Below, piece after piece: positions 1-37,094 of a DNA stretch of 37,094 nucleotides. Numbering within the stretch: the first letter of the stretch is position 1; every line of letters starts with the position of its first letter. The notes beneath the pieces were generated by a model. The model was given only the letters and a program-made list of their open reading frames with translations. It searched no databases and was not told the DNA's origin. Source of the stretch: Nitrosomonadales bacterium (GTDB lineage: Bacteria > Pseudomonadota > Gammaproteobacteria > Burkholderiales > SG8-41); contig JAYVQD010000074.1 of NCBI GenBank assembly GCA_043777275.1, forward strand, positions 1-37,094, given 5' to 3'. A program made the translations under genes and the position numbers.

Positions 1-120
1 ATCGAGGCGCAGCTCGCGAAGCTCCAGCAAATGCCACACCTTGTCCGCTCATTCTTCAAAGCTCCTTCTGTCGCCTATGTTGGCGACTGCTGAGTAATAC
101 TGTTATTCAACCCGCTACTA
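1..120 (+). mobile_element. Right end of a probable IS630-family insertion sequence (transposase C-terminus 1..93 plus ~27 nt to a terminal TA)
   Basis: Frame 1 reads IEAQLAKLQQMPHLVRSFFKAPSVAYVGDC* (TGA 91-93), resembling the L..LQ..P..VRSFF..P.V.Y C-terminus typical of IS630 transposases. The short tail ends in TA at 119-120, the IS630 target dinucleotide. Truncated by the window edge. Confidence 0.65.
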
Positions 121-141
121 ACGTCAATGAAAGGATTTCCC

Positions 142-525
142 GTGAAACTGATTTCTCTCTTCGCAGCACTGATGTTTTCGATGACAGGCGCGGCCATTGC
201 CGCGGACAAGCACGGTTACCCCGATGACCACAAACCGCTGTATGGCGGCGTGGTGGTCGAAGGCAAGGAAATGGATTACGAGCTGGTGGCCAAGCCGGAC
301 ACCCTGCGACTATATCTGCGCGACCATGGCAAACCCAAGTCGGTCGATAAGGTCACCGCAAAGATCACCTTGCTCGCCGGCACCGAAAAGCAGGACGTGG
401 AACTGAAGCCCGCCGGCGACAAGCTCGAAGCCAAGGGCAGTTTCAAGGTTGCGCCCGGCACGAAAGCGGTGGCCCTCGTTAACGTCGACGGTAAATCCTT
501 GACGGCGCGCTTTGTATTGAAATAA
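142..525 (+). CDS. Small exported protein of the type usually found beside heavy-metal RND efflux operons (putative periplasmic metal-binding protein)
   Basis: GTG at 142 follows AAAGGA (in-frame ATG at 127 is the alternative start). Signal peptide ending AIA-A, then HGYPDDHKPLYGGVV...YELVAK...LYLRDHGKP and C-terminal ARFVLK. Confidence 0.7.
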   Translation: MKLISLFAALMFSMTGAAIAADKHGYPDDHKPLYGGVVVEGKEMDYELVAKPDTLRLYLRDHGKPKSVDKVTAKITLLAGTEKQDVELKPAGDKLEAKGSFKVAPGTKAVALVNVDGKSLTARFVLK

Positions 526-588
526 GGTCACGACAGGGAAGGCACGATCAACCGATTAACAACGCCCAATATGCGGCATGAATGCGGC

Positions 589-1560
589 ATGATAAAAATT
601 CGCCGTGATTTTCTGGTTGTGTGCGCCGCGATTGGCGTGTGCGCGCCCGCAACTGCCCAAAATTATCCAGTGCAACCCATACGCGCGGTGGTGGGCTACG
701 CCGCAGGCGGCGGCGCCGACGGCATGATCCGCGCGATCTCGAACGAGTTATCCGAGGCGCTGGGCCAGCCGGTGATTATCGATAACCGGCCCGGCGGCGG
801 TACGGTGATCGCTACGCAGATCGTCGCCCAGAGCAAGCCCGACGGCTACACGGTGTACGTTGCTGATCCCGCGCTGATCTTTAACCCTTACCTGCTGCCC
901 AAGGTGCCGTACGACGCGGTGCGCGATTTTGCGCCGGTGGTGGCAGTGACGGTATCGAGCAGTTCCATGCTGGTGGTGCATCCGTCGTTTCCGGCCAGGA
1001 GCATCAAGGAGCTGGTGGCGATGGCGCGCGCGCAGCCGGGCAAGTTGAATTATGCGTCGGGGGGGAACGGCACGCTGCCGCATATTCTCACCGAGATGAT
1101 GAAGTACGAGGCGAAAATTGATCTTGCGCATGTGCCGTACAAAAGCACGGGGCTGGCGATTTATGCCGCCACCGCGGGCGAAGTGCCCATTGCCGCCGGC
1201 GGACTGTTTGCGGTGAAAGGGTTGGCCGATACCGGCAAGCTGCGTGCGCTGGCGATTGCGAGTGCGAAACGCAGCCCGCTGATGCCGCAGGTGCCGACGT
1301 TTGCGGAAAGCGGCTGGCCGATGATCGACGGCGCGAGTTATCGCGGGCTTATCGTGCCGGCGGCCACGCCGCGCGAAGCGATTTTGAGATTGAACGCCGC
1401 CACCAACAAGGTGCTGCAAATAGCGGCGGTGCGCAAACGATTTACCGATACCGACGGCGACGTGCTCGGCGGCACGCCGGAGGAATACGGCAAAATCATT
1501 CGCGCGGAGTTGGATAAATGGGGCAAGGTGATACGCAATGCCGGGATTAAAGTGGAGTAG
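589..1560 (+). CDS. Bug/TctC family tripartite tricarboxylate transporter substrate-binding protein
   Basis: YPVQPIRAVVGYAAGGGAD, DNRPGGG, PDGYT, YASGGNG, HVPYK motifs. Start may be 571 or 589. Confidence 0.93.
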   Translation: MIKIRRDFLVVCAAIGVCAPATAQNYPVQPIRAVVGYAAGGGADGMIRAISNELSEALGQPVIIDNRPGGGTVIATQIVAQSKPDGYTVYVADPALIFNPYLLPKVPYDAVRDFAPVVAVTVSSSSMLVVHPSFPARSIKELVAMARAQPGKLNYASGGNGTLPHILTEMMKYEAKIDLAHVPYKSTGLAIYAATAGEVPIAAGGLFAVKGLADTGKLRALAIASAKRSPLMPQVPTFAESGWPMIDGASYRGLIVPAATPREAILRLNAATNKVLQIAAVRKRFTDTDGDVLGGTPEEYGKIIRAELDKWGKVIRNAGIKVE

Positions 1561-1597
1561 CTTTGTTAATGCAATGATTTCGTAAATAATTATTTAA

Positions 1598-1610
1598 AAA
1601 CAAGTATTTA
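1598..1610 (+). promoter_or_regulatory. IHF-like box AAACAAGTATTTA
   Basis: One mismatch to WATCAANNNNTTR, with an upstream A/T tract. One of five near-identical copies. Confidence 0.45.
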
Positions 1611-1648
1611 CGGAATATTTTCTATCGGCGGTCTGATGCAGGGCGGCG

Positions 1649-1654
1649 TATAAT
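1649..1654 (+). promoter_or_regulatory. Consensus -10 box (TATAAT) 7 nt upstream of the ygiQ ATG
   Basis: GGCGTATAATGCGCGCCATG; no Shine-Dalgarno between the box and ATG 1662. Confidence 0.55.
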
Positions 1655-1661
1655 GCGCGCC

Positions 1662-3887
1662 ATGAAAACCGCTCTGCAAAACCTTGCCGGCAGTGTGCCG
1701 GACACACCCAAAGATATTTTCAGCCACCGCAAATATTGGGCGGCGCGTTTCGGCACGGCGCCGTATCTGCCGATGTCGCGCGCGGAAATGGAAGCGCTGG
1801 GTTGGGACGAGTGCGACATCATCATCGTTACCGGTGATGCGTATGTCGATCATCCGAGTTTCGGCATGGCGATTGTTGGCCGGTTGCTTGAAGCGCAGGG
1901 TTTTCGCGTCGGCATTATCGCGCAGCCCGATTGGCAAAGTGCCGATGCGTTCAAGGTGTTGGGCAAACCCAAACTGTTTTTCGGCGTCACCGCCGGCAAC
2001 ATGGATTCGATGGTCAATCGCTACACCGCCGACCGGCGGTTGCGCAGCGACGACGCCTACACGCCCGAGGCCGAAGGCGGCAAGCGTCCCGACCGCTCGG
2101 TGATCGTTTACAGCCAGCGCGCGCGCGAAGCGTATACCGATGTGCCGATTATCATCGGCGGCATTGAGGCGAGCTTGCGGCGCATCGCGCATTTTGATTA
2201 CTGGTCGGAGAAAGTGCGCCGCTCGGTGCTGATTGATGCCAAGGCCGACATGCTGGTCTACGGCAACGCCGAGCGCGCGATTGTTGATATTGCGCATCGC
2301 ATCGCGGCAGGAAAAAAGCCTTCCGAGATCACTGACATTCGCGGCACGTCGTTAGTGCGTGCAGCGGTGCCGGAAGGCTGGATTGAGATTGATTCGACGC
2401 GGATTGATTTGCCGGGGGCGCTGAATCCGCCGGTGGATCCTTATGCGAGCGAAGCGCAGAAGATGACGCAAGCAGCAGCAGCAGCAACCACCAGCAGCGG
2501 CGCGCAGGTGGTGCGCTTCATCCGCGAAGTCAAAAACGTCGATCGCGCCCGCAGCGTGATCCGCATGCCGTCGTTCGACGCGGTGGCGGGCGATCCGGTG
2601 CTCTACGCCCACGCCTCGCGCATCCTGCACGTCGAAGCCAACCCCGGCAACGCGCGCGCGCTGGTGCAGCGCCACGGCCAGCGCGACGTGTGGATCAACC
2701 CGCCGCCGATTCCGTTGACCATGAGCGAGATGGACGGGGTTTACGAACTGCCGTATGCGCGGCTGCCGCATCCGAGTTACGGCAAGGCGAAAATTCCCGC
2801 CTACGAGATGATCCGTTTTTCAGTGACCATCCAGCGCGGCTGCTTTGGCGGCTGCACCTTTTGTTCGATCACCGAACACGAAGGCCGCATCATCCAGAAT
2901 CGCTCCACCGATTCGATCATCAGCGAAATCGAAACCATCCGCGACACCGTGCCGGGCTTTACCGGCGTAATCTCCGACTTGGGCGGGCCGACGGCGAACA
3001 TGTATCGCCTCGCGTGCAAAAGCAAAACCATCGAATCAGCGTGTCGCCGCCCGTCGTGCGTGTTTCCCGGCATCTGCCCCAATCTGAACACCGATCACAC
3101 GCCGCTGATCGATATGTATCGTCGCGCACGCGCGTTGCCGGGCGTAAAAAAAGTGCTGATTGCCTCTGGCGTGCGCTACGACCTCGCCGCCGAATCGCCG
3201 GAGTATGTGAAAGAACTCGCGCAGCATCACGTCGGTGGTTATCTGAAAATCGCGCCCGAAGCCATCGGCGAAGGCCCGCTCTCCAAAATGATGAAGCCCG
3301 GCGTGGGCACCTATTACAAATTCAAAGAGTTGTTCGACAAATACTCCAAAGAGGCGGGCAAGGAGCAATACCTGATCCCGTATTTCATCGCGGCGCATCC
3401 GGGCACCACCGACGAAGACATGCTCGAACTTGCGGTGTGGCTAAAAACAAACGGTTTTCGCGCCGATCAGGTGCAGGCGTTTTTGCCCTCACCCATGGCC
3501 ACCGCCACCGCGATGTATCACTCCGGCAAAAACCCGCTGCGTAAAGTCACGCGCGACAGCGAAGACGTGATTATCCCCAAGGGTTTGAAGGTGCGCCGTT
3601 TGCACAAGGCGTTTTTGCGCTACCACGACGCCGAGAACTGGCCGACCATCCGCGACGCGCTAAAGCGCATGGGCCGTGACGATTTGATCGGCCCCAGCAA
3701 GCGCCACCTGGTGCCCGCCTATCAACCCATCGGCACCGGCAAACAGCCCGAAGGCGCGCGGCGGCCCGATAAGTATAAAAAGTATCAAGTGGCGCGCACG
3801 CAGCACACCGGCTTGCCGCCCGCGCCGGTAGCGACGGACAAAAAAATCCGCAGGCCCGCAGCCAAGTCACCGCGCGCCGGTCGCTGA
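1662..3887 (+). CDS. ygiQ: YgiQ family radical SAM protein (UPF0313)
   Basis: [46 protein letters not shown] (CxxxCxxC), [20 protein letters not shown]. Confidence 0.95.
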
Positions 3888-3912
3888 TCCACGGCACAGG
3901 TGTGCGACGGAG

Positions 3913-4605
3913 TTACGCGCCCTGCGCCACCGCAGCAACCTCACGCTCACGCCACGCTTTCATCGTGGACATCACCAGAAAATCCAGCAGGCAGTAAAAC
4001 ACGCCTGCCGCCAGCGGTGGATTGGTGGTGGTGAGGTCGAGCCACGGCACCACCGGGCGCCACACCCAGTTGCCGAGCCAAGTGCCGTAGATTTCCATGG
4101 TGAGTGAGAGCGCGAACATCACCGCGTAGAGTTTGCGCGCGTGGCTGAACGTCATGCACAGGATCAGCACCGCAAACAGCAATAGCCCGAAGGTATCGAT
4201 GCCGGTGAATGCCAGCAGCAGCACAAACGGCGCGGATGCCAGTGGCACGAACCAGGTGATCCAGTCGCGCAGGCGTCCGGCGATGATGATGCCGAGCATC
4301 AGCAGCAACGCGTGGCCCGGCGGCACGAACGCGGGAATGTTTTCCAGCCGGTAGTCGTACATGCCCCACACCAGCGACAAAAAACATTCGCCGAGCGTGG
4401 CGTACACCACGCACGCGGTGAGCATCACGCGCTCTTCGGTATCGCCCTGAAATCCCCAATGCAGCAATATCAGCCACAGGGTAAGACTGGTCAGCGTTTG
4501 TCCCCAGAACGGCACGAGCTGATCGAAGGCGAGGCCGGCGACGATCAAGCCGCAGATCACGGTGGCGCGCAGGTTGTCGCGTGTGTTTCGGGTTTCGATA
4601 AGCAT
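3913..4605 (-). CDS. Conserved hypothetical multi-pass membrane protein
   Basis: Likely start MLIETRN (ATG at 4605). About 7 hydrophobic segments with YRLENIPAFVPPGH and EIYGTWLGNWVW...NPP motifs. Confidence 0.75.
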   Translation of the reverse strand: MLIETRNTRDNLRATVICGLIVAGLAFDQLVPFWGQTLTSLTLWLILLHWGFQGDTEERVMLTACVVYATLGECFLSLVWGMYDYRLENIPAFVPPGHALLLMLGIIIAGRLRDWITWFVPLASAPFVLLLAFTGIDTFGLLLFAVLILCMTFSHARKLYAVMFALSLTMEIYGTWLGNWVWRPVVPWLDLTTTNPPLAAGVFYCLLDFLVMSTMKAWREREVAAVAQGA

Positions 4606-4690
4606 GGCAGGGTGCGATAATAACAAAGCGGTCGGGCGCAGTCCCGGCCTTTCATTACTTCGCAACACTTTCAAACCAAACGGAGTCACC

Positions 4691-5665
4691 ATGAAAACCT
4701 GCTGGATCAAATCAGACGCTACCTCCGCCGTACTCGAATACAAAGACATGCCGGTTCCCGAACCCAAGGCGGGCGAGGTGGTGCTGCGCAATTACGGCTC
4801 ATCGCTCAATCGCGGCGAGCTTATCGTCGGCAGCGTGGTGCATGGCGGGCCGTTGAAACTCGGCGGCGGCGACGGCGCGGGCGTGGTGCATGCCGTGGGC
4901 GCGGGCGTCACCCAATTCAAAGTGGGCGACAAAGTGTATGGGCGCGTGATGGGCGGCTGGGCCGAATATTGCGCCGCGCGCGCTGAGCAACTGATGCCGA
5001 TGCCGGAGCGGCTCACGTGGGAGCAGGCGGCGTCCGTGGGCGTGGCGTTTCTCACCGCGTATGAACTGATTTTCGCGCCCTACGGCAAACTGAAAAAAGG
5101 CGAAACACTGCTGGTGGCGGGCGCATCGTCCGGCGTGGGCGTGGCGGCAGTGCAAATCGGCAAGGCGCTGGGCTGCACCGTGATCGGCACCTCGGGTTCC
5201 GCCGACAAACTGGCGAAATTAAAGGCGCTGGGCATGGATCACGGCATCCAGACGCGCAAGCCCGATTTTGCCGCCAAGGTCAAAGAACTCACCGGCGGCA
5301 AGGGTGTCGATCTCGCGATCAACCTGGTCGGCGGCTCGATATTTCCTGAACTCATCCGCTCGCTCGCGCGCAAAGGCCGCATCGGCATCGTCGGCTACGT
5401 CGATGGCGTGTTGAAGGCCGAGATCGACCTCACCGCGCTGCACGCGAATCGCTTCGAGGTGTATGGCATTTCCAACAGCAAGGCCACCGTGGAAGAAAAA
5501 GCCGAGGCCATGCGCTGCTTTGTTCGCGACGTGGCGCCGATGTTAAACGACGGGCGCATCACGCCGGTGGTGGACAAGGTGTTTGCGTTTGATGATTTGC
5601 CGGCGGCGAAGCAGTATGTCGAGTCGGACGCGATGATGGGGAAGGTGGTGGTGCGGGTGCAGTAA
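4691..5665 (+). CDS. MDR superfamily NAD(P)H:quinone oxidoreductase-like (zinc-binding dehydrogenase family) protein
   Basis: GGAG RBS before ATG 4691. P.PKAGEV, GDGAGVV, AGASSGVG nucleotide-binding motif, C-terminal GKVVV. Confidence 0.9.
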   Translation: MKTCWIKSDATSAVLEYKDMPVPEPKAGEVVLRNYGSSLNRGELIVGSVVHGGPLKLGGGDGAGVVHAVGAGVTQFKVGDKVYGRVMGGWAEYCAARAEQLMPMPERLTWEQAASVGVAFLTAYELIFAPYGKLKKGETLLVAGASSGVGVAAVQIGKALGCTVIGTSGSADKLAKLKALGMDHGIQTRKPDFAAKVKELTGGKGVDLAINLVGGSIFPELIRSLARKGRIGIVGYVDGVLKAEIDLTALHANRFEVYGISNSKATVEEKAEAMRCFVRDVAPMLNDGRITPVVDKVFAFDDLPAAKQYVESDAMMGKVVVRVQ

Positions 5666-5705
5666 GTAAAATAGTTCGTCGTTGTCTTCCTATCCGGAGT
5701 GTCCC

Positions 5706-6710
5706 ATGTCGTGTCGCAGGTTAAGCAGGATCGCCGTGGTGTTGCCGTTAGCGTGCTTCGTGACGAACGCAGCCTCACAGCACGACGCAAAAGCCGCCGC
5801 CGCCACGGCCGCGGATTACCCGCGTAAACCCATCCGCATCATCATCGGCTTTACGCCTGGCGGCGGCCCGGACATTACCGCGCGCTACCTTGCGCAAAAA
5901 CTTACCGAGTCGTTAAAGCAGCAGGTGATCGTGGATAACCGTCCCGGCGCGGGCGGCACTGTCGGCGCGAATCTGGTGGCGACCGCGAACCCCGATGGCT
6001 ACACGCTGCTGTCGGTGTCGTCGGCGCACGCGGTGAGCCCGGCCATCTATGCAAAACTGCCTTACGATACGGTCAAGGATTTGTCGGGCATCACGCAGAC
6101 TGCGGTGTCGAAGTATTTGCTGGTGGCCGCGCCTTCGCTGGGCGCTAAAACGCTGAAAGATTTCCTCGCGGCGGCGAAAGCCAAGCCGGGAAACCTTAAT
6201 TTCTCGTCGGCAGGCGTGGGCAGCGGTTCGCATTTCGCCGCCGAGCAGTTCAAGGCCGCAGCGGCGATCAACATGGTGCATGTGCCGTTCAAGGGCATAC
6301 CCGAAGCACTGACGGAGACCATCAGCGGGCGCGTGCATCTGTTTATGGCGCCGATCGCCAACGCGCTGAATATGGTGAAAGAAGGCCGGGTCATTGGATT
6401 GGGCGTGTCGTCGTCGCAACGCGATGCGCTGCTGCCCGACATGCCATCGCTGGCGGAAGCGGGGCTGCCGGGATTTCGCGCGGATTTGTGGTTTGGCCTG
6501 CTTACGTCGTCGCAAGCGCCGAAATCCATCGTGAACAAACTCAATGGTGAAATTCGCCGCATACTCAGCGACACCGACGTGAAGCAGCGCTGGCAGCCCA
6601 TCGGCTTGGAGCCGAAGCCGACCACACCGGGCGAGTTCGACAAAATTGTTATGGATGAAATCGCCGTGTTCTCCAAAATCGCGCGCGCCGCCAACATCAA
6701 GGCAGATTAA
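5706..6710 (+). CDS. Bug/TctC family substrate-binding protein
   Basis: YPRKPIRIIIGFTPGGGPD, DNRPGAGG, PDGYTLL, SSAGVGSGSH, HVPFKG. Confidence 0.93.
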   Translation: MSCRRLSRIAVVLPLACFVTNAASQHDAKAAAATAADYPRKPIRIIIGFTPGGGPDITARYLAQKLTESLKQQVIVDNRPGAGGTVGANLVATANPDGYTLLSVSSAHAVSPAIYAKLPYDTVKDLSGITQTAVSKYLLVAAPSLGAKTLKDFLAAAKAKPGNLNFSSAGVGSGSHFAAEQFKAAAAINMVHVPFKGIPEALTETISGRVHLFMAPIANALNMVKEGRVIGLGVSSSQRDALLPDMPSLAEAGLPGFRADLWFGLLTSSQAPKSIVNKLNGEIRRILSDTDVKQRWQPIGLEPKPTTPGEFDKIVMDEIAVFSKIARAANIKAD

Positions 6711-6714
6711 TCCC

Positions 6715-7572
6715 ATGACCGTGCGCACCTTGCAGCAGGTGATTCCATCCGTGCCCACCTCGGATGGCGCGGGCGTCAAACTGCGCCGCAGTCTCGGCAG
6801 TCAGCGCGGGTTAACCGTAGACCCGTTCCTGATGCTCGACGAATTTTCGACCGACAACCCGGACGACTACATCGCGGGTTTTCCGTCGCATCCGCATCGC
6901 GGTTTCGAGACCGTGACCTACATGCTCGATGGTCATCTGTTGCACGAAGACCACATGGGCAATCGTGGCGATTTAAAAAGCGGCGGCGCGCAGTGGATGA
7001 CCGCAGGGCGCGGCATTATTCACTCTGAAATGCCGCAGCAAACCGAAGGCCGCATGCGCGGGTTTCAGTTGTGGGTCAATTTACCGGCGAACGAAAAGAT
7101 GAAACCGGCGTGGTACCGCGATATCGAGCCGCACGAGATTCCGCAGGTAACGCTGGCCGAAGGCGGCACCGCAAAGATCATCGCCGGCTCGATCAATGTG
7201 GCGGGCGTGGTGACGGACGGCGTGATTACCGGCCACACTACCGACCCTTTGTATCTCGATGTTGATCTGCCTAACGGTTCACCGTTTCATTATTATATTC
7301 GCGACGATTACAGCGCGTTCATTTACCTCTACGAAGGCGCGTTGCAAGTGGGCGCCGCAAACAACGCCCGCGCGCTGAAATCGCAATGCGGCGGCGTGTT
7401 GTCAGCGGGCGATCAGATCACCGTAACCGCCGACAACGGCGCGGCGCGATTTTTGTTGATCGCGGGCAAGCCGATCAAAGAGCCGGTGGTGCAATACGGC
7501 CCCTTTGTGATGAACACGCGTGACGAAGTGGAACAAGCCGTGCGCGACTACCAAAACGGAACCCTCACTTGA
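6715..7572 (+). CDS. Pirin family protein
   Basis: DPFLMLDEF, GFPSHPHRGFETVTY, QWMTAGRGIIHSEMP, QLWVNLP, YGPFVMNT. Confidence 0.95.
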   Translation: MTVRTLQQVIPSVPTSDGAGVKLRRSLGSQRGLTVDPFLMLDEFSTDNPDDYIAGFPSHPHRGFETVTYMLDGHLLHEDHMGNRGDLKSGGAQWMTAGRGIIHSEMPQQTEGRMRGFQLWVNLPANEKMKPAWYRDIEPHEIPQVTLAEGGTAKIIAGSINVAGVVTDGVITGHTTDPLYLDVDLPNGSPFHYYIRDDYSAFIYLYEGALQVGAANNARALKSQCGGVLSAGDQITVTADNGAARFLLIAGKPIKEPVVQYGPFVMNTRDEVEQAVRDYQNGTLT

Positions 7573-7594
7573 GTCTCACTTGAGTTATCCCCGC

Positions 7595-9178
7595 ATGAAC
7601 CCGCAAACCCTCACCGAATTACTCGCGCGCCGCGTGGCGTTGGGCGGCGTTGCCATTATTGACCGCGACACGCCCATCACCGCCGCCGCGCTGGAAGACG
7701 AAAGCCGCCGCGTGGCGCAAGGCCTGCACGATCTGGGCGTGCGCGAGGGTGACCGCGTGGCGCTGTGGCTGCCGAATGTGCCGGCGTGGCTGGCGGCTTT
7801 TTTTGCGTGCGCGCGATTGGGCGCGATCGTGGTGGCGGTCAACACGCGCTTTCGTTCGAGCGAAGTGGCCGATATCGTCGGGCGCTCGGGTGCAACCGTG
7901 CTGGTGTATTGGCCAGGATATCGCGGCATTGATTTCGAGGGCATCCTGAATGATGCGGGTGCCGGTGCGCCGGATGCGCTCAAGGGGTTGTCGGCTATCG
8001 TCGCTTATGACGAAGACGCCGCGCCGCCGGTGACACGCATGGTGCTCGGCCACAAAGTAAAACCATATCGCGATCTTGCGGCCAGCGCGCCGTACGCGCA
8101 CGATCACGCGCGCCCCGATCTGGGCTGCCTGATATTCACTACTTCCGGCACCACCAAGCTGCCGAAGTTTGTGTTGCACCATCAGGCGTCCATCGCCAGC
8201 CACGCGGCGGAAGCGGCGCGCGGCTTCGGTTTCGATGCGCTGGGCGTGTGCGCGCTGCTGACGGTGCCGATGTGCGGCACCTATGGCATGAGCAACGCGC
8301 TGATGCCGCTGGCGGCGGGCCGTCCGCTGGTCATGATGACGACGTTCGAGGTGCAGGAAGCCGCACGCGCGATACGCAGGCATCAGGTGACGCATTTTGC
8401 GGCGAGCGGCGACATCGTGGCGCAACTGCGCGAAGCGTCTGCCGATCCGATCCCGTACCCCAGCGTGCGTATGGTGTTAGGTGCGCGACTGGGGCAAGCC
8501 GCACCCGCACAGGCGCGAGGGCTGACGCTGGTCGGCCTTTACGGTTCAAGCGAAATGCAGGCGGTGCTGTCGCGCCAGCCGCTGGACGCGACACCGGCGC
8601 AGCGCGAAGTCGGCGGCGGCAAACTGGTGACGGCGGCCACGCAGGTGCGCGCCCGCCACACCGAAACCGGCAGCCTCCTGCCGCACGGCGAACAGGGCGA
8701 GCTGGAATTCAAAGGCCCGAGCTGCATGATGGGCTATTACGGCAACCCCGATGCGACGAAAGCAGCTTTCACCGAAGATGGTTTTTTCAAAAGCGGTGAT
8801 CTGGGTTACACCGTCAGTGAGAACGATTACGTGTTCCTGTCGCGCATCGGTGATGTGCTGCGGCTGTCGGGCTTTTTGGTGAACCCGCTGGAAATCGAAG
8901 CCGTGCTCGACGCGCATCCGTCGGTGGCGGTGAGCCAGGTGGTCGGTATCGACGGCCCGCGCGGGCCGCTGCCGGTGGCGTTTGTGTTGCCGCACAACGG
9001 TCATGCGGTCGATGAAGCCGCGCTCATCGCACACTGCAAAAAACAAATCGCCAGCTACAAAGTGCCGCACCACGTGCTGCACATTGATGCGTTTCCGTTT
9101 ACGCCGAGCGCGAACGGGAACAAAATACAAAAGGCCAAGCTGCGTGACATGGCTGTGGCGGCGCTGCACGAGAAATGA
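7595..9178 (+). CDS. AMP-binding enzyme (acyl-CoA synthetase/ligase)
   Basis: FTTSGTTKLPK, LYGSSE, GYYGNP, FKSGDLG, C-terminal NGNKIQK. Confidence 0.92.
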   Translation: MNPQTLTELLARRVALGGVAIIDRDTPITAAALEDESRRVAQGLHDLGVREGDRVALWLPNVPAWLAAFFACARLGAIVVAVNTRFRSSEVADIVGRSGATVLVYWPGYRGIDFEGILNDAGAGAPDALKGLSAIVAYDEDAAPPVTRMVLGHKVKPYRDLAASAPYAHDHARPDLGCLIFTTSGTTKLPKFVLHHQASIASHAAEAARGFGFDALGVCALLTVPMCGTYGMSNALMPLAAGRPLVMMTTFEVQEAARAIRRHQVTHFAASGDIVAQLREASADPIPYPSVRMVLGARLGQAAPAQARGLTLVGLYGSSEMQAVLSRQPLDATPAQREVGGGKLVTAATQVRARHTETGSLLPHGEQGELEFKGPSCMMGYYGNPDATKAAFTEDGFFKSGDLGYTVSENDYVFLSRIGDVLRLSGFLVNPLEIEAVLDAHPSVAVSQVVGIDGPRGPLPVAFVLPHNGHAVDEAALIAHCKKQIASYKVPHHVLHIDAFPFTPSANGNKIQKAKLRDMAVAALHEK

Positions 9179-9180
9179 TA

Positions 9181-9193
9181 TAAGTATTTGTTT
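9181..9193 (-). promoter_or_regulatory. IHF-like box AAACAAATACTTA (minus strand)
   Basis: TAAGTATTTGTTT on the plus strand, in the AT-rich spacer before the amidohydrolase gene. Confidence 0.45.
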
Positions 9194-9222
9194 TTAAACA
9201 ATAATATTATAGAGGGGACATC

Positions 9223-10266
9223 ATGAATGAATTCAATCGGCGCGCGTTTCTTACCGGCATGGCGGCACTGGGCGCGGGCACGTTGCTGCCGGGTTGCGCC
9301 ACGGACGGTTCACCGGCGGGCGCGGGCGCCCGTGGTACGACTGCGCATCGCATCGATGTTCACCATCATTTCATGTCCCCCGGCTATTCTGCGGCGCTGA
9401 AGCAGGGCGGGCAGGGGCACGCAAAATGGTCGGTGCAAATGTCGCTCGACGACATGGACAAGAGCGGCATACAGACCTCGCTGCTGTCGCTGATGCAGCC
9501 CGCCATGGCGTTCGGCGGCAATCCGCAGGGCCGCAAGCTGGCGCGCGAAGCCAATGAGCATGCCGCAAAAATCGTGGGCGATCACAAAGGCCGCTTCGGC
9601 AGCTTTGCCGCGCTGCCGTATACCGATACCGAAGGCGCGCTCGCCGAGATCGGCTACGCGCTCGATACCCTGAAGGCCGAAGGTTTTTGCCTGATGACCA
9701 GTTACGGCGGCAAGTATCTCGGCGATCCGTCGTTCTTTCCGGTGCTCGAAGAATTAAATCGCCGCAAGGCCGTGATCTACACGCATCCGCTGTCGCCCGA
9801 GTGCTGCGGCAAAATACCCAGCGGTGTTGCGGGGAGCGCGATTGAATATGCGGTGGATACCACCCGCACCATGACGAGCCTGATGTTTTATGGCGCAGCG
9901 GCGCGTTACCCCGATATCAAATGGATTTTTTCGCACAGCGGTGGCGTCACGCCGTTTCTGTTGTCGCGCTTTGAGCGCGAAGAACTCACCCTCAAGGGCG
10001 TCAAGGAAAAACTGCCGAATGGGTTCAGGCATGAACTGGCGAAATTTTATTACGACATGGCGCAAGGCAATCACCCCGGCGCGCTCGATGCGCTGGCCTA
10101 CATCGCGCCGGTGTCGCAATATCTCTACGGCACGGATTACCCGTTCCGCGACGGCGCCGAGGTCAACACCGCGCTGGCGAAGTATCAGCGCTTTAGCAGC
10201 GCCGAACGCCGCGCCATCGACCGCGACAACGCATTGCGCATCATGCCGTCGCTGGGCCGCGTGTAG
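9223..10266 (+). CDS. Amidohydrolase_2 family protein (ACMSD/6-methylsalicylate decarboxylase-like) with Tat lipoprotein signal
   Basis: NRRAFL twin-arginine motif followed by LPGC lipobox. IDVHHH, YTHP, SHSGG, YGTDYPF metal-site motifs. Confidence 0.88.
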   Translation: MNEFNRRAFLTGMAALGAGTLLPGCATDGSPAGAGARGTTAHRIDVHHHFMSPGYSAALKQGGQGHAKWSVQMSLDDMDKSGIQTSLLSLMQPAMAFGGNPQGRKLAREANEHAAKIVGDHKGRFGSFAALPYTDTEGALAEIGYALDTLKAEGFCLMTSYGGKYLGDPSFFPVLEELNRRKAVIYTHPLSPECCGKIPSGVAGSAIEYAVDTTRTMTSLMFYGAAARYPDIKWIFSHSGGVTPFLLSRFEREELTLKGVKEKLPNGFRHELAKFYYDMAQGNHPGALDALAYIAPVSQYLYGTDYPFRDGAEVNTALAKYQRFSSAERRAIDRDNALRIMPSLGRV

Positions 10267-10722
10267 ATCACTGGCCGGGCGATTTTGGCGGGGTGTTGGT
10301 TGTAGAGGTTTGGATTTGATCTGACAACCCGTGTCACAACACATGCCCGGCGACCGGCAACTACTGGCCAAAAGCTGAAGTTGACGAACGTCCGCAATTG
10401 ATCTGTTCACTCGAACACTGGGTCAATGGCACAGCCTGCGCTCCGCAGCCTTGTATGCCGACGGCACTGCTTGATTCCGCAGAATTCGCGACCTTCACGA
10501 TAGATACCTATTTCTACCACCTGTAACTGCATGAATGACAATTGGCCACCCACAATGGGATTCAGATTTTCGCAAAGGTAGCTCGTGGACGCAGAGCGTC
10601 TTCAAAGCGGCGGGAAGTCTGCCACATTCCCGAATTAGATTTGATTCCCCTCCAGACGACCATCTACTATCAACAGATAGCCTTGTTTATTCGATTTAAT
10701 CAGTTTAATATCGAACTCGATC

Positions 10723-11076
10723 ATGATTTCCAGTATTCAAATTCTGGCGTCGCGCGTCCTTCTCTTTGCGATGCTGGCCACCTTCCTTTCTCCTAGCCTG
10801 GGCTGGCAGATGGTTGCGAGCCATGATCAGCTTGAGCATGCGGGTGTGGCCGTATCAGTAGCTGGCCATGGCCATGACGACGATCACGATGATCATGCTG
10901 ACGCGCATAGCTCTATCGGGCACGTGTTAACGCATATGCCGATTGATCTAGCCGCCACAACCACGATCAGGTTTTCACCCGGGAATGAATCCGAATTGCT
11001 CTCCCCGCAATTCTCCATTCACGATACACCTCCCGAATCCCACTTCAGACCTCCGCGTCCGCTCTTTTCGGTTTAG
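10723..11076 (+). CDS. CzcI-like small His-rich exported protein
   Basis: N-terminal hydrophobic signal, HGHDDDHDDHADAH tract, C-terminal PESHFRPPR. Positioned first in a czcCBA-like operon. Confidence 0.7.
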   Translation: MISSIQILASRVLLFAMLATFLSPSLGWQMVASHDQLEHAGVAVSVAGHGHDDDHDDHADAHSSIGHVLTHMPIDLAATTTIRFSPGNESELLSPQFSIHDTPPESHFRPPRPLFSV

Positions 11077-11146
11077 CCCCTGATTCATTCTGCGACAGCA
11101 CATTGGCTGTCGTGGATCATTTCGGCCCTATTCGAAGGAGGACTCC

Positions 11147-12454
11147 ATGTCTGGAGACCGCACCCATTGCGCGCTCACGGGTAACCGAGCGAGCGCATTT
11201 TCGCCTGTTGTACGCAGCAGTATTCACGGTATTTTTCTCGTTTCCGCATTTCTTACCGCAGTTTCACTGCCGGCAAGTGGGGCCGAACCACCGGTACTCA
11301 CGGAGCGCAGAGCCTTAGAGCTCGCGCTGTCGCGACCAGCCTATCGCGACCTTGAGCAAGGCCGTCTCTCAACGGCAGAAAGTGTCGTCACGGAGGCCGG
11401 TTTGCTACCCAATCCATCGCTCTCCATGGAACGGGATCGTATGAACATTCCCGGTGGCCGGTCTACCGAGACATCGATTAAGATTTCCCAGACGTTCGAC
11501 TTTTCCGGTCGGCGTGCGCTACGGCGTGAAGCCGCCGGCAATCGATTGGATGCCGCGCGTTTCGATCAACAAGACCGGCGCATCAGCACGATTCATGAAG
11601 TACGTCGCCTGTTCAGCGAAACCTTTTACCGTGATCGGCTACGCTCCGCGCTCGCCGGATGGGTGCAGCACATCGAGACTGCCACGACGGTCGTTGCGCA
11701 ACTCGCCAAGTCGGGCGAAGTGTCAGGCTATGACCGGCGCCGCCTTGAGCGTGAATCGCAAACAGCCAAAGCACGATTGGCAGGAACTGCTGCTGATTAC
11801 GCTCGTATGCGCGAGGCTCTGGCGGGTTTGACCGGGGAGGCAGACGGACCCAAACCAGCTCTTGGTGGCGAACTACTGCCACCGACTACGCCAGCGCTGG
11901 AGTCGGTGCAAGCCACCTTGCGCAAGCGCCCCGATCTGGCAAGCCGCAATGCTCAAGCTGACGCGTTTGATCGCGAACGCAGCGCTGCAGAACGTGCATG
12001 GATACCCGATGTGACCTTGGGCATCGGACAAAAACGGGTCGATGAACCCGGGCGATCCGATAACGGCGTTATCGTTGGCGTCTCGGTGCCTATTCCGCTG
12101 TTCAATAGAGAGCAGGCCTCCGTGCAACGCGCGCGCGCGCAGGCCAACACGTTGCGTACCGAACATGCGCTGGTACTCGCGAAGTCAGAAGCCGAGTTAC
12201 GCGGCATTTGGCGTCAGACTACTGAATTGCGTCAGGCCGCGGAATCCTTTCGCCGTGATTCGCTTGCCAGTTCGCGTGACCTGACGCGCATCGCCGAAGC
12301 GGCTTATCGCGCGGGTGAGGGTGGAATCCTCGAACTGCTCGATGCCTATAAGGCGCAACTGGAAGCGGAAACGACATTACTTGATCTTGAACTGCGTGCA
12401 CGTCTCGCACGCATCGAACTGGACGCACTGTCTGGAGTGAGTATTTATGAATAA
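11147..12454 (+). CDS. czcC: Outer membrane efflux protein, TolC/CzcC family
   Basis: AAGGAGGA RBS. PNPSLS, SVPIPLFNR, AYRAGEGGILELLDA motifs. Upstream of MFP and RND genes. Confidence 0.85.
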   Translation: MSGDRTHCALTGNRASAFSPVVRSSIHGIFLVSAFLTAVSLPASGAEPPVLTERRALELALSRPAYRDLEQGRLSTAESVVTEAGLLPNPSLSMERDRMNIPGGRSTETSIKISQTFDFSGRRALRREAAGNRLDAARFDQQDRRISTIHEVRRLFSETFYRDRLRSALAGWVQHIETATTVVAQLAKSGEVSGYDRRRLERESQTAKARLAGTAADYARMREALAGLTGEADGPKPALGGELLPPTTPALESVQATLRKRPDLASRNAQADAFDRERSAAERAWIPDVTLGIGQKRVDEPGRSDNGVIVGVSVPIPLFNREQASVQRARAQANTLRTEHALVLAKSEAELRGIWRQTTELRQAAESFRRDSLASSRDLTRIAEAAYRAGEGGILELLDAYKAQLEAETTLLDLELRARLARIELDALSGVSIYE

Positions 12455-14024
12455 ATTCAAATGGTTATACATATCCCTGTTCCTGGCGATTTTCACCGCC
12501 TGTTCGCATAAGGACGACCATAGTCACGACGTTGCGAAGGCAAAGGCGCCCGCAAAGTCTGCGGCAGCGGAGCACGGTCACGAGCATGGTGGAGGCAATG
12601 CCATCACGCATTACACGGAATCCAGCGAACTCTTTGTCGAATTCCCGCACTTGGTGAAGGGCGAGGAAGCAGCGTTCGCAGCTCATTTGTCACGCCTTGC
12701 TGACTTCAAAGCAGTTTCAGAAGGCAAGCTGACCGTGACGTTAGGCGGCGGCGGACAGGCTGAGGAGCGCACAGAAATTGGTGTAAGCAAAACGCCTGGT
12801 ATTTTTCGGCCTGTACTCAAACCACAGCACGCCGGAAAACGCCGGCTTACCTTTCAGCTTGTTGCCCCGGGCATCACAAGTACCCATGATCTTGGCGAGG
12901 TGGACGTTTTCATGGATCCTAAAGCAGCCGGCGCAGCAGCCAAAGCGGGGAGCGGCGACGAAGGCATCAAATTCACCAAAGAACAGCAGTGGAAAATTGA
13001 TTTTGCTAACACGCCCGCCTTCGAGCGAGAAGTACGCGAATCAATAGCGGTAACGGCAACACTGCGGCCGCGAACATCGGGCGAAGCCCAGATCGCCGTG
13101 CCGAGCGCGGGGCTGTTGCGTGCAGGACCAGGCGGTTTTCCACAGGTGGGCATGAAAATCGCAGCCGGACAGATAGTGGCCTACCTCGCACCGCGACTGG
13201 GCGCAGAAACCGATGTGGCGACGCTGAACCTTGCGATACAACGCGCCCGCATCGAATCAGCACAAGCAACCCAGGAACGGGAACGTCTCGAAGGTTTGCT
13301 GGCGGTCGAGGCGATAGCCGCCAAGCGCGTCGTCGAAGCGCGTCATCGCGAACGTCTGGTGCAAGCCGAACTCAGTGCGGCGGAACAGCGCGCGGCTACT
13401 TATCAAGGTGGCGCAGGGGGTATTGCACTCAAGTCTCCCATTGCTGGGACCGTGGTGGCGGTGAACGGGAGTCCAGGAGCAGCGGTTACAGACGGCCAGA
13501 TGATCGTCCATGTCGCGGTGCTGGACAAGTTGTGGCTTGAAGCACGTGTGCCTGAAAGCGACCTTGGTCGTATCACCTCACCCACTGGCGCGTTCTTCCG
13601 CCTGGACGGCGCACAGAACACAACCGTGCTGGAGGTGGGCCGCAATGCACGGTTGATCGCTTTCGGCGGCATGGTAGACAAAGAATCGCGCACCGTACCC
13701 GCGATCATCGAATTCGATAACGCGGATGCCGCATTACGTGCCGGTATGCAAATTCAAGCGCGGCTGTACACGGGCCGCGCGGCCAAGGGGATAACAATTC
13801 CTGCAGCCGCAATGTTAGACGATGCCGGCCAGACGGTCGTGTTTGTGCAAAAAGAAGGCGAGTCGTTCGAGAGGCGCATCGTGGAGGCGGGGCCACGAGA
13901 CGGAGACTGGATTGCAATCAAGTCCGGCATTGCAGCAGGCGAAAGGGCCGTCACCAAAGGCGCTTATCAAGTGCGACTGGCAGCGACACGACCTGCGGCG
14001 ATGGGCCACGGCCACGCACACTGA
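12447..14024 (+). CDS. czcB: RND efflux periplasmic adaptor (CzcB/CusB-like), lipoprotein with His-rich N-terminus and extra N-terminal domain
   Basis: FTAC lipobox, HKDDHSH/HGHEH, KSPIAGTV, LWLEARVPESD, LRAGM, C-terminal GHGHAH. Confidence 0.85.
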   Translation: MNKFKWLYISLFLAIFTACSHKDDHSHDVAKAKAPAKSAAAEHGHEHGGGNAITHYTESSELFVEFPHLVKGEEAAFAAHLSRLADFKAVSEGKLTVTLGGGGQAEERTEIGVSKTPGIFRPVLKPQHAGKRRLTFQLVAPGITSTHDLGEVDVFMDPKAAGAAAKAGSGDEGIKFTKEQQWKIDFANTPAFEREVRESIAVTATLRPRTSGEAQIAVPSAGLLRAGPGGFPQVGMKIAAGQIVAYLAPRLGAETDVATLNLAIQRARIESAQATQERERLEGLLAVEAIAAKRVVEARHRERLVQAELSAAEQRAATYQGGAGGIALKSPIAGTVVAVNGSPGAAVTDGQMIVHVAVLDKLWLEARVPESDLGRITSPTGAFFRLDGAQNTTVLEVGRNARLIAFGGMVDKESRTVPAIIEFDNADAALRAGMQIQARLYTGRAAKGITIPAAAMLDDAGQTVVFVQKEGESFERRIVEAGPRDGDWIAIKSGIAAGERAVTKGAYQVRLAATRPAAMGHGHAH

Positions 14025-14034
14025 GAAATCCATC

Positions 14035-17000
14035 ATGATTGCATCCCTCATTCGTTGGTCTCTGGCCAACCGCTTGTTTGTGCTGGCAGCAGCAGCCCTG
14101 CTCCTGATTTGGGGTGGTTATCAAACCACACGCATGCCGGTAGACGTATTCCCCGACCTCACTGCGCCGTCGGTAACTGTGGTTGCGGAAGCACACGGTA
14201 TGTCGCCTGCCGAGGTTGAAAGCATCGTCACCTTCCCCATCGAAACCGCACTCAATGGTTCCCCCGGCGTGCGGCGCGTGCGGTCGATCTCTACGATTGG
14301 ACTCGCCGTCATTACGGTGGAGTTCGAATGGGGTGCCGAGATGTTTCGCGCGCGCCAGATCGTCGCGGAAAAACTCCAGTTGGCAAGAGCGTCTCTGCCG
14401 CCCGATCTGCCACCGCCGCAGATGGCTCCCGACGCATCGGTGATGGGCGAGATCATGTTCATCGCGCTCACTTCCGACAAGGCTACCGGGGCCGAACTTA
14501 AATCCACTGCTGACTGGGTGGTGCGCCGCCGGTTGCTCGCCGTACCAGGTGTAGCTGAGGTGATTACCATCGGCGGTGACGAAAAGCAGTATCAGGTTAC
14601 GCTCAAACCCGAACGGATGGCGGCTTACGGTGTTACGGTCGATCAAATACTCAAGGCCTTGCGCGAGACCAATCAGAACGCGCCAGCCGGATTCTTTCTG
14701 GAAGGCGGACAAGAGTATCTGATCCAGGGCGTAGGGCGTGTGCAGCGTCCCGAGGACATCGGCGAAACGGTGGTCGCGCTGCGCGCCGGCCAGCCCATTC
14801 TGGTTCGTCATCTCGGTGAAGTCGGGATCGGCACCGGCGTCGTGCGCGGTACGGGATCACACAATGGCAAGCCGGCGGTCATCTTTGCCATCCAGAAACA
14901 GCCGGGCGCCAACACACTCGAACTGACCAAGCGACTGGATGAGACATTTATCAGTCTGCAATCCAGTTTGCCCAAGACCATGAAGATCGAGTCGCACATC
15001 TTCCGCCAGGCGGATTTCATTGAGCGCGCGATCAACAATCTGCTGGCGGCGCTGCGCGACGGCGCCATTCTGGTGATCGCCATCGTCTTCGCCTTTCTCC
15101 TGTCGGCACGGGCAACTGCGATCACTTTGGTGGCGTTGCCGTTGTCTTTGCTCGCGGGCGTGCTGGTGATGCAGGCATTGGGGGCGACTCTCAACACCAT
15201 GACGCTGGGCGGCTTCGCCATCGCGCTCGGCGCACTGGTGGATGACGCCATCATCGTGGTTGAAAACATCGTGCGGCGGTTGAAGCTGAACGCTGCCGAG
15301 ACAGAATCCGCACGGCTGCCCTCTGCAACCGTGGTATTCGAAGCCACCAAGGAAATTCAAGGCTCCATCGTCTTTGCCACGCTCATTATCATGCTGGTAT
15401 TCGTGCCGATCTTCTTTCTGACTGGTGTGGAAGGACGGCTGCTGATTCCCCTTGGTTTTGCTTATGTGGTGGCGCTGGCAGCGTCGTTACTGGTGGCGGT
15501 GACGGTCACACCGGTGCTGGCCGCACACTTCCTGCCACACGCCAGGAGCGTACGTGAACACACCGAGCCGCGCCTTATTACCGGGATGAAGTCTACCTAC
15601 GAGCGAATCCTGCAGGCCTTGGTACGGCGTTGGTTGCTGCTGGCGCTACTCTCTCTCGTCGGGCTCGCTGTCGCCATAGCCGCACTCATGGGAGCAGGAC
15701 GCGCTTTTCTTCCCGACTTCAACGAGGGCAGTCTTACGGTCAATATTTCCACCTTGCCTGGTACTGCACTCGATGAATCCAGCCGCATGGCGCAGCGCGT
15801 GGAGGAAATCCTGCTGGGTCATCCGGAAGTGGTCGCGACCGCACGGCGTACCGGTCGTGCGCCCGCTGATCCTCACGCACAGGAAATCCATGCTTCGGAA
15901 ATCGAGGTCAGCCTGCAAATGAAGGATCGCAGCAAGGACAAACTGCTGGCCGCCCTGCGCGCCGACTTCGGTTCGCTATCGGGCATGAATGTGGTGCTTG
16001 GCCAGCCGATTTCGCACCGCATCGACCATATGCTCTCCGGCACGCGCGCGAACATCGCGATCAAGATATTCGGCAATGATCTGCATGAGTTGCGCCGCAT
16101 CGGCACGCAGGTAAAGGATGTTGCCGGATCAGTACGGGGGGCGGTGGATGTGGCGCTGGAACAACAGGCCGATATTCCGTTCGTGATGGTGAAATTCCGC
16201 CGAGACAGTATTGCCCGGTACGGATTGACGATCCGCGAAGTATCTGAAGCCATCGAAACCGCCTTTGCCGGCAGCGAAGTATCCAGGGTGCTGGAAGGTC
16301 AGGCAACGTTTGGTCTTGTGGTGCGCTTCGATCCGGCAGTACGCGATTCGCTGGAGTCGATTCAATCCACGCTAATCACCACGGCGGGCGGCGCACGCCT
16401 GCCGCTGTCGGCGCTCGCGGAAGTGCGCAAGGATCGCGGACCTAACCTGATAAGCCGCGAAAGTGTGCAACGCAAAATTGTGGTCATGGCCAATGTCGCC
16501 GGGCGCGACCTCACCAGCGTGGTGGAAGAAATTCGTGCAAAGGTGAGCGATAGAATCAAGTTACCGACCGGTTACCATATCGAGTATGGCGGACAGTTCA
16601 AAAGCGCAGCCGAAGCCACTCGAACACTCACCTTTCTCGGTGTCGCGGTAATCGCCGGCATATTCCTGCTGCTGTATCTCGCCTTCCGCTCAGCCGGCGA
16701 CGCGTTACTGGTGATGCTCAATCTGCCGCTGGCGCTGATTGGCGGGGTGGCTGGTATGTTTGCCGCAGGTGGCATCCTGTCGGTTGCCACGCTGATTGGC
16801 TTCATCACGCTATTTGGCATTGCCACGCGCAACGGCGTGATGCTGATTGCGCACATTCGCCATCTGTTCGAAGTGGAAGGTGTGACCGACCCGCTGGAAG
16901 CCGTAATACGCGGTTCCCGGGAACGACTGGCACCGATCCTGATGACAGCGTTCGCAGCAGGACTGGCACTGGTACCCTTGGCACTCGCAGCCGGTGAACC

Positions 17001-17145
17001 GGGAAGCGAAATTCAAGCGCCAATGGCGATGGTGATCCTGTTCGGGCTGCTATCCTCTACGTTACTCAATATGTTTATCGTTCCCAGTCTTTACCTGCGC
17101 TTTGGCGCCGTGAGACGCGCACAACCGGGATTGAAAGGTCAGTAA
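14035..17145 (+). CDS. czcA: Heavy-metal efflux RND permease (CusA/CzcA family)
   Basis: MPVDVFPDL, GGFAIALGALVDDAIIVVEN (TM4), FLPDFNEG, GFITLFGIATRNG, ERLAPILMT. Real start MIASLIRWSL at 14035. Confidence 0.9.
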   Translation: MIASLIRWSLANRLFVLAAAALLLIWGGYQTTRMPVDVFPDLTAPSVTVVAEAHGMSPAEVESIVTFPIETALNGSPGVRRVRSISTIGLAVITVEFEWGAEMFRARQIVAEKLQLARASLPPDLPPPQMAPDASVMGEIMFIALTSDKATGAELKSTADWVVRRRLLAVPGVAEVITIGGDEKQYQVTLKPERMAAYGVTVDQILKALRETNQNAPAGFFLEGGQEYLIQGVGRVQRPEDIGETVVALRAGQPILVRHLGEVGIGTGVVRGTGSHNGKPAVIFAIQKQPGANTLELTKRLDETFISLQSSLPKTMKIESHIFRQADFIERAINNLLAALRDGAILVIAIVFAFLLSARATAITLVALPLSLLAGVLVMQALGATLNTMTLGGFAIALGALVDDAIIVVENIVRRLKLNAAETESARLPSATVVFEATKEIQGSIVFATLIIMLVFVPIFFLTGVEGRLLIPLGFAYVVALAASLLVAVTVTPVLAAHFLPHARSVREHTEPRLITGMKSTYERILQALVRRWLLLALLSLVGLAVAIAALMGAGRAFLPDFNEGSLTVNISTLPGTALDESSRMAQRVEEILLGHPEVVATARRTGRAPADPHAQEIHASEIEVSLQMKDRSKDKLLAALRADFGSLSGMNVVLGQPISHRIDHMLSGTRANIAIKIFGNDLHELRRIGTQVKDVAGSVRGAVDVALEQQADIPFVMVKFRRDSIARYGLTIREVSEAIETAFAGSEVSRVLEGQATFGLVVRFDPAVRDSLESIQSTLITTAGGARLPLSALAEVRKDRGPNLISRESVQRKIVVMANVAGRDLTSVVEEIRAKVSDRIKLPTGYHIEYGGQFKSAAEATRTLTFLGVAVIAGIFLLLYLAFRSAGDALLVMLNLPLALIGGVAGMFAAGGILSVATLIGFITLFGIATRNGVMLIAHIRHLFEVEGVTDPLEAVIRGSRERLAPILMTAFAAGLALVPLALAAGEPGSEIQAPMAMVILFGLLSSTLLNMFIVPSLYLRFGAVRRAQPGLKGQ

Positions 17146-17156
17146 ATTTTCTCAAT

Positions 17157-18200
17157 ATGAAAATCTGGCAAGAACGCGGCATATTGGCCGCGTTAGGTGC
17201 GGCTCTGTTGTTTGGCGCAGGTACGCCTGCCGCCAAGCTCTTGCTCGGCCCAACTAGTCCTTGGCTGCTGGCGGGACTGCTCTACCTCGGCTCTGGTATT
17301 GGCCTGGCTTTATTTAGGTTGATTCGTCGTGCCGAGCCGGTTCGTCTCGCACGCTCGGAAATCAAATGGCTCGTGGCTGCGATTGTGGCAGGCGGCATGA
17401 TAGGGCCTGCCCTGTTGATGTGGGGGCTGTCTCGCATGCCCGCCTCCGGGGCTTCACTCCTGTTAAATGCCGAGGGCGTGCTCACCGCGCTGCTGGCCTG
17501 GTTCGTGTTTCGCGAGAACTTCGATCGGCGCATTGCAATTGGTATGGCTTTTATCGTGGCAGGCGCAGTAGTACTGTCGTGGCCGCGTGAAGCCCAGTTG
17601 GGTGATGCGTTGCCAGCACTGGCTGTACTTGGCGCCTGCCTAGCATGGGCCATCGATAACAATTTTACCCGCAAGGTTTCTCTCGGAGACGCGACTTTTA
17701 TTGCGATGATCAAAGGGCTGACAGCCGGGGCAACCAATCTTGCACTGGCGCTGATAGCCGGTGCGGTATTGCCCTCCATAGAAATCGTTGTTGCTGCCGG
17801 CCTGCTGGGGGTGGTTAGCTATGGGGCGAGTCTTGCGTTGTTCGTCATCGCGTTGCGCGAGCTTGGCACGGCGCGCACTGGTGCTTACTTCTCGACGGCG
17901 CCGTTTGCAGGCGCACTGATTGCGATCTTTTTTTTAGGCGAAACGGTGACTATCCAGCTTGTTGCAGCCAGTGTCTTAATGGGTATAGGTGTATGGCTGC
18001 ACCTTACGGAGCGGCACGAGCATACACATAACCATAATGCCTTGGATCACGAGCACGAACATACGCACGACATCCACCACCAGCATTTCCATCCAGAGCC
18101 TGTGTCAACCGGCACCCGTCATACACATCCGCATCGGCACGAGCCGAACACCCACACCCATCCGCATTATCCAGACGCGCATCACGATCACGAGCACTGA
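17157..18200 (+). CDS. EamA/DMT family transporter with long His-rich C-terminal tail
   Basis: About 10 TM EamA duplication (GLLYLGSGIG, SLLLNAEGVLT, WAIDNNFTRKVS, LGTARTGAYFSTAPF), then EHTHNH...HTHPHYPDAHHDHEH. Confidence 0.9.
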   Translation: MKIWQERGILAALGAALLFGAGTPAAKLLLGPTSPWLLAGLLYLGSGIGLALFRLIRRAEPVRLARSEIKWLVAAIVAGGMIGPALLMWGLSRMPASGASLLLNAEGVLTALLAWFVFRENFDRRIAIGMAFIVAGAVVLSWPREAQLGDALPALAVLGACLAWAIDNNFTRKVSLGDATFIAMIKGLTAGATNLALALIAGAVLPSIEIVVAAGLLGVVSYGASLALFVIALRELGTARTGAYFSTAPFAGALIAIFFLGETVTIQLVAASVLMGIGVWLHLTERHEHTHNHNALDHEHEHTHDIHHQHFHPEPVSTGTRHTHPHRHEPNTHTHPHYPDAHHDHEH

Positions 18201-18356
18201 TGGCGATATTGCGAATACCGTACGCAAGATTCAAACGACGGCTTTAGGGTGGCACGATCTCATTAACTGATGTCGGCTCTGGGTCGGTTTGTCACATTCA
18301 GGAATACCGATAGCAGTCGGACACTGCATGCCAGATCAAGTCAAGACTGATACCCC

Positions 18357-19130
18357 TTAGCCGGCAGCCAACCCCTTGCGCTTCATGAACTCAGGAAACG
18401 CGTCTTTGGCCTTCGCGCCGCGCAGCACGTGTGTGGTGTATTCATGCTCCGCATTGAACTGCGCTTCCAGCCCTTGCCCCATATGCTGCGACAGCAGCGC
18501 CTTCACGCCGACGACAGCCCCGCGGTGATTGGCGGCGATCATCTTGGCGATTTCCATGGTCTTTGCGCGCAGTTGCGCGCGCGGTACCAGATGGTTCAGC
18601 AACCCGATGCGGTAGGCTTCTTCGGCCTCAACGATGCGCGCGGTGAACAGCAGCTCCTTTGCCATCGGCCAGCCCACCTGATTGGGCAGGGTCCAGGTGC
18701 TGTTGATGCGGCCATAAGCCGCGGCCAGAAAGCGAAACTTCGCGCCTTCGCAGCCGATACGCATGTCGAGCGACGACACCAGCACCGCGCCGCCGCCGTA
18801 AGCCAAGCCGTTCACCATGCCGATGGTCGGCTTCGCGCACGCGCTGATCTCATAGCTGCGCTTATGATCGCGCATCTCATCCAGTTGTTCGTCTGAATAC
18901 TTCGCGTCATTCGACAATTGCTCATGGATATCGCCGCCCGCCGTGAACGCGCGATCGCCCGCGCCGGTAATCACGATGCAGCCGATGGCATCGTCCGCTT
19001 CGGCCTGCTTCACCGCGTGGTGCAGCTCCTGCCCGAGCTTGCGGTTCATCGCGTTCAGCTTCTCCGGCCGATTAAGCGTGATCAGAGCGACACCGTCTTC
19101 AATCTCAACCAGAATATGTTCGTAAGTCAT
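18357..19130 (-). CDS. Enoyl-CoA hydratase/isomerase (crotonase) family protein
   Basis: ITLNRPEKLNAM, AFTAGGDI, KPTIGMVNGLAYGGG, AEEAYRIGLLN. Confidence 0.93.
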   Translation of the reverse strand: MTYEHILVEIEDGVALITLNRPEKLNAMNRKLGQELHHAVKQAEADDAIGCIVITGAGDRAFTAGGDIHEQLSNDAKYSDEQLDEMRDHKRSYEISACAKPTIGMVNGLAYGGGAVLVSSLDMRIGCEGAKFRFLAAAYGRINSTWTLPNQVGWPMAKELLFTARIVEAEEAYRIGLLNHLVPRAQLRAKTMEIAKMIAANHRGAVVGVKALLSQHMGQGLEAQFNAEHEYTTHVLRGAKAKDAFPEFMKRKGLAAG

Positions 19131-19195
19131 GTTGCCTTTCTCCTTATATAAAAATCATGATCTGTTGATGCGTGACCCGCCTTCGCGGCGCATCG

Positions 19196-20188
19196 CTATT
19201 TTGCAAATCCCAGCTCTCGCAATAACTTCGCCGCCACGTCACGCTCGGCATCCAGCTCTTTGCGGAAGGTGGCCGAATCCGCAAACGCATCGGCCCAGCC
19301 GTATTGTTCCAGCACTTTTTTCCAGGCGTCGGTTTTCATCAGCTTGCCGAGACGATCATCCCAGAACGCAACGACTTCTCGCGGCGTGCCGGCGGGGGCG
19401 AACAAACCGCGCCAGTGCAGAATATGCATATCGATGCCCATGCCGCGCCAGTGCGGCACGCCTTTCAAGTCGCCGCCCTGCGGTGACGGCGCGGAGGTGG
19501 CGATCAGCCGCGCCTTGCCGGTTTTGACCTGCTCCATCGCCTCCGATGCCGTGGTGGAGATCACCGGCACGTGCCCGCCGAGCAACTGGATCATCAGGTT
19601 GCCGCCGCTTTTGAACGACGCGATGCGCAGCTTTTTGTAATCGGCGCCGTATTGCATCGCCGGGCGCACGATGTTGAAGTAATCGTTGCTGGGCGACGAG
19701 CCTACGCCGAAGGCCACCGAGGTTGCGTCGCCTTTGATCTGGTCGAGGATATCTTTCGCGCTGCGTTGCGGTGCATCCGCGCGCACCACCCACACCAGGT
19801 ACTCGGTGACCAGACGCGCCAGCGGCACAAAGTCGTCCGTGCCTAACGGGGTGGTGCCGAGAATTTTGTTTTGAAAAATGCGATTGCTCTCGGCGTACAG
19901 CACATGCGCGTCGCCTTTCTTCTGGTGCACGTAATTCTTGGCGGCGTCGCCTGCCGCGCCCTGTATGTTATTGATTATCATCGCCTGATCGATGAGCTTG
20001 GCTTCGTGCAGCGCGCGGTCGAGCGCGCGGGCAGCGGCGTCCAGGCCGCCACCGGCAGCGCCCGCGGCGACCACTTCAATGCGGCGCGTGGGATAGGACG
20101 ATTGCGCCCCTTGCGCTGTAAGTGGGATCGCGCCCGCCAGCAAGAAGCCCGCCAACGTCACCACGGTTACGAACTCTGCGCGTTTCAT
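19196..20188 (-). CDS. Bug/TctC family substrate-binding protein (TctC-like subtype)
   Basis: YPTRRIEVVAAGAAGGGLD, NIQGAAG, QLLGGHV, WRGLFAPAGTP. Start MKRAEF at 20188. Confidence 0.9.
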   Translation of the reverse strand: MKRAEFVTVVTLAGFLLAGAIPLTAQGAQSSYPTRRIEVVAAGAAGGGLDAAARALDRALHEAKLIDQAMIINNIQGAAGDAAKNYVHQKKGDAHVLYAESNRIFQNKILGTTPLGTDDFVPLARLVTEYLVWVVRADAPQRSAKDILDQIKGDATSVAFGVGSSPSNDYFNIVRPAMQYGADYKKLRIASFKSGGNLMIQLLGGHVPVISTTASEAMEQVKTGKARLIATSAPSPQGGDLKGVPHWRGMGIDMHILHWRGLFAPAGTPREVVAFWDDRLGKLMKTDAWKKVLEQYGWADAFADSATFRKELDAERDVAAKLLRELGFAK

Positions 20189-20276
20189 TTTCGCGTTCCA
20201 GAAAAAATCGATGTTGCTATTATAATCACGCTGACAAATCACGCTGACTTCTGCTCATACCCCAAAAAGAATTCTC

Positions 20277-21644
20277 ATGAAACCAGAAAACGCAACACTG
20301 GCCATCGCCGACCGCGTGTGCCCGATTTCGTATGCTGACCTGAATGCCGATACCGTCGAGACGGTAAAGCGGCTGATCGCCGATGGCGTGGCGGTGGCCA
20401 TCGCCGGCAGCGTTGAAGAGCCGCCGCGCATCCTCGCCGATTTCGCCGCCAATCAAGGCCGTGCGCAGCGCGCGACGGTGTGGGGGTTCGGCTTCAAAAC
20501 CACGCCGGTGGAGGCCGCGTATGTGAACGCCGCGTCCATGCACGTGCTCGATTTCGAGCCAATGTCGAATCCGCCCACGCATGCGGTGTCGCCCACGGTG
20601 CCGGTGGCGTTTGCTTTGGCGGAATCGCGCCATACCGATGGTCGCGAGATCATCGCGGCGTGCGCCAAAGGCTTTGAGATGCAGGGCCGCGTGCTGCTCG
20701 CGGCCGACCCCCAGCGCGGTTCGCTGCCGTTTCACACGCCGGGCGTGATCGGCGTGATGGGTTCCACCGTGGCGGCGGCGCATATGATGAAGTTGACCCC
20801 TATGCAACTGGCGCATGCCTTTGGCGTTGCCACGTCGCGCTGTGGCGGGTTGTCTGCCAACACCGGGTCAATGGTGAAATGCACGCACTGCGGCAGTGTG
20901 GCGGCGGCGGGCGTCGAAGCCGCAGGTCTGGCCGCGCGCGGCTTCACCGCCAACCCCGATATATTCGCTGCGCCGCGGGGCTATGTGGATACGTTTTTCA
21001 AGTCGCACTTTGATTACGATTTGCTGATGCAGTACGGCAACCCCTATCGTTGCGTCGATCCGGGCATGGCAATCAAATTTTATCCGTCGAAGTATCCGAC
21101 GCACTTTGCGATCGCGGCGGCGCTGGATGCGCGCGCTGCGGTGAGCGACACGGCGAACATCCGATCGGTGCGTATTGTCACGCCGGACATTCCCGATGCC
21201 AATCGCCCCCAGCCGCACAACGGCTTGGAAGGTAAATTCAGTTTTCAGTACGTGACCGCCGCCGCGCTGCTCGATGGCGTGATCGACCGCAACACCTTTA
21301 CCGATGAGCGGCGCTTCAGCACGGACATGACGGGGTTGCTTGGCAAAATAACGTTGCAACCGGATACGAGTATTTCCAAAGACACGCGCCAGATGCATGT
21401 GGTGATCGAGGTGACCCTGAAAGACGGCACGGTAATCAGCCGCACCTGCAGCAAGCCGCCGGGCACGTGGGGCGAGCCGATTCCCGCTGAGCTGCATCGC
21501 GCGAAGATACACGATTGCCTGAGTGTCAGACTGGCCGAGCCCAAACTCTCGCAGGTGATCGAAATGCTGGAGCATCTGGAACGGCTGGCGTCGCCGGACG
21601 TCGCGGATTTGTGCGCGCTGCTGGCGTGTAAAACAGAACAGTAG
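20277..21644 (+). CDS. MmgE/PrpD family protein
   Basis: AAYVNAASMHVLDF, GSMVKCTHCG, IKFYPS, GKFSFQY; ~455 aa. Confidence 0.9.
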   Translation: MKPENATLAIADRVCPISYADLNADTVETVKRLIADGVAVAIAGSVEEPPRILADFAANQGRAQRATVWGFGFKTTPVEAAYVNAASMHVLDFEPMSNPPTHAVSPTVPVAFALAESRHTDGREIIAACAKGFEMQGRVLLAADPQRGSLPFHTPGVIGVMGSTVAAAHMMKLTPMQLAHAFGVATSRCGGLSANTGSMVKCTHCGSVAAAGVEAAGLAARGFTANPDIFAAPRGYVDTFFKSHFDYDLLMQYGNPYRCVDPGMAIKFYPSKYPTHFAIAAALDARAAVSDTANIRSVRIVTPDIPDANRPQPHNGLEGKFSFQYVTAAALLDGVIDRNTFTDERRFSTDMTGLLGKITLQPDTSISKDTRQMHVVIEVTLKDGTVISRTCSKPPGTWGEPIPAELHRAKIHDCLSVRLAEPKLSQVIEMLEHLERLASPDVADLCALLACKTEQ

Positions 21645-21655
21645 TGGTAGGAGTG

Positions 21656-21766
21656 GTAGGTTGGGCTGAGCCTGCGAAGCCCAACACAAACGCACATCGC
21701 AAGGCAAAGAAGGACGTGCGTCGTAACGTTTTGGTGTTGGGCTTCGCAGGCTCAGCGCCAACCTAC
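21656..21766. repeat. GTAG-type REP doublet (REPIN-like inverted pair)
   Basis: Left arm GTAGGTTGGGCTGAGCCTGCGAAGCCCAACAC (21656-21687). The right arm (21734-21766) is its reverse complement with a single extra base. Each arm has an internal GTTGGGC...GCCCAAC hairpin after GTAG. Confidence 0.85.
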
Positions 21767-21794
21767 AATGCATTTTTTGGATAATGGAGTCAGC

Positions 21795-22581
21795 ATGCCC
21801 AAGGCAGCCGTAGCAGACGGTGAGATTCAATACGAAGACGCCGGTCAGGGCGAGCCGGTCATTTTCGTCAGCGGGTTGAATGGCGTGGGGCGCTATTGGG
21901 CGCCGCAAGTGCCGTTGTTCTCGCAACATTTTCGCGTGATTACCTATGACCAGCGCGGCACCGGCGGCAGTGATCAAATTCAGCGCGAATTTTCGGTCGA
22001 TCAAATGGCCGAAGAACTTATCGGGTTGATGGACGTGTTGAAGATAACGCGCGCACACATCGTCGGCATGTCCACCGGCGGCGCGATCGGGCAGACGATT
22101 GCGATTGAACATCCCGGGCGCGTGATGAAGCTCGCGCTGTGCAGCACCTGGACGCATTGTGACCCGTGGTTCCGGCGCTTGTTTCATGCGCGGCGCGACA
22201 TGTACTTGCAGGCGGGCCCCGATTTGCATTCACAGTTTCATCCGCTGTTTTTGTATTCGCCCGATTACGTCAACGCGCACGATGCCGAGATCGAAGCCGA
22301 ACGCGCGCGCGCCGACCAAATCCTCGCCCGTCGAAGTGTCGGTGGGCCGCATCAACGCGCTGCTGCAATTTGACCGCCGCGCGGGGTTGCCGACCATCAA
22401 AGCCGAGACGCTGGTGATGGGCAGCGACAGCGATTTCATTACGCCGAGTTATTTTTCCGAGGCACTGGCGCAGGCAATTCCGGGCGCGAAACTTCTCATG
22501 AGTAAAGGCGGCGGACATTCGTTTACTACCACGCGTGCGGAACAATTTAATCGTGATCTGATGAAATTTCTGCTGCAATAG
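21795..22581 (+). pseudogene. Alpha/beta hydrolase (RutD/PcaD-like), frameshifted at a CG dinucleotide run near 22302-22312
   Basis: N-part: YDQRGTG and GMSTGG nucleophile elbow. C-part in another frame: RINALLQFDRR...GSDSDFITP...GGGHSF. Adding one CG unit restores ERARAPTKS. Confidence 0.8.
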
Positions 22582-22592
22582 CAAATAAAGCC

Positions 22593-23264
22593 ATGTTAAA
22601 AAACATAATAAAAACAAATACTTACGTATTTATTGGTCTGCTGATGTCCGTGATCGCGCACGCGCACGCCGCCTCCGGCGAGGCCGTCTACAAAGCCACC
22701 TGCAACGTGTGCCATGACAGCGGCGCGGGCAATGCGCCGCGCATCACGCATCGCGCGGATTGGGAGCCGCGCTGGCAGCGCGGCCGCGCCGCCATGCATG
22801 AAGGCGGCGTCAAGGGCGTGCCGAATTCCGCGATGGGGCCCAAGGGCGGCTTCGCCAATCTGACCGACGACGAGGTGAAAGCCGCGGTCGATTACATCCT
22901 CGCGCGCACCGGTTATCAGGACAGCCTGGTCATCAAGGCAGCGCCGGTCGTGGCGCCGGTGGCCGTGGTGACCAAGCCCCAAACCAGCAGCGCGCCGGTT
23001 GCCGACCCGGTGTTGCTGCGGCAAATCGCCGAAGCGCTGCGGCAGGAATTTTCACCCGGCGCACAAATTGAAAGTGTAGACGGCAAATTGCTGGTGCGCG
23101 GCATCAACATCCGCGTCAGCGTGCGTGACAGCGTGGTGATGATCGAGGGCACGCCGGAAAAACCCGAGGTGGTCGCCCGCGCCGAACAGGTCGTCAAGTC
23201 CTTCCGTAGTGTGCAGCGGGTCGAGAATCGGCTGGTGTCGGCGGGCATGCTGGACTTCGACTGA
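22593..23264 (+). CDS. Exported c-type cytochrome (c5-like) fused to a C-terminal BON-like domain
   Basis: Signal AHA-A, CNVCH heme motif, GAGNAP, MGPKGG axial Met. Ala/Pro/Val linker, then INIRVSVRDSVVMIEG...VQRVENRL. Confidence 0.82.
   Translation: MLKNIIKTNTYVFIGLLMSVIAHAHAASGEAVYKATCNVCHDSGAGNAPRITHRADWEPRWQRGRAAMHEGGVKGVPNSAMGPKGGFANLTDDEVKAAVDYILARTGYQDSLVIKAAPVVAPVAVVTKPQTSSAPVADPVLLRQIAEALRQEFSPGAQIESVDGKLLVRGINIRVSVRDSVVMIEGTPEKPEVVARAEQVVKSFRSVQRVENRLVSAGMLDFD
22612..22624 (+). promoter_or_regulatory. IHF-like box AAACAAATACTTA
   Basis: Identical 13-mer to the copies at 9181 and 28458. Overlaps the first codons of the cytochrome ORF. Confidence 0.4.
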
Positions 23265-23935
23265 TGGACGCGATCAGACTGGTGGTGTGCGACATGGCGG
23301 GCACCTCGGTCAAGGACAGCGGCGAAGTCGCGCGCGCCTTTGAAGCCGCGCTCGCCGATCACGGTGTCGAAGCCTCGGCGCAACAAATCAGCGCGGTGCG
23401 CGGCGCATCCAAGCGCGAGGCGATTGCCACCTTGATTGCGCCGAAGTACGGCAGCGACGCGCAGCGTGTGGAGGCGGTGTATGCCTCTTTTAAATCCCAT
23501 TTACAGCGCGTGTTCACCCATGAAGCCCGGCCGGTGGCCGGCGCGGCGGAAACCTTTGCGTGGTTGCGTGAGCGCGGCATCAAACTTGCACTGAACACCG
23601 GGTTTGACCGCGACATCACCACGCTGCTGCTCGACGCACTGGGCTGGCGCGGAATGGCCGGTGCCGTGATCTGCGGCGACGACGTGAAGCAGGGCCGTCC
23701 CGCGCCGTACATGATTTTTCGCGCGATGGAATTGACTGGCATAGTGAGCGTGCGCCACGTGCTCAACGTCGGCGACACGGTGTCCGATTTGCAGGCAGCG
23801 CATAACGCCGGTGTGGCGGTGAGCGTGGGCGTGCTGTCGGGCGCACACACGCGCGAACAACTCGCGCGCGAGCCGCATTCCTGTTTGCTTGACAGCGTGG
23901 CGGATTTGCCGGGATTGTGGCGCGCTCGCGTGTAG
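23264..23935 (+). CDS. HAD-superfamily phosphonatase-like hydrolase (PhnX-like)
   Basis: DMAGT motif I, LNTGF, GRPAPYMIFRAME, VGDTVSDLQA. TGATG overlap with the upstream gene. Confidence 0.88.
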   Translation: MDAIRLVVCDMAGTSVKDSGEVARAFEAALADHGVEASAQQISAVRGASKREAIATLIAPKYGSDAQRVEAVYASFKSHLQRVFTHEARPVAGAAETFAWLRERGIKLALNTGFDRDITTLLLDALGWRGMAGAVICGDDVKQGRPAPYMIFRAMELTGIVSVRHVLNVGDTVSDLQAAHNAGVAVSVGVLSGAHTREQLAREPHSCLLDSVADLPGLWRARV

Positions 23936-23949
23936 GTCGTTAACAGGCT

Positions 23950-24675
23950 CTAACCGCGGCAACGGCCCGCGTTGGCCTCCAGCCAGCGTTCCACCCCCGG
24001 CAAATCATTCACGGTATCGGGCGCATCGCCGCCTTCCCACGCCGCCGCCGTGCGGTTGATCCACAGCGTTTGCAAACCGGCATCACGCGCGCCGCGCACG
24101 TCGAGCGTCATGTCGTCGCCGACGTGCAGCACTGCTTCGGGTTCACACGCCAGTTCGCGGCAGGCGATGTGAAACAAGGCGGCATGCGGTTTGCTCACGC
24201 CGTGGGCGTGCGCGGATATCGCGGCCTTGAAAAAATGGCCGATGCCCACGCGCGCGACATCGGCGTTTCCGTTGGTGAGCGAGGCGAGCGGCAGGCGGCG
24301 CGCGAGCCGCGCGAGGCTGTCGCGCACATCGGGGTAGAGATCGACTTCGTTGCGCGCGGTCATGAATACCTCGAGCGCGCGCTCGATCAATGCATCCGCT
24401 GCGGCGCCGGACACATTCGCCTGCTCAAAAGCCGCGTGCATGGCGATGCGCCGCAGGCGCAGAAAATCGTGATGCAGTTCGGGATGCTGATTGTAGATGG
24501 ACATGCGCAGTGCGCGCAATTGGTCTATCGACCAGAGAGCGGCGACCGCGGGTGCGTTGGCCGCCAGCCAGTCATGGGCGCGTTGCTCCGCACGGGTGAG
24601 TGTGGGGGCGGCCGGCCACAGCGTGTCGTCGAGATCGAAGGTGATGGCGCGTATGGTTCTGAGCATGTGCGGCAT
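23950..24675 (-). CDS. HAD-IA family hydrolase (YigB-like)
   Basis: ITFDLDDTLW, LTNGNAD, KPH, HVGDD...DV.GA. Confidence 0.9.
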   Translation of the reverse strand: MPHMLRTIRAITFDLDDTLWPAAPTLTRAEQRAHDWLAANAPAVAALWSIDQLRALRMSIYNQHPELHHDFLRLRRIAMHAAFEQANVSGAAADALIERALEVFMTARNEVDLYPDVRDSLARLARRLPLASLTNGNADVARVGIGHFFKAAISAHAHGVSKPHAALFHIACRELACEPEAVLHVGDDMTLDVRGARDAGLQTLWINRTAAAWEGGDAPDTVNDLPGVERWLEANAGRCRG

Positions 24676-24784
24676 TTTACGCCGGTGAGTACGCCGGTGA
24701 GTCGTTATCGTGATTGCGTGTCTTGACCGCGTTGCAGTACCTGCTTAACCTCACTGTCGAAACAATGTAGCGAGGAAATTGCGA

Positions 24785-25798
24785 ATGCGGTCAGCAGGTG
24801 CGTTTCAAGAATACCGGATCGTGGCGGGCCTGATCGCGGGACTGCTCGTGGGCGTGGGGCTGACGTGTGCGGCAACCGCCATCGCGCAGGAATATCCCGT
24901 GCGGCCGGTGCGCATCATTGCGCCCTTCGCCGCGGGCGGTGGCGCTGATCTGGCCGCGCGGCGGCTGGCTGAGCGCTTGAACAATCGTTGGAAGCAGCCG
25001 GTGGTGGTGCATAACATTGCGGGCGCTGCGGGCAACGCAGCGGCGCATGCGGTGGCGGGCAGTGAGCGCGATGGTTACACGCTGTTTTTCGCCTCGCTTC
25101 CGATACTGGTGACCAATCCATTGCTCTACGCAAAACTGCCGTTCAATGCCGAACGTGATTTTGCGCCGGTGATACTGGTGAGCGACACGCCGCATATTTT
25201 GCTGGTCAACGCGGCGTTTCGAGAGACGAAGCTATCGAAACTATCCGAGCTCATCGCGCACGCGAAAGCGCAGCCGGGCAAAGTGAATTTTGGTTCAGGC
25301 GGGCAGGGCACGTCGCTGCATCTGGCCGGAGAATTGTTCAAGGCCGTTGCCGGCATCGACATCGTGCATATTCCCTACAAGGGCGCTGCACCCGCCATCG
25401 CAGCGATGTTGGGCGACGAAATTCAGATGCTGTTCGACAACGGCGCTTCGGCGCTCGGCCACATTCGCGGCGGACGCGTGCGGGGTCTGGGCATCGCGAG
25501 CAAGGTGCGCGCCTCGGCGCTGCCGGAGGTGCCGACGTTCGACGAAGCCGGCATTGCTGATTTTTATTCCGGCGTGCCGCACGGTGTGTTCGTGGTTGCC
25601 GGTACGCCGGCGAACATCATTGCCGTGATCAATCGCGATATCAACGCCGTGTTTCAGGAACCCGAATACCGCAAAGTCGTGACGCAATCAGGCATCAACA
25701 TCGCGGGCGGCGAGCCGTCACAGTTGACGGCGTATCTCGCTGGCGAAAAAATGAAATGGCAGCCACTGATACAACGTCAGGGCATTAAGGCATTTTAA
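24785..25798 (+). CDS. Bug/TctC family substrate-binding protein
   Basis: YPVRPVRIIAPFAAGGGAD, DGYTL, FGSGGQGTSLHLAGE, HIPYKG. Start uncertain (24779 TTG or 24785 ATG). Confidence 0.92.
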   Translation: MRSAGAFQEYRIVAGLIAGLLVGVGLTCAATAIAQEYPVRPVRIIAPFAAGGGADLAARRLAERLNNRWKQPVVVHNIAGAAGNAAAHAVAGSERDGYTLFFASLPILVTNPLLYAKLPFNAERDFAPVILVSDTPHILLVNAAFRETKLSKLSELIAHAKAQPGKVNFGSGGQGTSLHLAGELFKAVAGIDIVHIPYKGAAPAIAAMLGDEIQMLFDNGASALGHIRGGRVRGLGIASKVRASALPEVPTFDEAGIADFYSGVPHGVFVVAGTPANIIAVINRDINAVFQEPEYRKVVTQSGINIAGGEPSQLTAYLAGEKMKWQPLIQRQGIKAF

Positions 25799-25810
25799 AA
25801 TATTCAATAT

Positions 25811-25823
25811 AATCAAATACTTA
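25811..25823 (+). promoter_or_regulatory. IHF box, exact match to WATCAANNNNTTR (AATCAAATACTTA)
   Basis: Full consensus match in an AT-rich intergenic spacer. Confidence 0.55.
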
Positions 25824-25840
25824 ACTAAATAAGAGAAAAC

Positions 25841-26938
25841 ATGACAAACCACGGCAAAACACGCCTCTTCGCAGGCGCAGGATTTTCGGTGTTGCAAACC
25901 GGCACCCAAATGATCGGCGGATTGTTCCGGCGTTATCCCCAGGATGCGGGCGGTGCCAGTGGAAACGAATGGGAGTCACTCACCAACGGCTTGCCGCAAA
26001 ACCCCGACGTGCGAGCGATGGTGGTGCATCCCACCCACCCCGATGTGATTTATGCCGGCACGCAGGATGGCCCCTACCGCAGTATCGACGGCGGCGATCA
26101 TTGGGAGAAGCTGGGGTTTCCAGATCGCAACGCAGCTATCTGGACGATATCGATCCACCCGACACGACATAATATTTTGTATGCAGGCACGGCGCCCGTC
26201 GCGTTGTATCGCAGCCTCGATGGCGGGGATAACTGGCATCGGCTACCCAATGCAAAGTCCCCCGCGCATTGCGAACGCGAAGGGTTCGACACACGCACCA
26301 TCCGCATTACCGCCGACCCGAATCGCCCGGATGATGTGTACGCCGCGCTGGAAGTCAGCGGTGTGATCCACAGCGCCGATGGCGGCGAAACGTGGACGGA
26401 TAAATCGGCATCGCTGATGAAATTTGCCGAGCAGCCGCGTTATCAAAGCAATGTCGGCGGGCGCCACTGCGGCCACTGCGAAGGCATGCTCGATTCGCAC
26501 GCGCTGGCGATCAGCGCAGCCGCGCCGGATACGTCGTTTCTCGCGATACGCATGGGCGTATTCCGCAGCGATGATCGTGGCGCAACGTGGCACGACACCG
26601 AGATCGGGCGCTTCTCGCCGCTGACCTATTGCCGCGATGTGATCGTGTCGCCGCACGACGCGCGCACGATGTATGCGTGCCTGTCGCCCGCGGCATTCAG
26701 CCAGGACGGCTCGCTGTATCGCAGCGACGATCTGGCGCAGAACTGGCGCCGCATCGACCACGGCATCAAAGCCGAATCAACGCTGATGTCGGTGTGCGTG
26801 CATCCGCGCGACGCCGCGCAGGTGTATAGCTTGACGCGTGCGGGGCAGGTGTTCGGCACGCAGGACGCAGGGGTATCGTGGAGCGAATACCGGCTGCCGC
26901 AGGGTGTGCATGATGTTTATGCGGTGGCGTGCAGTTAG
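25841..26938 (+). CDS. BNR/Asp-box repeat beta-propeller protein (WD40/YVTN/BNR-like)
   Basis: Repeated S.DGG..W boxes (RSIDGGDHW, RSLDGGDNW, HSADGGETW, RSDDRGATW, RSDDLAQNW, TQDAGVSW). Confidence 0.85.
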   Translation: MTNHGKTRLFAGAGFSVLQTGTQMIGGLFRRYPQDAGGASGNEWESLTNGLPQNPDVRAMVVHPTHPDVIYAGTQDGPYRSIDGGDHWEKLGFPDRNAAIWTISIHPTRHNILYAGTAPVALYRSLDGGDNWHRLPNAKSPAHCEREGFDTRTIRITADPNRPDDVYAALEVSGVIHSADGGETWTDKSASLMKFAEQPRYQSNVGGRHCGHCEGMLDSHALAISAAAPDTSFLAIRMGVFRSDDRGATWHDTEIGRFSPLTYCRDVIVSPHDARTMYACLSPAAFSQDGSLYRSDDLAQNWRRIDHGIKAESTLMSVCVHPRDAAQVYSLTRAGQVFGTQDAGVSWSEYRLPQGVHDVYAVACS

Positions 26939-26997
26939 CGCGCATGATTGATACGATTGGTGCGATTGATACATAAGGTCGCAACGGCGCAAATAAT

Positions 26998-27444
26998 ATG
27001 ATTATCGTTGAATCGCAACATTTCACCATCCTTACACCAGAACAGCCGCATGTGTCGCGCGGCGACGGCGGGCATTTGATCATCAATCCCAAGGCGGCGG
27101 TGGAAGATCGCACGCAGCTTGATCGTGAACTGGCGATAGAGCTGATGAAGCTGACCATGGTGGCGGGCGCGGCGATGAAAACCGTGTTGACCCAGCGCGG
27201 CATCGACATCGGCCGAATCAACTATCAGGACAACGGCAACTGGCGCCACGAACTGCACGTGCATCTGTATGGCCGCGCGCGCGGCGCCACGTTGCAACCC
27301 TACGGCCACTATCTTGCGTTGCCGCTCACGGCGCAGGCGTTCAAGGCGCAGGCGCCGTTGCAGCCGCTCAACGCCGACGATGTGGCCGCGCTGAAAACGG
27401 AGACAACGCACTTGCTGGCGACAGCGAAATACCAGACGTTTTAA
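26998..27444 (+). CDS. HIT family protein
   Basis: GGHLII, RINYQDNGNW and ELHVHLY histidine-triad-like motif. Confidence 0.78.
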   Translation: MIIVESQHFTILTPEQPHVSRGDGGHLIINPKAAVEDRTQLDRELAIELMKLTMVAGAAMKTVLTQRGIDIGRINYQDNGNWRHELHVHLYGRARGATLQPYGHYLALPLTAQAFKAQAPLQPLNADDVAALKTETTHLLATAKYQTF

Positions 27445-28412
27445 TTCCCTTTCGCGCCCGACGCTTTTACCGCGGCCGCCCATTTTGTGATTTCGAGCGG
27501 CATTAGTTTGGTGAGTTCATCCGGCGAACCGGCGACGATATCGACGCCCTGTTCGGTCAGGCGCTTAACGATATCGGGCGCTTGTATCGATTTGCTGAAC
27601 GCGGCGTGCAGCTTTAGCACCACATCGCGCGGCATGCCGGTCGGCCCCATCAGCGCATACCAGCCGCTGGATTCAAAACCCGGAATGGTTTCGGCGACGG
27701 TCGGTACTTGCGGTAACGTGGTGGTTCGTTTCGCGCCGCAGGTGGCGATGGCGCGCAGTTTGCCTGACTGGATAAACTGTATCGTGGCCAGCGTGGTGTT
27801 CACCTGAAATTGCACATGGCCCGCGATAATGTCGTTCAACGCCAGCCCCGCGCCTTTGTAGGGGATATTGAGCACGTCAATCTTCGCTGCCGCGCGCAGC
27901 ATTTCAACCGCGAGAAATGCCGACGTGCCGCCGGAGGTGCCGGCGGTCAGTTGGCCTGGGCGCGCCTTCGCCAGCGCAATGAATTCCTTCACGTTGCTCA
28001 CCGGCAATGACGGATGCGTGAGCAGCACGTTCTGCGTCAACGCCAACTGGCTGATCATGGTGAAATCACGCACCGGATCGAAATTGAGTTTGGCGAACAG
28101 GCTCGGATTGATCGCGTGCGGCGTGGTGGCCATCAACACGGTGTAACCATCCGGTGCGGAACGCGCCACCAACTCCGTGCCGATGTTGGTGGAAGCGCCG
28201 GCGCGATTTTCGATAATCATGTTTTGCCCAAGATTTTCAGTCAGCTTCGCACTCAACATCCGCGACAGAATATCCGTGCCGCCGCCCGGCGCGGCCGGCA
28301 CGATGATGCGTATGGCTTTGGCAGGGAAGGTTTGCGCGAGCGCGTTTCCCATCACCAGCAGCCACGTGACGCTGCACAACGTTTTGATCGAAGCACGTAA
28401 GGCGGTTTTCAT
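27441..28412 (-). CDS. Bug/TctC family substrate-binding protein
   Basis: FPAKAIRIIVPAAPGGGTD, ENRAGA, APDGYT, IPYKG. Converges on the HIT gene with a 4-nt TTAA overlap. Confidence 0.93.
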   Translation of the reverse strand: MKTALRASIKTLCSVTWLLVMGNALAQTFPAKAIRIIVPAAPGGGTDILSRMLSAKLTENLGQNMIIENRAGASTNIGTELVARSAPDGYTVLMATTPHAINPSLFAKLNFDPVRDFTMISQLALTQNVLLTHPSLPVSNVKEFIALAKARPGQLTAGTSGGTSAFLAVEMLRAAAKIDVLNIPYKGAGLALNDIIAGHVQFQVNTTLATIQFIQSGKLRAIATCGAKRTTTLPQVPTVAETIPGFESSGWYALMGPTGMPRDVVLKLHAAFSKSIQAPDIVKRLTEQGVDIVAGSPDELTKLMPLEITKWAAAVKASGAKGN

Positions 28413-28457
28413 TGGGCAGAATGTATCCGGGAAATTAAATTATAAAAAGTTCAATAA

Positions 28458-28470
28458 AAACAAATACTTA
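28458..28470 (+). promoter_or_regulatory. IHF-like box AAACAAATACTTA in divergent promoter region
   Basis: Identical 13-mer preceded by an A-tract, between the divergent bug and NHL genes. Confidence 0.5.
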
Positions 28471-28600
28471 TGACAGTGCGACCTACTGTGCCGTCAGGCG
28501 CGTGCCGCGCTATTTGCATGGCAGGACTGTAGCCTGAGTTCGTTACAATGCAAAGAACCAACGCACCGATTTGTCCGCATCAATCAACAGGGAGCCCGCT

Positions 28601-29572
28601 ATGTCAGTCATTCTCGGCAGTGGTGAACACCGTTACGAAGTCATCGACCACTGGGCCAAGTTGCCCGATGGCTGGTCGTTCAAGGACGTGGGCGCGGTTG
28701 CCACCGACAGCAAAGATCAGGTTTATGTATTCAACCGCGGCGAGCACCCGATGATGGTGTTCGACCGCGACGGCAACTTTCTGCGCTCGTGGGGCGAGGG
28801 CCAGTACCCGCGTGCGCACGGCCTGCACATAGACGCAGACGACACGCTGTATCTCACCGACGACGGCGGCCACGTGGTGCGCAAATGCACGACGATGGGC
28901 AAAATCCTGATGGAGATCGGCACCCCCGGCAAACCCACGCCGTATATGAGCGGCCTGCCGTTTCACCGCTGCACGCATACCGCGTTATCGCCCACCGGTG
29001 ATATTTATGTCTCCGACGGTTACGGCAACGCCAAGGTGCATAAATATTCACCGGACGGCAAACTGATTAAATCATGGGGCGAGCCGGGCACCGACCCCGG
29101 CCAGTTCAACATCGTGCATAACATCGTCACCGACCGCGACGGCTGGGTGTATGTCGCTGACCGCGAAAACCACCGCGTGCAGGTGTTCGATGGCAATGGC
29201 AAATACGAAGCGCAGTGGAACAACATGCATCGGCCCTGCGGATTGTTTTGCAATCTGGGCAATCCCGGCGCACAGCCGGAATTTATCATCGGGGAACTCG
29301 GCTCCGGTGCGCGTGTGAATCGATTGCATCCGAACATTGGCCCGCGCATCAGCATCGTTGATAAAAAAGGCACGGTAATCTCGCGCCTCGGCGGGCAGAA
29401 CGGCCCCGGCAACGTCACCGGAAAATTCATCGCCCCGCATGGCGTGGCGCTGGATCGGCATGGGGATATTTATGTGGGTGAGGTGAGCTTCACCGATTGG
29501 CCGACCACGCATCCGGATGAACCGATTCCGGCTAACTTGCGGTCTTTGCAGAAGTTGCGGAAGGTGAAATGA
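28601..29572 (+). CDS. NHL-repeat beta-propeller, peptidyl-alpha-hydroxyglycine alpha-amidating lyase-like family
   Basis: GGGAG RBS. VYVFNRGEHP, AHGLHID, YVSDGYGNAKVHKY, YVADRENHRVQVFD, PHGVALD. Confidence 0.9.
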   Translation: MSVILGSGEHRYEVIDHWAKLPDGWSFKDVGAVATDSKDQVYVFNRGEHPMMVFDRDGNFLRSWGEGQYPRAHGLHIDADDTLYLTDDGGHVVRKCTTMGKILMEIGTPGKPTPYMSGLPFHRCTHTALSPTGDIYVSDGYGNAKVHKYSPDGKLIKSWGEPGTDPGQFNIVHNIVTDRDGWVYVADRENHRVQVFDGNGKYEAQWNNMHRPCGLFCNLGNPGAQPEFIIGELGSGARVNRLHPNIGPRISIVDKKGTVISRLGGQNGPGNVTGKFIAPHGVALDRHGDIYVGEVSFTDWPTTHPDEPIPANLRSLQKLRKVK

Positions 29573-29643
29573 GGGTGAAGTGAGGGCGAAGTAGTCTTAT
29601 GGTTTTTCTCGGCATCGGGCGTCATCAAATGCATCCCAAATAC

Positions 29644-29670
29644 CGTCATTCCCGCGCAGGCGGGAATCCA
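29644..29670 (+). repeat. CGTC-type REP / dRS3-like palindrome, single copy
   Basis: CGTCATTCCCGCGCAGGCGGGAATCCA fits ATTCCC-N8-GGGAAT preceded by CGTC. Confidence 0.75.
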
Positions 29671-29756
29671 TAACACAGCGTCGAGTGGCACAACTCTTCG
29701 GGTGGACGCGCAATGGAATGAATGCGCTTTATAGTCGAAGCAGACAGGAGGCTTGA

Positions 29757-30128
29757 ATGAACGAACCCGTGACCCTGCGGCTCGACGCCAGCACTCGCAA
29801 GCGGCTGGATCAGATCGCCAAGACAGTGCGACGTAACCGAGCGGCTTTGGCGGCAGAAGCCGTGCGGCAATTCGTGGAGTTAAACGAGCGGCAGATCGCC
29901 GCCATTCAAGAAGGTATTAACCAAGCTGATAGCGGCCAGTTCATAGAGCATGCAATACTGAAAGGTGAATGGGAGAAAAAAAATCGCGGCGGGCGACGCG
30001 GATATCGCGGATGGGCGATTGCTGACTACGGAGCAGGTATTTGCGGCGGTCACGAAGCAGCGAGCCAAGCGCGTCGGCAAAGCAAGAAAAGCGGTTTGAG
30101 TATTATCGACGTTAACTTCTTCGCTTGA
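29757..30128 (+). pseudogene. CopG/ribbon-helix-helix antitoxin-like gene, disrupted or chimeric at an A8 run; no intact toxin
   Basis: VTLRLD...RLDQIAK...R..LAAEAVRQFVE...IQEGINQADSG is a typical RHH antitoxin. After the A8 run (29976-29983) the +1 frame encodes a second antitoxin-like tail ending at TGA 30097-30099. Confidence 0.7.
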
Positions 30129-30154
30129 AAGTGCTTACGTTCCCTGTGTTGTCG

Positions 30155-30180
30155 CCCTAAGCCGGCTAAGGGAGTACAAT
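30155..30180 (+). promoter_or_regulatory. Putative promoter of the methyltransferase operon with an 18-bp near-palindromic operator before a TACAAT -10
   Basis: CCCTAAGCCGGCTAAGGG (30155-30172; 16/18 self-complementary), then AG, then TACAAT (30175-30180). Confidence 0.45.
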
Positions 30181-30240
30181 TCTCGAATATCTCCTTGGCT
30201 TGAGATGACAATTTAGGCAAATTTAAATTTGGAGTTTTAA

Positions 30241-31443
30241 TTGGGCAAAGTCCTGAAAATTACCATCCGACAGCCTCACAAATATTATGCCGTTGATAAG
30301 CTGCCGCCAAAGACCGTAGTGGAGTTCTTCGCGGGAATTGGCCTTATGCGAATGGGTTTGGAAAAAGCAGGATGGAAGACGATACTTGCCAACGACATTG
30401 ATCCACTCAAGTTGGAAATGTATAGTTGTCAATTTGGAGATGAGATTAATCATTTCATTCTTCGCGACATTCATAAATTAACCCCCGAAGAAATTCCTAC
30501 TGCCACGCTCGCTACGGCTTCGTTCCCATGCACGGATTTGTCGCTTGCGGGTGGGCGTAAAGGGCTATCCGGGGCTCAATCTTCCGCGTTCTGGGGATTT
30601 ATCAATGTGATTAAAGCTATGGGACGCAGACGCCCTCGATTTTTGCTAATCGAAAATGTCACAGGTTTTTTGACTTCGCACCAAGGCAAGGATTTTCAAG
30701 AGGCGTTGCTTGCGCTGAACAAATTAGGCTATGGAGTAGACCCGTTCATAATCGACGCTGCGAGATTTGTACCGCAAAGCCGGCAGCGGCTATTCGTGGC
30801 AGGCGTACTACGTGACGGAAGATCAGCAGAATCTAAGAGAAGTTTTGGATTCTATGAAAGTGAGGCTCGCCCGAAAGCGCTTGCAGATTTCATATTCAAC
30901 CATCCCGAAATTGATTGGGCGTTGGTGAATTTGCCGCCTCTACCCAAATTACGCATGGTGGTGGACGACATTTTGGAGGATTTGCCGGCGAGCTCAGAAT
31001 CGTGGTGGAGCCTGGATCGCGTAGATTATTTGCTTGCGCAAATGAGCATCAAACACCGCGCGATAGCCGATAAGATGATACGCACTCGACGTTGGTCTTA
31101 CGGAACCGTTTTCCGGAGAGTGCGTAATGAAAAATCAATGGCGGAACTTCGCGTTGACGGAATTGCTGGATGTTTACGTACACCCAAGGGTGGAAGCGGG
31201 CGGCAGATATTGTTCAAGGGTGGTTATGGTAAAGCGATGGCGCGTTTACTGTCGCCACGCGAATGCGCGCGGCTGATGGGCGCTGATGATTTCAAAATTG
31301 AAGCGCCGCTCAATCAGGCATTGTTTGGCTTCGGGGACGCGGTCTGCGTCTCCGTTGTTGAGTGGATTGCTAAGAATTATTTTGATCCGCTTATCGCGAT
31401 GTCTGGTAGCTATATGGCACCCCAAGAGTTGGCGACTGCATGA
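30241..31443 (+). CDS. dcm: DNA (cytosine-5)-methyltransferase
   Basis: Motif I EFFAGIG, IV SFPCTDLS, VI IENVTG, VIII PQSRQR, IX RLLSPRECARLMG, X FGDAV. TTG start 6 nt after GGAG. Confidence 0.95.
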   Translation: MGKVLKITIRQPHKYYAVDKLPPKTVVEFFAGIGLMRMGLEKAGWKTILANDIDPLKLEMYSCQFGDEINHFILRDIHKLTPEEIPTATLATASFPCTDLSLAGGRKGLSGAQSSAFWGFINVIKAMGRRRPRFLLIENVTGFLTSHQGKDFQEALLALNKLGYGVDPFIIDAARFVPQSRQRLFVAGVLRDGRSAESKRSFGFYESEARPKALADFIFNHPEIDWALVNLPPLPKLRMVVDDILEDLPASSESWWSLDRVDYLLAQMSIKHRAIADKMIRTRRWSYGTVFRRVRNEKSMAELRVDGIAGCLRTPKGGSGRQILFKGGYGKAMARLLSPRECARLMGADDFKIEAPLNQALFGFGDAVCVSVVEWIAKNYFDPLIAMSGSYMAPQELATA

Positions 31444-32387
31444 CGACGCTCGAACCTCTGAATAAGTGGTACGCGAGCCTTAATGTATATAAAGGCGGTT
31501 TTCCTGCTAGAGGAACTTTAGCGGGTGCTTTGGCTGTTACGGAGCGACTCAAGCAAAAATTCAAGCTTGATCTTGCGTTCCACACGGCTAAAGGTGGCAC
31601 ACAAGTCAAAGGGGCAAGTGGCGCGGCGGTTGGGAAAATCCTCGCACAATTGGGAGAGCATCGGAAATTCCTCAAAGAGGGTGGTCGCACCAATCGGGGT
31701 TTACGAGCGGAAATAGGTGCTTTCCTGGACGCTATCGATAAACTTGGTTTAGCGGGTTTGTCCAGCGAAAAGCGCGTGGTCGCGCTTGAAGACATTCAGC
31801 GCTTCTTGCTTGCTCGAGTGCGGGATTTTTTCAGCCGCGAACGGATTAAGTTCGTTTTTACAACTGAAAAAAGCACAGCCAATTTGATCGGCGATATTCT
31901 AGCCGTTTCACGTGTCAGTGGTAAGGAAGGACCAGTTGCGCAGTATTTGGTTGGGGCCAAGCTGCAATTGCGCTTTCCGAGCATCTCTATCTCGAATGAC
32001 TCTTATGCGGCGGCAGATGAGCAAACCGGAAGGCTGGGCGACTTTACGGTTCAAGACACCGCATTTCATGTGACTGTGGCGCCAATGACGGCCGTTTTTG
32101 AAAAATGCGTAACCAACCTTAACGAAGGCAAAAACGCATTCCTACTTGTTCCGGCGCGTAGTGTCGAAGGCGCGAGACAGAATGCCGATAATATTGCGAG
32201 CGGAAGAATCGACGTCTCGGCGATTGAGTCATTTGTTGGCTTTAACGTCAATGAAATAGCCATGTTTGGCAAGGGTGCATCCACGAAGGCGCTGCTGAAA
32301 CTTCTGGAGATTTACAACGCACGAGTGAAAGAGGTCGAAACGGATTTATCGTTAATGATCGAAATCCCTAAAAATCTCGGTGCCTGA
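31440..32387 (+). CDS. DUF4928-like protein, candidate restriction endonuclease/effector
   Basis: G.QV.G...AV.KIL...EGGRTNRG, QYLVGAKL, AD...GR.GDF...FHVT, RIDV..IE.FV..N..E match my recollection of DUF4928. ATGA overlap with the MTase stop. Confidence 0.75.
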   Translation: MTTLEPLNKWYASLNVYKGGFPARGTLAGALAVTERLKQKFKLDLAFHTAKGGTQVKGASGAAVGKILAQLGEHRKFLKEGGRTNRGLRAEIGAFLDAIDKLGLAGLSSEKRVVALEDIQRFLLARVRDFFSRERIKFVFTTEKSTANLIGDILAVSRVSGKEGPVAQYLVGAKLQLRFPSISISNDSYAAADEQTGRLGDFTVQDTAFHVTVAPMTAVFEKCVTNLNEGKNAFLLVPARSVEGARQNADNIASGRIDVSAIESFVGFNVNEIAMFGKGASTKALLKLLEIYNARVKEVETDLSLMIEIPKNLGA

Positions 32388-32454
32388 TGTTGTCGCAATA
32401 GGGATGGCAGGCGGACTCAGGGTAGGGTAGAAAACTTTTGATTCCGGTCTGGCG

Positions 32455-32859
32455 ATGGTAGATATTTTTGACAAGGCCGCACGTAGTCTGATCATGTCCC
32501 GCGTCAAAGGAAAAGACACGGAACCTGAGATGGCGGTCAGGAAAATCGCGTTTGGCTTGGGCTATAGGTATCGTTTGCATTGCGCACATCTTCCGGGCAA
32601 GCCGGACTTAGTCTTTCCACGACTTCGCAAAGTCATATTTGTGCATGGCTGTTTCTGGCATCGACATGGATGCGCGAACGCTACTACGCCTACTTCGAAT
32701 ATCGAATATTGGCTGCCAAAATTCGCGAAGAATATTCAGCGGGATAAGCGAAATTCTCGCAGCCTGAAGCAGCTTGGCTGGAAGTGCTTAGTCATTTGGG
32801 AGTGCCAGATCAAACATCACGCGCGCGTGACTGATCGTATAAGCCGATTTCTTTCGTAA
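32455..32859 (+). CDS. vsr: Very short patch repair endonuclease
   Basis: RSLIMSRVKGKDTEPE, LPGKPDLVF, IFVHGCFWHRH, YWLPKF..N..RD, LGW..LVIWECQ. Confidence 0.96.
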   Translation: MVDIFDKAARSLIMSRVKGKDTEPEMAVRKIAFGLGYRYRLHCAHLPGKPDLVFPRLRKVIFVHGCFWHRHGCANATTPTSNIEYWLPKFAKNIQRDKRNSRSLKQLGWKCLVIWECQIKHHARVTDRISRFLS

Positions 32860-32916
32860 CTGGTACCGACTGATCGCCGATTGACTGCGGCACTTTTCCA
32901 ACGGGTGCGAGCGCAC

Positions 32917-33996
32917 TTATCTTGCGGCGACTAAGGCCTGAATTCCCTGATCCACAACCCGAAGCCCGGCGTCAATCACCTGCTTCCGCCAAGTCACTGA
33001 CTCAGGACAAAAACACTCCCGAAGTTCTTCCTTTGCCCTGAGGTAATCCGGGCTATCCGGCGCGCAATAGTGATGCGCGCGATTCTCGGCGCGCAGTGCG
33101 GCGAGTACGCGGATCACGTCATAGGTGCCAAACTCCGCGCCCGCGAAGCGATAATCCCGCGTTCGGAAATGATGCTGCATCCACGGACCAAATTCACCGG
33201 AGACGCGGTACGCCATGCCGTCAGGCTTTGTGAGCGGTTCGATATGATCTGCTCCGAATGTTTCGGCGTACCAATCGCGGCGCTCCGAATAGGCTGATTC
33301 CGTGAGCAGCAGCTTATAGTTTCCGTGTGGGCCCAAGCCAGTGTGCAGGTCTATATGCACGATGTGCCGGGACGCCGCCAACCATGAGTCGCAATTGTCT
33401 TGCACGATTTTCGTCGAGGCACACGGCTTTTTCCCGCCGTAAAAAAGCCCGCGTGGATATTCGTACTGGCCGCGCGCGACGGTCTCTTTTAATGCGGGCA
33501 AGCCCATACGCCAGATTTTCCAAAGCGCTTTGGCTTTGAAGGGTTCAAACCTTGACGGCGGGGATTCGGGATTCAGCAGGCCATTGAGTCCGGCATAACC
33601 GCTTGGGGCGCCAGCGTAATCATCGGCGCTCGCCATGAAATTACGATTCAGATCGACATTGCCTTCGTTGACGCGGCGCAGGTGCGCGAAGCCGTAGGGG
33701 TTGACGGCGTGAATCAGCACATAGCGAATGCCTTGCTTATCGTTCGTTGCTTTGAGGCGTTCAAGCAACGCAAGTTGCACCGCCGAGCCGAAAAAGCCTT
33801 CGACGCCGTGAACGCCCGATGACACCACCAGCGCGGGGTCGCTTTCCGCGCCGACAATCGCGACGTCGATGGTAAGATTTTCCTCTGCGGCGGCATCGAT
33901 GACATACGAATGCACTGTGGCGTCAACCGCGCGGGCGGCCTCGATGAATCTACGCCGGGCCTCTGCGTACGACCGCGAGAAATATCGTTCGCTCAC
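32917..33996 (-). CDS. M14-like zinc metallopeptidase / DUF2817 family protein
   Basis: FSRSYAEARRRF, SGVHGVEGFFGS (HxxE), NPYGF, NVDLNRNF, DLHTGLG, EFGT. Confidence 0.85.
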   Translation of the reverse strand: MSERYFSRSYAEARRRFIEAARAVDATVHSYVIDAAAEENLTIDVAIVGAESDPALVVSSGVHGVEGFFGSAVQLALLERLKATNDKQGIRYVLIHAVNPYGFAHLRRVNEGNVDLNRNFMASADDYAGAPSGYAGLNGLLNPESPPSRFEPFKAKALWKIWRMGLPALKETVARGQYEYPRGLFYGGKKPCASTKIVQDNCDSWLAASRHIVHIDLHTGLGPHGNYKLLLTESAYSERRDWYAETFGADHIEPLTKPDGMAYRVSGEFGPWMQHHFRTRDYRFAGAEFGTYDVIRVLAALRAENRAHHYCAPDSPDYLRAKEELRECFCPESVTWRKQVIDAGLRVVDQGIQALVAAR

Positions 33997-34005
33997 ATCA
34001 CGCGC

Positions 34006-34998
34006 TCAATTCGCCCGTATCCCCGCCTCTTTAACCACCTTCGCCCAGGTCTGCACGTCCGTGGCGATCTGCACGGCCAGTTCCTTGGGCGTGCTGCCCG
34101 CGGGCTCCGCGCCCATGTCGGCAAGCCGGGTCTGCACGTCGGGTTTCTTGAAAATATTCACCATTTCGCTGTTGAGCTTGGCGATGATGGGTTGCGGTAC
34201 TTTCAGCGGGGCGACCATGCCGTACCATTCGCGCATTTCCAGCCCCGCCGGCAGCGGCAAGCCGGCTTCGGCGATGGTGGGTATGTCAGGCAACGCGCTT
34301 GAACGCTTGGCGCTGGTGACGACGACTGCGCGCAGGCGCTTGGACTGTATCAACGGCATCGCCGAGGGCACCGAGGCGAAGGCGAAGGTGACTTCGCCCG
34401 CGGCGACCGCCACCAGCGCGGGGCCGCCACCCTTGAACGGCACATGGGTCATGTTGGTGCCGGTCAGTCGCTTGAAGACTTCTCCCGCCAGGTGATGCAG
34501 CGAGCCGTTGCCGGATGATGCGTTGGACACCTGCCCCGGTTTTTCTTTGGCCAGCCGAATCAGATCCTGCAGGTTGTTCACGGGGGAATTCTGCGGCACC
34601 ACGATGGCGTTGGTGACCCACGCCAGCAGGGAGATGGCCGCGAACCCGGTGGCGGTGTCGTAAGGCAGCTTGTCGTAGGTGCTGGCGCTGACGGTAAACG
34701 GCCCGCTGGGAACCATCATCAGGGTGTAACCGTCGGGCGTGGCCTTATGCACCATGTCGGCGGCGATGGTGCCGCCCGCGCCGCCGCGGTTATCGATCAC
34801 CACCGGCTGCCCCCATGCGGGCGTGAGCTGCGCGCTCAGGATGCGCGCGAGAATGTCGGTCGCGCCGCCGGGCGGAAAGCCGACAACAATGCGGATCGGC
34901 TTGGCCGGGTAATTGGCCGCGGCATCTTGGGCAGATACGCCTGATGCGCCAAAAATAGCGGTAGAGATTGCCAGTGCCGTAAGTGCTTGCTTTTGCAT
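34006..34998 (-). CDS. Bug/TctC family substrate-binding protein
   Basis: YPAKPIRIVVGFPPGGATD, DNRGGAGG, PDGYTL, SSGNGSLHHLAGE, HVPFKGG. Start MQKQAL at 34998. Confidence 0.93.
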   Translation of the reverse strand: MQKQALTALAISTAIFGASGVSAQDAAANYPAKPIRIVVGFPPGGATDILARILSAQLTPAWGQPVVIDNRGGAGGTIAADMVHKATPDGYTLMMVPSGPFTVSASTYDKLPYDTATGFAAISLLAWVTNAIVVPQNSPVNNLQDLIRLAKEKPGQVSNASSGNGSLHHLAGEVFKRLTGTNMTHVPFKGGGPALVAVAAGEVTFAFASVPSAMPLIQSKRLRAVVVTSAKRSSALPDIPTIAEAGLPLPAGLEMREWYGMVAPLKVPQPIIAKLNSEMVNIFKKPDVQTRLADMGAEPAGSTPKELAVQIATDVQTWAKVVKEAGIRAN

Positions 34999-35074
34999 GA
35001 TGTGACTCCAATAGACTGCATTATTCATGAAGGCGATGCTCATTGATACCGTGTCGGACGACAACGCAAATGCC

Positions 35075-35167
35075 TCACCGCAGAGGCGCGGAGGCGCAGA
35101 GGTTTCGCAGAGAAGCCCCGCGAATTTCTCTGCGGTTGTTCTCCGCGCCTCTGCGCCTCTACGGTGA
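35075..35167. repeat. Long imperfect inverted repeat built of CGCAGAG units (REP/MITE-like hairpin)
   Basis: TCACCGCAGAGGCGCGGAGGCGCAGAG (35075-35101) pairs with 35141-35167. Inner arms are CGCAGAGAA / TTCTCTGCG. Confidence 0.8.
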
Positions 35168-35209
35168 ATGGTTTTTCGTGAATCATCCAGAATAGCGAGA
35201 GGTGAAAAA

Positions 35210-36553
35210 TCACTTTTTCTTTGCTGCTTTTTTCTTCGTGGTTTTCTTAACCGCCTTCCTGACCGCGCCGCTTTTGCCGGCCGCTTTCACCGTAGCGCGC
35301 TTTTTTGCGGCCTTTGCTGGCGCACGCTTCTTCACTGCCACGACCGGCTTCATCCCCTCCATCAAAACCCCCGCCAGCCACTTCCAGGCCGCAGGCCCCC
35401 ACTCGCGTTCATTACGCGCGGCAATGTGGCCATCGTCCGGGTACACGCGCGCCACACGCCCCGCAGGTGGCCCGCTTTCCAGCGCCATGTAGAGGTTGCC
35501 AATCGGTGTTAGGTGATCCACTTTGCCGTTGACCAGAAACATCGGCATGGTCAGGTTGTCGAGCAAGCCGTTGTCTTTCAGCGACCAGCGCAAAAACTCT
35601 TTACGTTGATCTGCTTCGGTCATTTCTTTCGGTTCGGGTTTGGTGCCGCGCGGGCCGAACCAGTTAGTTTTGTAACGCTCGAAGGCGGCGCGGCGGATTT
35701 CGGCGCGCTCTTCGTCGGTGCCCCAGTAGCCCACGCCACCGGGGGCGCAGGAGATCAGGCCTTTGATGCGTTTGTCCTGTGCGCCGAGGCGCATCACCCA
35801 CAGGCCGCCGCGGCTGACGCCGAATGCGCCCAGGCGGTTGCCGTCGATTTCGGAGCGTGCCTGCAGCGCGTCGAGTGCGGCCTGCCATGCCACGATGGCC
35901 GCGGGCTCGTGCGCGAACGAGGTTTGCCCAGTGCCCGGCGCATCGACTACCAGTGCGGCCATGCCTTGGTTCGTTGCGCCGTCGGCGTATTTTTCGCGGT
36001 CTTCCTTGTACATGTCGCCGCCGCACATCACCAGTACGGCGGGCACTTTGTTTTTCGCCGACGCGCCTTTGGGCAGGCGCAGATAACCGACGGCTTCCTT
36101 GCCGTCGCGCCGCACTTTCAATACTTCCTGCGGCTCGTCGCGCAGGGCGGTGGCTTTGTGAAAGCAGTCGAGATATTTTTGATACGAGCGCGCCTTGATC
36201 GGGCTCATGTCGGGCGGGCAGATGGCGGAGCCGGAGTGATACGGCGCGGGAAATCTCGCCAGCGAATAAAACGTTTTCGCTTCAAGGAAATTTTTGCGCG
36301 CGAGCGCTTTGTTGCCGCGCGCCAGTGCTGCGACGGCCTGCGTTTCAAAGCGTTCGGCGACGGCGCTCCATGCGGGCACCCAGTCTTCGTCTTCGGTGCT
36401 TTTGATGGTGGGCACGGTGTCGATCAGCGCCTGCAGATCGTCCACCAGATTAAACCAGCGGCGATAAAAGCCGCCGATGGTGACGGAAAAAGGGTCTTCG
36501 TCGGGGCGTACGGGCAGTGACGCGAGTATCGCGGCTTTTTCTTGCGCTGTCAT
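35210..36553 (-). CDS. Alpha/beta hydrolase (FrsA/DUF1100, 2,6-dihydroxypseudooxynicotine hydrolase-like) with Lys/Ala-rich C-terminal tail
   Basis: LARFP, GYLRLP, DAPGTG, FGVSRGG nucleophile, NGKVDHL, DDGH. Tail KKRAPAKAAKK...KKKAAKKK. Confidence 0.85.
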   Translation of the reverse strand: MTAQEKAAILASLPVRPDEDPFSVTIGGFYRRWFNLVDDLQALIDTVPTIKSTEDEDWVPAWSAVAERFETQAVAALARGNKALARKNFLEAKTFYSLARFPAPYHSGSAICPPDMSPIKARSYQKYLDCFHKATALRDEPQEVLKVRRDGKEAVGYLRLPKGASAKNKVPAVLVMCGGDMYKEDREKYADGATNQGMAALVVDAPGTGQTSFAHEPAAIVAWQAALDALQARSEIDGNRLGAFGVSRGGLWVMRLGAQDKRIKGLISCAPGGVGYWGTDEERAEIRRAAFERYKTNWFGPRGTKPEPKEMTEADQRKEFLRWSLKDNGLLDNLTMPMFLVNGKVDHLTPIGNLYMALESGPPAGRVARVYPDDGHIAARNEREWGPAAWKWLAGVLMEGMKPVVAVKKRAPAKAAKKRATVKAAGKSGAVRKAVKKTTKKKAAKKK

Positions 36554-36695
36554 GGGGTGATACTCCTTGAGGGCCGAGGTGGAACACTAAGGCGAGTTGC
36601 GGCGAATGTAAAGCGACCGCCGCCGCGAAGTTGCGGCATGGTAGTCTGCTAAAATCATTCGGCGCACAGTGTGACAAAAAAAGCCGCGCCGCAAA

Positions 36696-36748
36696 CACCA
36701 CTGCCACCACTGCCACCACTGCCACCACTGCCACCACTGCCACCACTG
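36696..36748 (+). repeat. 9-bp tandem repeat (CACCACTGC) x ~5.9
   Basis: Five exact units plus CACCACTG, ending 3 nt before the AAGGAG RBS at 36752. Confidence 0.92.
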
Positions 36749-36767
36749 TCCAAGGAGCGAGATCAAA

Positions 36768-37094
36768 ATGGATTTGAATCTTAAAGGTAAAAGCGTCCTC
36801 ATTACGGGCGGATCGAAAGGCATCGGGCTGGCCACGGCCATGTCGTTTGCTGCGGAGGGATGCGATGTCCATATCGCCGCGCGCAATGCCGCCGACCTCG
36901 ACGCGGCCAAGACAAAGATCACTGCCGCGCATAAGGTCACGGTGACGTGTCACGCGGCGGATCTGTCGTCGTCGGCGGATGCGCGCAAGCTGGCGCAGGC
37001 CTGCGGCGGCATTGATGTGCTGGTCAACAACGCGGGCGCTATTCCCGGCGGCAGCATCGCCGCCATCGACGAAGAAAAATGGCGCAAGGCCTGG
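36768..37094 (+). CDS. SDR family oxidoreductase (5' part; runs off the window; not in the ORF track)
   Basis: MDLNLKGKSVLITGGSKGIG (TGxxxGIG), ADLS, IDVLVNNAG; AAGGAG RBS. Confidence 0.92.
   Translation, partial: MDLNLKGKSVLITGGSKGIGLATAMSFAAEGCDVHIAARNAADLDAAKTKITAAHKVTVTCHAADLSSSADARKLAQACGGIDVLVNNAGAIPGGSIAAIDEEKWRKAW

Follow-up and report, generated by a model that had tools for sequence, protein, structure and literature searches.

The window analysed here is a stretch of 37,094 nucleotides from a Nitrosomonadales bacterium. At the locus under study, the program-made list of open reading frames holds exactly three frames on the + strand, encoding a C5 methyltransferase, a protein of the Pfam family DUF4928 (hereafter the middle protein) and Vsr. 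The features are the following:

28571-29572, NHL-repeat gene, one flank of the islet
30130..32900, no strand, low-G+C islet carrying the module, delimited by composition, between the NHL-repeat gene and the DUF2817 gene
30231..30234, + strand, GGAG, candidate ribosome-binding site 6 nt 5' of the methyltransferase TTG start, read from the sequence
30241..31443, + strand, C5 cytosine DNA methyltransferase of M.PluTI type, 400 aa, TTG start
31440..31443, + strand, ATGA overlap of methyltransferase stop and endonuclease start, putative coupling
31440..32387, + strand, R.PluTI-family restriction endonuclease (Pfam DUF4928), 315 aa, ATG start
32455..32859, + strand, Vsr, very-short-patch repair endonuclease, 134 aa, ATG start
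32917-33996, minus strand, DUF2817 gene, other flank of the islet

A sequence-only reading of this DNA had described three co-oriented, A/T-richer genes with an ATGA overlap and a gap of 67 nt between the endonuclease gene and vsr, and both the ORF list and the base composition agree with that description. The junction at 31440-31443 reads GCATGACG in the sequence printout. The GGAG upstream of the TTG codon is likely the ribosome-binding site of the methyltransferase gene. Alignments with homologues of this methyltransferase begin at residue 21-25; therefore the start must lie 5' of motif I.

The methyltransferase matched PF00145 (5.3e-49, profile positions 2-322 of 324), TIGR00675 (5.5e-49) and the PADLOC MTase_II model PDLC03243 (1.1e-113). 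The motifs FAGIG (30-34), PC (96-97), ENV (138-140), QSRQR (179-183), RECARLMG (340-347) and GDAV (365-368) all occur in the expected order and spacing. Vsr matched PF03852 (1e-30, 105.8 bits for a cut-off of 27), TIGR00632 (4.2e-42, 143.2 bits for a cut-off of 97.85) and the PADLOC Vsr model (7.1e-35). It displays PGKPD (47-51) and FVHGCFWH (62-69), which we take to be the catalytic/zinc motif, as well as WEC (115-117). The motif sets of both proteins are complete. When deamination of 5-methylcytosine gives rise to T:G mismatches, enzymes of the Vsr family nick the DNA on the 5' side of the mismatched T. Together with the PF16280 match of the middle protein, the PF00145 and PF03852 matches bear out the idea of an m5C Type II module with Vsr. 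Many close homologues of the locus methyltransferase are fusions with Vsr.

The middle protein matched PF16280 (DUF4928) over the entire profile (1.6e-88, positions 1-306 of 306), and no model in NCBIfam or PHROGs. It was 40% identical over 305-310 residues (E 7e-63) to P0428, a protein of 331 aa labelled 'MULTISPECIES: DUF4928 family protein [Photorhabdus]'. P0428 has the expected residue at all 19 of the R.PluTI positions numbered in PMC2875022, with EGGRTSRG at 87-94; from these positions and the organism label, it is presumed to be plu0599 (R.PluTI). Looking up the middle protein in PADLOC, as the sequence-only reading had suggested, returned the REase_II model PDLC03543 (2.4e-56). P0428 matched the 331 positions of this model end to end (1-331, 784 bits), which settles the enzyme that the model represents. 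The reference list of the PADLOC web-server paper includes REBASE. Moreover, a Xenorhabdus homologue of the middle protein bears the UniRef name 'Type IIF restriction enzyme'. The middle protein keeps 15 of the 19 published R.PluTI positions and shows conservative changes at two (R232 to K222, D319 to E308); the other two differ (E149 to T141, T223 to V213).

R.PluTI was expressed and purified by Khan et al. (2010). It cuts GGCGC^C with Type IIF kinetics, M.PluTI protects against it, and it is lethal without its methyltransferase (PMC2875022). Judged from its sequence, the middle protein is therefore a member of this already characterised family, and not an uncharacterised protein. That the middle gene encodes a restriction endonuclease, as had been proposed, agrees with the identity to presumed R.PluTI and with the PDLC03543 match. 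The further suggestions of a new class of enzyme and of a family without biochemical characterisation are contradicted, since the R.PluTI family is known and its cleavage has been demonstrated (PMC2875022), and a non-cleaving or modification-dependent effector found no support. According to the sequence-only reading, the protein would lose its novelty if it matched a restriction enzyme characterised before, and the match to P0428/R.PluTI is such a case. In the literature, the sole mention of 'DUF4928' found was in a list for Marinobacter islands that places it next to a C5 methyltransferase and Vsr, and no mention of 'PF16280' was found.

The structure predicted for the middle protein is confident throughout. 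It consists of a helical N-terminal domain (~1-132), which carries the EGGRTNRG loop (80-87), and a C-terminal domain (~134-300) of PD-(D/E)xK fold. The core alpha-beta-beta-beta-alpha-beta fold of that superfamily is present in the predicted C-domain, and the acidic residues are invariant. In an alignment of 81 family sequences, EGGRTNRG, QYLVGAKL (168-175), GDF (200-202) and FHVT (209-212) rank among the most conserved columns, with H210 conserved in 80, T212 in 78 and K174 in 74 of the 81. The conserved residues of the C-domain are K174, D193, R198, G200-D201, H210-V-T212, N269, E272, Y292-N293, E300 and D302. The canonical (D/E)xK is absent: D201 is present, the next strand carries H210-V-T212, and K174 sits on the preceding helix. 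By analogy only, the active centre may thus be a variant in which GD...HxT takes the positions of PD...(D/E)xK. This replacement had been noticed in the sequence-only reading, and the conservation of G200-D201 and H210-V-T212 is in line with it. The same reading had singled out EGGRTNRG as a possible DNA reader; it is conserved as EGGRTxRG and is a candidate DNA-contacting motif. The GD, HX(T/S) and EGGRTSRG motifs had already been pointed out for R.PluTI in 2010, and its active centre guessed to be a variant (PMC2875022). The fold question that those authors left open would be answered by the predicted structure, with a PD-(D/E)xK-fold domain and an overall likeness to EcoT38I. Given this predicted fold, the HxT variant active site is directly open to a mutagenesis test.

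The oligomeric status of the middle protein was also predicted. The homodimer scored 0.70, and the best of three controls scored 0.00. Among proteins of solved structure, 20 of 30 that are pairs of one chain and 1 of 23 that are single chains came up to the mark used, proportions that apply only approximately here because the alignment was one made for this analysis. Between runs, contact agreement was at least 97%, the pLDDT of the partner was at least 86, and the interface was symmetric and located in the C-domain. The dimer score may stem from solved dimers of EcoT38I-like enzymes that the model has memorised. PluTI, for its part, behaves as a Type IIF enzyme and is probably a tetramer.

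Among known structures, the predicted middle protein resembles EcoT38I overall (PDB 7edb with DNA, 7e8r without DNA), at an identity of only 11-13%. EcoT38I was not found among PDB sequences with either the single sequence of the middle protein or the family profile; indeed, PDB sequence searches with the protein and the 81-sequence profile gave nothing below E 0.5. No structural paper on EcoT38I was found in the literature, and neither EcoT38I nor BanII is mentioned in the 2008 classification (PMC2441816). The PD-(D/E)xK cleavage domains of FokI, BspD6I and MspJI type are counted among the closest known systems.

By language-model features, the nearest clusters outside DUF4928 are HaeII (PF09554, 0.93) and SacI (PF09566, 0.87). 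Both share with DUF4928 an 'AAD..QT/RG..GD' stretch followed by an [E/Q/H]x[K/T] strand, and both are assigned to PD-(D/E)xK in the 2012 survey of that superfamily, the main text of which does not mention PluTI (PMC3424549). None of the 81 DUF4928 members matched the HaeII or SacI Pfam profiles, even at E <= 10. hhalign gave DUF4928 and HaeII a probability of 0.12%, with HaeII represented by an alignment of 6 genome-derived sequences, and the HaeII profile does not match EcoT38I. For SacI, only 3 weak partial matches were obtained in 401 genomes; a SacI-like ORF (377 aa) aligned with DUF4928 at E 0.053 over 40 columns and matched no PDB sequence. Profile comparison thus lends no support to a kinship of HaeII and SacI with DUF4928, which is to be taken as a lead only. 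Tentatively, and leaning to doubt, we consider that PluTI/DUF4928 may be a two-domain EcoT38I-like enzyme whose PD-(D/E)xK core has a D...HxT centre and a helix-donated lysine; it would then belong to one lineage with EcoT38I, possibly also with HaeII and SacI, whose cuts follow the fifth base of GC-rich 6-bp palindromes and produce 4-nt 3' overhangs.

The DUF4928 family comprises 793 clusters at 50% identity. Its gene linkage was surveyed in 80 distant loci spread over many phyla. An adjoining, co-oriented C5 methyltransferase gene was present in 75 of them (70 upstream, 5 downstream), and a frameshifted (L062) or fragmentary (L073) one was found in 2 more. In the remaining three loci (L024, L035 and L037, the last two from one genome bin), there was none within 5 kb. 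Vsr was located within 2 kb in 65 of the 80 loci, and at least 14 have DUF4928 without Vsr. The family methyltransferases are 37-66% identical to that of the locus and occur in three gene orders, which cluster on the DUF4928 tree: 24 changes were counted against a mean of 40.3 after shuffling, and none of 200 shuffles went as low. The methyltransferase gene lay immediately upstream in all three plasmid contexts opened (of 25 plasmid matches), and 2 methyltransferase-DUF4928 fusions were seen among the 150 representatives listed. These arrangements agree with the published survey, where 9 of 12 R.PluTI homologues have a methyltransferase gene immediately upstream in the same orientation (PMC2875022). 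Among 50,697 phage records, no copy of the DUF4928 middle protein was detected.

The three genes differ in composition from their surroundings. The G+C content is 0.493 for 30130-32900 versus 0.59 for the window, and at third codon positions it is 0.50, 0.50 and 0.53 for the methyltransferase, endonuclease and vsr genes versus 0.65-0.79 for four flanking genes. Both flanks of the islet match genomes of the same genus at 79-89% identity; among the matches listed, none outside G000 falls within the islet (query 1603-4433). The distance between the flanks is 860 bp in another genome (G010) versus 3417 bp at the present locus. On these comparisons, the islet is strain-specific and horizontally acquired. 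No Rfam family matched within the window.

The PluTI system of P. luminescens TT01 has the same endonuclease family (PF16280, PDLC03543), with EGGRTxRG, GD and HxT shared, and the same arrangement of a C5 methyltransferase gene followed by an endonuclease gene in the same orientation. At each of the two loci, a conserved chromosomal site holds a small unit in place of other DNA. However, the endonuclease sequences are 60% different, and the downstream vsr of the present locus is replaced in the PluTI unit by plu0597 and plu0598 (helicase-like, OLD-like; PMC2875022). That unit also has IS-derived 16-bp direct repeats (PMC2875022), whereas a search for mobile-element ends revealed no convincing terminal repeats, direct or inverted, at the islet. 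The linkage of a C5 methyltransferase with Vsr is common to the present locus, E. coli Dcm-Vsr and other m5C loci with vsr; in contrast to such pairs, the endonuclease gene lies here between the two.

We therefore read the locus, with a probability of about 0.85, as a Type II restriction-modification module that is mobile, belongs to the PluTI family and has an additional vsr gene. The C5 methyltransferase would, by homology, methylate one cytosine of a short GC-rich palindrome in host DNA. Through the ATGA overlap, the endonuclease would be translated in coupling with the methyltransferase, which is translated first. The DUF4928 endonuclease, at least a homodimer through its C-domain, would use its helical N-terminal domain for site recognition and cut unmethylated incoming DNA with Mg2+, using D193, D201, H210 and T212 together with K174 from the preceding helix; this step draws on the model, the conservation and the biochemistry of PluTI. 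Vsr would nick T:G mismatches at methylated sites and thereby lower the mutational cost of the system.

The weakest step is the recognition sequence. That it is GGCGCC, cut GGCGC^C as by PluTI, is a guess by analogy that we put slightly under even odds. The methylome of TT01 shows GG(m5C)GCC (PMC6092372). In the present locus, the endonuclease is 40% identical to presumed R.PluTI. The methyltransferase was compared with a PluTI-type proxy and not with M.PluTI itself, namely an Enterobacter plasmid methyltransferase that adjoins a DUF4928 gene whose product is 70% identical to P0428; the identity to this proxy is 42% across 345 aa, a span that takes in the target-recognition region. At such identities, the same specificity is not assured. 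Members of a restriction-enzyme family often differ in specificity, and a PluTI-family module that recognizes another sequence has, in our estimate, an even chance. The spread of methyltransferases and gene orders paired with DUF4928 is consistent with this, as is the lack of clear GGCGCC avoidance: the window contains 27 sites versus 36.5 +/- 6.2 in shuffled sequences, and 27 or more sites occur in 96 of 100 shuffles, so that the site is not clearly depleted. Nevertheless, the methyltransferases align with few gaps through the target-recognition region, and the EGGRTxRG loop and other conserved polar residues are retained, which argues for a common site.

Two other explanations would deprive the module of its endonuclease activity. 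The endonuclease gene might be silent or an inactivated remnant, leaving a solitary methyltransferase with Vsr; the two changed positions among the 19 would fit such decay, which is seen elsewhere in L062, L073 and truncated homologues (PMC2875022). We consider this improbable, because the reading frame is uninterrupted over its full length, D193, D201, H210, T212, K174 and N293 are all kept, the ATGA overlap for coupling is preserved and the predicted structure is confident throughout. It is scarcely credible that DUF4928 is a non-nuclease DNA-binding accessory of methylation or very-short-patch repair. Although the missing canonical (D/E)xK and the frequent presence of Vsr would suit this role, Vsr is missing from at least 14 of the 80 loci while the methyltransferase is almost always there, the C-domain has a predicted nuclease fold with invariant acidic residues, and for the type member both DNA cleavage in vitro and lethality in the absence of its methyltransferase are documented (PMC2875022).

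As a PluTI-family module, the locus is an ordinary restriction-modification islet, and one member of its endonuclease family has already been purified. In Pfam and at NCBI, this family still goes by the label 'DUF4928', so genome annotations hide a restriction enzyme family, and linking PF16280 to R.PluTI would correct many of them. R.PluTI itself is sold commercially, and it is named in many papers on subjects other than restriction enzymes.

The locus carries a typical Type II restriction-modification module (m5C), which belongs to the PluTI family and is accompanied by Vsr. Its three genes are:

30241-31443 (+): C5 methyltransferase of 400 aa, starting with TTG; a GGAG lies 6 nt upstream; PF00145
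31440-32387 (+): DUF4928 protein, 315 aa, full-length match to PF16280
32455-32859 (+): Vsr, 134 aa, PF03852

The ATGA at 31440-31443 is shared by the methyltransferase and DUF4928 genes; vsr starts after a further spacer of 67 nt. G+C content is 0.45-0.52 over 30000-32750 against 0.58-0.65 to either side, and 0.493 in the islet (30130-32900) against 0.59 in the window. At third codon positions it is about 0.50 in the three genes and 0.65-0.79 in four flanking ones. The layout described in the sequence-only reading (three co-oriented genes, their coordinates, overlap, spacer and lower G+C) is thus confirmed by the ORF list, base composition and Pfam. NCBIfam agrees with Pfam on the methyltransferase and Vsr, and none of its models matches the middle protein. 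On inspection, the methyltransferase displays the full set of catalytic and AdoMet motifs, and Vsr its conserved motifs.

The middle protein is called a Type II restriction enzyme by PADLOC (PDLC03543, 2.4e-56). Of 6412 candidates in the 90% clusters, 1641 belong to its family at E <= 0.001; at 50% identity the family has 793 representatives. Public names are "DUF4928" or "hypothetical", and UniRef calls one Xenorhabdus homologue "Type IIF restriction enzyme". Khan et al. 2010 (PMC2875022) describe the expression and purification of Photorhabdus luminescens plu0599 as R.PluTI, which cleaves GGCGC^C with Type IIF kinetics; M.PluTI protected DNA and suppressed R.PluTI lethality. The same study describes 12 homologues, 9 of them with a co-oriented methyltransferase gene upstream, and names as family features GD (210-211), HX(T/S) (220-222) and EGGRTSRG (87-94), together with various conserved polar residues. 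A search with an enterobacterial plasmid homologue retrieved a 331-aa Photorhabdus "DUF4928 family protein" (P0428), which we took as R.PluTI because all 19 published residues, and EGGRTSRG at 87-94, fall at the published numbers. PDLC03543 (331 positions) matches P0428 end to end with 784 bits; PluTI is therefore the enzyme that this PADLOC model represents. P0428 and the window protein share 40% identity (E 7e-63); of the 19 published residues the latter keeps 15, replaces 2 conservatively and differs at 2. The proposal of a new restriction enzyme class without biochemical characterization therefore does not hold, given this identity to a presumed R.PluTI, a purified enzyme. The motifs singled out in that reading were well chosen: the 2010 paper picks out the same ones.

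As for specificity, an Enterobacter plasmid methyltransferase paired with a PluTI-like enzyme shares 42% identity with the window methyltransferase, the target-recognition region included. The TT01 methylome study gives GG(m5C)GCC as the M.PluTI product (PMC6092372). GGCGCC sites are not significantly depleted in the window.

The 2010 paper assigned no fold to the family and considered it possibly new (PMC2875022). The main text of PMC3424549 assigns none to the PluTI family, and the fold was not found stated in the papers searched on DUF4928, PF16280, PluTI and EcoT38I. AlphaFold2 modeled the window protein from an 81-sequence alignment with pLDDT 95.0 and pTM 0.88. The model shows a helical N-terminal domain that ends near residue 132, in which the EGGRTNRG loop connects helices 61-70 and 88-101. 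The predicted C-terminal domain is alpha/beta: helix 163-178 (Q168, K174), D193, strand 202-204 (immediately preceded by D201), strand 207-211 (H210), helix 217-228, strand 232-237, helix 239-253, strand 257-261 and further helices. This predicted order identifies a PD-(D/E)xK-fold catalytic domain in the DUF4928 family, with GD201 modeled in place of "PD" and H210-V-T212 in place of "(D/E)xK". D193 and N293 are invariant (81/81 sequences) and K174, on the preceding helix, occurs in 74/81; metal-binding and water-activating roles may lie among these residues. The fold assignment is the sole addition of this analysis, and is within reach of any user of a structure predictor.

Modeling also supports a homodimer, with a score of 0.70 against 0.00 for the best of 3 controls. 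The homodimer mark was reached by 20/30 proteins solved as one-chain pairs and 1/23 solved as single chains, counts that are only approximate here, since the alignment was our own. Between runs, at least 97% of contacts agreed (pLDDT 86). The predicted interface is symmetric and lies in the C-domain (143-148, 178-182, 204-207, 232-234 and 255-280). This pass may reflect the model's memory of solved dimers of this kind.

By language-model features, the clusters closest to the query protein are HaeII (0.93) and SacI (0.87). Both families and a SacI-like ORF share with DUF4928 an "AAD..(QT/RG)..GD" stretch ahead of the catalytic strand. HaeII (RGCGC^Y), SacI (GAGCT^C) and EcoT38I (GRGCY^C) cut after base 5, like PluTI, which would fit one lineage; this is a lead only. 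Profile comparisons gave no support for homology of DUF4928 to HaeII or SacI. The 377-aa ORFs of two loci (L107 and L108, both 1249-2382, minus strand) match only the RE_SacI catalytic end, at 22 bits; their "NAADLQT..GD...YEMKMKHVT" resembles the DUF4928 core "AADEQTGRLGDF...FHVT".

Scanning one genome per species with a degenerate pattern turned up at least 567 relatives among the 600 pattern matches listed. The best 80 of these, spanning Chloroflexota, Bacteroidota, Planctomycetota, Acidobacteriota, Nitrospirota, Bacillota and others, were analyzed by tblastn with the window methyltransferase and Vsr. An adjacent co-oriented methyltransferase gene was present in 75/80 of these best loci (70 upstream, 5 downstream), and Vsr lay within 2 kb in 65/80. 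The methyltransferase was frameshifted in L062 and a fragment in L073. Within 5 kb, tblastn found none in three of the 80, whose DUF4928 genes are:

L035, 4696-5580: adjoins Rhs/YD-repeat genes
L037, 5001-5870: same Acidobacteriota genome bin as L035
L024, 5001-5927: Vsr and an inserted NOV_C (DUF3883) gene in place of the methyltransferase

A maximum-likelihood tree from a quick search, covering the window and 79 loci (all but L083, left out for a best match shorter than 280 residues), nests these three among normal methyltransferase-endonuclease (M-R) pairs; secondary methyltransferase loss is therefore likely. Gene orders were Vsr-M-R (31), M-R-Vsr (26, including the window), M-R (15), R-M-Vsr (4), R-M (1) and R alone (3). 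They cluster on the tree, with 24 changes against 40.3 in shuffles, none of 200 shuffles giving as few. Methyltransferase-Vsr fusions (519-555 aa) are frequent among close methyltransferase homologues (P0134-P0232), and methyltransferase-DUF4928 fusions account for 2 of the 150 representatives listed (P0271, 721 aa; P0316, 586 aa).

The family occurs in 25 plasmid records (16 conjugative, 6 mobilizable), with a methyltransferase just upstream in all three contexts opened. It was found in none of the phage records searched and in 0/14 control genomes, and is rare in the window's own phylum (4/401 genomes, a count that takes in the unpublished genome G412). Small mobilizable plasmids of Pseudomonas, Achromobacter, Serratia, Burkholderia and Aeromonas also bear the methyltransferase-DUF4928-Vsr module. 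In Pseudomonas aeruginosa plasmid pNECK1 (L002, NZ_MK047609.1) it occupies 3805-6295, a few kb from blaIMP-63 and aac(6')-Ib4 resistance-gene cassettes.

The module's flanks are conserved within the window's genus. Of the matches listed from same-genus genomes, those that cover the module all come from the window's own genome; the module is newly gained by this genome. In relatives, different cargo occupies this site between the NHL-repeat and DUF2817 genes:

G010 (L086), 2659-3348: SRA-like and HNH protein
G016 (L105), 1254-4248: toxin-antitoxin pair, a different C5 methyltransferase (N-terminal HTH), Vsr and a 322-aa ORF
G005 (L106), 353-2113: RHH-ParE pair and HNH_2 nuclease (PADLOC PDLC04132, 6.7e-114)

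The module is strain-specific and the same site carries other cargo in relatives; the site is therefore a variable defence hotspot, and the module reached it by horizontal transfer. The 322-aa ORF of G016 (3280-4248, plus strand) directly follows Vsr and the C5 methyltransferase and matches nothing in Pfam or PADLOC; it may be a restriction enzyme from a family not yet described.

Upstream of the module, 29757-30128 (+) encodes a ribbon-helix-helix, RelB/ParD-like antitoxin (NF048017, 2.7e-4) with an A8 tract near 29973-29980 followed by an unrelated tail. In G005, a homologous 86-aa antitoxin precedes an intact ParE toxin gene, which is absent from the window. The window ORF looks like a toxin-antitoxin remnant at the islet edge. 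A 26-nt palindromic REP-like element, GTCATTCCCGCGCAGGCGGGAATCCA, is present once in the window (29645-29670); stretches of 35-50 bp around it recur many times, with 88-100% identity, both in same-genus genomes and in the window's own. The host assembly has 602 contigs and is 94.8% complete. Elsewhere in the window, the ORF at 27441-28412 (-) encodes a TctC-type tripartite tricarboxylate transporter receptor (PF03401, 6.6e-71), which the ORF at 34006-35064 (-) resembles by eye.
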